Assembly: GCA_016709145.1 (NCBI GenBank)
Contig: JADJEK010000007.1
Span: forward strand, 35,630 to 99,629
Direction: 5' to 3'
Length of the DNA: 64,000 nucleotides
Source of the DNA: Planctomycetota bacterium
GTDB taxonomy: Bacteria; Planctomycetota; B15-G4; JADJEK01
Made by a program: the position numbers and the translations under genes
Part shown: piece after piece, positions 1-64,000 of the stretch
How the letters are laid out: every line of letters starts with the position of its first letter
Numbering within the stretch: position 1 is the first letter of the stretch
Notes under the pieces: generated by a model
What the model saw: only the letters and a program-made list of their open reading frames with translations
The model's database searches: none
Told to the model about the DNA's origin: nothing

Positions 1-136
1 ACACCGTCGTCAGGCCGCCGCCGACCTTTTCCTTCGCGGTCAACACGACTTGCGCCGCTTTGACCATGGCGTCAGCCGCCTCGATCGCGCCGACGAGTCC
101 GCGCGTCTCGACCATTCCGAGAGCAATGTGGGCCAT
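1..136 (-). CDS. Bacterial microcompartment shell hexamer protein (BMC-H, EutM/PduA/CcmK family), N-terminal part, truncated by the window edge
   Basis: Not in the ORF track. Manual translation from ATG at 136 gives [45 protein letters not shown], matching the BMC-domain signature ALGMIETxG...[12 protein letters not shown]. Confidence 0.92.
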
Positions 137-246
137 GGAGCCGTCCCTGAAAAAGAAGGCGGGAGTCTAGCAGCACGTCGACGTCGGATGGAGTCACCGG
201 CTGGAGAAGTCCGTGCGGCCCAGCGCCGCGCTCGCGGCCGAGCGGA

Positions 247-1377
247 TCAGGACTTGCCGGGCAGCGTCGGCGGCGGCAACGGGCTCGCGGCCCGCACGCC
301 GTCGACGAGGATCGGCGTCGCGATCCCGCGCTGCTTCGCGCCGTCGGCGTCCTCGAGCTCCACCACCGCGCGATGCAGGCGCCCCTCGCCTTGACCGAGC
401 AAGGCCTCGGCCACGCCGCGCACGGGTCCGGCCGGGACTCCGATCGCGTCGCAACGCTCGAGGATCGTCGCGCGCGTCAGCTCCGCGAACACGGCCGCCA
501 GCGCCGCGACCACGGCCATTCGGTCGGCGACGCGGCCGGGGTTCGTGGCCCAGGCCGGGTGCGCCGCGAACTCGCGCTGCAGCCCGAACGCATCGCACAG
601 TGCTCGGAACTGCGCGTCGTTGCCGACCGCGACCGCGAACGGCCCGTCGGCGGCCTCGAAGCTCTGGTACGGAACGATGTTCGGATGCGCGTTGCCGAAG
701 CGCCGCGCCTCGTTGCCGGTCATCAAGGTCGACGCGCCGACGTTGACGAGCCCCGCCAGCGCCGCTTCGTACAGCGGGACTTCGACGTGGGCGCCTGCGC
801 CGGTGCGGACGCGCTCGAGCAACGCGGCCTGGATGCCGTTCGCGAGGAACAAACCCGTCAGGACGTCGACCAGCGCGACGCCGACTTTCATCGGCGGGCC
901 GTCGACCGGACCGGTGATCGCCATCCAGCCCGACTCGGCTTGCATCAAGAAGTCGTAGCCGGCCCGCGATGCGGCCGTCGTGTCCGACGCGAACGCGCGG
1001 ATCGAGCCGATCACGAGCCGCGGATGGCGCGCGCGCAACTGCGCGGGCTCGAGCCCGTGCTTCGCCAGCGAACCGGGGCGGAAGTTCTCGACGTAGACGT
1101 CCGCGTTCGCGAGCAACGCGTGCAGGCGCGCTTGCCCCTCCGCGGTCGCGAGCTCGAGGACCTCGCTGCGCTTACCGCGGTTGCAACTGCGGAAGTACGC
1201 CGAGTCGCCGTGATCCCCGTGCTCGAACGGCGGTCCCCAAGACCGCGTCGCATCGCCGTCCTTCGGCTCGAGCTTCAGCACGTCCGCGCCGAGATCGGCG
1301 AGCACTTGCGTGCACAGCGGCCCCGCGAGGATGCGGGAGGCGTCGACGACCGTGATTCCGGCGAGCGGTGATCGCAT
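247..1377 (-). CDS. Family III CoA-transferase (CaiB/BaiF)
   Basis: Start trimmed to MRSPLAGITVVDASRILAGPLCTQVLADLGADVLKLE; also NRGKRS, ADVYVENFRPG, GYDFLMQAESG and the catalytic-Asp region VALVDVLTG. Confidence 0.93.
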   Translation of the reverse strand: MRSPLAGITVVDASRILAGPLCTQVLADLGADVLKLEPKDGDATRSWGPPFEHGDHGDSAYFRSCNRGKRSEVLELATAEGQARLHALLANADVYVENFRPGSLAKHGLEPAQLRARHPRLVIGSIRAFASDTTAASRAGYDFLMQAESGWMAITGPVDGPPMKVGVALVDVLTGLFLANGIQAALLERVRTGAGAHVEVPLYEAALAGLVNVGASTLMTGNEARRFGNAHPNIVPYQSFEAADGPFAVAVGNDAQFRALCDAFGLQREFAAHPAWATNPGRVADRMAVVAALAAVFAELTRATILERCDAIGVPAGPVRGVAEALLGQGEGRLHRAVVELEDADGAKQRGIATPILVDGVRAASPLPPPTLPGKS

Positions 1378-1391
1378 GCGGACTCGAGACC

Positions 1392-2642
1392 TCAGCGGCG
1401 TCGACGGCCGGTCGGTTCGCCATACGCGAAGCCGCCGCGATCGAACGAGTAGCCATCGAGCGCCGTCACGCGATGCGCGCCGACGTTCAGCACGACCGCG
1501 ACGCCGAGGAACGACGCGACCATCGACGACCCACCCGCCGACAAGAACGGCAAGGTCAAGCCCGTGACCGGCAGCAAGCCCGTCGCGACGCCGGTGTTGA
1601 TGAACGTCTGCGCGCCGAGCCACGTGCCGACACCGACGCACAGCAGGCGACCGAACGCGTCGCGCGTGCGGCCGGCGATCATGAAGATCAGCGTGATCAG
1701 CAGGTAGCTGAGCCACAGCACGATCGACGATCCGATGAAGCCCCACTCCTCGCCGATCACGGCGAAGATGAAGTCGTTGTGCCGCTCGGGCAGGAAGCCG
1801 AGCCGGTTGTGTTTGCCCTTGCCGATCCTCTGGCCCGTGAGTCCGCCCGAGCCGATCGAGATCATCGCGTGATAGACCTGGAAGTTGCTCTGCCGCTTGA
1901 TGACGGAGAGCTCCTGCTCGGCCCTGCGCGCGTTCCTGTGGTCGCCCGCGGCGCGGTAGGCCTGCGCTTCCGCGGTCTTCTCGGGGATCGACTCGAAGAA
2001 CGCGTCGATGCGCGCGCGCTGGTAGTCCTTCATGAACGGCGAGAAGTAGAAGCCGACACCGACGACACCGACGATCAGGAACAGCGTCAACAAGCGAGCG
2101 ATCGGCGCGCCGGCCACGAGCACCATCGCGATCAACACCGGCACCAACGTGATCGCGCCGCCGAGGTCGGGCTGCTTCGCGATCAGCAGCATCGGGATGC
2201 CGGCGAGCAGGAACGGCCCGAGTAGATCGCGCCAACGCGTCGGCGGACCACGGAAGCGCAGGAACGCCGCGAGCATCAGGATCACGGCGAGCTTCGTGAA
2301 CTCCGCGGGCTGCAGCGAGAAGCCGAGCGGCAATTGCACCCAGCCGCGCGTCTCTCGTCGTGCCGCGCCCCACACGAGCAGCGCGACCAACGTCAGCAAT
2401 GCGATGCCGTACGCGGGCACCGACATGCGCGCGAGCGACGGATACGGCACGCGCACGAGCACGGCGATCAGCGGCATCGACACGCCGATGTACGCGACCT
2501 GGCGCGCGACCAATGGGAAGCGGCCGGTCTCCTGACCGATCGTCGTCGACCACACGAACACGCAGCCGATCAACGAGAGCACGAGCGCGACCGCGAGGAC
2601 GTGCCAGTCGAACTCTTCGAAGCGTTCTTTGCGGCGCCGCAT
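1392..2642 (-). CDS. rodA: SEDS peptidoglycan glycosyltransferase RodA
   Basis: Multi-TM; QPAEFTK, KQPDLG, FLPERHNDFIFAVIGEEWGF, LPFLSAGGSS; directly downstream of PBP2. Confidence 0.93.
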   Translation of the reverse strand: MRRRKERFEEFDWHVLAVALVLSLIGCVFVWSTTIGQETGRFPLVARQVAYIGVSMPLIAVLVRVPYPSLARMSVPAYGIALLTLVALLVWGAARRETRGWVQLPLGFSLQPAEFTKLAVILMLAAFLRFRGPPTRWRDLLGPFLLAGIPMLLIAKQPDLGGAITLVPVLIAMVLVAGAPIARLLTLFLIVGVVGVGFYFSPFMKDYQRARIDAFFESIPEKTAEAQAYRAAGDHRNARRAEQELSVIKRQSNFQVYHAMISIGSGGLTGQRIGKGKHNRLGFLPERHNDFIFAVIGEEWGFIGSSIVLWLSYLLITLIFMIAGRTRDAFGRLLCVGVGTWLGAQTFINTGVATGLLPVTGLTLPFLSAGGSSMVASFLGVAVVLNVGAHRVTALDGYSFDRGGFAYGEPTGRRRR

Positions 2643-2645
2643 CGC

Positions 2646-5051
2646 TCAGCGCTCCTTGCGCGGATCGCGCGAAGCGCCGCTCTTCGGTTTCGAGTCCTTC
2701 GACGCTGCCTTTTTCGGACCGGTCGGCGGACCGGCCGGCGGTGCGACCGGATCCATGTCGAGGAACTCGAGCATCTCGGGTTGTTCGAGCAAGCGGTTGA
2801 ACAACGGCGCGGCGACGTCGCCGCCGTGCTCGCCGATGTTCTCGAGGAACACCGCGAACAGCAGCTTCGGTGCGTCGTGCGGCACGATGCCCGCGAACCA
2901 CGCGTGCGTCTTGTCGAGCGTACCGTCGGGCTTCGCGACCTGCGCGGTGCCGGTCTTGCCCGACACGCGATACGGCCGCAGATCGCGCAGCTCGTTGGGG
3001 TCGGGGCCCGCCGTGCCGCCTTGTTCGCAGACCAGCGTCATCGCGTGCGCGATCGTGTCGATCGTCGAACGCGACAGCCCGGCCGACTTCGGCGCTTCGC
3101 GCGGCGCCTTGGTCTCGCCGATGACGTCGATCAGGTACGGACGGACGACGTTGCCGCCGTTCGCGAACGGCGCGATCATCGCCGCGATCTGCAACGGTGT
3201 GGTGTCGTCGAACGTCGCTTGGCCGATCGCGCTGCGCATCGTGTTCGTGATGCTCTTCTTCTCGGTGTTCGTCAGCTTGATCGCGCAGTCGATCTCGCGC
3301 AGGCTCGTGCTCGGATCGGGCAGCTCGAGGAACTTCGGGTCACCGAATCCCGTCGCGCGCCCCAGACCAAGTCGCTTCGCCATCGCGACGATCGGCTCGA
3401 TGCCGACCGCTTCACCGAGCTTGTAGTAGTAGACGTTGCACGACTTCTGGAACGCGGTGTCGAGCGGCAGCGGTCCGTGGTGGAACAGACAGTTCAGGGT
3501 CGTGCGTCCACGCGTGATCGACTTCTCGCAGTCGAAGACGTGGCCGGTGCCGATCGTGTGCGCTTCGAGCGCGGCGGCCGTCGTGATGATCTTGAACACC
3601 GAGCCCGGCGCCGGCGGGTTCTTCGGCGATTGGTAGACGCGGTGGAACAGCGGCGCGCGCGGGTCTTTCGTCAGTTCGGCGTAGTCCTCGCGCAGTTGCT
3701 TGCGCGTCGGGCACGGCCACGTCGCCATCGCGCGGATCGCGCCATCGGTGGGATCGAGCAGCACGATCGCGCCGGGCCAGTTCTTCTTCGCGAGCACGCG
3801 CTCGGCCGCGGCTTGCAGACGCGAGTCGAGCGTGATGCGCACGTTCGCGCCGCGCAACGGCGGTTCGGAGCTGAGCAGCGTTTGGTCCTGCCCCGACGAA
3901 TCGGTCTCGACGTACCGCCAACCGCGCTTGCCGCGCAACTGCGATTCGAGCAACGCCTCGAGCCCGAGGCCGCCCATCTCCTCGTCGGGCAAGTAGTCCG
4001 TCTCGCGGATCATCGATCGCAAGCGATCGATCTCGAGCACGGTGTCCTGGTCCATCTGCTCGGGCGGCAAGCTCTGCAGCTGCAGCAAGCGCGCGCGACG
4101 TTCTTCGGTCTGCTTGACCAAGAACTCCGGCGGATCGTTGACCTTGCCGACCAGGATCGGGCAGATGTCTTCGGTCTCGGGCGGATAGAAGCGCCGCTCT
4201 TCGTCGTGGACTTCGAATCCTGCGTAGACATCGGGTGCCAAGTTCACGGCGAACACCGCGGAGAACTCGACGTCACGGAACAACTCGCGCGCGCGGTACT
4301 CGAGGTCGCGACGGATCAGCGCTTCTTGCTTCGCGCCAGGTTGGATCCCGCCGATCTCCATCGCGCGTAGGACTTCACCTTCGAGCTTCGCGATGACTTC
4401 GTCGACGCGCGCGATCAGCACGTCGTCGCCCTGTTCCGCGGTGCGTGCGAGCTCGGCCAACGCAGCGCGCTGCGCGGAGACGGCATCGACGATGCGCGCG
4501 AGCACGACCTCGCGATCCTCGCCGGTAATCGTGAAGTACGGCAGGTTCGGCGCGCTGCGCTCGCTCTTCGCCTTGGTGAACTGCGACTCGCTGCGCGCGA
4601 GCAGCCGACGCACGTAGAAGCCGTAGTCGCGCCGTAGTTGATTCGGCAACTCGGCGAGGTCGGTGTCGCTGCGCTCGAGCACGAGACGAGCCCACTCGAT
4701 CGGATTCGCGAGGATGGAAGAGACCGACGGCAAGCCATCGCGATACGCGGGCAGCAATCCGAGGATCCGGCTCGCGGCGCGGATCTGGCCGATCGGCGTG
4801 TTCTGTCGGAACGGGCCGTACGCGAACGACAACGTGTGCTGCGGTCGACTCACCGCGAGCGGACGTCCCCAACAATCGAGGAGATCGCCGCGCGCCGCGT
4901 TGACCGTGCGCACATCCGTGCGCGCTTCCAGCGCTTCCTTCTGCCAGAACTCGCGCGTGCGGAACTGCAAATGCACGAGACGAACTTCGACCGCAGCGAA
5001 CGCCGCGGCGAACACGATCATCAACAAACGCAACCGACCGAAGACCTGCAT
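2646..5051 (-). CDS. mrdA: Class B penicillin-binding protein PBP2, unusually long (801 aa)
   Basis: N-terminal TM; transpeptidase motifs SxxK (PGSVFK), SxN (SCN) and KTG (GKTGTAQ); lies between mreD and rodA. Confidence 0.9.
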   Translation of the reverse strand: MQVFGRLRLLMIVFAAAFAAVEVRLVHLQFRTREFWQKEALEARTDVRTVNAARGDLLDCWGRPLAVSRPQHTLSFAYGPFRQNTPIGQIRAASRILGLLPAYRDGLPSVSSILANPIEWARLVLERSDTDLAELPNQLRRDYGFYVRRLLARSESQFTKAKSERSAPNLPYFTITGEDREVVLARIVDAVSAQRAALAELARTAEQGDDVLIARVDEVIAKLEGEVLRAMEIGGIQPGAKQEALIRRDLEYRARELFRDVEFSAVFAVNLAPDVYAGFEVHDEERRFYPPETEDICPILVGKVNDPPEFLVKQTEERRARLLQLQSLPPEQMDQDTVLEIDRLRSMIRETDYLPDEEMGGLGLEALLESQLRGKRGWRYVETDSSGQDQTLLSSEPPLRGANVRITLDSRLQAAAERVLAKKNWPGAIVLLDPTDGAIRAMATWPCPTRKQLREDYAELTKDPRAPLFHRVYQSPKNPPAPGSVFKIITTAAALEAHTIGTGHVFDCEKSITRGRTTLNCLFHHGPLPLDTAFQKSCNVYYYKLGEAVGIEPIVAMAKRLGLGRATGFGDPKFLELPDPSTSLREIDCAIKLTNTEKKSITNTMRSAIGQATFDDTTPLQIAAMIAPFANGGNVVRPYLIDVIGETKAPREAPKSAGLSRSTIDTIAHAMTLVCEQGGTAGPDPNELRDLRPYRVSGKTGTAQVAKPDGTLDKTHAWFAGIVPHDAPKLLFAVFLENIGEHGGDVAAPLFNRLLEQPEMLEFLDMDPVAPPAGPPTGPKKAASKDSKPKSGASRDPRKER

Positions 5052-5117
5052 TCCCGCTCCACACCGACCGGGCAGCAGAGTAGCGAGAACGCCCGAGAAT
5101 CGAGCGTGGAAGCTGGT

Positions 5118-5588
5118 CTACGGCATCGCGCGGAACAGGCGCAGCAGCGCGAACACGGGCGGCGCGAGCAGCGTCGCCGACAGGGTCGCGAACGCGAGCT
5201 TCAGCAGGCTCGGGCTCGCGATCGCGATCGAGGCCGGCAGCGTCGCCGCCAAGCCCCACTTCAGGACGACGTAGACCGAGCCCGCAGCGAACGACAGCAC
5301 GACCTGGGTCGCCAACCGTTCACGGAACACGACGTCTCGGGCGAGGTCGACCATCCCGGCGAGCAGCAGGTACACGAGCAGTTGGACCCCGAGCGGGTCC
5401 GCATCCAACGAGCTGCGCAGCAACGCGACGACCGTGATCGCCCACGGCAGGGTCTCGCGCCGGGCGAACAGACCGACGTAGACGGCCAGGATCGGGCCGA
5501 GGTCGGGCGCGAGCGTGGTCAGACGTCCAAGCAGGCCTTGGACGAACAGCAGGAACGCGGTGAAGACGACGAACAGGACGAACCGCAC
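5118..5588 (-). CDS. mreD: Rod shape-determining protein MreD
   Basis: 156-aa hydrophobic multi-TM protein (PDLGPILAVYVGL) positioned between mreC and mrdA. Confidence 0.75.
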   Translation of the reverse strand: MRFVLFVVFTAFLLFVQGLLGRLTTLAPDLGPILAVYVGLFARRETLPWAITVVALLRSSLDADPLGVQLLVYLLLAGMVDLARDVVFRERLATQVVLSFAAGSVYVVLKWGLAATLPASIAIASPSLLKLAFATLSATLLAPPVFALLRLFRAMP

Positions 5589-5595
5589 CGCACCC

Positions 5596-6900
5596 TCACG
5601 GACCGAAGCCGCTACGCGGCTCGGCCGAACGACGCATCACCTCGACCGGCCGCCACGGCCGCTCCGGCGGACGTGACACTTCGAACGCATCTCCATCGCT
5701 GCGCATGACTTGGCCGACCAGGAGCCCGCGCGGGACATGCACTCCGCGGCCGGCTGTGACGACGATTTCGCCAGCACGCGGCGGCTCGCCGCCACCGAGG
5801 TAGCGGAACGCGCCGCCGTGCGGCATGCGCCGTTCCGACACGCAGACGATCGTCCGGCTGGACGCATCGCCGAGCACGAGGAACGTGTGCTCTTGGCCAG
5901 GATCGGTCACACCGCGCACCTTTGCTGCACCGAGCAGGGCCGCATCGACGAAGCCGAGCAAGATGTCGTCGGCGACCACCGGTGCTCCGCGTGGAGCCGC
6001 GCCCGCACCCGCGCCGGTCAGAGCCTCACCTTCGCGCCAGGCCGAGAGCTGGGCTGTGGGCAGCCGATCCAGCGTCGACACGCTGAAGTCCTCGTCGCCG
6101 ATCGTCTCGAACGGCCCCTCGTGGACGACGACGACCGCGTCGAGCAGGCGCGGGTCGAAGATCGGCCGCACGCAGTACGTCTGCAGGCCGGTCTTCGCCG
6201 TCTTCAAGTCGGCTTCCATGGTCCCGAAAAAGAACCCGGACGGAAGCAGTCCGGTCGACGCCGGAACCAAGTCGGACACGTCCGCGCTCTTCACGTCGAG
6301 CACGCGCGCGGTCGCAAGCCGCCCCTCGGCGCTCGAGACCGTGGCGAGCCACTCGTCGCGGGCCTCGCCGATGGTCACGAAGCGGATGCGCGGATCGTCG
6401 GGCTCGCCCGCGCCACACTCGGCGGCGAACCGCGCGCGCGGCGTCCACGGAGTCTTGACGACCGCGAACGGACCGTCGACCTCGTCGACCATGCCGACGG
6501 CTTGATTGCCGGCCAACACGGCGTCGCCCGGCGACGCTCGCACGTGATTCCCGGTATCGATCAGGAGCTGGCGCGAACGCGGATCGACGGAGACCACGCG
6601 CGCGAGCGCGAACGAACGCTTGCCGGGCAGCATCGCCGCGCCGTCGGACAATGCAGCATCGCGCTCCGCGATCCGATCGCGCGCGGAGTCGACCAACGCG
6701 CGCACGACTTCGTCCCCGCCCGGCAGGTTCGGCTCGTTGGCGAGCCGTCGTTCGCGCACTTCGCGCAACGCCCAAGCGAACGGTCGGTACGCATGCAGAG
6801 CGACGACATCGAGATCGCGCACGAGGCTCGGCGCGACCGGCGTCAGCGAGAGGACGGCGAAACCCGCGACGAGCAGTGCGGCCGGAAAACGAGCGCTCAA
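5596..6900 (-). CDS. mreC: MreC-like protein with two tandem MreC beta-domains
   Basis: N-terminal hydrophobic anchor; ARVVSVDPRSRQLLIDTG...GDAVLAGNQAVGMVDEV and a second copy GAPVVADDILLGFVD...GEIVVTAGRGVHVPRGLLVGQV; lies between mreB and mreD. The TTG start is uncertain. Confidence 0.75.
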   Translation of the reverse strand: MSARFPAALLVAGFAVLSLTPVAPSLVRDLDVVALHAYRPFAWALREVRERRLANEPNLPGGDEVVRALVDSARDRIAERDAALSDGAAMLPGKRSFALARVVSVDPRSRQLLIDTGNHVRASPGDAVLAGNQAVGMVDEVDGPFAVVKTPWTPRARFAAECGAGEPDDPRIRFVTIGEARDEWLATVSSAEGRLATARVLDVKSADVSDLVPASTGLLPSGFFFGTMEADLKTAKTGLQTYCVRPIFDPRLLDAVVVVHEGPFETIGDEDFSVSTLDRLPTAQLSAWREGEALTGAGAGAAPRGAPVVADDILLGFVDAALLGAAKVRGVTDPGQEHTFLVLGDASSRTIVCVSERRMPHGGAFRYLGGGEPPRAGEIVVTAGRGVHVPRGLLVGQVMRSDGDAFEVSRPPERPWRPVEVMRRSAEPRSGFGP

Positions 6901-6991
6901 GTGAGGTTCCCTCGCGATGGGCGGCTACCACCGCCTCGCAACACCTGAGGATGGCCGAGAACGCGAGTCAACCGGGATGATCCGCGGTCCG

Positions 6992-8047
6992 TCAGAGTTC
7001 CTCGCCCGTCTCGAGCACCTTCGAGTACAGCTCGAGTTCGTTCAGGAACGCACCGGTTCCACGCGCGACGCACGTCAGCGGTTCGTCCGACACGCGGACC
7101 GGGAGCTGGATCTCTTCCTCGATCGCGCGCGCGAGTCCGCGCAAGAGCGCGCCGCCGCCGCACAGCGTGATGCCGGTGTGAACGAGGTCGGCGGAGAGTT
7201 CGGGAGGCGTCTGCTCGAGGCAGTTGCGGATGGCTTCGATGATCTTGCGCACCGGCTCCGACAACGCTTCGCGCGCCTCTTCGGACCGCACCACGACCTT
7301 GCGCGGCAATCCGGCGGCCAGGTCGCGACCGGCGACCTCCATCTCCTTCTCCTCGCGCAGCGGATACGCCGAACCGATGCTCATCTTGACGTGCTCGGCC
7401 GTGAGCTCGCCGATGAGCAAGTTGTAGTTCTTGCGCATGTAGTTGATGATCGCCTCGTCCATCGCGTCGCCCGCGACGCGCAGCGACTCCGACGTCACGA
7501 TGCCGAACAGCGAGATCACTGCGACCTCGGTCGTGCCGCCGCCGATGTCGACGACCATCGACGCCGTCGGCTCCGCGATCGGAAGGCCCGCACCGATGCC
7601 GGCCGCGATCGGCTCGAGCACGAGGTAGACCTGACGCGCACCCGCGCGCTCGGCCGAATTGATCACGGCGCGCTTCTCGACCGCGGTGATGCCGGACGGG
7701 ATCGCGATGATCACGCGCGGCCGCACGAGATAGCTGCGGTTGTGGACCTTGCGGATGAAGTAGCGGAGCATCTTCTCCGTCACTTCGAAGTCCGCGATGA
7801 CGCCGTTCTTCAGCGGCCGGATCGCGACGATGTTGCCCGGCACGCGGCCGAGCATCTCCTTCGCTTGCAAGCCGACGGCGTTACCGTCGAGAAGAACCTC
7901 GTTGGTGCCCTTCTTGACCGCGACGACCGAGGGCTCCGAGAGGATGATCCCCTCGCCCTGCACGCACACGAGCGTGTTGGCGGTGCCGAGGTCGATACCC
8001 ATGTCGGTCGAAAAACGACCGATCAACCACTCCAGCGGACGAAACAT
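6992..8047 (-). CDS. mreB: Actin-like rod shape protein MreB
   Basis: [48 protein letters not shown]; start trimmed to ATG 8047. Confidence 0.97.
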
Positions 8048-8213
8048 CCGACCGTTCACGAACCATTCCTCGCGTCGATGCAGTTTCGCGTCCACGCCCC
8101 GCGACGCGTCGCGTCGCACGAGCCGGGTCCCGGGGCGACAACGGTACAAAACAGCAACGCTCCCCGCACCTGTCGAGTGCAGAGGAGCGTCGCGGTGTCC
8201 GAGTCGATTGGAA

Positions 8214-8402
8214 TCAGCCCTTGAACGGGCCGACGCCGTAATGCTTGCCGAGCTCGAGCAGCCCGAGCACGATTCCGAACACGAGCGCGATGGCGGTGAC
8301 CAGGACGATCCCGGTCTCCAGCGAGCCCTTGTCGTTGCCGGTCTCTTCTTCGTCGATCTCTTCGATCGCTGCGGGAGCGGTCTTGCGCTTCGATGCGGCC
8401 AT
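8214..8402 (-). CDS. 62-aa single-pass membrane protein (acidic N-terminus, one TM)
   Basis: EEIDEEETG followed by [18 protein letters not shown]; co-directional with the flanking genes. Confidence 0.7.
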
Positions 8403-8431
8403 GTCGTGGTCTCCGTTCAGCTACCGCGCGC

Positions 8432-9274
8432 TCACAGGCGCGTGGTGGCCTTGTCCATCACCGCGATCGCGTCCGCACCGCGCACGATGCGCGCCGCGCA
8501 ATTGTCGGGGTAGACGTCGTCGACGACGACCTGACCCTTGTACGTGTTGTTCGCGTAGACCTCGAACTTCGTGCCGCGCTTGACACCGTCATCGGCGCCG
8601 ACCGACAGCACGACGAGGTTCAGGTCGCGATTCACGCGCTTCACCACACCGTCGATTTGCGGTGCGGCGGCGACCTTGGCGACGTCGAAGCCCATCTGGA
8701 CCGCGGCTTCGATCTGCGCCGAGAGGTCGTTCTTCACGCCCTCGAGGTCCGCGATCTGCGCCGCCATCTGCTCGATCTTGGCCGACATCGACTTCACCTG
8801 CGATTCCAGGCGGGTCTTGTCGTCCTCGGCGGCGCGACGCGCGTCCTCGGCCTCGACCTTGGCGGCCAACGCGTCGTCCTTCTGCTTCGACATCGAGCTG
8901 AGTTCCTTGCGGAGCTCGTCGAGCGTCGTGGTGAAACCGCCGTACGAACCCTCGAGCTTCGACACCGACGCACGCAGGTCGTCGTTGTCCTTCTTGAGGT
9001 TCTGGCCTTCACGCTCGAGGCTGTCGTTGCGCGCCTTCAAGTCGGAGATGTCGTTCTCCTTCTTGGCGATCTCGGCCTTGTGGGCCTGGATCTCGGCGTC
9101 CTTGTCCGAACGCTCCTGGGCCCAGTCCGTCTTCGCCTTGGTGTGAGCGGTCTGCTCGGCGGTGAACTTGGCTTTGTACTCGTCGCTCTTTTGCAAGATG
9201 GCGCCGACGACGCCGAGCACGACGAGCGAGAAGACGAGATTGAGAACTGCGAACAGTTTGCCGATGCCGCTCAT
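8432..9274 (-). CDS. Membrane-anchored coiled-coil protein with C-terminal small beta-barrel (MreC/FlgT_C-like)
   Basis: N-terminal TM, about 170 aa of heptad-rich sequence, then DGVVKRVNRDLNLVVLSVGADDGVKRGTKFEV; GAGGAA RBS upstream of ATG 9274. Confidence 0.8.
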   Translation of the reverse strand: MSGIGKLFAVLNLVFSLVVLGVVGAILQKSDEYKAKFTAEQTAHTKAKTDWAQERSDKDAEIQAHKAEIAKKENDISDLKARNDSLEREGQNLKKDNDDLRASVSKLEGSYGGFTTTLDELRKELSSMSKQKDDALAAKVEAEDARRAAEDDKTRLESQVKSMSAKIEQMAAQIADLEGVKNDLSAQIEAAVQMGFDVAKVAAAPQIDGVVKRVNRDLNLVVLSVGADDGVKRGTKFEVYANNTYKGQVVVDDVYPDNCAARIVRGADAIAVMDKATTRL

Positions 9275-9407
9275 CAACAGTTCCTCGTGGGAAGGAGGTT
9301 AGTCCGCGGCGTGCTGCCACGGGAAAGAGACGTCGCGAACTGGGCGCCCCCGATGGAGCCGGACAGACGGAACCAGTCAGCGCGGACGGGCTCTAATTGG
9401 GGGCGGG

Positions 9408-9435
9408 ATCTTAGGTTCGAAGTCGGGGTGGTCAA
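9408..9435 (-). promoter_or_regulatory. sigma70-type promoter TTGACC-N16-TAAGAT
   Basis: Reverse complement of ggtcaa (9430-9435) and atctta (9408-9413); points toward the coiled-coil gene and the mre cluster. Confidence 0.6.
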
Positions 9436-9472
9436 ACCAAAAACAGACCACCCGGCCTCGCATCCGCCGGCT

Positions 9473-11119
9473 TTACGTCCGCCGGCGCCGAAAGTAACCC
9501 GAGCGCAGGCAACCGCCGACGAATCCGACGAGTGCGACCAGCGCCGCCATCCAAGCGGGCAGCTCCCCCATGCGGACGAACGGGCTCTTGCCAGCGGGCC
9601 GTGGGGGCACGTCCGCGATCAGGACCCCTTCGACACCGCGATCCCGCCCGCTCTCATCGGTCAGGACCGCCACGCGCCTGCCGTAGGCATCGTAGATCGC
9701 CGAGATCCCGGTGTTCGTCGCCCGCACGACGGGGGTCCGCATCTCGATCGCGCGCAGGATCGACGCGGCCTCCATCTGATCGAACTCGGAACTGACGCCG
9801 AACCAGCCCTCGTTCGAGAGATTGACGACGAAGTCGACATCGAGCGCACCGACCGCAGCCGCGTAGCCGGGATAGACGTTCTCGTAGCAGATGGTCGTCG
9901 CGAACGTCGCGGTCGTGCCGTCCCGCCTCGGGAGTTCGAACGCGCGCGGTCCGTCGCCCGGTACGAGCCGGGGCAGGAACCCGGCCGCTTCCTCGACCCA
10001 TCGATCGACGGCGGCGGGCAGGATCGACCGCAACGGGATGAACTCACCGCCGGGCACGAGCAGGGTCTTCGAATAGCGGCCGCGACGAACTCCCTCGGAG
10101 TCGAACAGCAGCGCACTGTTGTGATCCGCGCGCTCCCGCGGCGCCGCTCCCGAGCACGTGATCGCGCCGAGCAGCAACGACGCGCGCGCGTCCTTCAAAG
10201 TGCCGCGCAGCAGATCGCCCGCGACGAACTCGCGCTCGATCGCTTGCGCGTCGTCCGCGCCGAAACCGCTCGTGAACCAGGTCCCGGGCGCATCGTCGTG
10301 CGCCATCGGGTACGGGAACATCGTCTCGGCCCAGCACATCAAGTCGAAACCGAACTCGCCGGCCTTCGCCAACGCCGCGCGCGTGCCGCGCAATTGGATC
10401 GCCAAGATCTCGCGTTCGGTCTTCGGCGCGTGCTTCAACTGCTGCGAGATGTTGCCTTGGACCAGAGCAACCCGTGTCCGCGCGCCGAAGTTCTGCGCCG
10501 CCTCGTCGACGTCGACGCAGAACGTCGCGAAAGAGAACAGCCCGCCGATGCAAGCGAGGAACGCCGCCGCGTGCAGCGCCAACGCGGCCGGTTCTCGGCG
10601 GCGAGCGACGAACTCCCGCAAGCTCGCGCCGGCGAACGCGAGCACCAAGCCGAGCCCCGACGTCCCGATCCACGCCACGATCTGCGCCAGGCTGGCCGGC
10701 TGCGTCGCTCCGACCAACAGCCACGGATACCCGTTGAACGGGAAGCGCGCGCGCACGTACTCGACCGCGCCGAACGCGATCGGGAAGACGAGAGCGCGCG
10801 GCCAGCGCGGCACGAACACGTGCATGCGCCGCGCGATCAGCGCGGACGCGGGGAACGTCAACGCTTCGGGGATCGTCATGCCGATCCAGTTGAACCACGC
10901 GGTCTCGAGCAACCAGTGGCAACCGACGCCGAAGTAGACCGCTCCCGCGAGCGCCAACGCGAGTCCGCGGCGCCGCGACGTCAGCGCGTCGTCCCACGTC
11001 AGTTGCGCGATCAGCGCGAGGCCGACGTAGGCCAGCGGCCACACCGTGAACGGCTCGTGCGCGAGCACGAGGGCGAGCGCGCCGACGACAGCGAGGATGA
11101 ACGGCTGCAATCGGTTCAT
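9473..11119 (-). CDS. lnt: Apolipoprotein N-acyltransferase
   Basis: N-terminal TMs (PFNGYPW, VQGNI) and nitrilase-fold catalytic triad: WAET (E), YSKTLLVPGGE (K), ICYE (C). Confidence 0.93.
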   Translation of the reverse strand: MNRLQPFILAVVGALALVLAHEPFTVWPLAYVGLALIAQLTWDDALTSRRRGLALALAGAVYFGVGCHWLLETAWFNWIGMTIPEALTFPASALIARRMHVFVPRWPRALVFPIAFGAVEYVRARFPFNGYPWLLVGATQPASLAQIVAWIGTSGLGLVLAFAGASLREFVARRREPAALALHAAAFLACIGGLFSFATFCVDVDEAAQNFGARTRVALVQGNISQQLKHAPKTEREILAIQLRGTRAALAKAGEFGFDLMCWAETMFPYPMAHDDAPGTWFTSGFGADDAQAIEREFVAGDLLRGTLKDARASLLLGAITCSGAAPRERADHNSALLFDSEGVRRGRYSKTLLVPGGEFIPLRSILPAAVDRWVEEAAGFLPRLVPGDGPRAFELPRRDGTTATFATTICYENVYPGYAAAVGALDVDFVVNLSNEGWFGVSSEFDQMEAASILRAIEMRTPVVRATNTGISAIYDAYGRRVAVLTDESGRDRGVEGVLIADVPPRPAGKSPFVRMGELPAWMAALVALVGFVGGCLRSGYFRRRRT

Positions 11120-12378
11120 GCGTCGCGGAACAGGAAGTCGAACACGTCCGGTCCGCCGGCATCGAGCGGCAGCGCGAACACGCGCTCACCGGCCGCCGCG
11201 GCGCCGGTGCCGGCGGGGACGAAGACGAAGCCGTTCGCGCGCGCGACGCACGTCACGTCGCCCGAACCGTGCCAGCCCGAGAATCGCGCGTGCAAGCCGT
11301 CCTCACGCAGCGTCAACACGGCCGGCAGCGCTTGCTCGCGCTCCTCGACGCGCTTCACGGGTGCATCGAGCACGGCCGGCAAGCGCGCGCGCCCCGGAAT
11401 CACGACACCGAAGCGGCGCACCAACGCGGGCTTCACGAACAGATGGAACACCGTGAACGCCGAGATCGGATTGCCCGGCACACCGAACACGATGCGCTGA
11501 TCGCCGTCGTCGCGCTCGCGTGTCCCGAAGATCGTGGGCTTGCCGGGCTTCAGCGCGATGCGATCGAAGTGCGTCACCACGCCGAGATCCGCGAGGACCT
11601 CGGGCGTGAAGTCGTAATCCCCCACCGACGAGCCCCCGGACAACAGCACGACGTCCGCGGTCGCGAGCGCTTCCGCGGTTCCCGCGCGGATCACGTCCCG
11701 ATCGTCCGGCAGTCGGCGTCGGCAGACCACGCGTGCTCCGGTGCGCTCGACGAGAGCCGCGAGAGCCGCGCCGTTCGACTCGCGGATCTGCCCGAGTGCC
11801 GGCGTCGCCGCGACGTCGACGAGTTCGGTTCCGGTCGCGAGGATCGCGACGCGCGGAGCCGGCAAGCACCGCGGCGCGATCGCACCGACGCTCGCGAGCA
11901 AGCCGACGTGCCCGGTCGTGAGCAGAGCGCCACGCGGGACGAGGACGGCACCGGCCGTCGCGTCCTCTCCGCGCTTCGAGACGTTCTGACCCACGCGCAG
12001 CGGGACGCCACAAACGACGTACTCGCCCTCGCGGGACGTTCGCTCGACTTGGATGACGGCGTCGGTGTCCGCGGGCAGCACGGCGCCGGTGAAGATGGAC
12101 ACCGCGCAACCGGCATCGATGGATCCCGCGAAGGGTCGCCCGGCCGCGGATTCACCGACCACGCGCAAACGCGCGCCGACGGTCTGCGTATCGCTCGCGC
12201 GGACGGCGAAGCCATCCATCGTCGAGCGCGAGAACGGCGGAAGATCGACGTCCGCATGCACGTCCTCGGCGAGCACACGACCGACGACCTCCTGCAACGG
12301 CGTCGCGACCGCGGCCGACCAGGGCGGCGGACGGACGGTGCTCGTGACGAGGGTGAGGGCTTGGTCGACGAGGATCAT
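11116..12378 (-). CDS. moeA: Molybdopterin molybdotransferase MoeA
   Basis: PPFSRSTMDGFAV, IFTGAVLP, ATGTEL, SGGSSVGDYD, KPGKP, GVPGNPIS; 4-bp overlap with lnt; start trimmed to ATG 12378. Confidence 0.93.
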   Translation of the reverse strand: MILVDQALTLVTSTVRPPPWSAAVATPLQEVVGRVLAEDVHADVDLPPFSRSTMDGFAVRASDTQTVGARLRVVGESAAGRPFAGSIDAGCAVSIFTGAVLPADTDAVIQVERTSREGEYVVCGVPLRVGQNVSKRGEDATAGAVLVPRGALLTTGHVGLLASVGAIAPRCLPAPRVAILATGTELVDVAATPALGQIRESNGAALAALVERTGARVVCRRRLPDDRDVIRAGTAEALATADVVLLSGGSSVGDYDFTPEVLADLGVVTHFDRIALKPGKPTIFGTRERDDGDQRIVFGVPGNPISAFTVFHLFVKPALVRRFGVVIPGRARLPAVLDAPVKRVEEREQALPAVLTLREDGLHARFSGWHGSGDVTCVARANGFVFVPAGTGAAAAGERVFALPLDAGGPDVFDFLFRDA

Positions 12379-12441
12379 GGCTACGGTGATCGCGTGGGAA
12401 CTTGAGTTCTTGGATGCACCGCGCGCAAGTCGAAAAAGCCC

Positions 12442-12658
12442 GGCCCGCACGTTCGCAGCCGCCCGAATGCCGTCGGACTTCGGCAGTTGGCTGCACGCAG
12501 CCCGCTGCCGAAGTCCGGCGAGCAGTCGGGCGAGCGAGAACTTGCGGGACGAGGAGTGCCGACGAGGCGTATCGACGGAGAGATACGGTGAGGAGGCGCG
12601 ACGAAGGCCCGCACGTTCGCAGCCGCCCGAATGCCGTCGGACTTCGGCAGCGGGCTGC
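12442..12658. repeat. REP/BIME-like intergenic element: 45-bp perfect direct repeat plus palindromic arms
   Basis: ggcccgcacgttcgcagccgcccgaatgccgtcggacttcggcag occurs at 12442-12486 and 12606-12650. 12474-12517 folds into a hairpin with a 13-bp outer stem. 12497-12517 is the exact reverse complement of 12638-12658. Confidence 0.85.
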
Positions 12659-12749
12659 TAGCATCCGGCCGGGTCTTTCTCGCGATCCGGGGCTCAGCTC
12701 CGCGTCGAAGACCGTGCTCGCACCCTCGAGGTGTGGTTGGAGAGCCTGG

Positions 12750-14072
12750 ATGCTCGTTTCGTTCCCGTCGCCGCGTCCGTTCGCGCTCGTTTGCGCACTC
12801 GCGGCGCTCCCGAGTTGCAGTCCCGCCGACGGCGACGCCGGGGCCACCGGTGGCATGCCGTACACCGCGACGACCCCGGGCGCGCCGAGCTCTCCGCAGG
12901 GCACGCTGGTCCGAGCACAGAAACTGCGCACCGGGGAGATCCGCAGCACGATCGAAGTGCCGACCGACATCGAGGCCGAGATCGTCGTCGACGTGTTCCC
13001 GAAAGTCGGCCCGGCCTACATCAAGGACGTCTTGGTCAAGGAAGGCGATCACGTCGAAGCCGGCGCGCCCTTGCTGCTGCTCGACGAAGTCGACTTCCAA
13101 TTGGCGAAGAAGCGCGCCGCGAGCGACCTGCTGCAAGCCCAGCAGAAGATCAACGTGCAGACCACGGCCCTGTCCGAAGCGCAAGCGCGCCAGGCCGCGC
13201 AAAAGGCCGTGTTCGAGAAAGCCGAACTCGACTACCAACGCGCCAAGGACTCGATGGCCGGTGGCATCGACGTGTTGTCGCAGAAGGAATTCGCGGACAT
13301 CGAGTCGGCGTACTTCCAACAGCAAGCGCAGTACGACGGCGTGAAGTTCGCGGTCGACCGCGCCAAGGACGACCTCGAGAGCGCACGACTCGCCGTGAAG
13401 GCCGCGGAGATCGATCTCGAAGAAGCGCAGACCGAACTCGAGTACACGACCGTTCGCGCGCCGACGACGGGCATCATCCAGCGCCGCGACGTCAACGCCG
13501 GACTGCTCGTCAACTCGAGCACGCACTTGTTCACGTTGGTCGATCCGACCTTGCTGATCGCGAATCTGTCGATCGATCAGGGCAAGCTCGCGCTGTTGCG
13601 CCAACCCGGGCTCCTCGTCGAGTTCGTGATCGACGCACTTCCCGGCCGCGTGGTCGGCGGGACGATCGAAGCGATCAATCCCACGGTCGATCCGAACTCC
13701 GGCCAAGCGCGCGTGCGCGCGCGTCTCGAGCCGGGCGCGGAGACCTTCGTGTTGCCGGGCATGTACGCGAACGCGCGCATCGTGATCGGAAGTCGCGCGG
13801 ACGCCGTCCTGCTGCCGAAGCGCGCGGTCGTGAACGACGAAGGGCGTCAGTACTTCTTCGCCGTGGAGCGCAAGCCGGCTGATTCGGGCGCGAGCACGGG
13901 CAGCGTCATCGCGAAGCGCCACGAGTTCTCGAGCGGCGCGAGCACGCCCACCGAGTACGAGGTCGTGACCATCGACGGCGCGACTCCGACGGCGGACCAC
14001 GACGTCATCGTCGTCGGCCAGGACAAGTTGCAAGACGGCGACGATGTCATCGTCGTGGGCGAAGGATCGTGA
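12750..14072 (+). CDS. RND efflux periplasmic adaptor (MFP), probable lipoprotein
   Basis: Lipobox-like LAALPSC; lipoyl halves (VLVKEGDHVEAGAPLL; TVRAPTTGII), long alpha-hairpin and beta-barrel (INPTVDPNSG); start trimmed to ATG 12750. Confidence 0.9.
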   Translation: MLVSFPSPRPFALVCALAALPSCSPADGDAGATGGMPYTATTPGAPSSPQGTLVRAQKLRTGEIRSTIEVPTDIEAEIVVDVFPKVGPAYIKDVLVKEGDHVEAGAPLLLLDEVDFQLAKKRAASDLLQAQQKINVQTTALSEAQARQAAQKAVFEKAELDYQRAKDSMAGGIDVLSQKEFADIESAYFQQQAQYDGVKFAVDRAKDDLESARLAVKAAEIDLEEAQTELEYTTVRAPTTGIIQRRDVNAGLLVNSSTHLFTLVDPTLLIANLSIDQGKLALLRQPGLLVEFVIDALPGRVVGGTIEAINPTVDPNSGQARVRARLEPGAETFVLPGMYANARIVIGSRADAVLLPKRAVVNDEGRQYFFAVERKPADSGASTGSVIAKRHEFSSGASTPTEYEVVTIDGATPTADHDVIVVGQDKLQDGDDVIVVGEGS

Positions 14073-17000
14073 CGTCCCCCATCGCGCCGGTCGCGAGCGG
14101 ATTCGCGGTCACCGTCCGGCGTCCGGTCGCGACCACGATGGCGGTGATCGCCATCGCGACGTTCGGCTGGATCTCGTTCGGCAAGATCCCGCTCGCTCTG
14201 CTGCCCGAGATCTCGTACCCGACCATTACGGTGCGCACCGAGTACGAGGGTGCCGGGCCCGAGGACATCGAGGAACGCATCTCGCGCCGCGTCGAAGAAG
14301 CGCTCGCCGTCCTGCCCGGACTCGAGAACTACTCGTCGGTCTCGCGCGCCGGCGTGTCCGACGTCGTGCTCGAGTTCCGCTGGGGAACGAATCTGTCGTT
14401 CGCGACGCAGGAAGTCCGCGAGCGCCTCGATCGCGTCAGCTTGCCGGACGACACCGAGCAGCCTCTGATCCTGCGCTACGACCCGTCGCTCGATCCCATC
14501 TTGCGCGTCGCCGTCTCCGGCGACGCCGATCTGCGCGAGATCCGCCTGGCGGCCGACGAGCTCGTCGCGCGCAAGATCGCGACCGTGCCGGGCGTCGCCG
14601 CAGTCAAGGTTCGTGGTGGCCTCGAAGAGGAGATCCGCGTTCGGCTCGACGCGGAACGACTCACGCACCTCGGCCTCGACATCTCCGAGGTCGATCGCCG
14701 GCTGAAGATCGAGAACGTGAACCTGGCCAGCGGCACGCTCGTCGAGGGCGACACCGAATACGTCGTCCGCACGCTGAATCAGTTCCGGACGCTCGACGAG
14801 TTGCTCGACCTCGCGATCGTGGATCGCGAAGGATCGCCGATTCGCTTGCGCGACATCGGAACCGTCGACCGCTCCCACCGCGATCGCGACGTCATCACGC
14901 GCGTCGACGGCAACGAATCGGTCGAGCTGCTGATCTACCGCGAAGCCGACTTCAACATCGTCGCGCTGGCCGACGCGGTGCAAGACAAGCTGTTCGGCAC
15001 CGACGAGCAGCGCGCGTATCTGGCCGCGCTCGCGTCCGGCGCGATCGTCGATCCCGAAGTGCGCTTGAAGGAAGCGCTGCTGCGCGAAGAAGCCACGCAG
15101 AAGGATGCCGCGAAACCCGACGCCGGCCGCGGTCGCGACAGGACGAGTGGGGGCATGGGCGGCGGCATGGGCGGCTTCTCGATGGAGAGCGCCGAGATCA
15201 CCGCATTGCGCACCGAAGTGCAGAAGAAGAAGGAAGCGCAGGACGCACTGGTCCTCACGCTACCTCGGGGCTTGTCGACTCGTGTTCTGTCCGACCAATC
15301 GGTCTTCATCGAGAGCGCGATCGCCGACGTCAAAGGCGCCGCGGTGTCGGGCGGCGTGCTGTCGATCCTCGTGCTGCTGCTGTTCCTGCGCAACCTCGCG
15401 GCCACCACGATCATCGCGATCTCGATCCCGTTGTCCGTGATCACGACGTTCGCGCCGATGTTCCTGCTCGACACGACGCTGAACATCATGTCGCTCGGCG
15501 GACTCGCACTCGGCATCGGCATGTTGGTCGACAACTCGATCGTCGTGCTCGAGTCGATCTACCGTTGTCGCGAAGAAGGCGACGAACCGGCGGCGGCCGC
15601 GATCCGCGGCACCACCGAAGTCGGTCTCGCCGTGTTGGCCTCGACGCTGACGACCGTGGCCGTGTTCTTCCCGATCGTGTTCGTCTCGGGCGTCGCCGGA
15701 CAGATCTTCGGCGATCAAGCCCTGACGGTGGTCTGCTCGCTGCTGTCCTCGCTGGCGGTCGCGGTCTACTTCATTCCGATGCTGGCCGCGCGCGGCTTGA
15801 AGTCGATGGACGCGCCCAAACTCGAGCTGCAGGACGCGCTGCGACGACCGCTGGCCGCGATCGGATCGCTCGCGAGTCCGCTCGTGCTCTGGAACCGCAC
15901 CATCGCGTTCCGCGGGATCGCGAGCGCACTCGACCGAGGCTCCGGTCTGCGACTCGCGCTGTCGAGTTTGATCCTCGTGCCGCTGTTCCTGGTCCAATTC
16001 GGCCTGGAGTGGATCAGCCGACTGCTGCTCGTGATCGTGTTCTTCGCGCTGTTCGTGGTCCGCGTCGTCGCCGGCGGGCTGCTGTGGGTCGCGCGCATCC
16101 TGACTTGGCCGTTCCAGCGCGCGTTCGAGTTCGGCTTCGACGGACTGACCAAGCTCTATCCACGGTCGCTTCGCATGGTCCTGAAGAACGGCGCGTGGAC
16201 GCTGCTGGTGATGTTGCTGACCGGCGCGGCCGCCTACGCCGGCTGGCGCGGCTTCGGCGCACTCGGCCGCGAGATGCTGCCGACCGTGCATCAGGGCGAA
16301 CTCGTCGTGCATGCGTTCCTGCCGGTGGGAACGCCGCTGAACACGACGGCCGACGTGCTGCTGCCGTTCGAGCGCGAGTTCCGCACGATCGAAGGCGTCG
16401 AGACGGTGGCCGCCGCGATCGGCGTGCCGCGCGACGAAGTCGCGGAACCCGACGAAGGTCCGCATTCCGGTCGCCTGTTCGTGAAGTTGCGCCCGTCCGA
16501 CGACGTCGCGGCCGCGGAGCAACGCGTGCAAGACGCGATGCGTGCGCGACTCGCGACCAGCGCCGACCTCGACAGCTTCCGCTTCAGCCGCCCGACCCTG
16601 TTCTCGGTGAAGGCGCCGATCGTGATCGAGGCGCGGACCAACGAACTGCCCGTCCTCCGCGCCGTGGCGGAGCGCATCGGCGATCAACTGAAGTCGATGC
16701 CGGGTCTGTCCGACGTTCGCAGCACGGTGCAGTCGGGAAGTCCCGAGATCCGTCTGTCGTTCGATCGCGAGAAGCTGCGCCGCTACGGACTCGATCTCGA
16801 GGCCATCTCGAACCGCATCCGCGCGCAGGTCCAAGGCGTGGTGTCGACGCGCTTCGCCGAAGGCGAACGCCGCATCGACGTGCGCGTGAAATCCGACGTC
16901 GAGTCGCTGGCGGCGCTCGAGAAGATGATCGTGAACCGCGGCCGCGCGATGAACTTGTCCGACACGCTCGATCGCGGACAGGAAGGCGGCGGCGCATCGA

Positions 17001-17863
17001 CCGGTTCGGGATCGGCCTCGATCCGCGACCGCACGTTGATCCCCTCGCTCTCGCTCGATCTCGGCGGCGGTTCGCCGATCCCGCTGGCGGCGGTCGCGAA
17101 CGTCAACAAGATCGAAGGCCCCGCCGAGATCCGCCGCATCAACGGGCAGCGCGCGGCGGTGCTGACGGCGAACACGGTCGGGTTCGACCTCGGTGGCGCG
17201 ATCGATTCGATCCGCGCCGTGCTCGGGCAAGTCGAATCGGAGTTCCCCGCCGTCGTCGCCGGGATCGGCGGCCAGGGTGCCGAGATGAGCCAGTCGTTGA
17301 CCGACATGCGCATGGCTCTGCTGCTCGCGGTGTTCCTGGTCTACATCGTGATGGCGTCGCAGTTCGAGTCGATCATCCAGCCGCTCGTGATCTTGTTCAC
17401 GATTCCGCTCGCGGTGGTCGGCGCCGTGCTCGCGCTCGAGTGGTCCGACACTCCGCTCTCGGTCGTCGTGCTGATCGGAGCGGTCGTGTTGGCCGGGATC
17501 GTCGTCAACAACGCGATCGTCCTGCTCGACTACGCCAATCAACTGCGAGCTCGTGGCATGTCGTCGATCGATGCCTTGGTCACCGCCGGTCAGGCGCGGC
17601 TGCGGCCGATCTTCATGACCACGGCGACGACCGTGCTCGGCTTGATCCCGATCACGGGATGCATGGAGTGGATCCCGGGGATCCGGGTCCTGCCCGAAGC
17701 GTTTTGGCGCGGTTCCGAGCTCCAAGCTCCGTTGGCGATCACCGTGATCGGTGGCTTGACGCTGTCGACGCTGCTGACGCTGGTCGTCATCCCCGCGATC
17801 GACCACATGGTGCACCAGTTGCGCGGCCGCGCCGGCGCCGCGACGAGTCCGCCGACGACCTGA
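14069..17863 (+). CDS. RND permease (AcrB/AcrD/AcrF family), 1264 aa with insertions
   Basis: LLPEISYPTITV, LNIMSLGGLALGIGMLVDNSIVV, GIVVNNAIV, RLRPIFMTT; 4-bp overlap with the MFP gene. Confidence 0.95.
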   Translation: MTSPIAPVASGFAVTVRRPVATTMAVIAIATFGWISFGKIPLALLPEISYPTITVRTEYEGAGPEDIEERISRRVEEALAVLPGLENYSSVSRAGVSDVVLEFRWGTNLSFATQEVRERLDRVSLPDDTEQPLILRYDPSLDPILRVAVSGDADLREIRLAADELVARKIATVPGVAAVKVRGGLEEEIRVRLDAERLTHLGLDISEVDRRLKIENVNLASGTLVEGDTEYVVRTLNQFRTLDELLDLAIVDREGSPIRLRDIGTVDRSHRDRDVITRVDGNESVELLIYREADFNIVALADAVQDKLFGTDEQRAYLAALASGAIVDPEVRLKEALLREEATQKDAAKPDAGRGRDRTSGGMGGGMGGFSMESAEITALRTEVQKKKEAQDALVLTLPRGLSTRVLSDQSVFIESAIADVKGAAVSGGVLSILVLLLFLRNLAATTIIAISIPLSVITTFAPMFLLDTTLNIMSLGGLALGIGMLVDNSIVVLESIYRCREEGDEPAAAAIRGTTEVGLAVLASTLTTVAVFFPIVFVSGVAGQIFGDQALTVVCSLLSSLAVAVYFIPMLAARGLKSMDAPKLELQDALRRPLAAIGSLASPLVLWNRTIAFRGIASALDRGSGLRLALSSLILVPLFLVQFGLEWISRLLLVIVFFALFVVRVVAGGLLWVARILTWPFQRAFEFGFDGLTKLYPRSLRMVLKNGAWTLLVMLLTGAAAYAGWRGFGALGREMLPTVHQGELVVHAFLPVGTPLNTTADVLLPFEREFRTIEGVETVAAAIGVPRDEVAEPDEGPHSGRLFVKLRPSDDVAAAEQRVQDAMRARLATSADLDSFRFSRPTLFSVKAPIVIEARTNELPVLRAVAERIGDQLKSMPGLSDVRSTVQSGSPEIRLSFDREKLRRYGLDLEAISNRIRAQVQGVVSTRFAEGERRIDVRVKSDVESLAALEKMIVNRGRAMNLSDTLDRGQEGGGASTGSGSASIRDRTLIPSLSLDLGGGSPIPLAAVANVNKIEGPAEIRRINGQRAAVLTANTVGFDLGGAIDSIRAVLGQVESEFPAVVAGIGGQGAEMSQSLTDMRMALLLAVFLVYIVMASQFESIIQPLVILFTIPLAVVGAVLALEWSDTPLSVVVLIGAVVLAGIVVNNAIVLLDYANQLRARGMSSIDALVTAGQARLRPIFMTTATTVLGLIPITGCMEWIPGIRVLPEAFWRGSELQAPLAITVIGGLTLSTLLTLVVIPAIDHMVHQLRGRAGAATSPPTT

Positions 17864-17884
17864 AAAAAGGCCTGAACTGCTGGC

Positions 17885-17914
17885 TTGGAATCCACGGGGA
17901 GCCGCCGCTAACAT
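17885..17914 (+). promoter_or_regulatory. Probable sigma70 promoter of the tRNA (TTGGAA-N18-TAACAT)
   Basis: Hexamers at 17885-17890 and 17909-17914, 13 nt upstream of the tRNA 5' end. Confidence 0.45.
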
Positions 17915-17927
17915 GCGCGGCTCATTC

Positions 17928-18003
17928 GGGTGGCTAGCTCAGTTGGGAGAGCGCTACGTTCGCAACGTAGAGGTCATCGGTTCAACTCCGTTGCCATCCA
18001 CCA
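17928..18003 (+). tRNA. tRNA-Ala (anticodon CGC), CCA encoded
   Basis: Cloverleaf: GGGTGGC/GCCATCC acceptor stem with G3:U70, D arm GCTC/GAGC, anticodon arm CTACG-TTCGCAA-CGTAG, T loop TTCAACT (one U-U mismatch in the T stem). Confidence 0.96.
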
Positions 18004-18009
18004 AACAGC

Positions 18010-18054
18010 ACACGACCCCGCTCGGCCGCAGGCCGAGCGGGGTCGTGTCTTTTC
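18010..18054 (+). terminator. Intrinsic terminator after the tRNA
   Basis: Perfect 18-bp stem acacgaccccgctcggcc/ggccgagcggggtcgtgt, 3-nt loop, followed by ctttt. Confidence 0.85.
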
Positions 18055-18165
18055 ACGGGCGCATCGCGCCTCGACGCCGAACGATTCTCAGCCGAGCCCA
18101 CGAGGTGTCCACCCCGGGTGAGGCCGACAGCCTGAATCAACCGGCCTGACTCACGATCTCGTCGT

Positions 18166-18705
18166 TCAGTTCGCTCGGCGGTAGGTGATCTTCATGACCT
18201 CCCCCGCACCTTCCTGTCGGATCGTGAAGATTCGCGTGTTCGCGTCGCGCATCGTCGTTTCGTGGACGAACTTGCCCGGCTTCCCGGACATGTCCAGGCC
18301 GGTCGCCTCCGCGCGGTAGGTCTTCCCGTCGGCCGAGAATTCGCCTTCCGCGAGAGTCAACGGGCCGCCCGACGAGTCGACCCAGATCGTCACGAACTTC
18401 GCGCGAGCCGGATCGAATCCGTACACGCCGTGGCCGACGAACGGCGCGCCCATGAACGTGCCCTTGAAGTCGGATTCGAACCAGAAGCCCTCGCAGATCG
18501 AATGGCAGACCTCGACCCCGGTCTCCTTCTGTCCCATCAGGTCGAGTTCTGCATTCCAGGTTCCTTCCCAGGAGCGCACGAACTCCATGGCCTTCGCGGG
18601 TCGCGGGATGCCGGCGCCCGCATCCTCGCCCTCCATCGGCACCGCGAACGACACGAGCACTCCGGCCACCAGCACCACGGCCACGACGATCCAAATGAAC
18701 TGCAT
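18166..18705 (-). CDS. DUF1579 family exported protein
   Basis: Signal/TM then WEGTW...FWFESDFKGTFMGAPFVGHGVYGFDPARAKFVTIWVDS, the typical DUF1579 pattern. Confidence 0.8.
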   Translation of the reverse strand: MQFIWIVVAVVLVAGVLVSFAVPMEGEDAGAGIPRPAKAMEFVRSWEGTWNAELDLMGQKETGVEVCHSICEGFWFESDFKGTFMGAPFVGHGVYGFDPARAKFVTIWVDSSGGPLTLAEGEFSADGKTYRAEATGLDMSGKPGKFVHETTMRDANTRIFTIRQEGAGEVMKITYRRAN

Positions 18706-18801
18706 CTCTGATCTCCACGTCGAAAGGAGTCCGACGCGCCAACCTCACGCTCCGCGATGGACGCGGTTCGTGCATGTCGCGCGTACCGATTGCTGGCCCG
18801 A

Positions 18802-19158
18802 TCACGTCGCGGCGGGAGCGCCGTACTTCTGGGTCGCGAATCCGACCACTGCGCCGAGCGCTGCACCGGGCAGCATGATCTCGACCCAGTAGTGGTTCCC
18901 GCCCTCGTCACCCATCGCCGCGACGAGTCCGCTGAGGATCAATCCCGTCATCAGTCCCACGAGGATGCCCTTGCCGATGGAATGCGATCGGCGTGCGTAC
19001 CAACCGGCGACGAAGCCGGTCAGCAGGCCCTTGAACGTCGAGCCGATCACGATCTCCCGCAACATCTCGCTGGTGACGAACGGGTAGAGCCCCGCCGACC
19101 AGCCATCGATCGCACCCAACAAAGCGCCAAGGACCAATCCAAGCACGACCTTCGTCAC
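18802..19158 (-). CDS. Small Gly-rich 4-TM membrane protein, unknown function
   Basis: GTG start at 19158 with GGAGG 6 nt upstream; four hydrophobic Gly-rich segments. Confidence 0.75.
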   Translation of the reverse strand: MTKVVLGLVLGALLGAIDGWSAGLYPFVTSEMLREIVIGSTFKGLLTGFVAGWYARRSHSIGKGILVGLMTGLILSGLVAAMGDEGGNHYWVEIMLPGAALGAVVGFATQKYGAPAAT

Positions 19159-19276
19159 GACGAACCTCCAAGACCTCGGACCACCGCGCACCGCGCGCGG
19201 CGATCGTTCATTCCGAACACGGCGGAGTTCCTTTGGCGCATCGTCGGAAAAACTTCGTCCCGACCGCGTCCATCGG

Positions 19277-20233
19277 TCAGCGGGATGACGAAAACGCGAA
19301 CATGCAGACGCGCAGGACGAGGTAGCCGACGATGAGCCAAACGAAGAACTGGTTGCGCGCGACGACGCGCGCCACGCGTTCCCACGGCCATTCGCGGTAC
19401 GCGTGAACGGGCTCGCGATCGAGCAACCGACGCACGTCGGCCGCGAGTTCCGCGACGGACGCGTACCGTCGCGTCGGATCCTCGGACCGAGCGCGCGTGA
19501 CGATCGCTCGCAGTCGCCGATCCGAGATCTCGAGCGCCGCGCCTTCGACGGGGTCAACGCCGCGATCGAGGAACGCAAGGACGCCACCGAGTGCGTAGAC
19601 GTCGACGCGCGGCGAGATCGGACCGCCGGAGCGCTGCTCGGGTGCGCGGTAGCCGGGAGTTCCCGCGCCGCCGCCGCCGTCGTCTCGCGGTCGGCCCGAC
19701 GATTCGCGCTCGCCGAGGTCGGGCGCGGTCGCGATGCCCCAGTCCATCACCAACACTTCGCCGAAGCGGCCGAGCATGAGGTTCGACGGCTTCAAGTCGC
19801 GATGCACGACGCCGCGCTCGTTCGCGAACGCGACGGCGTCGCAGGCCTTCAAGAATGCTCGCAGCCGTTCAGCCGGCGCCGGATTGGCGCGCACCCACTG
19901 TGCGAGCGTCGTGCCTTCCACGCACTTCATCACGTAGAAGACCCGTCCATCGGCCAAGCGACCGACGTCGTGCACCGGCGGGATCGAGGGATGCTCCAAA
20001 CCGGCCAGTGTCTTGGCTTCGCGCTCGAGTTGCGTCCGAGCCCGATCCATGTCGAACGCATCGTTCAGGACTTTGACCGCGACGTCGCGGCCGAGTTCGC
20101 GATCCGTCGCTCTCCACACCGTGCCCATCGCGCCGGAGCCGAGGCGTTCACGCACGTCGTAGCGACCACCCGGGATCTCGATGCCGTCGAGGCAGCGTCG
20201 CAGCCGATCGATCGCGTCGTCGGACAACGTCAT
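19277..20233 (-). CDS. Hanks-type Ser/Thr protein kinase with C-terminal TM
   Basis: LGSGAMGTVW, VAVK, HRDLKPSN, DWG, GTPGYRAPE; hydrophobic C-terminus; ATGA overlap with the ECF gene. Confidence 0.92.
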   Translation of the reverse strand: MTLSDDAIDRLRRCLDGIEIPGGRYDVRERLGSGAMGTVWRATDRELGRDVAVKVLNDAFDMDRARTQLEREAKTLAGLEHPSIPPVHDVGRLADGRVFYVMKCVEGTTLAQWVRANPAPAERLRAFLKACDAVAFANERGVVHRDLKPSNLMLGRFGEVLVMDWGIATAPDLGERESSGRPRDDGGGGAGTPGYRAPEQRSGGPISPRVDVYALGGVLAFLDRGVDPVEGAALEISDRRLRAIVTRARSEDPTRRYASVAELAADVRRLLDREPVHAYREWPWERVARVVARNQFFVWLIVGYLVLRVCMFAFSSSR

Positions 20234-20973
20234 CGCTCGATCTCGCGATCCGACCCTTCGAGCGCGCGGCGCTCGTGCGCGAAGTCGTCCTCGTCGACGC
20301 AGCGCGCCCGCAAGGCATCGAGGACGCACGCGCGCAATTCCCGCCGCGCCGCATGCAGTTCGTTCGTGACCTGCGTCAGCTCGAGTCCGAACTCGGTCGC
20401 GAGCGTCCGGTAGCTCGGACGCGACCCGTCGGGCGGGACCTCGGTCACGTCCGCGCGCAACAGGAGATCGAACCGCTGCGGCTTGCCGAGCTCGACGCAG
20501 CGCGCCCGGAACGCCTCGAGTGCGTCCTCGAACAACGCCCGGCGCCACTCGCGTTCGAACGATTCCACGACCTCGTCCGCGGCGACTGGAGCGCTCGCGC
20601 CGAGCCGATGATCGGCGCTCTCGGGATCGATCGAGACGTGCGCCGTGCCACCGCCCCGCTTCTGCGCCTGGCTGCGAGCGTGTTCATTGGCGGCGAACGA
20701 CTCGAGCAGCCGACTCAACCAGGTCCGGAACCGGGCGCGCTCGCGGTCGTAGCGCGCGAGCGAGCCGCGCTCGACGACGTGCGTGAAGAAGGCTTGCGTC
20801 AGATCCTTCGCGTCCTCGTTGCCGAGCCCGAGTCGGCGCCGCAACTGCGCGTAGACGGGTTTCCAATACGCGGCGACCAGCGCTTCGTACGCGGCCGGAG
20901 CGGTCGCCGGATCACGCAGGCGCTCGATCAGGGTCCCGCGTGTCGGCGGCAGCGCGCGGGACTTTCCACCCAT
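20230..20973 (-). CDS. ECF sigma factor of the kinase-associated type
   Basis: TRGTLI...AYWKPVY...EDAKDLTQAFF...RFRTWL...AQKRGGG...FEREW, plus a region-4 HTH. Start uncertain (20973 or 21011). Confidence 0.85.
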   Translation of the reverse strand: MGGKSRALPPTRGTLIERLRDPATAPAAYEALVAAYWKPVYAQLRRRLGLGNEDAKDLTQAFFTHVVERGSLARYDRERARFRTWLSRLLESFAANEHARSQAQKRGGGTAHVSIDPESADHRLGASAPVAADEVVESFEREWRRALFEDALEAFRARCVELGKPQRFDLLLRADVTEVPPDGSRPSYRTLATEFGLELTQVTNELHAARRELRACVLDALRARCVDEDDFAHERRALEGSDREIER

Positions 20974-21103
20974 CGCCGTGTCTCGATCTCGGGCTGACAT
21001 GCGCGGGATCATGGACGGTGCGCGAGGATCCGGCAATGCGCAAGCAGCGCCAGCACACCCGACGCGCGCGGACGAACGTTCGGGATCGCCAGGACGGCAG
21101 GGA

Positions 21104-22660
21104 TCAATGACGCAACAGCGTCGACGCCGTCATGGCCTCGGGCTGGGGCAAGTCCATCAAGTCGAGCAGCGTCGGCGACACGTCCGCGAGGACGCCGCCT
21201 TCGCGCAGCCGCGCGTTCTTCAGCTTCTCCCCGATCAACAGCAGCGGCACCGGGTTCGTCGTGTGTGCCGTGTGCGGGCAGTTCTCGATCTCGTCCCACA
21301 TCACTTCGCAGTTGCCGTGGTCCGCCGTGAGCAGCACGTCCCCGCCCTGCGCGAGGATCGCCGGCACGATCTTCGACAAGGCGTCGTCGACGGCGCGCAC
21401 CGCGGCGATCGCGGCATCGAGCTTGCCGGTGTGACCGACCATGTCCGGGTTCGCGAGGTTCAGCACGATCAGGTCGAAGTGCTTGCGCGCGAGCTCACGC
21501 ACCAATCGATCGGTGACCTCGGGCGCGCTCATCTGCGGTGCCAAGTCGTAGGTCGCGACCTTCGGCGAAGGGATCAGCGCGCGCTCTTCGCCGGCGCGCA
21601 CGGTCTCGACGCCACCCGAGAAGAAGTACGTCACGTGCGCGTACTTCTCGGTCTCGGCGATGCGGAGTTGGTTCTTGCCGTGGTCGACCATCACGTCGGC
21701 CAGGATGCGATCGAGCGACTGCGGCGGGAACGCGTCGGCGATGCCGAGCGCCGGGAAGTCCGCGCGATAGCGCGTCATGCTCACGTAGTGCAGGCGCGGT
21801 CGCGCGGCCGGTGTTTCGAACCCCGCGAACTTCGGATCCATGAACGCGAGGCTCAGCTCGCGCGCCCGATCGGCGCGGAAGTTGAAGAACACCACGGCGT
21901 CGCCGTCCGCGATGCGCCCTTCGGCGCGGGCCCCGACGATCGTCGGTTGGACGAACTCGTCGGTCTCGCCGCGCGCGTACGCGGCCGCGACGCCCGCGGC
22001 GGCGGAGTCACACGCCTCTCCCACTCCCTTCACGAGCGCGTCGTACGCGCGGTGCACGCGCTCCCAACGGTTGTCGCGGTCCATCGCGAAGTAGCGACCG
22101 CACAGCGTCGCGAAACGACCGCAACGCTGCGTGCGCAGGTGCGACTCGATGGTTTCCACGTATCGCTGCGCCGACTGCGGCGGCGTATCGCGCCCATCGA
22201 GGAACGCATGCACGAAGATGCGCGACGCGGAGACTCCTCGATCGACGAACGTCGTCAGCAGCGCTTTCACGTGTTCGAGCGACGAGTGCACTCCGCCGTC
22301 CGAGAGCAGACCCATCAGGTGCAGCGACCCGCCGGTCGCGACCGCGTGGCGCGCCGCGCCGACGAATGCGGGGTTGGTGCGGATCGAACCGTCGCGCAAC
22401 GCGCGGTCGATGCGCGTGATGTCCTGCCAGACGATGCGCCCGGCACCGAGGTTCATGTGGCCGACCTCGGAGTTCCCCATCAACCCGCCCGGCAACCCCA
22501 CGCATTCGCCCGACGTCATCAGCGTGCCGAGCGGGTACGTGCGGCGCAGCGATTCGTAGTACGCGGGCTTCGCCAGCGTCACCGCGTTGTACGGCCCGGG
22601 CGGAGCTTCACCGAAGCCGTCGAGGATGATCAGCGCGTGCGGAACTCGAGCGGTCGACAT
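21104..22660 (-). CDS. gpmI: 2,3-bisphosphoglycerate-independent phosphoglycerate mutase
   Basis: LIILDGFG, MGNSEVGH, FLDGRDTPP, RYFAMDRD, AETEKYAHVT, NPDMVGHTG, TADHGN. Confidence 0.97.
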   Translation of the reverse strand: MSTARVPHALIILDGFGEAPPGPYNAVTLAKPAYYESLRRTYPLGTLMTSGECVGLPGGLMGNSEVGHMNLGAGRIVWQDITRIDRALRDGSIRTNPAFVGAARHAVATGGSLHLMGLLSDGGVHSSLEHVKALLTTFVDRGVSASRIFVHAFLDGRDTPPQSAQRYVETIESHLRTQRCGRFATLCGRYFAMDRDNRWERVHRAYDALVKGVGEACDSAAAGVAAAYARGETDEFVQPTIVGARAEGRIADGDAVVFFNFRADRARELSLAFMDPKFAGFETPAARPRLHYVSMTRYRADFPALGIADAFPPQSLDRILADVMVDHGKNQLRIAETEKYAHVTYFFSGGVETVRAGEERALIPSPKVATYDLAPQMSAPEVTDRLVRELARKHFDLIVLNLANPDMVGHTGKLDAAIAAVRAVDDALSKIVPAILAQGGDVLLTADHGNCEVMWDEIENCPHTAHTTNPVPLLLIGEKLKNARLREGGVLADVSPTLLDLMDLPQPEAMTASTLLRH

Positions 22661-22672
22661 CGTTGCTCCGGA

Positions 22673-23302
22673 TCAGAACGCGGCTTCGACGGCCGACATG
22701 GCGGCGGAACGCGCCGCCTCGATCCGGCCCTTCAACGTCGAGAGCTCGGTCAATGCGCCGGCTTTCTCGCCTTCGTCCTTCAAGCCCGCGGCGTTGATGC
22801 GCACGTTCATCGCGAAGCCTTCGAATGCGGCGGAGAGTCCGAGCACGCACACACCGGCGTCGCTGATCAGGTTCTTGTTCAGGTTCGGCGCGAGGTCCGC
22901 GATGCGCTCCGCACCTTCGCAACACAGCCGAGCCCCGCGCCGCGGCACGTCCATCGCGAGCGCGAGCCCGCGCTGGATCGCCGCGCCACGCGCGGACTTC
23001 GCGTCGTCGGTGTCCTTCGGCATCGCGTAGGCGGCGGTCACCACGTCGTACGCGTGGCAATCCTCGTCGACGATCGGCAACAGTCGCGCGCGCAGGTCGT
23101 CGAAGTACGCGGCGGCTTGCTCCATCGCCGCGGCGTGCGCTTCGAACCCCTTCTTGCCCGCGGTGAACCGCGTGGCCATCGCGCCGAGCGCGGCGCCGAG
23201 CGCAGCGAACAAGGCCGAGGCAGCACCACCGCCCGGCGTCGGCGTCTTCGCCGCGCAGGCATCCACGAAGGCTCGAACGGTTCCGTCGACGTGGCTCGTC
23301 AC
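22673..23302 (-). CDS. Cyclodeaminase/cyclohydrolase (FTCD_C / FchA-like)
   Basis: PTPGGGAASA, D..AYDVV..AYAMPK, NKNLISD, NVRIN. Start uncertain (GTG 23302). Confidence 0.85.
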   Translation of the reverse strand: MTSHVDGTVRAFVDACAAKTPTPGGGAASALFAALGAALGAMATRFTAGKKGFEAHAAAMEQAAAYFDDLRARLLPIVDEDCHAYDVVTAAYAMPKDTDDAKSARGAAIQRGLALAMDVPRRGARLCCEGAERIADLAPNLNKNLISDAGVCVLGLSAAFEGFAMNVRINAAGLKDEGEKAGALTELSTLKGRIEAARSAAMSAVEAAF

Positions 23303-23479
23303 GATTCGCTCCGCGCGGGTCAAGAAGCAGGCGCGGACCATATCAGCCGATCGGTGAATCTCCGACGGCATTCATCGGAGTCGCGGGGACCCATTCGAGA
23401 ACGGCGGCGGAGTCGGAGGCTGTGAAGAAATCCCTCGCTACGAGGAATTGAATCGCGGCCGAACGCACACGGTGCCGAC

Positions 23480-23516
23480 GGCGGCGCCCCGGTCGCTTCG
23501 CGACCGCGGCGCCGCC
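23480..23516. terminator. GC-rich hairpin downstream of the zinc peptidase gene
   Basis: ggcggcgcc-c-cggtcgc-ttc-gcgaccg-c-ggcgccgcc: 16 bp with one mismatch and no U tract. Confidence 0.45.
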
Positions 23517-23550
23517 GAGCAATGCCTGGTGAGTCCGGCGGCTGCGCCGC

Positions 23551-24300
23551 CTACTCCTCGCGGCGACCGCCGCCGAGCAGCGGCAGCAGGTAATACAGGA
23601 GCTGCGCGATCGCCATGATCGCGGAGGCGACGTACGTCCACGCCGCGGCGCCGAGCACGCTGCGCGCGCCGGCCAATTCGTCCTCGGCGAGGATGCCGGT
23701 CCGACCGAGCACGGCGAGTGCGCGCTTCGACGCATCGAACTCGACCGGCAACGTCACCAGCGAGAAGAAGCTGACCGCAGCGAGCACGGCCACCGCGCCC
23801 CACGAGAACAGGTTGCCGCCGGGTTGGAACCCGCCGCTGAACACGGCGAGCAGGATCAACGGCATGAGCAGGTGACTGCCGATGCTGACCAGCGGCACGA
23901 TGGCGCTGCGGAACGCGAGTGCCGAGTAGCCCTCGGCGTGCTGGAAGGCGTGCCCGGCTTCGTGCGCCGCGACGCCGATCGCGGCGACCGAGTGCGAATC
24001 GTGCGTCGCTTCGGACAACCTCAGCGTCTTCGACGTCGGGTCGTAGTGGTCCGACAGGAAGCCCGACACGCGCTCGACCTTGACGTCGGCGAGGCCGCCG
24101 CCGCGCAGCAGCAGGCGCGCGACGTCGGCTCCGCTCAGACCTCGGCGCGAGCCGACCTGCGCGTAGCGCTGGAACGTCGCTTTGACGCGCCATGTGGCCC
24201 ACAGCCCGAGCAGCATCGCCGGCAGGACCAGCAAGAGCCACGGGCCGCCACCGAAGCCGAAGAGCACCGCCAGGACCGGAACCGTTGCGACCGCGACCAT
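23551..24300 (-). CDS. Putative neutral zinc metallopeptidase (YugP / Zn_peptidase_2 family)
   Basis: LSDHYDPTSKTLRLS, AAHEAGHAFQ (HExxH), TLPVEFDASKRAL, AAWTYVA; GGAGG RBS before ATG 24300. Confidence 0.92.
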   Translation of the reverse strand: MVAVATVPVLAVLFGFGGGPWLLLVLPAMLLGLWATWRVKATFQRYAQVGSRRGLSGADVARLLLRGGGLADVKVERVSGFLSDHYDPTSKTLRLSEATHDSHSVAAIGVAAHEAGHAFQHAEGYSALAFRSAIVPLVSIGSHLLMPLILLAVFSGGFQPGGNLFSWGAVAVLAAVSFFSLVTLPVEFDASKRALAVLGRTGILAEDELAGARSVLGAAAWTYVASAIMAIAQLLYYLLPLLGGGRREE

Positions 24301-24618
24301 CACCACCTCCCTCGCACCGTCGGGGATTTCCCGTCGATCGCGACGGCCGTGATTAGACGCAGGGTCCTTGCCGCCGCAAGCCCCGGCCCAAAAAGCGGTT
24401 GCCACCCGTCGGCCCGGCTCGACCATCGCACCCGAAATCGCGGGAAACCCGGGCCCGGTTCAGCACCGGGCCGGGATGCGGCGTAGTCGCGATTCGTCGG
24501 GAAGCTCGCCCAGTGCGGCGGGTCGAACGACGCGATCGCGCGGCGTCGCAGCGGAACCCTCCTTGGTCCGGCGGCGCGCGCATCGACGAGTCCGTGGCCA
24601 ACCCTGGAGCCGAGTCGC

Positions 24619-26661
24619 ATGAATCGTTCGATGGGTCCTCTTCTGGTCGTCCTCGGCCTGCTCGCGGTCGGCGCGGTGATCGGGATCAGTCTGTTCTTCA
24701 GCGACGAACAAACGGCGACGCCGGACAAGACCGAGGTCACGGCAATGAAGCCGCAGACCGACGCGCCCGTCGACGAAACCCCGACCGTCGCGCCGGAAGT
24801 CGACCCGACCCGGACCGCGACCGAAGCCGCGACGCGCACCGAGAACCCGACCGGCGACACCGAGTCGCTGGCCAAGGGCACGGGCGGACTGTCCGGCGCC
24901 GTGGTGCGGCAGGACAACCCGAGCGTCCCGGTCGCGGGCGCCGTCGTCGAACTGTTCATCGGCCCGGAGAACGCCGCGTTCAACTTCCAAGGTACGCGCC
25001 GCCCCACCGGCCGGACCGAGACCACCGCGGCCGACGGCACGTTCACGTTCGACGAGCTACCGCCGAACACGGGCTACTGCCTGGTCGCCACCGCCGAAGG
25101 CTTCGCTCCGTCCGAGGCCGCGGGCATCGTCGTGCGTGACGACGACTTCTCCGTGCGCGACCTCGAGATGAGTGCGGGATCGTGCATCTCCGGCGAAGTC
25201 ACGGATCTGTACGGCACCCCGATCGCGGGCGCGCGCGTCGACCTGTTCGATTCGATGGCGCTCGCGCTGCTCGCGCAGCCCGGCCCGCGCAAGCCGATGC
25301 GTTCGATGACGGTCGACGCGGCCGGTAAGTACGCGTTCTGCAACGTGTCGCTGAAGTCGTTCGAGGTCGTGGCGTCGGCCGCGAGCTTCCCGACCACGTC
25401 GAAGAGCCAGACCCAGGTGTTCCAGGTCGGCGATCAAGTCATCAACTTCGCGCTCGGCGAAGCGCTCTCGATCGCGGGCTTCGTCGTCGACGAGCAAGGA
25501 CGTTCGCTGAAGGGTGCGACGATCACGGCCTATCAGATCGGCCAGCTGCCCGAATCCGGGACGTCGAAGAGCGAAGCGGTCAGTGCGCCCAACGGCAGCT
25601 TCACGCTGGCGGGCTTGGCCAAGGGCCAGTACATGATCACGGGCAAGGCCGAGGGCTACAGCCTGAAGAACCATGGCCAGGTCGACGCCGGCGCCAACGA
25701 CGTGCGCGTCGCGCTCGAACCGCAGGGCGCCGTGCTCGGCCGCGTCTCGGACGCGACGACGGCGCGCGCGGTCACGCAGTTCCGCCTGGTGTTGAAGCGC
25801 AAGGTCAACGAGAACGCCGCGGTGCCGACGACGCAGACGATCGACGTGCGCCACGGCTCCGGCGAGTACGAGTTCATCGGCATCGATCCGGGAGCGTGGG
25901 TCCTCGAAGCGCAAGCGCCGGGCTACGCGAACGCGTCGTCGCGCGATCTGATCATCGCCAAGGGCGATCGCATCACGGGCGTCGACATCGTGATGGACAA
26001 GGGCGGCTCGGTGTCCGGCATCGTCACCGACGCCTCGGGCGGCCCGATCGCGGGTGCGACGGTGCGCCTGAACGAGAACAACTACCAACGCAACCCGCTC
26101 AGCGACTTGTTCGAGTCGATGCAGCCGGCGAGCCGGCCGCAGCGCAAGACGACGACGACCGACGCGAAGGGCGCGTTCAGCATCGCGCTGATCGTGCCGG
26201 GCACGTACCAGGTCGCCGTCTCCAAGACCAAGTACTCCGACAACTCGATGAACGGCGTGATCATCGAGCGCAATCAGAACAACGACCTCGGCCGCATCAC
26301 GCTGTCGTCGGGCGGCACGATCCGCGGGCAGTGCTTCGACCAGAACGGCAAGCCGTACACGGACGGCACGATCAGCGTGTCGTCGTACGTGCCGCCGGCG
26401 GCGCCGGGCGTGACCATCGCTCCGACCCCGAACAACGAGTCCCGCCAAGTGAAGGCCGAATACAACGGCACGTTCGAAGTCACGAACTTGAAGCCCGGCG
26501 AGTACGTGGTCCAACTCATGCCGGGTCGCATCGAAGGCAAGGACGTCAACCCGTTCCTGCAAATGGTGCTGAGCCAGAAGACCGAACAGCGCATCCGCGT
26601 CGAGGACGGCAAGATTTCGACGGTGAGCTTGACGGTCCCGGCGCAACCCGAAGGCAAGTGA
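24619..26661 (+). CDS. Membrane-anchored protein with about 5-6 carboxypeptidase-regulatory-like (Cna-B type) beta-sandwich repeats
   Basis: N-terminal TM, Thr/Pro/Glu linker, repeated ISGxVTDxxGxPIAGAxV...TDAxGxF...PGxYxV units. Confidence 0.8.
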   Translation: MNRSMGPLLVVLGLLAVGAVIGISLFFSDEQTATPDKTEVTAMKPQTDAPVDETPTVAPEVDPTRTATEAATRTENPTGDTESLAKGTGGLSGAVVRQDNPSVPVAGAVVELFIGPENAAFNFQGTRRPTGRTETTAADGTFTFDELPPNTGYCLVATAEGFAPSEAAGIVVRDDDFSVRDLEMSAGSCISGEVTDLYGTPIAGARVDLFDSMALALLAQPGPRKPMRSMTVDAAGKYAFCNVSLKSFEVVASAASFPTTSKSQTQVFQVGDQVINFALGEALSIAGFVVDEQGRSLKGATITAYQIGQLPESGTSKSEAVSAPNGSFTLAGLAKGQYMITGKAEGYSLKNHGQVDAGANDVRVALEPQGAVLGRVSDATTARAVTQFRLVLKRKVNENAAVPTTQTIDVRHGSGEYEFIGIDPGAWVLEAQAPGYANASSRDLIIAKGDRITGVDIVMDKGGSVSGIVTDASGGPIAGATVRLNENNYQRNPLSDLFESMQPASRPQRKTTTTDAKGAFSIALIVPGTYQVAVSKTKYSDNSMNGVIIERNQNNDLGRITLSSGGTIRGQCFDQNGKPYTDGTISVSSYVPPAAPGVTIAPTPNNESRQVKAEYNGTFEVTNLKPGEYVVQLMPGRIEGKDVNPFLQMVLSQKTEQRIRVEDGKISTVSLTVPAQPEGK

Positions 26662-26702
26662 CCGAGCCAGGCGCCGCGGCGACCGCGACTCCTCAGGGCC
26701 AC

Positions 26703-26858
26703 GGCCCGGGCATTGGCCCGGGTGGCGGCCCGGGTGGCGGCCCGGGTGCTGGCCCGGGTGGCGGCCCGGGTGGCGGCCCGGGTGGCGGCCCGGGTGGCGG
26801 CCCGGGTGCTGGCCCGGGTGGCGGCCCGGGTGGCGGCCCGGGTGCTGGCCCGGGTGGT
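26703..26858 (+). repeat. Tandem array of 13 x 12-bp GGCCCGGGTG(GC/CT)
   Basis: Units counted directly (8 GGCCCGGGTGGC, 3 GGCCCGGGTGCT, 2 variants); intergenic between convergent genes. Confidence 0.95.
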
Positions 26859-26878
26859 TCCTCTGCCCGCGGCGCCGC

Positions 26879-28684
26879 TCAGCGTGGGCTGAAGACCGTC
26901 GCCGCGTTCCAGAGCACGCGGCGTGCTCCGCGTGGCGACTCGTAGATCACCGAGCGCAACTCCGCCGCGACGCGGCGCGCCGTCGGGTCGCTCGTGCGCA
27001 GCGGTGCGAGTTCGAGCGCGAGTCGAGACGCGTAGGTCTGATCTTCGTCCTCGACCTCCTCCAACGTCGCGAGGCGCAGCGTCTCGATCCAGAGCGGTCG
27101 CAACGTCGACGGCACCGCGTCGACGTGGAAGCGCGAGGAACGACCGAGTCCCGGCACCGCGGCGCAGAGCCCTTCCGCGACCAAGGGGTGCACGGCGGGA
27201 GCCGCGAGGACGTCTGCCCAGCGCGGACAAGGACCGAACGACGTCGGAGTCGCCTCACCGCGCCGCGCCATGGCCGCCCATGCGATCGCCAGTTCGCGCG
27301 CGTCGCCCGCGGGAAGCGCTCCGCCGCGGAACGGCCAAGCCAGCGCGCGCACCGCGCGCGTCGACGATTCGAACGACCACGGACGCAACACCGCGTCGCC
27401 GGCGTGATCGTTCGCGCACTGCAGCGTCCACACCGCTTCGAGCGCCTGGCGCAACGCGACTTCGGGCACTCCGCCGGCGAACGCCGCCGTGGCGAGTTCC
27501 GGTCGGTCCGCCGCACGCGGATCGATCTCGATCAGCGTGCGCAACGCCTCGATGCGCGCGGCCGGGTCTGGCGACGTGCGCGCGATCGCGGTCCATGACG
27601 GCACGGTCTCCACGTCGCGCGCGGCCGCGGCCGCGAACGCGCACAGGCTCGCGAAGCGTCGGGCCGCGTCGGCGTCGAGTTCGGGAACGAAGCCGTCCGC
27701 CGCGAGTCGACGCGCGAACTCGGAGTCGCGCGCGAGTCGGGTCGCGAGGCGCACGAGTTCCTCGTCGCCGCCGTCGACGAGGACGGCGCGGACCAGCGTG
27801 GGCGACGAGGCCTCGGCTTGCGCGTCGGCGCCGATCGCGCGCAGCAACGGCACGTCCGGATGCGCGACGAACGCGCGCGCCGCGACGTTCGCCGCTCCGC
27901 GGATGCGCACGGCCCCGACCACCGCCGCGATCGCGGCATCGTCGACGCCGTCGGCGAGCAATGCGTCGAGGCATCGCAACACACCGCGCTCGTCCCCATC
28001 CGCGTCGGCGTCGTCACGACCGCGCGGCGCGAGCAACAGCACGAGTCCGGCGTCCACGACTTCGAGCTCGGAGCCTTCCAACCAGCGTGCGAGCAGTCCC
28101 GAAGCTGTGCTCCGCGCGAGCTGATGCGCGTCGAGCATGCGCGTGCCCGCGCTCTTGACGCGCGGATGCAACGCCAATCCGCGTCGACCGGGCGCCGTCT
28201 GTTCGAGCCAGGTCAACGCGATCGGCCACGACACCGGCGAACCGATCGGCCACTCGAGTCCGACTTGCGTCCCCTCTTCGAACGCCGGATCGTTGCCGGG
28301 CTTCTTCGACGGCGGTGGCTCACGCCGCGCCCATTCGGCGAGCAACAGAGCACGCAGCAAGTCGACGGCGACTTCGCGGTGCGCGCCGTCCGCGCTGCGC
28401 GCGACATGCAACACGATCGGCAGACACGCGGGCGTGGCCACCACTGCGTCGCGCAACCGCAGGATCGCCTCGGGGCCGTGATCGCCGACGTGCGACACGA
28501 GCGTGCGCAATCGCATCGGATCGAACAGGCGCGCGCGGACGTCGGCCTGCGCGCGCTCCCGCGTAGCTCGATCGAGCGCAGCCAACGCTTCGAGCGCGGA
28601 CGCAGGATCGTCCTGCGCGTGCGCAGATGGTCGTAGCGCCAGCAGAGCGCAGCACGCGATCAGCACGAACGAACGGCGCATCAT
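26879..28684 (-). CDS. Secreted alpha-helical (HEAT/ARM-like) hypothetical protein
   Basis: Signal peptide MMRRSFVLIACCALLALRPSAHA; Ala/Leu/Arg-rich helical repeats; ATGA overlap with the kinase stop. Confidence 0.7.
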   Translation of the reverse strand: MMRRSFVLIACCALLALRPSAHAQDDPASALEALAALDRATRERAQADVRARLFDPMRLRTLVSHVGDHGPEAILRLRDAVVATPACLPIVLHVARSADGAHREVAVDLLRALLLAEWARREPPPSKKPGNDPAFEEGTQVGLEWPIGSPVSWPIALTWLEQTAPGRRGLALHPRVKSAGTRMLDAHQLARSTASGLLARWLEGSELEVVDAGLVLLLAPRGRDDADADGDERGVLRCLDALLADGVDDAAIAAVVGAVRIRGAANVAARAFVAHPDVPLLRAIGADAQAEASSPTLVRAVLVDGGDEELVRLATRLARDSEFARRLAADGFVPELDADAARRFASLCAFAAAAARDVETVPSWTAIARTSPDPAARIEALRTLIEIDPRAADRPELATAAFAGGVPEVALRQALEAVWTLQCANDHAGDAVLRPWSFESSTRAVRALAWPFRGGALPAGDARELAIAWAAMARRGEATPTSFGPCPRWADVLAAPAVHPLVAEGLCAAVPGLGRSSRFHVDAVPSTLRPLWIETLRLATLEEVEDEDQTYASRLALELAPLRTSDPTARRVAAELRSVIYESPRGARRVLWNAATVFSPR

Positions 28685-31600
28685 CGCCGACCCGCCCACG
28701 TCCCGACGAGCACGACGTCGTCGAGCGAGAACGGCACCGACGCACGGATCTCGCAGAAGCCTTGGCGCGGTCGCGCTCCGACCCGCGTCTCGTAGACGAC
28801 GTCGCCGTCCACGCGCAGTTGCACTTGACCGTCGAGGTCCGGACGCCATTCGACGCGCACGGCGTAACGCGCGCCGCGCTCGAGCGCGAACGGACGCACG
28901 GGGTGCGCTCCGCGCTTGCGCGGCTTGGTCTCGCCGAGGCGCGGCTCGAACAGGTAGTCCTCGAAATCGTCGAGGCTGCCGTCCCACGCGTTCGCTTGGC
29001 CTTGGTAGCGACCGGGTCCGAACGAGCGGATCGCGAAGCACGTCGAGAACACGCGGATGCCGACCAAGCCCGGCTCGGCGCCGTCGAGCGGCACGTCGAG
29101 ATCGAACGAGATCGACAGCGGACGAGTCGGATCGAACGGCAACTCACGCCGCAAACCGGGCCGATTGCGGAACAAGTCCGAACCGTTGTCGCGGCCCGCG
29201 ACCGACGTCAACACGCCGTCGCGGACCGACCATTCCGGGCCGGGCCGCACGAAGTCGACGATCTCCCCAGGATCCTCGAACTCGTAGCGGACTTCGATGG
29301 TTCCGTCGGCCTTGAACGAGACCGCGCCGGCGACGGCTTGCTCGATCGATTCTCGGAAGCGCGCGTCGCGTTCGTCGCGCTCGGCCTTGGTCGCAGCGGC
29401 GCGCAGTTCCGCGCGACGAGCGCGCACGGCGTCGATCCGGGCCAGCTTCGCGTCGTCGAGCAAGGCCTTCGCCGTGCGCACGATGTCGCCCGCGACGCCG
29501 GCGGCGACGGCTTGGTCGAATTCGACGAGGCGCTGCGCGGACTCGGCGCGCGCCTGCTCGCTGGCCTCGCTCTTCTCGTCGACGCGGCGCTTCCACTCGG
29601 CACGCACTGCAACACCTTGGTCCTGCGCGAGCGCGTCGAGCACTCTCTTCGCCGCATCGAGTTCGCCGCCGTAGACCAGCGCGACCGCGGCGGCGGCCGG
29701 CGTCGCGTTGCCGCGCGCGACGAGCTCCGCGCGCGTCAAGTCTTCGAACTCGAGGACCGCGTCGTTCTGGGCCAAGCGCAACTCGCGTCGCGCGCGATCG
29801 ACGGCTTTCAACGTCGCGTTCCAGACGATGCCACTGCGCGCGGCCAAGCGCACGGGCCGATCGATCTCGGCTTCGAGCGAGCGAACGGCGGCGTCTTCCG
29901 CGCGCACGAGTTCGGGAATCGCGGCCGCGAGCTCGACGAGCAGCGGTGAGCGCATCGGCGGCTCGAGGCCGGCCAGACTCGCGCTCGCCGCGGCGTAGTC
30001 GCCGACCTTCAACGCCGACTCCACCGCGTCCTGGACATCGGCTTCCCACTGTTCGCGCGCGGCCGCGGCCCGCGCTCCGCGCTGATGCGCGAGTTCACTC
30101 GCACGCATCCCCACCGCCGTCCCCAACGGGCCGGACCGCGTTGCCGTGTCGGCTTCGCCGGGGAACTCCGCGAGCGAGACGCCGAGCACGTCCTCCACCA
30201 CTTCGGTCAACCGCCGCATGAGGGCATCGACGTCGGCGACGGACTCGAGCGGATCGGGCTCGAACTCGGCGACCGCGACCAACGCTCCGGCGCGGCGCTC
30301 CTCGACGCGTTCCTCGACGCGACGGCGCAGCGCCACCAACTCGGCACCGACGCGATCGCGGACTTGCTGGCGGTACTCCGCGCCGGGTTGCGCGTCCCCG
30401 GCTTCGGGCAACACCGAACGCACCGCCTTCGCGAAACCGCGGTCGAGGCGGTCGTCGATGCGCGCGTCCTCTTCGGCGATCAACGCGAGCGCGGCCTGGA
30501 ACGCGTCGTCCTCGAGCAGATCGAGGACGCCACGCGTGACGCGCTCGACGTCGGCCGTCACCTCCGACGTCACCACGCGGCGCACGGTGAAGGTCAGTTC
30601 GTCGGCGACGACACGCTCGTCCTGGATCTTCTGGTCGAGCACGACGCGCAGCGCTTCCGGCAACGCGTGCAGTTCGCGACCGAACAGGTGCTCGGTCTGA
30701 CGGCGTGCTTCGTCGTCGAACGTCGCCAGCGCGCCGTCGATGCCGCCACGCGCGAGTTCACGCCGCGCTGCCGCGGCCGCGCGCAACGCGCACAGAGCGG
30801 CCTGCTCGGCGCACAGCGCGTCGAGTTCGCGCACCAAGGCCGGTCGGCGCGGATCCTCGGTCGCGGCGAGCGCTTGCTCCATCGCAGCCGCGAGGTCGAT
30901 GCGGCCCGCGCGCACGTCGTCGGCCGACGCCAGGCGTGGCCGCGCGTCGATCGCCGCCGGCTCGTGCGGGTCCGTCCCGCGCGTCTGCCACCACCACCCG
31001 GCGGCGATCACCGCGACCACGACCGCCGCCACGGCGATGACACGCGGCCACGGTCCACGCCGCGGGCGTAGCGCGAGGTCCCAGGACAATCCCACTTTCG
31101 ACGCGTCGACGTCGACGCCGTCGCCGAGGCGCCGCAGGTCCTGCGTCAGCTCCGCGGCGTCGCGGTAGCGCTTGTCGCGATCCTTCGCCATGAGCTTCGC
31201 GACCACGCGCGAGAACGCCGGCGAAACGTCGGGGCGCACGCGCTCCGGCGGATCGACTTTGCCGAACAGGATGTGCGTGATGACCTGCGCCAGCGTGTCG
31301 CCGCGATGCGGTGGCAGTCCGGTCAGCGCGTGGTAGAGCGTCGCGCCGAGCGAATACAGGTCGGAGCGGGCATCGGCCTGGCGCGGATTGCGCGCCTGCT
31401 CGGGGGACAGGTATTGCGGTGTACCGACGGTGGTGCCCGGCTGCGTGACCGTGAGGTCTTCGGCCGTGCGTGCCAGGCCGAAGTCGGTCAACTTCACGCG
31501 ACCGTCTTCCGTCACGAGCACGTTGCCCGGCTTGACGTCGCGGTGGACGATGCCGAACTCGTGGGCGTGCCGCAACGCGCGCGCGAGATCGAGCGCGACG

Positions 31601-31953
31601 GCGCGCACGCGGGCTTCGTCGAGCGGCCCCGTGCGATCGATCGCGTCCTTCAGCGAACCGCCCGGCACGTACTCGAGCGCGAGGAAGAACAGGTCTTTGT
31701 CGGAACCGAAGTCCCAACAGCGCACGACGCAATCGTGATCGAGCTTCGCGACCAGTCGCGCTTCGCGCTGCAAGCGCGCGAGCGCGTTCTCGGGCAGGTC
31801 CTGACCGACGCGGAACACCTTCAGCGCGACTTGGCGATCGAGCGATTCGTGCCGCGCGCGATAGACGGTGCTGGTGCCGCCGACGCCGAGCAGCGCGTCG
31901 ACGCGATAGGGTCCGATGCGATCGGGAAGGTCGTTCGCCGGAATGCGCGTCAC
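28681..31953 (-). CDS. Membrane Ser/Thr kinase with about 770-aa extracytoplasmic region
   Basis: LGVGGTSTVY, VALK, HRDVKPGN, DFGLA, GTPQYLSPE; TM VIAVAAVVVAVIAAGWWW; helical ectodomain ending in a beta-rich (lectin/DUF1080-like) domain. Confidence 0.92.
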   Translation of the reverse strand: MTRIPANDLPDRIGPYRVDALLGVGGTSTVYRARHESLDRQVALKVFRVGQDLPENALARLQREARLVAKLDHDCVVRCWDFGSDKDLFFLALEYVPGGSLKDAIDRTGPLDEARVRAVALDLARALRHAHEFGIVHRDVKPGNVLVTEDGRVKLTDFGLARTAEDLTVTQPGTTVGTPQYLSPEQARNPRQADARSDLYSLGATLYHALTGLPPHRGDTLAQVITHILFGKVDPPERVRPDVSPAFSRVVAKLMAKDRDKRYRDAAELTQDLRRLGDGVDVDASKVGLSWDLALRPRRGPWPRVIAVAAVVVAVIAAGWWWQTRGTDPHEPAAIDARPRLASADDVRAGRIDLAAAMEQALAATEDPRRPALVRELDALCAEQAALCALRAAAAARRELARGGIDGALATFDDEARRQTEHLFGRELHALPEALRVVLDQKIQDERVVADELTFTVRRVVTSEVTADVERVTRGVLDLLEDDAFQAALALIAEEDARIDDRLDRGFAKAVRSVLPEAGDAQPGAEYRQQVRDRVGAELVALRRRVEERVEERRAGALVAVAEFEPDPLESVADVDALMRRLTEVVEDVLGVSLAEFPGEADTATRSGPLGTAVGMRASELAHQRGARAAAAREQWEADVQDAVESALKVGDYAAASASLAGLEPPMRSPLLVELAAAIPELVRAEDAAVRSLEAEIDRPVRLAARSGIVWNATLKAVDRARRELRLAQNDAVLEFEDLTRAELVARGNATPAAAAVALVYGGELDAAKRVLDALAQDQGVAVRAEWKRRVDEKSEASEQARAESAQRLVEFDQAVAAGVAGDIVRTAKALLDDAKLARIDAVRARRAELRAAATKAERDERDARFRESIEQAVAGAVSFKADGTIEVRYEFEDPGEIVDFVRPGPEWSVRDGVLTSVAGRDNGSDLFRNRPGLRRELPFDPTRPLSISFDLDVPLDGAEPGLVGIRVFSTCFAIRSFGPGRYQGQANAWDGSLDDFEDYLFEPRLGETKPRKRGAHPVRPFALERGARYAVRVEWRPDLDGQVQLRVDGDVVYETRVGARPRQGFCEIRASVPFSLDDVVLVGTWAGRR

Positions 31954-31954
31954 G

Positions 31955-33502
31955 TCAATCGGCCTTCTTCATCACCCACGCCCGCAGGTCTTCGTCGACG
32001 ACTTGCATGTCCTTCTGACACGCGACGTTGAACGCCTTCTGGCAGGCGTTGAACACGCCCGGCTGCGTCGGCGGCGGATTGCCGCCGGGCCACGCTTGGC
32101 GCAGCGCGTCGAAGAACTGCTTCATGCGCGGCGGCTCGGTCGCTCGCCAGTATTGGTACAGCGCCATGCCCTTCGCGACGTCCATCTGCGACAGCGTCAC
32201 GTGTTCGCGGCGCACGACTTGATCCATCGGCGTGTCGGAGCGCGACCGGAATCCGTCACGCAACGGCTCGATCCACTTGCCGTCCTCGAAGAACGCGCGC
32301 TCCGTGTCCTCGATGTGACGCTCGTAGCGGCCGGCGCCGACGTTGAAGAATGCGTTGCGGCCCGTGAGGTCGAACTCGGTCAGCGCTGCGAAGGCTTCGT
32401 CGAAGAACGGCGGGATGCCGTTGTCTTGGAACCGGTAGCGGTTCAGCAGCACGTGCCCGAGCATGTTGCAGCAATGCGCGATCGCCATGTCCTCGCCGCG
32501 GTTCCCGACGTACGTCGTCGCGATCGGCCAGGTCTCGAACAAGTAGACGCCCGCGACTTTCTTCGCACGCTCGGCCCACTGCGCACCGGCGCGGGTGTTG
32601 GCGCCGATCCAGTCGCAGAACCGCTCGTAGTCGGGACGCGTGCGGAACACGACGAGGTCGACGCGCTGCGGCCCGAACCAGGCTAGGCCGTCGTCGACCG
32701 CGAACTCCTTGGCGAAGCGCTTGAAGCCCTTCTCCATGGTGTCCGCGAGTTTGCCGGCGAAGGCCTCCGAGACGTCGGAGTACGCCGCCGCGTGATCCCG
32801 CGTCGCCAGGAACACCGAGCGTTCGACAGCGGCCTCCGCCGCCTTGCGCGTGGTCGCGAGTGCGGCGTCCTCGCGCTTGATCCAACTGCCGTCCTGCGCC
32901 TTGACCAGCCCGTCCAGGAGTTTGGCCTCGTCCTCCTTCATCCAGCGATCGCCGCGCTTGACGAAGCCGGCCTCGTATTTGGCCTTGTCCTCGGGCGTGA
33001 CGAAGCCGCCCTGGTACGGCACCAGTCCTTGCGCGAGCATCTGCGCTTCGCGCGCTTCGCGTTCGAGGCGGTCCTTGTCGGCCGGCGTGACGAACTTGCC
33101 GTCGCAGAGCACGTTGCCGCGCGCGCGATGGACATCGGCCTGCTGCGGATCGAGCGCGAGGATCTCACGCTCGAGCTCTTCGCGGACCTTCTTCTGCTTC
33201 AGCTCCCCGGCGCGCCTCCACAGGGCGACGCGGCCCGCGACGTCGCTCGCCGCCAGCGCCTTGCGGTCCAGCGCGAGTTGCTCGATCGCGGTCACGCCAC
33301 GCTCGATCTTGACGACGTCCGCGCGCGCGAGCTTCTGCACGCCGAACGCGGTCTCGATCTCGACCACGGCGTCGGTCTCGGACTTGATCTTGCCTTCGAG
33401 CTTCGAGCCGTTCTTCAGGTGCACCGTGTCGGCGTGCGCCGCGGCGACGCAGATCGCCAGCGCGAACACGACCGCTCCGAGCCATCGTCGATCCATCGAC
33501 AT
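31955..33502 (-). CDS. Secreted protein with DTVHLKNG N-domain and degenerate gluzincin/DUF1570-like C-domain
   Basis: Signal peptide; GGAGG RBS 7 nt upstream of ATG 33502; NMLGH...PPFFDEAFAALTE resembles HExxH...WxxEGxA. Confidence 0.7.
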   Translation of the reverse strand: MSMDRRWLGAVVFALAICVAAAHADTVHLKNGSKLEGKIKSETDAVVEIETAFGVQKLARADVVKIERGVTAIEQLALDRKALAASDVAGRVALWRRAGELKQKKVREELEREILALDPQQADVHRARGNVLCDGKFVTPADKDRLEREAREAQMLAQGLVPYQGGFVTPEDKAKYEAGFVKRGDRWMKEDEAKLLDGLVKAQDGSWIKREDAALATTRKAAEAAVERSVFLATRDHAAAYSDVSEAFAGKLADTMEKGFKRFAKEFAVDDGLAWFGPQRVDLVVFRTRPDYERFCDWIGANTRAGAQWAERAKKVAGVYLFETWPIATTYVGNRGEDMAIAHCCNMLGHVLLNRYRFQDNGIPPFFDEAFAALTEFDLTGRNAFFNVGAGRYERHIEDTERAFFEDGKWIEPLRDGFRSRSDTPMDQVVRREHVTLSQMDVAKGMALYQYWRATEPPRMKQFFDALRQAWPGGNPPPTQPGVFNACQKAFNVACQKDMQVVDEDLRAWVMKKAD

Positions 33503-33586
33503 CGCGCGGCCTCCCACCAGTGTTCGCCCTGCTCGCTCCACGACCGTCGATCGCGGCGCACGACCCCGCGCGACGACGGCCACGGT

Positions 33587-35527
33587 TCACTCGGTCGCGT
33601 CGAGGCCGTACTTCTCGATCTTGCGGTTCAGCGCGAAGCGCGAGATCCCGAGTTGCGTGGCCGCGCGACTCTTGTTGCCGCCGCAGTCCTTCAGCGCCTT
33701 CTGGATCTCCCGCACTTCGATCGCCGCGACGCGCGCCGTCAGATCGGCGTCGTCGTCCACCACCGCCAGCTTCGCGTCGTTGGCTCCGGCTCGGCCCTCG
33801 AGCACGTGGGCCGACAGCCGGTCGGCGACGAGCACGTCGTCGCACAACGTCACCAACCGCCGGACCTCGTTCTCGAGCTCGCGCACGTTACCCGGCCAGG
33901 GATAGCGCTTGAACGCCTCGACCACTTCCGGAGCGATCCGCGGCATCGGCTTGCCCTGCGCCGAGACGGCGCGGGCGACGAAGCGCTCGAGCAGCAGCGG
34001 GATGTCGTCGGCGCGCGAGCGCAGTGGCGGCAGGCGGACCGGCAGCACGTTCAAGCGATAGAACAGGTCCTCGCGGAACTTGCTCTCGGACACGAGCTGG
34101 CGCAGGTCCTTGTTGCTGGCCGAGACGATGCGCACGTCGACCTTGATCGGATCGGTGCCGCCGACCGGGCGGAACTCGCCTTCTTGCAAGAAGCGCAGCA
34201 TCTTCGCCTGCAGCGCCGGCGACATCTCCGAGACCTCGTCGAGGAACAAGGTGCCGCGATGCGCGCGTTCCACCAATCCGCGACGCGTGGCCGACGCACC
34301 CGTGAACGCACCCTTGATCGAGCCGAACAGTTCGCTTTCGAGCAGCGTCTCGGGCAACGCCGCGCAGTTCTCGGACACGAACGGTTCGGAGCGGCGCGGC
34401 CCGAGGCGGTGGATCGCGCGCGCGACGAGTTCCTTGCCGGTGCCGCTCTCGCCTTCGATGAGGACCGGGAAGTTCGAATCGGTCACGCGATCGAGCATCT
34501 CGAACACGCGCGTCATCGCCGGCGAGCGGCCGATGATCCCGACCGAGTCGTACTTCGACTTCGGCTCGTCGATGTCGTCGCCGGCCAGACGCGCGCGCAC
34601 CGACGCCAGTTCCGCTTCGCGGTCCGACACCGTGCGGCGCAGATCGCGGTTCAGCAACTCGAGGCGGGCGCGCGCGGTCGCCAGCGCCTCGTTCGAGTCG
34701 ATCAGTTCCTTGATCAAGCGCGCGTTCGCGACGGCGATCGCGGCCTGATCGGCGAACACGAGCAGGCGCTCGGCGTCGCGCGTGCTGAACACGCCGGCCT
34801 CGAGGCGATTGTCGATGTAGACCACTCCGAGCAACTCTTCGCGGAAGCGGATCGGCACGCAGAGCACCGAACGCAGCCCGAGGTTCACGATCGACTGCAC
34901 GGCGCGGAAGCGCTCGTCCTCGCGCGCGTTGATCGAGAACAACGGCTTGCCGGTGGTCAGCACCTCGTGCGCGATCGAGCGCGAGACCGCGACCTCCGCG
35001 TCGTGGACCGAATCGCCTTTGAAGTTGCGCGACGCCTCGCATTCGAGGCCGCCGTCCTTCGCCGCCAGCACGACGAACGCGCGCTCGGCACGCGAGAAGT
35101 TCACGACGGCGTCGAGCACGCGGTTCAGCAGGGGCATCAGCTCGTGCTCGGCCGCGAGGTCGCGGTTCACGGTCACGAGCCAGTTCAGGAACGAGCGGTC
35201 CTTCTGCAGCTCGGCCACGTCCTCGTCGCCGCTGACGTCGACCTCGACGACCTTGACCCTCAGACGGCCGACGCGGAGTTGGTCCCCGGCCTTGAGGCGG
35301 GCTGCGGGCACGCGATCGCCGTTGACGAAGGTGCCGTTCTGCGAGCCCAGGTCGACGATCCGGAACCCGTCGCCCGAGCGCTCGAGCACGCAATGCGTGC
35401 GCGAGACCTGCGCGTCGTTCACGACGACGTCGTTCCCGGCGGCGCGCCCGAACGTGATGCGTTCCTTCGTGAAGGCCAACCGCTCACGGCGGTCTTCATC
35501 CTCCACATCGAGCTGCAACGAGGTCAT
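33587..35527 (-). CDS. FHA-GAF-AAA+ (sigma54 activator)-HTH transcriptional regulator
   Basis: FHA ([27 protein letters not shown]), [11 protein letters not shown], intact [33 protein letters not shown], Fis-type HTH. Confidence 0.95.
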
Positions 35528-35650
35528 GGAAGCCTCCGCGAGCGGACTTCCGGGCAGAAGCGATCGCGCGAGCGCACTCTACCGGGCGATCGAGCACGGG
35601 TAACGCGACGAGAACGATCGACTTCGCACACCGCGCGGTCCCGCGCACCC

Positions 35651-35746
35651 TCGGCCCGGGCCGTCACCCGGGCCGTCACCCGGGCCAGCACCCGGGCCGT
35701 CATGCGGGCCGTCGCCCGGGCCAGCACCCGGGCCGTGACCCGGGCC
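35651..35746 (-). repeat. Tandem array of 8 x 12-bp units of the same GGCCCGGGTGNN family, opposite orientation
   Basis: Plus-strand units gtcacccgggcc, agcacccgggcc and variants; agcacccgggcc is the exact reverse complement of GGCCCGGGTGCT in the 26703 array. Confidence 0.92.
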
Positions 35747-35756
35747 GAGCTTGCGC

Positions 35757-37205
35757 TCAACCCGTCCCTTGGATCCGGCCGGCCAGGTTCGTCGTCGATC
35801 GTCCTTCGAGCAGCGGGGCGAATACCACCCGCCCGCCTCCGGCCTCGACGAAGCTCTGGCCGGCGACCTCCTTTCCCTCCCAGTCCGCGCCCTTCACGAG
35901 CACGTCCGGTCGGATCTCGCGGATCAAGGCCTCGGGGGTGTCCTCGTCGAACACCGTGACGTAGTCGACCGCGGCCAGCGCGGCGAGCAGCGTCTGTCGA
36001 TCCTCTTCGGCCACGAACGGGCGTTGCGGGCCCTTCAGGCGTCGCACCGAGTCGTCGCTGTTGACGCCGACCACGAGCACGTCGCCCTGCGAGCGCGCCC
36101 ACGCGAGGTAGCGCACGTGGCCCGCATGCAGCAAGTCGAAGCAGCCGTTCGTGAACACGATGCGCATGGCCTTCTCGCGCAGATCGCGCGCGATCTCGGC
36201 CGCACGCGCGCGCGGCAGGCGCTTGTTCTCGTACGAGGCCGCTTCGCTGCCGAGCGCGTGGTAGAGCTCGGTCGGCGAGACCGTGCCCGCGCCGATCTTG
36301 CCGACCACGACACCGGCGCCGGCGTTCGCGATGCGCACCGCGGACGACAGCGGCACGCCGGCGCCGAGATAGCGCGCGAGCAGCGCGATGACCGTGTCGC
36401 CCGCTCCTGTGACGTCGAACACCTTCTTCGCTTCCGTGCGGATGTGGAACGACGAGCCGCCGCGCTGCGCGCAGAACATGCCGTCGGCGCCGAGCGTGAT
36501 CAGGGCGACCTCGACACCGGTCGACGCGAACAGTGCCGCCGCGGCCCGCTCGAGCGACGCCGCGTCGCTGATCGACACACCGGTCGCGAGTTCCGCCTCG
36601 TGCCGGTTCGGCGTGATGCAGTACGCGCCGCGATACTTGGTGTAGTCGGTGCCCTTCGGATCGACGAGCACACGCTTGCCCGAGGCGAATGCGGCGGCGA
36701 GCACGGCAGGCGTCAGCGTGCCCTTCGCGTAGTCGGAAACCACGAGCACGTCGCTCGCGCTGGCCGTCGCTCGCACCGCGCGGACGAGCGCCTCCTCGAC
36801 CGCACCCGCGACCGGACGGCGGTCCTCGCGGTCATAGCGCAGGACCTGCTGACTGCGCGCGAGCAGGCGGGTCTTCTGGATCGTCGGACGACTGCGATCG
36901 CGTACGACGGCGGCGATGTCCGCTCCGACCTCGATCAACAGGTCTTGCAACCGGCGCCCCCCGTCGTCGTCCCCGACCACGCCGCACATCGCGGAACGCC
37001 CCCCGGCCGCGAGCACGTTCGCGACCACGTTGCCGGCGCCGCCAATGCGCAACTCCTCGGCGCGCACGTCGAGGACAGGGATCGGCGCCTCCGGCGAAAT
37101 CCGCTCGGCGTCGCCGCGCAGATAGCGATCGAGGATCAGGTCGCCGAGGACCCCGACCATGACCGGGCGCGCGTCCTTGACCCACGTGATGAGTTCGCCG
37201 CTCAT
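35757..37205 (-). CDS. hldE: Bifunctional ADP-heptose synthase (kinase + adenylyltransferase)
   Basis: GDLILDRY..RISPEAPIPV, DPKG, TPNRHE, DVTGAGDT, FTNGCFDLLHAGH, VKGADW, GRSTT. Confidence 0.96.
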   Translation of the reverse strand: MSGELITWVKDARPVMVGVLGDLILDRYLRGDAERISPEAPIPVLDVRAEELRIGGAGNVVANVLAAGGRSAMCGVVGDDDGGRRLQDLLIEVGADIAAVVRDRSRPTIQKTRLLARSQQVLRYDREDRRPVAGAVEEALVRAVRATASASDVLVVSDYAKGTLTPAVLAAAFASGKRVLVDPKGTDYTKYRGAYCITPNRHEAELATGVSISDAASLERAAAALFASTGVEVALITLGADGMFCAQRGGSSFHIRTEAKKVFDVTGAGDTVIALLARYLGAGVPLSSAVRIANAGAGVVVGKIGAGTVSPTELYHALGSEAASYENKRLPRARAAEIARDLREKAMRIVFTNGCFDLLHAGHVRYLAWARSQGDVLVVGVNSDDSVRRLKGPQRPFVAEEDRQTLLAALAAVDYVTVFDEDTPEALIREIRPDVLVKGADWEGKEVAGQSFVEAGGGRVVFAPLLEGRSTTNLAGRIQGTG

Positions 37206-38152
37206 GCAGTCTCCGTCCGCGGAGCCACCGCGGTCGCGTCGGCCGTCGGTCGAGCGCGCTCCGCGCGCCAACGCCGATGCAGCCAGTTCCATTGGTCCGG
37301 CGCACGCCGGATGTGCTTCCCGATGACGTCGGCGATGGCCTGCGTCAATCGTGCGACCTCCGCCTCGCGCGGAGCCTCGGTGTCCGGCAACAGCGCGGGC
37401 TCGAAATCGAGGCGGTACTTCGGCGAGTCGTCGACGCGGATCCCGAAGCCCGGCAGCAGCGCGAAGCCGAAGCGCGCCGCGAGTTCGGCCGGCGCGCGGA
37501 AGGCCGAGGCCGGGTGGCCGAGGAAATCCACGACGAGGCCCTGACGACCGGCATGCTGATCGAGCAGCATCGCCACGCAATCGCCATCGCGCAGCGCCCG
37601 CACGATGCGCGGCAGCCCGCCGTCCTTCGGGATGATCGAGCGCACCCAGCGCGAGCGCTCGCGCAGCAGGAACGCATCGATCTTCGGGTTGTCCATCTGG
37701 CGGCCCACGACGTGCAGCCGCATGCCGAGCGGCTCGCCGGCCGCGGCCACGACCTCCCAATTGCCGAGGTGCGCCGTGAACACGATGACGCCCGTGCCGC
37801 GCGCGAGGGCCGCGTCGACGTGCTCGCGCCCGTGGATGTCGACGACCCCTTCCAGCCCGCGACGCGCGATGAGCTTCGGCAACAGAGCGAACTCGACGCC
37901 GACTTTCAGGAAGTGGCGGAAGACTCGGCGCACGAGGGCGCGCGGGTTCGGTGCGGAAGGATCCCCGCCGTAGACCTTTGCCACGTTCGCCAGGGCCACC
38001 TCCCGATGGCGCCGATCGAGCAGGTACGCCAAATCCCCCAGCCGATCGGTCGCACGCAGAGCCCAATGCGGCGGCAACAGGCGCAACAGGCCCAATGCCA
38101 GCCGTAGGGCGCCGTACTCGAGGTGGGCGACCAGCGGAGATTTCTCAGCCAT
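37202..38152 (-). CDS. lpxL: Lipid A late acyltransferase (LpxL/HtrB family)
   Basis: HLGNWE, DQH, FLGHPA, PDQWNWLHRRW; ATGA overlap with hldE. Confidence 0.85.
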   Translation of the reverse strand: MAEKSPLVAHLEYGALRLALGLLRLLPPHWALRATDRLGDLAYLLDRRHREVALANVAKVYGGDPSAPNPRALVRRVFRHFLKVGVEFALLPKLIARRGLEGVVDIHGREHVDAALARGTGVIVFTAHLGNWEVVAAAGEPLGMRLHVVGRQMDNPKIDAFLLRERSRWVRSIIPKDGGLPRIVRALRDGDCVAMLLDQHAGRQGLVVDFLGHPASAFRAPAELAARFGFALLPGFGIRVDDSPKYRLDFEPALLPDTEAPREAEVARLTQAIADVIGKHIRRAPDQWNWLHRRWRAERARPTADATAVAPRTETA

Positions 38153-38251
38153 GGGAGTGCTCGGTCGAGCGGCGGACGGCCAGAACGGGTCCCGCGTGGT
38201 TCAGCCGCACGACGAATGTTTCACGAAGGGGAACTTTTCTGAACTGTAAAC

Positions 38252-38279
38252 TTGCCACCGAAACGTGGCGGCCTAGATT
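38252..38279 (+). promoter_or_regulatory. sigma70-type promoter TTGCCA-N16-TAGATT with no downstream plus-strand CDS
   Basis: Hexamers at 38252-38257 and 38274-38279. Confidence 0.55.
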
Positions 38280-38285
38280 GTCACG

Positions 38286-38526
38286 CGACTTCGCGACACG
38301 ATCGTTTCGCTTCCCGCGGACGCATCGGGCGACGACAAGGATGCGAAGAGATCCTCGTCCGTCGTGCGCGCGAGTCCGAGCCAGACTCGTAGCCAGACAA
38401 ATAGCCAGAGGGTTTCCTTCAACGGAGTAAAACTCTTCTCCCCTTCTTCCCCTTTTCCCGGAGTTCCCTTCTGGCTTCTTCAACGACGACACCCGCGCCC
38501 CTCGATCGAGGGACGCGGGTGTTTTC
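38286..38526 (+). ncRNA. Candidate small RNA (about 240 nt), family not recognised
   Basis: Plus-strand promoter plus plus-strand terminator inside a minus/minus intergenic region; several predicted stems and a pyrimidine-only loop. Confidence 0.45.
38489..38526 (+). terminator. Intrinsic terminator, plus-strand polarity
   Basis: acacccgcg-c-ccctc-gatc-gaggg-a-cgcgggtgt followed by tttc; no U tract on the minus strand. Confidence 0.7.
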
Positions 38527-38686
38527 ATGTTCGGCCTCGAACGGTGTCGCGTCGGGCCCGACACGAACGCTGAATCCACGCTGACGAACTGGCCATGCGA
38601 TCGCGCCTCGCACGCGCGGTCCGCGGCGCGTGGATTCCCCGACAGGCTCGTCGCGCCCCCTGCGTGCGCAGCGCCGGCCGACCCCA

Positions 38687-41600
38687 TCAGGCGACCTTCT
38701 CGAACTCCTCGATCTTGATGCCGATGCGCTTCGAGCAGCCCGGCTCCTCCATCGTCACGCCGAAGATGATGTCGGCGTAGCTCATCGTGCGCTTCGAGTG
38801 CGTCACGATCAGGAACTGCGACGTGCCGATGAAGTCCGCGAGCAGGTTGCAGAACCGCTCGGTGTTGGCTTCGTCGAGGGCCGCGTCGACTTCGTCGAGG
38901 ATCGCGATCGGCGCGGGCTTGGCCTTGAACAACGAGAACAGCAGTGCCACCGCGGTCATCGTGCGCTCGCCGCCGGACAGCAGCGTGATCGAGCGCGCTT
39001 CCTTGCCGGGCGGAGCGGCGATGATCTCGACGCCGGCATCGAGGATGTCCTGCCCCTCCTCGAGCCGCACGTCGGCGCGGCCACCGTGGAACAGCTTGCG
39101 GAACAACGCCTGGAAGTGCTCGCGCACCGCGTTGAACGTCTCCTCGAACTGCGCACGCGAGACGTTGTCGAGTTCCTTGATCGTGGCTTCGAGGCTCTTG
39201 CGCGCGGCGTCGAGGTCTTCCTGCTCGCGCAGGATGAACGCGAGGCGCTGCTCTTGCTCCTCGAGTTCATGGATCGCGTCGAGGTTGACGTTGCCGAGGC
39301 GACCGATGCGATCGCGGACCTGGCGCGCTTCTTCTTCGACCTGATCGAGCGGCGGAGCTTGCGTCGGGTCGAACGCCGCGAGGCGCTCGTCGATGTCGAA
39401 GTTGAGCTCCTCGCGCGCACGATCGCGCACGCCGTTCAGGCCGAGTTCGACCTCTTGCTCCTTCAACTGCAGACCGTGCAGGCTCTCGCGCGCGGTCTCA
39501 CGCGCCGCGGCGGCGGAGTGCGCAGCGGCGCGCGCGCGCTCGAGCGCTTCCTGCGACAACACGCGGCGCTGGTCGAGCTCGTGCAGGTGCACGCCGAGCT
39601 GAGCTCGCTTCTCATGCAGTTGGTCGATCGTGATGCGCAACTCGGCCGCGACTTCGTGCGAACGCGCGAGTCGATCCTGAGCCGCGGTGCGCTCGGCGTC
39701 GAGGCGGTCACGCTGCTCGACGCGCTCGGTCACCGAACGTCGGATCGCCGCGCACTCGGCCAACAGGCCGCGCACGCGCTCCTGGCAGCGCACGACGTCC
39801 TGCGCGGCGGCAGCGGCCGCGCTGGCCGCTTCACGCGCCACCCGCTGCGTGTCCTCGGCCGCGGCCGCGAGTCGCGCGCGCTCGGCTTCGAGCTGTTCAC
39901 GCAACGTGCGCGCGGCAGTCAGTTCCGCGTCGAGCTGCGCCCGGCGTTCACGCGTCTGTTGCTCTTCGCGCTCGACGCCGAGGCGCTCCCCGGCGCTGAC
40001 GGCGAGTTCGCGCTGGAAATGCTGCGCGCGCTCACGCAGGCGGTCGCCCGCCGAGCGATTCTGGAACAGCCCTTCCTGGACTTCCTGCCGACGCGCTTCG
40101 GACTCTTTCACGAGCATCGCGGCTTCGGCGCACTCGGCGCTCGCACGCGCTTCGTCCTGCTCGAGTCCGACCAACGTCGTCGACACGCGCTCGACCTCGA
40201 GCGTGACTTCATCGCGCTCGGCGCGACGTTCGACGAAGCCGAGCGTCTTCTCGGACGGCCGACCCGAGACCGCGCCGCACGCATCGAGGCGTGCACCGTC
40301 CCGCGTGACGACGAACGCACCACTGCCGAGTGCCGAGAACAGCGCGTCCTCGCCGTCGACGAGTCGGGCGTGGCCGAGAACGGCGCGCAGCGTCGCTTCG
40401 AGTTCCGGCGCGGGCTTCAGGCCGGACAGGAGCGGTTCGCCGACGTCGTCGGTGCCCGTGCGCGCCGGCGACGGCGACCCGAGCACGAGGAACTGCACCG
40501 CGCCACCGTTGTGCTGGCGCAGGAACTGCAGCGCAGCGCGCAACGCCACGACGTCTTCGACCACGATCGCCGAGGCCAACGAGCCGAGCGCAGCGTCGAT
40601 CGCGCGCGCACGGCCGCGCGGCGCCGCGACGAGTTCGGCGAGCAAGCCGCGCACGCCGCAAAGCGTCGCATCGGACTTCGCCGCCTTCAGCAGTTGGCGC
40701 ACGCCGACGTCGACGCCCTCCATGTTCTCGATGATGCCGTCCAACGTGTCGCGGCGTGAGGTGAGCGCGGCCAAGCGCGCGCGGGTCTCGCCGATCTCGC
40801 GACGCAGGCGCGTCTCGCGTTCGAGCGCGAGACGCTGGCGCTCGCGCGCCGATTCCAGCGTCGCCGTGCTCTGGCGCGCTTCCTCGTCGAGGCGGGACTG
40901 GTGGTGCTCGAGCTCCGACGCCTCACGACGCGCGCGCTCGAGCAGGATCGAGAGTTCGGCTTCGCGGCGCACGAGACGCTCCCGCGCCTGTCGCAGACCG
41001 CGCGCACCCGACTCGAGCGCTGCCGACTCGTTGGACAGTCCGACTTCCGTGCGCGCACAGCGCTCGAGGTCCTTCGCCGCCGCGTCGACCGCGCGCGCGT
41101 GCTCGTGCTCGGCCGCCCTGGCGTGGCCGGCAGCTTCGTGCGCTGCGATCGACCGTTGCTCGGCGCCCACGCGCTCGGTTTCCTCCGTGGTCGCTGCGAG
41201 TTCGAGGCTCGCGAGCTCGCCCGCGCGGCGCGCGGTCTCTTCGACCAAGTGGTCGATCTGTTGGGTCTTGCTCTGGATCTCTTGTTCGGCTTCCGCGCCG
41301 CGCTGACGCGCGTTCTCGAGCCGCTCCGCATGCGCGTCGAGCGACGCGCGCGCTTCGGCCTGCTCGGTCTGCAAGCGCGCGCTCTCGTCGCGCAACAGCG
41401 AGACCTCGACGTCGGCGGTCTCCACCGCGGCGGACGCGGCGGCCAGTTGCGTTTCGGATTCCCGATCGAGAGCGTGCGCCGCTTCGAGCTCCTGCGCGAG
41501 CTGCGTCTTGCGCTCGCGGAACTCCGTCGCGAGCCGCAGGTACTGCACGGTGCGCAACTCGGTCAGGCGCCCGGACAACTCCACGTACGACTTCGCGCGG

Positions 41601-42229
41601 CCGGCCTGGATGCGCAGCGAACGCACTCGCGTCTCGAGTTCGTTCTGGAGGTCCTTCACGCGCAGCAGGTTCTGATCGACCTTCTCGAGCTTGCGCAGCG
41701 CTTCCTTCTTGCGCACACGAAAGCGATGGATGCCCGCGGCTTCCTCGAAGATCGCTCGGCGATCGACGGCGTTCGCCTGCAAGATCGCATCGATGCGCCC
41801 CTGCTCCAGCACGGCGTAGGCATTGCTGCCGAGACCGGTGTCGTAGAACAGCTCGCGCACGTCCTTCAGACGCGCGACTTGGCGATTGATGAGGTACTCG
41901 CTCTCGCCGCTCTTGTAGAGGCGACGCGTCACGGCGACCTCGGTCATGTCGACGCGCAGCTCTCCGCCGCTGTTGTCGAACACGAGCGTCACTTCGGCGA
42001 AGCCCATCGCGGGGCGCCGGCCGTTGCCCTTGAAGATCACGTCGGCCATCGCGTCGCCGCGCAGCGCGGTCGGGCGCTGTTCGCCGAGCGCCCACTTCAC
42101 GGCGTCGACGACGTTCGACTTCCCGCAGCCGTTCGGGCCGACCAGACAGGTCACGCCCTTGCCGAGTTCGAACTCGGTGCGTTCCGCGAACGACTTGAAG
42201 CCGTGGATCTCGATGCGCTTCATCAGCAT
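38687..42229 (-). CDS. smc: Chromosome segregation protein SMC
   Basis: MKRIEIHGFKSF, Walker A GPNGCGKSN, coiled coil-hinge-coiled coil, LSGGE, ILDEVDAALD. Confidence 0.96.
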   Translation of the reverse strand: MLMKRIEIHGFKSFAERTEFELGKGVTCLVGPNGCGKSNVVDAVKWALGEQRPTALRGDAMADVIFKGNGRRPAMGFAEVTLVFDNSGGELRVDMTEVAVTRRLYKSGESEYLINRQVARLKDVRELFYDTGLGSNAYAVLEQGRIDAILQANAVDRRAIFEEAAGIHRFRVRKKEALRKLEKVDQNLLRVKDLQNELETRVRSLRIQAGRAKSYVELSGRLTELRTVQYLRLATEFRERKTQLAQELEAAHALDRESETQLAAASAAVETADVEVSLLRDESARLQTEQAEARASLDAHAERLENARQRGAEAEQEIQSKTQQIDHLVEETARRAGELASLELAATTEETERVGAEQRSIAAHEAAGHARAAEHEHARAVDAAAKDLERCARTEVGLSNESAALESGARGLRQARERLVRREAELSILLERARREASELEHHQSRLDEEARQSTATLESARERQRLALERETRLRREIGETRARLAALTSRRDTLDGIIENMEGVDVGVRQLLKAAKSDATLCGVRGLLAELVAAPRGRARAIDAALGSLASAIVVEDVVALRAALQFLRQHNGGAVQFLVLGSPSPARTGTDDVGEPLLSGLKPAPELEATLRAVLGHARLVDGEDALFSALGSGAFVVTRDGARLDACGAVSGRPSEKTLGFVERRAERDEVTLEVERVSTTLVGLEQDEARASAECAEAAMLVKESEARRQEVQEGLFQNRSAGDRLRERAQHFQRELAVSAGERLGVEREEQQTRERRAQLDAELTAARTLREQLEAERARLAAAAEDTQRVAREAASAAAAAAQDVVRCQERVRGLLAECAAIRRSVTERVEQRDRLDAERTAAQDRLARSHEVAAELRITIDQLHEKRAQLGVHLHELDQRRVLSQEALERARAAAHSAAAARETARESLHGLQLKEQEVELGLNGVRDRAREELNFDIDERLAAFDPTQAPPLDQVEEEARQVRDRIGRLGNVNLDAIHELEEQEQRLAFILREQEDLDAARKSLEATIKELDNVSRAQFEETFNAVREHFQALFRKLFHGGRADVRLEEGQDILDAGVEIIAAPPGKEARSITLLSGGERTMTAVALLFSLFKAKPAPIAILDEVDAALDEANTERFCNLLADFIGTSQFLIVTHSKRTMSYADIIFGVTMEEPGCSKRIGIKIEEFEKVA

Positions 42230-42233
42230 GGAT

Positions 42234-44246
42234 TCATGCCTTTCGCCGGAGGGCGACGAACTCACGCAAGAACAGGACTCGATCGGACGCGGTCGCGTGC
42301 AACGCCGGCAGCGTCGTGGGAGAAGTCAGTGCGACGCGCAGGCCGGCCTCGACGCGCGCGGCGGTCGCCGGCTCGCAGTCGTCGGCCACCCCGAGCACGC
42401 CAGCGCCATAGACGTACGCGCGGCCATCGTGCGCCACGCCGTGCAGGTCGCGGCCGCGCGCATGGCGCGCGAAGTCGGTCTCGCCGAAGCGCGCGAGCAC
42501 GTCCGCATCATCGGTGATACCGGTGGACACGGCGAGCCTGCGATCCTTCGCGCCGGCGGCGACGCGGGCGACGACGCGATCGATCAGCGTGCGCACGAAC
42601 GCCAGCGCGCGTTCGCTGGTCGCCGCCGATTGATCGAACGCGATGCGGCACGCGGCGTCGAGTCCGGCCAATGCGATCTCGTGGCGCGGCGTGCCGTGGT
42701 GCACTCCCAGCGCACGCAGCGCGTCGCGCGGATGAGCGACGCCGACGAGTCGCTCGAGGTAGCGCGCACGCGCCTCGCACGCGACCAGGGCAGCGTCGAC
42801 GGCTTCGAGCACGGACGCGATCACCATGTCGGGATCGAATCGATGCGCGCGGAACGCGGCTTGCGCGACGTCGACGTGGACGCGCGCGGCCAGCGGCGCC
42901 GCCAGTGCGCTCGCGAACAAGGAATCCTCGGCAAGCGTGAATCGCACCGAGCCGGGCACTCCCTCGTGCACGACCGCCTGTTCGACCACGCCCCACGCCA
43001 ACTCGAGGTCGGTCGAGAGCTCGAGCACGCACGTGGGCACGGTCGCGAGCTCGCGACGCGTGGCCAACTCACGCAGCCACGCCAACGTGAACTCGTGCCA
43101 GGCGTCGCGCGCGGCATCGCGTTCCAGACCGCGCGCGCGAGCGAGGTCGAGCGCGACCGTCGACGGTGCCAGCGGCAACACCGCGGCGACACGCGCCTCG
43201 AGCGCGCTCGAACGCGGTTCGGTCAGCGCGGCGACCAACCGACGCGCGACGATCGCCGGCGCGAACCCGTTGGCGATGCGCGGCAACAGAGCCTTGTCCA
43301 AGCCGCGCACGCGAATGCACTCGGACGCGACGTGCCCGGCCTCGCGCACCCACGTGCGCCACGCGAGCACGGCGTCGTCGTCGGCCATCGTCGTGGCGAT
43401 GCCCGCGAGGTCGACGTCGATCTCCTGCATGCGCGTCGGCGCCGCCAGCCCGCCGATGTGCAGCGTTCCGGCCATGTGCAGATCGGCGACGTCCTGCGGG
43501 ACGACTTCGAGCAACGCGTACTGCGTCCAGAGATTCGCCGCGACCGCGTCGTGCAGTGCGCGCCCCGACAACGACATCGCCCGATCGGCGTCGAACCCGG
43601 CTCGTGCCAATCGATCGAGGTCGAACCGCGGCAGGCCGAGCACGGTCTGGCGATTCAGGAACTTGTCGTGCCCGCGCTCGAACAGCTCGTTGTCGACCAG
43701 CGCTCGGATCAGCGTCGTCGAGATCCGGGTCAGACCGGAACCGAACACGCGACGTTCGACTTCGCCGGCGATTTCTTCCGCGAGCGGCGGCGGCAACTCG
43801 GCTTCGGTGACGAGCGCTTCGACGATCTTCGCCTTCGACCACGTCGCGATCGTGCCGTGTGCGCGCGCGTCGACCTTCGGTCCGGACGCCGCCGCATTGG
43901 CGCCACCGAGCGCGGGTCCGCGCTCATCGCGCCGTACTCGCAGCGAGGCGCGGATGCGATTGCGGCGATCGCGCTCCAGGATGTAGGCCTTCGCCGTGCG
44001 CGCGTGCCCGGTCTCGATCAGGACCTTCTCGATCAGGTCCGAGATGTCGTCGATCGTCGGAGTCTTGTCCTTCCATTCACGCTCGACGTAGAGCGCGACG
44101 ACCGACGCGAGTTCTTCGGACAGCAGTCGATCACCGCCGCCGACGGCACGCGCCGCGCGGTACAGCGCGTCCGCGATCTTGCCTTGGTCGAACGGGACCT
44201 CGCGACCGTCGCGCTTCTTCACGCGGATGGAGGACACGGGCGTCAT
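42234..44246 (-). CDS. Degenerate class III ribonucleotide reductase (NrdD-like) with two ATP cones; predicted catalytically inactive, 670 aa
   Basis: ATP cone 1 (VKKRDGREVPFDQGKI...IEKVLIETGHARTAKAYIL), cone 2 (WSKAKIVEALVTEAEL...ISTTLIRALVDNEL), NrdD-like segments QYALLEVVPQDVADLHMAGTLHI and IALAGLDAAC; no CxxC Zn finger and no RxxGY loop. Confidence 0.75.
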   Translation of the reverse strand: MTPVSSIRVKKRDGREVPFDQGKIADALYRAARAVGGGDRLLSEELASVVALYVEREWKDKTPTIDDISDLIEKVLIETGHARTAKAYILERDRRNRIRASLRVRRDERGPALGGANAAASGPKVDARAHGTIATWSKAKIVEALVTEAELPPPLAEEIAGEVERRVFGSGLTRISTTLIRALVDNELFERGHDKFLNRQTVLGLPRFDLDRLARAGFDADRAMSLSGRALHDAVAANLWTQYALLEVVPQDVADLHMAGTLHIGGLAAPTRMQEIDVDLAGIATTMADDDAVLAWRTWVREAGHVASECIRVRGLDKALLPRIANGFAPAIVARRLVAALTEPRSSALEARVAAVLPLAPSTVALDLARARGLERDAARDAWHEFTLAWLRELATRRELATVPTCVLELSTDLELAWGVVEQAVVHEGVPGSVRFTLAEDSLFASALAAPLAARVHVDVAQAAFRAHRFDPDMVIASVLEAVDAALVACEARARYLERLVGVAHPRDALRALGVHHGTPRHEIALAGLDAACRIAFDQSAATSERALAFVRTLIDRVVARVAAGAKDRRLAVSTGITDDADVLARFGETDFARHARGRDLHGVAHDGRAYVYGAGVLGVADDCEPATAARVEAGLRVALTSPTTLPALHATASDRVLFLREFVALRRKA

Positions 44247-44713
44247 CCGTCGGCCTCCTTCTTCTTCTCCAGCAACGGCCGCAACTCGTCGAGGAACTCG
44301 GCGACGTCCTTGAACTCGCGGTAGACCGACGCGAAGCGCACGTACGCGACGTGGTCGATCTCCTTCAGCGCCGTCATCACCTGCTGTCCGATGAACTTCG
44401 ACGAGACTTCCTTGTCGAACATCTCGTGCAGTTGCTGCTCGATGCGGTTCACCGATTCCTCGAGGCGATCGATGGAGACCGGGCGCTTCTCGCAGGCACG
44501 CAGCATCCCGTGCATGACCTTGGCCCGGTCGAACGCGACGCGCGAGCCGTCTTTCTTCACGACCATCAGCACCGGCTGCTCGACCTTCTCGTAGGTCGTG
44601 AAGCGCTTGTTGCACTCGAGGCACTCGCGGCGCCGACGGATCACGAACGCGTCCCCGGAGGTCCGCGAGTCGATGACGCGATCGTTGTTCGCGGAGCAGT
44701 ACGGACAGCGCAT
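44243..44713 (-). CDS. nrdR: Transcriptional repressor NrdR
   Basis: MRCPYC..VIDSR..IRRRRECLECNKRFTTYE, ATP cone VVKKDG, D.VAYVRFASVYREF; ATGA overlap with the NrdD-like gene. Confidence 0.97.
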   Translation of the reverse strand: MRCPYCSANNDRVIDSRTSGDAFVIRRRRECLECNKRFTTYEKVEQPVLMVVKKDGSRVAFDRAKVMHGMLRACEKRPVSIDRLEESVNRIEQQLHEMFDKEVSSKFIGQQVMTALKEIDHVAYVRFASVYREFKDVAEFLDELRPLLEKKKEADG

Positions 44714-44919
44714 GCGCGTCGTTGCCTTCGGTGCCTTACGGGGCGACTTGAAAACTTGCGTCGACTCGGGATCTCGGTCGGCGCCGAGGCCCCATGCGCG
44801 CGGCAGGCCGCGCGCGACGGGATCGCCCCTCGCGGACCGTGCCCTCGGAAGCAGGCCGAACGGTTCCTCGCGGTCCCATTCCCGCGTCGTGAAACGAGTT
44901 CCGCCCCAAAGGCGCGGCC

Positions 44920-44974
44920 GGTGTATCACGCAAGCGATTGTGTGTCAATGCAGCCGGACCCCCAAATCCAGGGG
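44920..44974 (-). promoter_or_regulatory. Promoter TTGACA-N17-TACACC (with TGn extension) overlapped by two NrdR-box-like sites 31 bp apart
   Basis: -35 at 44943-44948, -10 at 44920-44925; boxes at 44928-44943 (12/16 to acaCwAtATaTwGtgt) and 44959-44974 (8/16). Confidence 0.55.
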
Positions 44975-45021
44975 GTACGGCGACGTTTCGTGAGGTCGGC
45001 GTCAGCGCGGCCCGCGGCCGC

Positions 45022-46845
45022 TCATTTGGCCGGCGCGGGAACCGCGGCCGGGAGCGGGAAGAAGCGCTTGCGGATCACCTTCGACTCGAAGATGCCATAG
45101 AGGCTCGACACCAGCATGTAGAGCGAGAGACCGGCCGCGTAGTTGTAGAACATCACGCCGAACACGATCGGCATGATCAGCATGATCTTCTGCTGCTGCT
45201 GCGCCTGCGGGTCGGACGGCTTCGGCGCCAGCGACATCTGCCACAGGAACGCCGCGGTCGCGAGGATCGGCAGCACGTTGAAGTTGATGTCGATGCCGGG
45301 GATCACGAACAGGGCGTCGGGCAGTGACAGGTCGTGGATCCAACCGACGAAGCCGGCGTGGCGCAGGTCGATCGACGAGCGCAGGATCTGGAACATGCCG
45401 ACGAACACCGGGATCGTGATGAACGACGTCAGGCAGCCCACCACCGGCGGGCGCACTTGGTGCTCCTTCAGCAGCTTCATCTGCTCCTGCGCGAACCGCT
45501 GCGCGTTGTCCTTGTAGCGCTCACGCAGTTGGTCGAGCTTCGGCTTCAGGACCATCATCTGGTTCGAGTACTTCTGCATGCTCACTTGCTGCATGCGCGT
45601 GATCGGGAACATCGACACGCGCAACACCAGCGTGAGGAACACCACGGCCACACCCCAGTTGCTGGCGAGTCCGTGGAAGAAGTTCAGGATCACGAGCAGC
45701 AGCTTGTTGATCCAGCGGAAGCTCTCCCACGAGCCGTAGTCGAGTTCGATCAGCGGTTCGAACGACGCGAGGTCCTCGGCCTTGAACAAGTCCTTGGACT
45801 TGGGGCCGGCGAAGAAGCGCATCGCCTTCGAGTCCACGCCGTCCTCGCGCGGGATGCGCATGAAGACTTGCAGCTCGGCCGACACGGCCTCCGCGTCGTC
45901 GCCCGCGGCGGCGCGCAGCGCCCCGCCGATCGCGTCCGCGTCCGTCTCCGGGCGCAGCATCGCCGCGAAGTAGAGATTGCCGGCTCCGACGAACGCGATC
46001 TTGTTCTGCTCGCCCGCCGCGACGTCGCGCGGCGTTTCGTGGAGGCTCGACGCCAGATCCGCGGTGACGGTGGCCTGGTTGAAGCGGTCGACGACGCCGT
46101 AGAACGCCTTCGGCGGATCCGTGAATTGGCCGCGCTCGACGTCCTTCACGCCGTCGGCCGCGGTCATGAGCAGGTCGATCGCGTCGCCGCGATGGGCGAC
46201 GTCGCGACTGCCGACCTTCAGGGTCACCGCGAGCCAATGCTGGCCCGGGCGGCACTCGATGCGCTTTTCGAATTGCATGCCATCCGGCGCGTCGTAGCGG
46301 AACACGACCACGCGGTGTCCCGCGTCCGAGGTCTCCTCGGCCACGTCCCACACCACTTCGTCGAGCTTCCAGTGCGCGACCGAGCCCGGTCGCACGACCT
46401 CACGCAGCGCCAGCGCCGGCCGACGGACCTTGCGCGGGTCGTCTTGCAACAGCCGCACCCAACCGCTCGGGTTGGAGTGCTTGGCGATCTTCGCGTCGAG
46501 GTTCGCGAAGTAGTTCTTCAGGAACACCTGGCGCAGGCCGGCACCGCGGTTCGTGAACTCGACGCGGAGCGCGTCGTTCTCGAACGGGGCGATCTCGCGT
46601 TCGGTCGCTTGCGTGGCCGTGAAGGCGCCGGATTCGACGGCGGCCGGGTTCGCGGGCTGTCCCGACGCGGCTGCGCCCGCTGCCGGCGCGTTCGGAGCCC
46701 CGCTGGAGGTCTCGTTCGCCGAAGTCGCGGTCGGAGTCCCCTCGCCCTTCGCGACCGGCGGCGGCGGCGCCAGGAACTTGAAGTACACCAGCGTGAACAG
46801 AATGCACAACGTCAGCGTGACGAAACCACGGCGCTCCACGCGCAC
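45022..46845 (-). CDS. yidC: Membrane protein insertase YidC
   Basis: N-terminal TM, periplasmic domain (FTNRGA; YFAA), NWGVAVVFLTLVLR, LKPKLDQLRERY, GCL, WIHDLSLPD, AGLSLY. Confidence 0.95.
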   Translation of the reverse strand: MRVERRGFVTLTLCILFTLVYFKFLAPPPPVAKGEGTPTATSANETSSGAPNAPAAGAAASGQPANPAAVESGAFTATQATEREIAPFENDALRVEFTNRGAGLRQVFLKNYFANLDAKIAKHSNPSGWVRLLQDDPRKVRRPALALREVVRPGSVAHWKLDEVVWDVAEETSDAGHRVVVFRYDAPDGMQFEKRIECRPGQHWLAVTLKVGSRDVAHRGDAIDLLMTAADGVKDVERGQFTDPPKAFYGVVDRFNQATVTADLASSLHETPRDVAAGEQNKIAFVGAGNLYFAAMLRPETDADAIGGALRAAAGDDAEAVSAELQVFMRIPREDGVDSKAMRFFAGPKSKDLFKAEDLASFEPLIELDYGSWESFRWINKLLLVILNFFHGLASNWGVAVVFLTLVLRVSMFPITRMQQVSMQKYSNQMMVLKPKLDQLRERYKDNAQRFAQEQMKLLKEHQVRPPVVGCLTSFITIPVFVGMFQILRSSIDLRHAGFVGWIHDLSLPDALFVIPGIDINFNVLPILATAAFLWQMSLAPKPSDPQAQQQQKIMLIMPIVFGVMFYNYAAGLSLYMLVSSLYGIFESKVIRKRFFPLPAAVPAPAK

Positions 46846-47622
46846 CTACCTTCCGACTTTCAGCCGCTCGGCGAGGTAGCTCGGCAGCACCTTCGTCGCG
46901 AGGATCTTGGTCATTGCACTCTCGACGTCGTACGGCACACGTCGGAACGTGACGGTCTCACCGTCGAACAGCACGTAGCTCGCGCGCGGGTCGCCATCGC
47001 GCGGTTGCCCGACCGACCCGATGTTCACGAGCGCTTTCTCGTTCGGCTTGCGCGTCCAGCGACCGTCGCAGTCCTTCGGCGACACGAAGCCGCCGTTCTC
47101 GACGTAGACACCGGGCACGTGACTGTGGCCGACGAAGCACCACGGGCGATCCTGCTTCGCGAACACGCCCTTCATCTTTTCGGCGTTCTTCACGTCGGCC
47201 GGCAGCATGTACTCGCGGATCGGATCGCGCGGCGAGCCATGCACGAACAGCGCGTCGGCGGTGCGATGCTCGACCTTCATGACGTCGGACAGCACGCGCC
47301 AGTATTCGAAACGCTCCTCGCGCGAGACCGACGCATCGTTGAGTTGGTCACGCGTCCAGTCGAGCGCGGTGCGCGCCTTCTCGTTGAAGTCCTCGGCGAA
47401 GTACAGCACGGCTTCTTCGTGGTTGCCGCGCAGGCAGAACTCGAAGCGCTTGACCTCGGCCAGCGCCTGGCGCGGTTCGGGTCCGTAGCCGATCACGTCG
47501 CCGAGGCAGGCGATCCGCGTCGCGCCCTGGGCCGCGATGTCGTCGAACACCGCGCGGATCGCATCCATGTTCGAGTGCAGGTCGGAGATCAGCGCGAGCA
47601 CGGCGATCCTCGTCGGGGCCAA
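46846..47622 (-). CDS. Metallophosphoesterase (calcineurin-like, YfcE/MJ0936 type)
   Basis: SDLHSN, LGDVIGYG, GNHE, VHGSP, GHSH, NIGSVGQPRDGDPRASY. Start uncertain (47601-47655). Confidence 0.9.
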   Translation of the reverse strand: MAPTRIAVLALISDLHSNMDAIRAVFDDIAAQGATRIACLGDVIGYGPEPRQALAEVKRFEFCLRGNHEEAVLYFAEDFNEKARTALDWTRDQLNDASVSREERFEYWRVLSDVMKVEHRTADALFVHGSPRDPIREYMLPADVKNAEKMKGVFAKQDRPWCFVGHSHVPGVYVENGGFVSPKDCDGRWTRKPNEKALVNIGSVGQPRDGDPRASYVLFDGETVTFRRVPYDVESAMTKILATKVLPSYLAERLKVGR

Positions 47623-47713
47623 CAGGCGGATCCCAGCTCGAGCCCGGTGACGCACTCGGGATTTCGGGACCGTTCGCGAATCGGACCGTTCTAGCCGAGC
47701 GCGCCGGCTCGCG

Positions 47714-48451
47714 TCAACGCGCCCCGATCAGCCCACGTTCACGCAGGGAGACGAAGCCGGCGTCCCCCAGAACCACGTGGTCGAGCAGCGGGATCCCCAC
47801 CAACTGCCCGGCTTCGACGAGCCGCGCGGTGATGTCGACGTCCTCGCGGCTCGGCGTCGGATCGCCGCTCGGGTGATTGTGGGCCACGACGACTGCGGCC
47901 GCGCCTTCCCGGATCGCGGCGCGGAACACTTCGCGCGGATGCACGATCGACGCCGTCAGCGACCCCTGCGAGACCATCTCCTCGCGCACCAAGCGGTGCT
48001 TGCCGTCGAGCAACAGCGCGACGAACATCTCCTTCGACTGGTCGCGCATGCGCCCACCGAGCACGCGGACGACGTCCTGGCCCGAACGGATCGCGAGGCC
48101 GCGCAGCCGCGGCTCGTGGTGCAGGCGCCGCGCCAATTCGAACGCGGCGACCAAGCGCGCCGCGCGTGCGGGTCCGACGCCGCGTTCGGCGGTCCACTCT
48201 TCGAGCGTGCGGTGCGCGAGACCGCGCAGCCCGCCAGCCCGCGCGAGCAGCACGCGCGCCAACTCGCTGACATGCACCGACCGCGCGCCGGTGCCGAGCA
48301 ACAGTGCCAGCAGTTCGTCCGCGGCGAGTGCCGCGACGCCCGCCGCGTGCAAGCGTTCGCGCGGCAGCAGCTCGCTCGCGATGCTCGGACCATCGAGGCG
48401 GCTCGGCGCGTGCGCGCCGGAGTCGCGGGAATCGTCGGCGGCTGGCGCCAT
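47714..48451 (-). CDS. radC: RadC / UPF0758 JAB-domain protein
   Basis: PRERL..ELLALLLGTG, HhH (GVGPARA), KEMF..VHPREVF..HNHPSGDPTPSRED..LLDHV. Confidence 0.95.
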   Translation of the reverse strand: MAPAADDSRDSGAHAPSRLDGPSIASELLPRERLHAAGVAALAADELLALLLGTGARSVHVSELARVLLARAGGLRGLAHRTLEEWTAERGVGPARAARLVAAFELARRLHHEPRLRGLAIRSGQDVVRVLGGRMRDQSKEMFVALLLDGKHRLVREEMVSQGSLTASIVHPREVFRAAIREGAAAVVVAHNHPSGDPTPSREDVDITARLVEAGQLVGIPLLDHVVLGDAGFVSLRERGLIGAR

Positions 48452-48509
48452 GGGGACCCTCCGCGACGCACGACGCGCGCGCAGCTCCCGGGTTACCGCC
48501 GCGCCGACC

Positions 48510-49691
48510 TCATTTCTTGACGAGCAACGCGTCGCCGATCACCGCGCGATCGCCCGAATCGGCGCCGTCGGCGAAGTCGACTTCGACCACGAGTTCGCGC
48601 GCGCCCGCAAGAACGAGCGCGGGCATCTCGACCGCGGGATCGCCGCCGCGCAGGACCGGACTGGTCCACGACGGTGTGCCGTCGACGACGAATCGGAATT
48701 CGATCGAACCCTTCGCATCCAGCGCGAGCACTTCGTCGGACACGCCGACGACGGCCTCGAGACGCTCGTAGCGGCCGTCGAGCGCGTACGTGAGGCGCGT
48801 GCGCGCGTGCAGTCCGAGACCCTTCGTGAACGTCCGACCACCGACGACGAGCTGCGCCCCGGTCACACTTCGATCGCGTTGCCACGGGAACAGGAAGTCG
48901 TTGGCGCCGCCGAAGTACGGCGCCTGCGAGACCGCGGTCGGAGTCAGGTCGCTGAGGTATTCGGCGCGCGCGGCGCCGAGGCGCAGTGCGACCACGTGTT
49001 CGAGGGCGATCGACAGCGAACGCGCGAACACCGTGGCGACCTCGACTCGAGTGCGGTCGAGACCGAGCAGGTCCGCACGCAGCTCGCTGCCGCCCACGGC
49101 GACCAGCGCGACCGCAAGCGCGGGTTGGAACGGAGCCGACTCGTCGACGTGAGCGATGACCACGCGTTCGACGTCGTCCAGCGCGAGCGTCACCGCGCCG
49201 AGATCGCCGTCGACGCGAACGCCCGCGGCCCCCACCGACGTCACGGTTCCGCTCAACGCGTCGCCACTCTTGCGCGTGACGTGATCGAGTTCGTCGTCCG
49301 AGCGTGCGGCGATCGCGGCTCCCCCGCGTGACACCGACCCGACCAAGTCGAGCGGCAGACGCAGCACCCCGAACTCGGTCGTCTCGATCGCGACCTCGTC
49401 CTCATCGGCGGCGGCCAGAGCTCCGACCAGCCGCGAACCATCGACGAGCACGACGTCCCACGCCGCGCTCGCGCGTTCGCGCGGCGCGGAGAACTCGACG
49501 CTGACCACGTCGGTGAGCGGCAGGGTCACGGCTTCGCCACCGGTCAATCGCAAGGCGTCCTTGCCGGCGAGTGCCACGGCCTCGGCGGTCAGCCGACGAC
49601 CGTCGACGCTGCGCACGGTGACTTCCGAAAACGCCGGCTCAGCCACGATCGAGCCGAGCAGGACCACGCCGAACACACGGGAACGAAGCAT
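48510..49691 (-). CDS. Secreted protein with two SH3-like repeats and C-terminal NPCBM/NEW2 carbohydrate-binding module
   Basis: Signal peptide; YLSDL..F.KGLGLHA..LTYALDGRYERLEAVVGV..FVVDG. Confidence 0.82.
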   Translation of the reverse strand: MLRSRVFGVVLLGSIVAEPAFSEVTVRSVDGRRLTAEAVALAGKDALRLTGGEAVTLPLTDVVSVEFSAPRERASAAWDVVLVDGSRLVGALAAADEDEVAIETTEFGVLRLPLDLVGSVSRGGAAIAARSDDELDHVTRKSGDALSGTVTSVGAAGVRVDGDLGAVTLALDDVERVVIAHVDESAPFQPALAVALVAVGGSELRADLLGLDRTRVEVATVFARSLSIALEHVVALRLGAARAEYLSDLTPTAVSQAPYFGGANDFLFPWQRDRSVTGAQLVVGGRTFTKGLGLHARTRLTYALDGRYERLEAVVGVSDEVLALDAKGSIEFRFVVDGTPSWTSPVLRGGDPAVEMPALVLAGARELVVEVDFADGADSGDRAVIGDALLVKK

Positions 49692-49780
49692 CGAAAACCT
49701 CCGGCGACGCCGCCAACACGACATTCTGTCCACCCGACCCCGCGGCCGCCAGCGCCGAGACGACAGCCTGACACACCGAG

Positions 49781-49880
49781 TGCGTCATCCCTAAAATCCT
49801 GCCAATGCGTCACTTGACCACCCTGTGACGCGTTCTGCCGCAGCGCACACGGACCGATCCGTCCCGGCATCGGGTTTGCT
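49781..49880 (+). promoter_or_regulatory. Putative sigma54 (-24/-12) promoter with upstream GCGTCAC-N11-GTGACGC palindrome, ahead of groEL
   Basis: CGGCATCGGGTTTGCT at 49865-49880 has GG and GC at the canonical spacing; inverted repeat at 49807-49831; extra TGCGTCA at 49781. Confidence 0.45.
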
Positions 49881-50012
49881 CGACCTCGCGCGTTCCTTCG
49901 GGAACTCCACAGAACGTCATCCCGCCGGTCACGCGGGGCCCTGGACCCAGAGCCTCTCGCACCGGCGGCCGTCATTCCCAATAGGTCCTCAGATCATCGA
50001 GAGGGAGAGATC

Positions 50013-51687
<1,675 letters not shown>

Positions 51688-51755
51688 TCGACGCCTCGCG
51701 TCGATCCTCTTCCTCACAACACGATCACGATCACAACCAATTCCGAAGGAGTGCG

Positions 51756-52055
51756 ATGGCCATGGTGAACCTCCGACCGCTGGACGACCGCATCGTCGTC
51801 GAAGTGCTCGAAGCCGAAGAGAAGACCGCGGGCGGGATCTTCCTGCCCGACACCGCGAAGGAGAAGCCGCAGCGCGGCAAGGTCGTCGCCGTCGGCGCGG
51901 GCCACCTGAACAAGGACGGCAAGCGCAACGCGATGACGCTCGGCAAGGGCGACGTGGTGATGTTCGGCAAGTACGCCGGTTCCGACGTCGAAGTCGACGG
52001 CAAGGAACTGAAGATCCTGCGCGAGAGCGAAGTGCTCCTGCGCATCGAGAAGTGA
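51756..52055 (+). CDS. groS: Co-chaperonin GroES
   Basis: LRPLDDRIVV..KTAGGIFLPDTAKEKPQRGKVVAVG. Confidence 0.97.
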   Translation: MAMVNLRPLDDRIVVEVLEAEEKTAGGIFLPDTAKEKPQRGKVVAVGAGHLNKDGKRNAMTLGKGDVVMFGKYAGSDVEVDGKELKILRESEVLLRIEK

Positions 52056-53672
<1,617 letters not shown>

Positions 53673-53681
53673 TCGTCTTGA

Positions 53682-53738
53682 GCGCGGAGCGCGTGCCGCA
53701 GGACTTCCCACACGGAAGCCGCGGCACGCGCTCCGCGC
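53682..53738. other. Long intercistronic hairpin between groEL2 and dnaJ
   Basis: Perfect 18-bp stem gcgcggagcgcgtgccgc/gcggcacgcgctccgcgc enclosing a cttcc/ggaag stem; no U tract. Confidence 0.75.
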
Positions 53739-53769
53739 GTTCCCACCGACTCCACGCGAGGACGCTGCG

Positions 53770-54933
53770 ATGGCGGGCAAGCGCGATTACTACGAAGTGC
53801 TCGAGGTGTCCCGCGAGGCCAGCGCGGACGACATCAAGCGCTCCTACCGCAAGCTCGCGCTCAAGTACCACCCGGACCGCAACCCCGGCAACGCCGAGGC
53901 CGAGACCAAGTTCAAGGAAGCGGCCGAGGCTTACGAAGTCCTGTCCGACGAGCAGAAGAAGAAGATCTACGACCAGTTCGGCCACGCCGGGCTCGACGGT
54001 CAGGGCATGGGCGGCGGAGCGCGTGGGTTCTCGAGTTTCGAGGACATCTTCCGCCAGTTCTCCGACGTGTTCGGCGGCGGTGGCGGCGGCGGCGGCTCAC
54101 CCTTCGACGATCTGTTCGGCGGACGCGGCCGGCGCGGCGGCGGCGGCAGACCGCAACCCGAGCGCGGACCGTCGCTGAAGTGCCAGATCACGCTGACGCT
54201 CGACGAAGTCGAGCGCGGCGCCGAGAAGACGATCGAGCTGCGACGCAACGAACTGTGCGAAGCGTGCAGCGGCAGCGGCGCGAAGTCGGGATCGCAACCG
54301 ATCACGTGCCCGGATTGCGGCGGCTTCGGCCAGGTGCAGGTTTCCCAAGGCTTCTTCGCGATCCGCCAGACGTGCGGGCGCTGCCGCGGCGAAGGCACGA
54401 TCATCCAGAACCCGTGCGGTACGTGCCGTGGCTCGGGCCGGCAGCCGAAGAAGCGCGAGATCACGGTCCACATCCCCGCGGGCGTGCCGGAAGGCGCGCA
54501 GTTGCGCGTCACCGGCGAAGGCGAGCCCGGCAAGAACGGCGGCCCGCGCGGCGACCTCTACTGCTTCGTCCAGATCGCCGAACACGCGATCTTCCAGCGC
54601 GAAGAGAACGACCTGGTCTGCGACATGCCGATCTCGTTCTCGCAAGCCGCGCTCGGCGCCGACGTCGACGTGCCGAGCTTGCGTGGCAAGAACACCCTGA
54701 AGATCCCGCGCGGCACGAACAGCGGGAAGGTGTTCCGCATGAAGGGTCTCGGCCTGCCGTCGGTGAACGGCCACGGCCGCGGCGACCTGCTCGTGCGCGT
54801 GAACATCGAAGTGCCGAAGAAACTCGCACCGAAGCAGGAGGAACTCCTGCGCGAATTCGCGAAGACCGAAGAGCACCAAGTCGGGCCGGAGCGCAAAGGC
54901 TGGCTCGACAAGGTCAAGGAACTGTTCGACTGA
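53770..54933 (+). CDS. dnaJ: Chaperone DnaJ
   Basis: J-domain with HPD, G/F region, four CxxCxGxG repeats. Confidence 0.97.
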
Positions 54934-54959
54934 TCGCCCCACCCGATCGAGGCTCTGCC

Positions 54960-55538
54960 ATGACGAAATCCAAGCGACCCGACGAAGCTCGCGACGATGC
55001 GCTCGAGGGCGAGTCCGCGCTCGAACCGATCGTCGCCGATCTGGAGAAGCGACTGGCCGACGCGCAGACCGTCGCCAACGACTGGAAGCACAAGCACGAC
55101 GAGGCGCACGAGAAGTTCGCGCGCACGCTCGCCGAGGCCGACAACGCGCGCAAGCGCGGCCTGCGCGAGATCGAATCGGCGCGTCTCTACGCCGCCGAGC
55201 GCATCGCGAAGGAACTGCTGCAAGTCACCGACAACTTGCGTCGCGCGCTCGAGGGCGTGCCGGACGAACAAGCCGACACCGGACTCGCGGTCGGCGTGAA
55301 AATGGTCGAGGACCAGTTGGTGTCCGTGTTGGCCAATCACGGCGTCAAGCCGATGGAAACGCTCGGCCAACCGTTCGACCCGAACTTCCACGAAGCGATC
55401 GCGGCCGAAGAACGCGACGACGTCGCGCCGAACACGGTCATCGACGAACTCGTGCGCGGCTGGAAGATCCACGATCGCCTGCTGCGCGCGGCGATGGTCC
55501 GCGTGTCCAAGACGCCGACCGCCTCGAAGGGGAGTTGA
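54960..55538 (+). CDS. grpE: Nucleotide exchange factor GrpE
   Basis: A(E)ADNARKR, ELLQVTDNL, FDPNFHEA, GWKIHDRLLRAAMV. Confidence 0.93.
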   Translation: MTKSKRPDEARDDALEGESALEPIVADLEKRLADAQTVANDWKHKHDEAHEKFARTLAEADNARKRGLREIESARLYAAERIAKELLQVTDNLRRALEGVPDEQADTGLAVGVKMVEDQLVSVLANHGVKPMETLGQPFDPNFHEAIAAEERDDVAPNTVIDELVRGWKIHDRLLRAAMVRVSKTPTASKGS

Positions 55539-55540
55539 TC

Positions 55541-55903
55541 GTGCCGACCTACGACTACGAATGCTCGGCCTGCGGCGCGCGCTTCGAGGCCTTCCAGAGC
55601 ATCAAGGACAAGCCGCTCACGACCTGCGAGAAGTGCGGCAAGAAGAAGATCCGTCGCCTGATCGGCGCCGGCGCCGGCCTGATCTTCAAAGGCAGCGGCT
55701 TCTACATCACGGACTACCGCGGCAAGGACTACGGCGAGGCCGCGAAGAAGGACGCCGCTCCGAGCACCGAATCGAAACCCGCGGACGCCAAGTCCGGCGA
55801 CGCCAAGGCAGCGGAACCGAAGGCCAGCTCCGACGGCTCGTCGACCAAGTCCTCAACGCCCGCCGCCAAACCTGCCGAAAAGCGGAAGACCAAAAAGACC
55901 TGA
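55541..55903 (+). CDS. FmdB-family zinc-ribbon protein with low-complexity tail
   Basis: MPTYDYECSAC...CEKCG...FKGSGFYITDY. Confidence 0.9.
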   Translation: MPTYDYECSACGARFEAFQSIKDKPLTTCEKCGKKKIRRLIGAGAGLIFKGSGFYITDYRGKDYGEAAKKDAAPSTESKPADAKSGDAKAAEPKASSDGSSTKSSTPAAKPAEKRKTKKT

Positions 55904-55948
55904 GCCGAACGGGCGGATCGACCGACCCGCGTGCTATCCGTGGATCCC

Positions 55949-57079
55949 ATGTCCGACCCGACCCAATCCAAGATCGATCGCGAACTCGACAACGAGGTCC
56001 TGCTGTCCGCGGACCTCGCGACGCACGCGACCGTCTGGAAGAGTCGACCCACGCGCCTCGAGTTCAGCTTCAACAACCTCTGCAACTTGAAGTGCGTGAT
56101 GTGCGCGAAGTCCGACGACGAGCCCAACTGGGTGCTCGACGAGGCCGTCGGCGTCAAGTTCCTCGACGACGTGCTGCCCTGGACGCTGCACTGGACGCCG
56201 TCGGCGAACTCGGAACCGCTGCTGAACGACATCACGCTGGTGTCCGAACTCGCGCACAAGCACCTGGTCTGGCTGCATCTGTTCAGCAACGGCACGCTGC
56301 TGACGATCGAGCGCTACGAGAAGATCAAGGACCGCCTGCACAAGCTGTGGATCTCGCTCGACGCGGCGACGAAGGAAACGTTCGAAGCGATCCGCGTCCC
56401 GGCGAAGTGGGAGCCGGTCATGGCCAACGTCGAGGCCGTGTTGCCGCGCGCGCTGAAGGATGGCGTCGAAGTCACGTTCAACTTCGTGCTGCAGACGAAG
56501 AACTACCGCGAGGCCGCGGCGTTCGTCGACCTCGTCGCCGATCTCGGCGGCAAGGCCTGCAACATCCAGGAACTGCTGCCGAACAGTTCGACCTTCCACG
56601 ACCTGAAGTGGGAAGGCCACGTGTCCGAGGCCGACCTCGCCGCGGCGCTGAATGCGGCGCGTGAACGCGCGGCCGCGCGTTGCGTCGACCTCACGCTCGA
56701 GCTGCGTCCGCCGTTCCACGCGAAGGACTACCACAACCCTCCCACCGACGCGTTCAAGGCGCCGCTGGCCGAGTTGCGCTTGCGCCATTCGGACGCGATC
56801 GCGCGCTTGTTCCCGAGCTTCTGCTCGATGGCGACGACGTACCTGAAGGTCTCCCCCGACGGCGCGGTGTTCCCGTGCTGCCGCGGCCCCGACGAGTTGA
56901 AGATGGGCGACGCGACCAAGCAGTCGTTCGAGGAGATCTGGAACGGCCCGAAGTACCGAGCGTTCCGCAAAGCGATGTTCGAGGGCAACTACCCCGAACC
57001 GTGCGCGAACTGCTACGTGCTCGTCGGCAACCCCGCGTACCAGCGCATGAAGGCGGCCGGCGGCCGCGCGAGCACCTGA
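55949..57079 (+). CDS. Radical SAM protein with SPASM/twitch domain
   Basis: CNLKCVMC; SEPLL; C-terminal C..DGAVFPCC..SFEEIWNG..CANC. Confidence 0.88.
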   Translation: MSDPTQSKIDRELDNEVLLSADLATHATVWKSRPTRLEFSFNNLCNLKCVMCAKSDDEPNWVLDEAVGVKFLDDVLPWTLHWTPSANSEPLLNDITLVSELAHKHLVWLHLFSNGTLLTIERYEKIKDRLHKLWISLDAATKETFEAIRVPAKWEPVMANVEAVLPRALKDGVEVTFNFVLQTKNYREAAAFVDLVADLGGKACNIQELLPNSSTFHDLKWEGHVSEADLAAALNAARERAAARCVDLTLELRPPFHAKDYHNPPTDAFKAPLAELRLRHSDAIARLFPSFCSMATTYLKVSPDGAVFPCCRGPDELKMGDATKQSFEEIWNGPKYRAFRKAMFEGNYPEPCANCYVLVGNPAYQRMKAAGGRAST

Positions 57080-57085
57080 CTCGAA

Positions 57086-57313
57086 TTACGCGTTCTTGAG
57101 CCCACGAGCCTTCGCGTCGGCCATCAGCTTCGCGGTCGCGGAGTCGTCGAGGCGTTCGGCTTCGTCGATCAACATCACCGGAATGCCGTCCTGGATCGGG
57201 TACTTGAGTCGCGACTTCGGACAGAACAGGAAGCCCTCGGCCTCGAAGTAGACCAGCGGCGCCTTCGATTCGGGGCAGGCGAGGATGTCGAGGAGTTCCG
57301 GATCGAGGGCCAT
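57086..57313 (-). CDS. Trm112/YcaR (UPF0434) family protein
   Basis: LDPELLDILACPESKAPL..YPIQDGIPVMLIDEA. Confidence 0.9.
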   Translation of the reverse strand: MALDPELLDILACPESKAPLVYFEAEGFLFCPKSRLKYPIQDGIPVMLIDEAERLDDSATAKLMADAKARGLKNA

Positions 57314-57408
57314 GGCGAGCTTCCGTTCGTGTGGATCGGGGCGGGAGCTTGCAGCAGCGCGCTCGCGCCGTCAACCGCTTGTGCGAGCTGCCCGACCCGC
57401 GCGCTCCA

Positions 57409-58614
57409 TCACGCGAGGCAGCGCAACGGCTCGTGCGCTTCGCCGAGCACCACGCGCGCATCGCCGCCGAGCCACGGCCCGATGGCCGTGGCGTAGACCC
57501 GGCGGAAGTCGGTCGTGAACTTCAAGTCGCCGTTGTCGTCGAGGCGATCGAGCGCGGGTCGGGCGCCGTAGAGGCCGCTTTTCACGCCGCCGCCGAGCAG
57601 GAACGCGAGCCCCGCCGCCCCATGATCGGTGCCGCCGGAAGCGTTGGCCGCGACGCGCCGACCGAACTCGGAGTAGCCGACGACGAGCACGCGATCGGCG
57701 AGGCGCGCGGCCTCGAGATCCGAGTGGAACGCGTGCAGTGCGTCGCCGAGTTCGGCGAGCAATCGCTGCTGCCGCGCGCGCTGACCGTTGTGCGTGTCGA
57801 AGCCGCCGAGCTGCAGCGAGAACACGCGCGTCGACACACCACCCGCGATCAGCGCGGCCACGGTGCGGAGGTCGCTCGCGAGCGCGCTGCTCGGGTACTT
57901 GGCCGACGGCACGTAGTCCGCGACCGCCTTGCGCACGACGTCGGACGATGCGCGCGCATCGAGATACGCACGGCGCAGGAATGCACGCGCGCGTTCCGAC
58001 ACTTGCGTCGAACTGACGGCCGAGTCGAGCGTCTTGGTCTCGTCGCCGGCCGCGACCAGGCGGTAGTCGGCGGGCTTCGCGAACGCAACCGCGCGATGCT
58101 CGCCGCCGTCGCACGAGAACGGCACCCGCGCACCGAGCGCGACGAGCAGGTTCGGATCGTCGACGTCGGCGGCGAGATGGTCGACCAAGCGCGCGAGCCA
58201 ACCACTGCCGCCGCGGCGACCATCGAGCCGACCGGCGTGCCAGACGTCCATCGACAGGAAATGCGAACGGATCGGTTCCGGGTACCCGACGCCTTCGACC
58301 CACGCCAACGCGCCGGCGTCGTGGATCGCCTTCAATCCCGTCAGCGCCGGATGCAGCCCGACCTCGTCGTCGATGCGCAGCAGTTCCTGCGACGTCAGTG
58401 CGAGACTGCCGCGAGCTTCCGCGTAGGCATCGTGTGCGTACGGCACGAGCACGTTCAGACCATCGTTGCCGCCGGCGAGCTCCAGCATCACCAGGACGCG
58501 TCCGGAGTCGGGACGCGGCGGAGCGTGACCGAACGCGGCACGCGCACAGACCGCGGATGCGGTGACGGCGGCGGTCGTCTGCAGGAATCGGCGACGGTCG
58601 ATCGGTGCGTCCAT
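57409..58614 (-). CDS. DUF1501 family protein, Tat-exported
   Basis: DRRRFL twin-arginine motif; LELAGGNDGLN, SHFLSMDVW, GGFDTH, SEFGRR, GTDHG. Confidence 0.9.
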   Translation of the reverse strand: MDAPIDRRRFLQTTAAVTASAVCARAAFGHAPPRPDSGRVLVMLELAGGNDGLNVLVPYAHDAYAEARGSLALTSQELLRIDDEVGLHPALTGLKAIHDAGALAWVEGVGYPEPIRSHFLSMDVWHAGRLDGRRGGSGWLARLVDHLAADVDDPNLLVALGARVPFSCDGGEHRAVAFAKPADYRLVAAGDETKTLDSAVSSTQVSERARAFLRRAYLDARASSDVVRKAVADYVPSAKYPSSALASDLRTVAALIAGGVSTRVFSLQLGGFDTHNGQRARQQRLLAELGDALHAFHSDLEAARLADRVLVVGYSEFGRRVAANASGGTDHGAAGLAFLLGGGVKSGLYGARPALDRLDDNGDLKFTTDFRRVYATAIGPWLGGDARVVLGEAHEPLRCLA

Positions 58615-58662
58615 GGCTCGCTCCTCCACGGCGATCGCTCGCGCGATCACGGTCCTGGTCGT

Positions 58663-60219
58663 TCAGTTCAGTTGGTACTCGGGCAGGCACAGCACGAGAT
58701 GCACCGCGTCGCGGACTCGATCGCGCGTCTCCTCGTCGTTCAGGTCGAACGCGTCGTCGCCGTGCGGCGCGATGAACCACTGGAGTTCCGCAACGGTCGA
58801 CGCATACGGAGCGACGGGCAAGAAGCGGTCGCACAGCGCGCGAATCGCCGCGTTCGACGTGCGCGCGGAGCCGCACAACGCCACCGGATCGAGCTTCGAA
58901 TCCCAGCGCCGCAGTCGCTTCACGGCGCGCGCGAAGGCGTCGTTGCGCCGCTTCGCTTCGTTCGCCGCACCGTCCTCGGCGTCGTCCTGCGCCACCCTCA
59001 TCGCGTCGTCGACCATCGCTTCGGCTTCGCGCACGCCGACCGAGCCATGCACGAGGATGCGCGCGACGTTCGCTCGATTCAGGATCGACGCGGTGTTGAA
59101 CCACGTCTCGCCGCCCTCCCAGCCCTTCACGTTGGGCGGGAACAACAGCGATTGCCCGAGGTGCTCGGCCGCGAGCGCGAGGAACGGAGGCGGCGGCGGA
59201 TCGAGTTCGAGCCGTCGCACCGTCGAGGCCATGAACTCGACCGGGCTCTTGAACAACGCGCCCTGCGCGCTCGGCGCGGAGAACGCGTCGGACAAGAAGA
59301 TGGCCCGCAGCAGCGTCCGCACGTCGTATCGAGCCGCGCGGAACGTGCGCGCGAACGTCTCGATCGACGCCGTGTCGACGCCGGGGCCGACGTAGAACTC
59401 GACGAACTTCGCCGCCACGAAGCGCGCCGTCGCGTCCTGGTCGAGCACGATGTCGAGCACGTCGGCGCCGTCGAACTTGCCGGTCTTGCCGAGGAACGTC
59501 TTCTCGGCCCGATCGTGCCGGGCCTTCACGAACGTCGCTTCGCCGTCCTTCGCGACCCAGCCCGTGAACGCGCGCGCGGCTTCCTTGATGTCGGCCTCGG
59601 TGTAGTGACCGGGCCCCATCGAGAACAGCTCGAGCACCTCGCGCGCGAAGTTCTCGTTCGGGTGCTGTTTGCGGTTCTTGTCGTTGTTCAGGTACTTGAG
59701 CATCGCCGGATCGGTCGCGATCGCATGCAGCAGGTCGGCGTAGCTCGTCATGCCGTGCTCGCGAAAACGTTCGATCTGACCGATCATCGCGTCGGCGTCA
59801 CGCACGTCGCGCTGCGAGGACGTGAAGAATCCGTGCCAGAACAGCGCGAGCTTCTCGCGCACGGGATCGTCGCCCTGCGCCATCTCGCGCATCCAGAAGT
59901 CGCGATAGCGCTCGATGCGCAGACGCTCGTCGCGGGCGCGCTCGCGCCGGAACGCTCGACGCTCCTCTTCGGTCGCGAAGGCGCGTTCGAGAAACGATGG
60001 ATCGTCCGCGGGTGGACTCGGATCGTCGAACGCGACGAACGATCCCGGGTCGAGCAACGCATCGACGGCCGCCTCGCGGCCCAACGCGTGGATGCGCGCG
60101 ATCTCCTGCGGTGTCGCACCGAAACCGGCCCGATCGAGCAGATGGCGCGCTTCCGCGAGCGTCCAGTCCGGATCGGCGGTGCAGGCCAGCGTCCACAACG
60201 CGACGTGCGCAAGACCCAT
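58663..60219 (-). CDS. DUF1800 family protein
   Basis: ARHLLDRAGFG, EKLALFWHGFF, DPAMLKYL, NENFAREVLELFSMG, YTEADIKEAARAFTGW, PPNVKGW. Confidence 0.92.
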   Translation of the reverse strand: MGLAHVALWTLACTADPDWTLAEARHLLDRAGFGATPQEIARIHALGREAAVDALLDPGSFVAFDDPSPPADDPSFLERAFATEEERRAFRRERARDERLRIERYRDFWMREMAQGDDPVREKLALFWHGFFTSSQRDVRDADAMIGQIERFREHGMTSYADLLHAIATDPAMLKYLNNDKNRKQHPNENFAREVLELFSMGPGHYTEADIKEAARAFTGWVAKDGEATFVKARHDRAEKTFLGKTGKFDGADVLDIVLDQDATARFVAAKFVEFYVGPGVDTASIETFARTFRAARYDVRTLLRAIFLSDAFSAPSAQGALFKSPVEFMASTVRRLELDPPPPPFLALAAEHLGQSLLFPPNVKGWEGGETWFNTASILNRANVARILVHGSVGVREAEAMVDDAMRVAQDDAEDGAANEAKRRNDAFARAVKRLRRWDSKLDPVALCGSARTSNAAIRALCDRFLPVAPYASTVAELQWFIAPHGDDAFDLNDEETRDRVRDAVHLVLCLPEYQLN

Positions 60220-60334
60220 CGAGATCGCCTCCCGCGACGGTCGAAGCGACCGCCGCCCGCATTGAACCATCGACGAGCGGCCGGGTTGCGCGACGTTCTC
60301 GATTCAGGCCGCCGGTCGCGCCCCCCGAACACGG

Positions 60335-60372
60335 ACTTGCCCCACGCGCTGCGAACAGCGCGTGGGGCAAGT
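60335..60372. terminator. Perfect 17-bp hairpin downstream of the ECF operon
   Basis: acttgccccacgcgctg-cgaa-cagcgcgtggggcaagt (UUCG loop on the minus strand); no U tract. Confidence 0.6.
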
Positions 60373-60395
60373 TCCCACGGGAGACGAGTCAGCAA

Positions 60396-61490
60396 TCAGC
60401 GCAGCGTGGCTTGCGACGTCGGCCCCGCGATGACGGCGAACCAGCCGCCGACAAGGCCAGTCGCCTGGCGCTCCATCGACCCCAGCTCGGCGCGCGCGAA
60501 CGTGAGCTGCCGTTCCGCAGTCTCGAGTTCGCTCCAGATCTGCGCGTACTCGCCAGCGATCAACGTCAGCTTGGCGATCTCGGCTTCGTACTCGCCGATC
60601 GTCTTGCGCATCAGGTCGCGTCGCGTCGAGTCGCGCGCCAGGTCACCCTCGACCAAGTAGAGCTTGTGTTCGACCTCCGCATAGCGGTCGTTTTGCACCT
60701 GCCTGCGGGCCTTGCTGCGATCTTCCAGCAGTCGACGCACCTCCGCGACCTTCGCGCTCGACAGCTTGGTTTCCTCGTGATCGGCACCGCTCTTCACGAG
60801 GATCTGTGCGTGCTGTTGCTCGAGCTCGTCGAGCTGCTTCGACAGCATGCGCGTCTCTCCGGTGCTGACGTCGACGGTCTGTTCGACCGTCGCGGGCAAG
60901 CGCTGGAGTTGGGCGCGGAGGTAGTCGACGCGGGCCACGTTCTCGGCCACCGTCATCTCGAGCTGCGCCAGTTCGGCGGTTCGATTCGACAGGTGCGACT
61001 GCAGCATGCCGACGCGCTGGCTCGGATCGATCGCGCCGTGGTCCGCGATGAACTTCTTCTGCGCGGCTCGGATCTGAGCGAGCGCGACCTCGGCTTGCTG
61101 GAGCATGGCGCGGGCCCGTTCGACCTGGTCCCGTCGCGCGCGATACTGTCCAGGCTCGAACCGTCGCAGGTGTTCGATCACCTGCGTGAGGCCCGAGTCC
61201 ACGGCATCGCGCTCGTTGCCTGACGCGCAGATCACGAGGAGTTCCTGGCCCGCGGTCGACACCTGGAGCACGACGCGATCCGTACCGGTGTACGCCGACG
61301 CCGCCGAGTTCGGCACGAGGTTCGGCGCGATCGAGCCGAGCATGTCGCGAAGATCGAGATAGCTCGCGACGCTGTTCGCGGACTCTCCGGACTCGGCGCG
61401 GACTTGCAGCGTGACGCGCGACTGATACGCCGGCGGCGCGGTCGGACTCTGCAGCAACGATGACGCGACGACGAGCATGGACATCAACAT
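60396..61490 (-). CDS. Exported long coiled-coil protein (Wzz/GumC periplasmic-domain-like)
   Basis: GGAGG RBS, short signal-like N-terminus, about 250 aa of heptads, no C-terminal TM. Confidence 0.65.
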   Translation of the reverse strand: MLMSMLVVASSLLQSPTAPPAYQSRVTLQVRAESGESANSVASYLDLRDMLGSIAPNLVPNSAASAYTGTDRVVLQVSTAGQELLVICASGNERDAVDSGLTQVIEHLRRFEPGQYRARRDQVERARAMLQQAEVALAQIRAAQKKFIADHGAIDPSQRVGMLQSHLSNRTAELAQLEMTVAENVARVDYLRAQLQRLPATVEQTVDVSTGETRMLSKQLDELEQQHAQILVKSGADHEETKLSSAKVAEVRRLLEDRSKARRQVQNDRYAEVEHKLYLVEGDLARDSTRRDLMRKTIGEYEAEIAKLTLIAGEYAQIWSELETAERQLTFARAELGSMERQATGLVGGWFAVIAGPTSQATLR

Positions 61491-61560
61491 CGGGACCTCC
61501 CTTTCGGAGCGGTACTTCCTGACAACGAGTGGGTGCGAACGAGTCACGAAGAACGATGGA

Positions 61561-62082
61561 TCAACGACCGAGCACTTCGAGTCGCGCGAGCGCGACGTCA
61601 CGGACCGGCCCGTCCGGCGACGTCGCCGACAACTCGCGGTAGCGATCGCGCGCGCGCTCGACGTCGAAGTCTTCGTATCCACGAGCGACGACGAGACGCG
61701 CGAACTCGGGATCGTCGGCGGGATCGTCGAAGGGTTCGGGCGCCGGCGCGGATGGACGCGGCAACGCTTCGATGCGCCGCGCGAGCGCGTCGAGTTCGAG
61801 CATCAGTGCGCGCGACGACGGGAGCGCGGCGAGTTCGTTCGAGCCCACGTCCGCCGGCGCATCGCGGCGCGCGAGCACGAACGCGAACAGCGCGAGCGCG
61901 GCCGCGGCGAGCGTGAATCCAGCGGCGCGGCGTAGGTCGAATCGCGGCGCCGTGCGTCGTGCCGGGAAGCGATCGAGGATCTCCGCGCGCAACGTCGCAC
62001 GCGGTGCGGGCGGATCGTCGGATCGCAGCGCATCGAGTGCGCGTTCGAACTCGTCCTGCGGATCGTGTGCAGAGGGGTTCAT
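61561..62082 (-). CDS. Putative single-pass anti-sigma factor
   Basis: ATGA overlap with the ECF gene; short cytoplasmic N-terminus, TM GFTLAAAALALFAFVL, C-terminal TPR-like helix pair. Confidence 0.65.
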   Translation of the reverse strand: MNPSAHDPQDEFERALDALRSDDPPAPRATLRAEILDRFPARRTAPRFDLRRAAGFTLAAAALALFAFVLARRDAPADVGSNELAALPSSRALMLELDALARRIEALPRPSAPAPEPFDDPADDPEFARLVVARGYEDFDVERARDRYRELSATSPDGPVRDVALARLEVLGR

Positions 62083-62633
62083 CGCGGCGACTCCTCGATG
62101 CGCGACGCGTCGAGCATCCATCGCAATCGCTCACGGGCTTCGAACACGAGCCGGCGAACGCTGCCTTCGGGAAGATCGAGCGCGCGCGCGACGTCGCTCG
62201 CAGGCAAGCCCTCGACGTGCCGCAGCACGAACGCCTCCCGATGCGCAACAGGAAGGCGCGCGATCGCCGCGCGCAGCCGCGCCGCGAGTTCGACGCGATC
62301 CGTCGTGTCCATGCCTTCGGAGGGCGCGACGACGTCGACTTCGTCGAGGCTCGTCGTGGTGCGACGCGACCGGCGCGCCCGACGCACGACGTTGACGGCG
62401 ATCCCGAACATGAAAGTCCGGAAAGCCGAAGTCGCGCGGAAGTCGGGAAGAGCACGGACCAAGGTCACGAAGGTCTCCTGGGTGAGGTCGTCCAACTCCT
62501 CGGCCGACACGCCGAGACGCCAGAGGAACTTGCGCAGTGGCGGCGTCTGGGTGTCGACGAGCCTCGCGAAGGCCTCCTGGTCACCGCGTTTGGCGCGGTC
62601 CACGAGCAGCGAGTCGTCGACGTCGTCGGTCAT
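62079..62633 (-). CDS. ECF RNA polymerase sigma factor
   Basis: AKRGDQEAFARLV, DDLTQETF, FRTFMFGIAVN, REAFVLRHVEGL..PEGSVRRLVFEAR. Confidence 0.9.
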   Translation of the reverse strand: MTDDVDDSLLVDRAKRGDQEAFARLVDTQTPPLRKFLWRLGVSAEELDDLTQETFVTLVRALPDFRATSAFRTFMFGIAVNVVRRARRSRRTTTSLDEVDVVAPSEGMDTTDRVELAARLRAAIARLPVAHREAFVLRHVEGLPASDVARALDLPEGSVRRLVFEARERLRWMLDASRIEESPR

Positions 62634-62897
62634 GGCTCGCCGTTTCACGCGGGGAGCCGGGCGACCGTCGTCCGACTCATCCGTCGTCGTGAGGGACAGT
62701 GCGGATCCAGGCGTTCGGAGAAAACGCAAAGGAACCGTGCGCGCTGCGAACGTGGGCCATCCCCACCGCTTCCCACGAAAGGAGTCAGCCCCCGGGCGGC
62801 GTCGCCCGACTTCCCGCGAAGCCCGGTCGCTTCCCGAGCGGATGCGCACGGGGGCTGCCCCCTTTCGTGGCCGTTACGGCGCCTTGACCTGCGTCGG

Positions 62898-62926
62898 TTG
62901 ATTCCCCGTCCGGGCGCCGGTAGTGT
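62898..62926 (+). promoter_or_regulatory. sigma70-type promoter TTGATT-N17-TAGTGT
   Basis: Hexamers at 62898-62903 and 62921-62926, upstream of the lipoprotein gene. Confidence 0.5.
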
Positions 62927-62962
62927 CCGCACGACCTCCCTCCTTGCAAGGTGCAGTGCCCG

Positions 62963-63703
62963 ATGAACCGACGGTGGTTGGCGCAACTTCTCCTCGTGAC
63001 CGCCGCGTTGTTGCCGGTCGGATGCGCGACGCCGACCCCGAACGACCTCGTGCTGCTCGACTTCGAAGGCGGCGCCGCACGCTACGGGCTCTCGACCGAG
63101 GACGGGATCGTCGCTCTCGCGGGCGACGACCTGAACGTGTCCCAGCTCCCGATCCGCTACTGGTTCCGCTCGTCACCGATCCGCGACGACGCCCGCGTCC
63201 TGCAGCGGACCAACACGCTGGCCCTGCTGGCCCCGGTCGCGACCCGACTCGAATGGACCGAGTTCGGCACGAACGGTCCCGAGCCGGGTGAGGACCTCTA
63301 CGTCCAGCTCCTCGACGAGCACGACCCCGAACACCTGCCGTACCTCATCGAGGCCGAGTTGTTCGACGACGGCGCGCTCGGCGACGTGATCGAACTCGAT
63401 TCGTGGTTCGTCGACGAGGACGACGTCGCGGCGCGCTTCTCCGGCGCCGGCGTCTACGCCAAACGCCTCGGCCGCTACGTCCTGCTCGGAATCCTGACCG
63501 GAACGGTGGTCACGGCGCCGCGGACGGGGTTCTGGTCGTTCCTCGGCTCCAGCGAAGGCATGCCGTTCGTGGGTCTGGACGGCATCGCACCGGTGCTGCC
63601 GAAGTCGAGCAACTTCTTCGAACGCCGCATGCGCGCGTTCCGGCCGGACTTCGAGTACGGACTCGACGAGGACGGCCAGGAAACCAACCGCCGCACCCAG
63701 TGA
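62963..63703 (+). CDS. Lipoprotein of unknown function (possible degenerate trypsin-like fold)
   Basis: MNRRW..LLPVGC lipobox; FSGAGVY..LLGILTG. Confidence 0.75.
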   Translation: MNRRWLAQLLLVTAALLPVGCATPTPNDLVLLDFEGGAARYGLSTEDGIVALAGDDLNVSQLPIRYWFRSSPIRDDARVLQRTNTLALLAPVATRLEWTEFGTNGPEPGEDLYVQLLDEHDPEHLPYLIEAELFDDGALGDVIELDSWFVDEDDVAARFSGAGVYAKRLGRYVLLGILTGTVVTAPRTGFWSFLGSSEGMPFVGLDGIAPVLPKSSNFFERRMRAFRPDFEYGLDEDGQETNRRTQ

Positions 63704-63772
63704 TCCGCGCGGATCGCCGGCCGCTCGCGGGGTGAGCGCGGCGTGCGTTACGAAGTGTGCGGTTCCACCGCG

Positions 63773-63801
63773 TTGACCCCCCCGCACGCGGCCTCTACAA
63801 C
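63773..63801 (+). promoter_or_regulatory. sigma70-type promoter TTGACC-N17-TACAAC
   Basis: Hexamers at 63773-63778 and 63796-63801. Confidence 0.5.
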
Positions 63802-63907
63802 ACCACCTTTTCCATCGACCGGCGGAAACGCCGTGTGAGATCCGCGCCACCCGCCCTGCTCGCCGGAGCGGACCAAACGGCTCTCCAAAGTCCGACCTGG
63901 GATCGCC

Positions 63908-64000
63908 ATGCTCGCCGAAACCGCGACCGCGCCCATCACGGGTTTCACGCCGCTCGTTCCGTACGTCCTGGTCGCACTGACCGTCTTCGCGGTGCTGATG
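63908..64000 (+). CDS. N-terminus of a membrane protein truncated by the window edge (possibly NuoA-like)
   Basis: MLAETATAPITGFTPLVPYVLVALTVFAVLM, open to the edge; identity not resolvable from 31 codons. Confidence 0.45.
   Translation, partial: MLAETATAPITGFTPLVPYVLVALTVFAVLM

Follow-up and report, generated by a model that had tools for sequence, protein, structure and literature searches.

Paired NrdR-box-like sites over the nrdR promoter of a planctomycete, a predicted operator of an nrdR-X-smc operon

The window, by which we mean the whole stretch of 64,000 nucleotides that was analysed, carries on its minus strand the genes yidC, nrdR, a gene that we call X, and smc, in this order of transcription (Table 1). 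The encoded NrdR, a repressor that senses dNTPs, is intact; it matches solved NrdR structures with E = 1e-42, and its Zn-ribbon is close to those of NrdRs solved in complex studies. The start codon of X overlaps the stop codon of nrdR by 4 nt in the sequence ATGA. Against the family models, the X protein gave only a sub-threshold match to NrdD.

Table 1. Features of the nrdR promoter region and neighbouring genes, in window coordinates; positions in parentheses are given in the direction of the minus strand.
Feature	Position	Strand	Description
yidC	45022..46845	minus	60KD_IMP and YidC_periplas domains; upstream neighbour, outside the operator, ends 48 nt before box 2
NrdR box 2 (promoter-distal)	44959..44974 (44974-44959)	minus	CCCCTGGATTTGGGGG; upstream of box 1
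Linker between boxes	44944..44958	minus	15 bp; holds 5/6 bases of the -35 hexamer
Predicted -35 hexamer	44943..44948 (44948-44943)	minus	TTGACA; prediction only
NrdR box 1 (promoter-proximal)	44928..44943 (44943-44928)	minus	ACACAATCGCTTGCGT; fills the -35/-10 spacer
Predicted extended -10	44920..44928	minus	TG-A-TACACC; 17 nt past the -35 hexamer
nrdR	44243..44713	minus	156 aa; Zn-ribbon and ATP-cone (PF22811 and PF03477); TIGR00244, 3.6e-60
X	42234..44246	minus	670 aa; N-terminal ATP-cone(s); body recognised by no family model
smc	38687..42229	minus	SMC_N and SMC_hinge domains; ATG 4 nt past the X stop codon

The genome encodes one recognisable ribonucleotide reductase (RNR), the class II enzyme NrdJ, which is encoded on contig C12, matches TIGR02504 with 661 bits, and lacks an ATP-cone; no NrdD was found in the genome above the family threshold. 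A whole-genome scan for ATP-cones returned two matches in X, one strong and one weak, and none in NrdJ, so that the only ATP-cones of this genome are those of NrdR and X.

Upstream of nrdR, a 57-bp segment contains two NrdR-box-like sites that read acgcaagcgattgtgt (44928-44943) and cccccaaatccagggg (44959-44974) on the plus strand. In minus-strand order, the segment runs ACCCCCTGGATTTGGGGGT-CCGGCTGCA-TTGACA-CACAATCGCTTGCGTGA-TACACC. The starts of the two boxes are 31 bp apart, which leaves a linker of 15 bp, and the final A of TTGACA is also part of box 1. The TACACC hexamer lies at 44925-44920, with the TG that precedes it at 44928-44927. A first-pass annotation of this DNA had proposed the two boxes together with a perfect -35 hexamer and an extended -10 around box 1. 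Re-reading of the sequence returned the same coordinates, sequences, and spacing for both boxes, and the description of the predicted promoter holds as well, though the -10 hexamer is weak (3/6, with no T at the last position). As a generic sigma-70 promoter scan did not list the nrdR promoter, the call is based on the -35 hexamer, the TG motif, and conservation rather than on a good -10. The predicted -10 would imply a transcription start near 44913, and with the nrdR ATG at 44713, the promoter sits ~200 nt upstream of the coding sequence.

The resulting leader (window positions 44713-44913, minus strand) is ~200 nt long in the genus versus ~60-160 nt in most relatives, and parts of it are kept within the genus, such as GCCGCGCCTTTGGGGCGGAACTCGTTTC just after the -10. 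Folding of the ~214-nt leader gave z = -0.82, which is not significantly structured. A riboswitch at this position was considered and rejected: the Rfam scan of positions 38000-50000 gave only a sub-threshold match to NiCo-AnGGAG (plus strand, 44925-44986; 22.6 bits versus a gathering score of 64.5; E = 0.46), which we treat as chance. The long leader could add a further layer of control.

In terms of sequence, box 1 matches the classical consensus acaCwAtATaTwGtgt at 12/16 positions and box 2 at 8/16, the latter being the same count that the annotation had given. Positions C4, A6, A8, T9, T11, and G13 of the NrdR box are highly conserved, and C4 and G13 are critical (PMC13584703). Four of these six are present in box 1 (C4, A6, T11, and G13), with C and G in place of A8 and T9, and five are present in box 2 (C4, A8, T9, T11, and G13), with G in place of A at position 6. 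The half-sites, counted by eye, are complementary at 6/8 positions in box 1 and at 5/8 in box 2.

The annotation had raised two caveats, the central CG of box 1 and the poor consensus match of box 2, and both are softened by comparison with published binding data. Conversion of the central AT to CG in both boxes (A8C/T9G) changes the KD only marginally (82 nM with the central CG versus 46 nM for S. coelicolor NrdR, and 65 versus 91 nM for E. coli NrdR), such that a central CG barely affects NrdR binding (PMC13584703). The mutant box used in that work, ACACAACCGCTAGTGG (PMC13584703), almost equals the natural box 1 of the window's genus. Heterologous binding by NrdR is also on record (PMC13584703). 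An A6G substitution in both boxes weakens binding 4- to 10-fold (PMC13584703); here, G6 occurs in one box only, in one half-site of box 2, and the second caveat is softened by the five of six critical positions that this box holds. Because box 2 has G6 yet keeps C4, A8, T9, T11, and G13, the putative pair is best taken as a strong box combined with a second one that is weakened yet plausible. Asymmetry of this strong/weak kind is common at natural operators.

Conservation of the sites was investigated in an alignment of 29 nrdR upstream regions from the order, all oriented to nrdR. Of the 29 promoters, 27 share a single alignable block, made up of a hexamer resembling a -35, then box 1, then a -10 region of the GATAC/TGnTA type; the sequences flanking it cannot be aligned. 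Relatives keep a TTGAC- or TTGGAA-type hexamer directly 5' of box 1 and TGnTA or GATAC directly 3' of it, and AT-rich relatives carry near-textbook boxes, such as ATACAATATCTTGTAT. When the mean matrix score of the 27 promoters is taken by offset from box 1, the sole outlying peak is found at -31 (-3.5 bits versus a background of -19.8, sd 4.6). By our own count, a partner at -31/-32 that scores ~0 bits or better is present in ~17-19 of ~25 distinct lineages, where the per-position background rate for such a score is 0.45% and the orthologous promoters are not statistically independent. The best-kept part of box 2 is its proximal half, ATTTGGGG or TTTAGGG. Within the genus, box 2 is identical in 3/3 genomes and the sequence just upstream of it has diverged, such that the footprint starts at the distal edge of box 2; substitutions in box 1 are confined to positions 7 and 12, both of which the consensus leaves degenerate.

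In the AT-rich family f5 (G015, G018, G021, G024, and G027), no partner was detectable at -31/-32. The nrdR promoter spacer of this family holds a near-perfect box 1, and possible partners in G018 are visible at the unusual distances of +36 and -42. Among the more distant members of the phylum, paired boxes precede nrdR in G043, G045, G058, and possibly G047, and many others are without them. The annotation had named a lack of conservation in orthologous promoters as evidence against its proposal; since the paired sites are kept across the order, with box 1 in all but two of the promoters and the second box at -31/-32 in most lineages, this objection falls away.

The same annotation had suggested a lineage-specific matrix from RNR upstream regions, and such a matrix was built from nrdJ. 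Upstream regions of nrdJ were gathered from 28 same-order relatives and from this genome, and in all of the genomes of the order examined (29/29), an NrdR-like box pair 31-32 bp apart precedes the gene. The nrdJ pair of this genome, CCCCAAGATGTCGACT-N16-CACCAACAGGTTGTGG, lies outside the window (G000 contig C12:86740-86787, with boxes at 86740 and 86772), and its first box is positioned within a TTGCCA...TATCGT spacer. Across the window's family, the first of the two nrdJ boxes occupies a promoter spacer, as in TTGTCA-N16-TATCTT, the same architecture as at nrdR. The matrix is symmetric and draws on 49 distinct nrdJ-upstream sites from other genera only, with frequencies of 0.98 for C4, 0.92 for A6, 0.92 for T11, and 0.98 for G13; it defines a lineage-specific NrdR motif for Planctomycetota of approximately CCCCwAnnnnTwGGGG. 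In a matrix from nrdR box 1 sites alone, box 2 scores ~0 bits; the nrdJ-derived matrix is preferred because it is the fairer and more independent test.

With the nrdJ-derived matrix, box 1 scores 12.7 bits, a value reached by 21 of 5.9 M genome positions, and box 2 scores 6.3 bits, a value reached by 1,393 of 5.9 M positions. We estimate the chance of a site of the grade of box 2 at an allowed spacing from box 1 at ~0.002. A scan of the 11.8 M pairs of positions spaced 31 or 32 bp apart in the 5.9-Mb genome, with a threshold of ≥14 bits for the sum and ≥3 bits for each box, returned five pairs, of which the nrdJ promoter ranks first and the nrdR pair second. The box pair over the nrdR promoter is more than chance, and the strong targets in the NrdR regulon would here number exactly two, nrdJ and the nrdR-X-smc operon.

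Several other high-scoring pairs (C1:1027165, C2:72054/72086/72116, C4:279462, and C2:548899) are treated as probable chance matches, their neighbours (HEAT/hydrolase, FG-GAP, Rce1-like, and inositol-phosphate synthase genes) being unlinked to replication; only C4:279462 survives the stricter scan with the nrdJ matrix. This third-best pair of the genome (G000 contig C4:279462-279540; locus L037, ~1962-2040) is possibly a triple, ACGCTGGGGATTGTAG-N15-ACTCAATCCATTGGGT-N16-CCCCCCTCTCCTGTTT. Its sites lie directly upstream of, and overlap, the point at which a 697-aa ORF encoding an Rce1-like CAAX protease domain is likely to start, and may represent chance or an extra NrdR target.

Other readings of the two palindromes can be weighed against these data. 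Box 1 alone might be functional, with box 2 being a stem-loop at the 3' end of yidC that acts as a terminator or stabiliser, or a UP-like or other promoter element, that resembles an NrdR box by chance. Box 2 indeed lies inside a palindrome with 6-bp arms, ACCCCC-N7-GGGGGT, the sequence of which (ACCCCC-TGGATTT-GGGGGT) forms a perfect inverted repeat, and it begins 48 nt past the yidC stop codon; its score of ~0 bits in the box 1-derived matrix, its 8/16 match to the classical consensus, and family f5 with no partner at -31 can be rationalised in the same way. However, the stem is not followed by a T-run and was not picked up by the terminator scan, which weakens the case for a terminator; a box-like element at exactly -31/-32 is also observed in lineages whose upstream gene is not yidC; and the best-kept half of box 2 fits the TwG-type half-site of nrdJ, as seen in ACCCCCTATATCTAGGGGC at nrdJ in G025 and G034. 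Furthermore, binding by NrdR depends on the presence of the two boxes and on a 15-16-bp linker, and isolated single boxes are unbound by NrdR (PMC13584703), such that a conserved box 1 implies a partner box. We consider a solitary box 1 improbable. That the palindromes are bound by a regulator other than NrdR is a thought raised by the lineage motif, CCCCwA...TwGGGG, which is more GC-rich than the textbook NrdR box, but it is one that we regard as very improbable: the motif and the 31-32-bp spacing precede exactly nrdJ and nrdR, the expected loci of NrdR, as the two top pairs, C4, A6, T11, and G13 dominate the lineage matrix, and the boxes of AT-rich relatives are near-textbook.

The reach of the operator into smc is a separate question. 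In 38/38 order-level genomes that have both genes on one contig, smc follows nrdR on the same strand at a distance of 0.2-2.3 kb, and it does so in 7 more distant members of the phylum as well (both hand tallies). X is located directly downstream of nrdR in relatives across the phylum; a search of contigs with X itself returned only two genomes, both of the same genus. From the 4-nt overlap, the 4-nt gap, the lack of a terminator-like site in the scan, and the kept gene order, we infer that nrdR, X, and smc are co-transcribed from the box-bearing promoter, and co-repression of smc, as the annotation had proposed, is likely on the basis of this gene organisation. NrdR might instead repress nrdR and X only, with smc transcribed mainly from a constitutive promoter of its own in the 3' part of X. 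Every cell cycle requires SMC, and internal promoters are frequent for essential downstream genes; an internal smc promoter within X could exist, and in G055 and G054, smc is ~4.5-5 kb away from nrdR. On the other hand, the gap between X and smc is similarly tight across the order, smc in G016, where no X homologue was detected, starts ~190 nt after nrdR, and a generic scan, one that also missed the nrdR promoter, found no promoter-like or terminator-like site between nrdR and smc. A mainly independent smc promoter appears rather unlikely to us, and less so than the two readings above. Read-through from yidC is possible. As for X, which the annotation had kept in the NrdR regulon as an NrdD-like gene, the analysis confirms the second gene of the putative operon as encoding an ATP-cone protein with no more than a sub-threshold match to NrdD.

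Our preferred reading is that the 57-bp segment is, with high probability, the NrdR operator of an nrdR-X-smc operon, through which NrdR would regulate its own synthesis and couple smc and the ATP-cone protein to the dNTP pool. In this proposal, which is drawn from the DNA sequence and follows the cryo-EM and biochemical model of NrdR (PMC9110341, PMC12051234), a tetramer of NrdR loaded with dATP and ATP would occupy the two 16-bp boxes, whose starts are separated by 31 bp, about three helical turns. Box 1 lies between the predicted -35 and -10 and box 2 directly precedes the -35, so that bound NrdR would exclude RNA polymerase from the nrdR promoter. A drop in dATP relative to ATP would release NrdR from the DNA and derepress the operon, since the ATP-only forms of NrdR do not bind DNA in that model (PMC9110341, PMC12051234). 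Derepression would allow transcription of nrdR, X, and presumably smc alongside that of the class II RNR gene nrdJ, which has the same kind of box pair. As a predicted result, NrdR would be negatively autoregulated, and both the ATP-cone protein and SMC, a condensin, would be coupled to the dNTP pool. Both NrdR binding and its dependence on nucleotides are predictions at this locus. Autorepression of nrdR is very likely, given the conserved box pair over the promoter and the packing of the operon, and NrdR "often" controls its own gene (PMC9110341); the matrix rank and the conservation of the pair support the annotation's claim of autoregulation through tandem boxes.

A wider proposal, to which we give about even credence, is that NrdR is more than a repressor of RNR genes and heads an ancient, conserved, self-repressed operon that places SMC and a degenerate, NrdD-like protein with two ATP-cones under the dATP/ATP ratio, in the order and in several distant lineages. 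If this is true, the capacity for chromosome compaction and segregation would be transcriptionally coupled to dNTP supply, and the ATP-cone protein could add a second sensor of nucleotides to an organism in which NrdJ, the sole RNR, lacks an ATP-cone. The locus adds, from a little-studied phylum, a comparison-backed predicted NrdR operator in which one box has a central CG by nature and its partner is degenerate, and these are the kinds of deviation that recent mutational work has probed. If co-transcription is true, expression of SMC would be linked to the dNTP pool, a connection that we did not find described (searching the literature for NrdR and smc jointly gave no paper that names smc among the targets of NrdR), and X would be placed firmly under nucleotide-responsive control, which helps to frame hypotheses on its function.

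The operator described here is reminiscent of that of the S. coelicolor nrdRJ operon, its closest known counterpart. Both consist of two 16-bp partially palindromic boxes with a 15-bp linker that overlap the promoter, here a predicted one, and in both cases nrdR is the first gene, the organism is of high GC content, and the box arms are GC-rich. The S. coelicolor boxes are TCCCCACATCTAGTGG and AGCCCACAAGTTGTGG, as inferred from the T9A mutant row (PMC13584703). Either operator would lead to negative autoregulation with dATP and ATP as the sensed signals (PMC9110341); in S. coelicolor, NrdR represses its own operon. The active class II gene nrdJ is co-transcribed with nrdR in S. coelicolor. In the present genome, nrdJ is unlinked and has a box pair to itself (C12:86740 and 86772), and the genes that come after nrdR encode an ATP-cone protein without a recognisable catalytic domain and then SMC. 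The central CG of box 1, the G6 of box 2, and the ~200-nt leader also set the present operator apart from that of S. coelicolor.

Compared with the canonical RNR operators, those of E. coli nrdAB, nrdHIEF, and nrdDG and of Listeria nrdDG (PMC12051234, PMC13584703), the present operator shares the box consensus, the presumed need for two boxes, the spacing of three helical turns, and the overlap with the RNA polymerase site, here that of a predicted promoter. It differs in that the operon encodes no active RNR and in that the boxes of this lineage are richer in C/G at positions 1-3, at positions 14-16, and at the centre. A precedent for non-RNR targets also exists: in 2005, Rodionov and Gelfand reportedly noted NrdR boxes upstream of replication genes other than those for RNR. 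As in those cases, the NrdR regulon would be extended to genes of DNA metabolism through paired boxes; unlike them, the link here runs through an operon and is kept across an order. The type of operator is already known, and the conserved link between NrdR and smc is the modestly new part.
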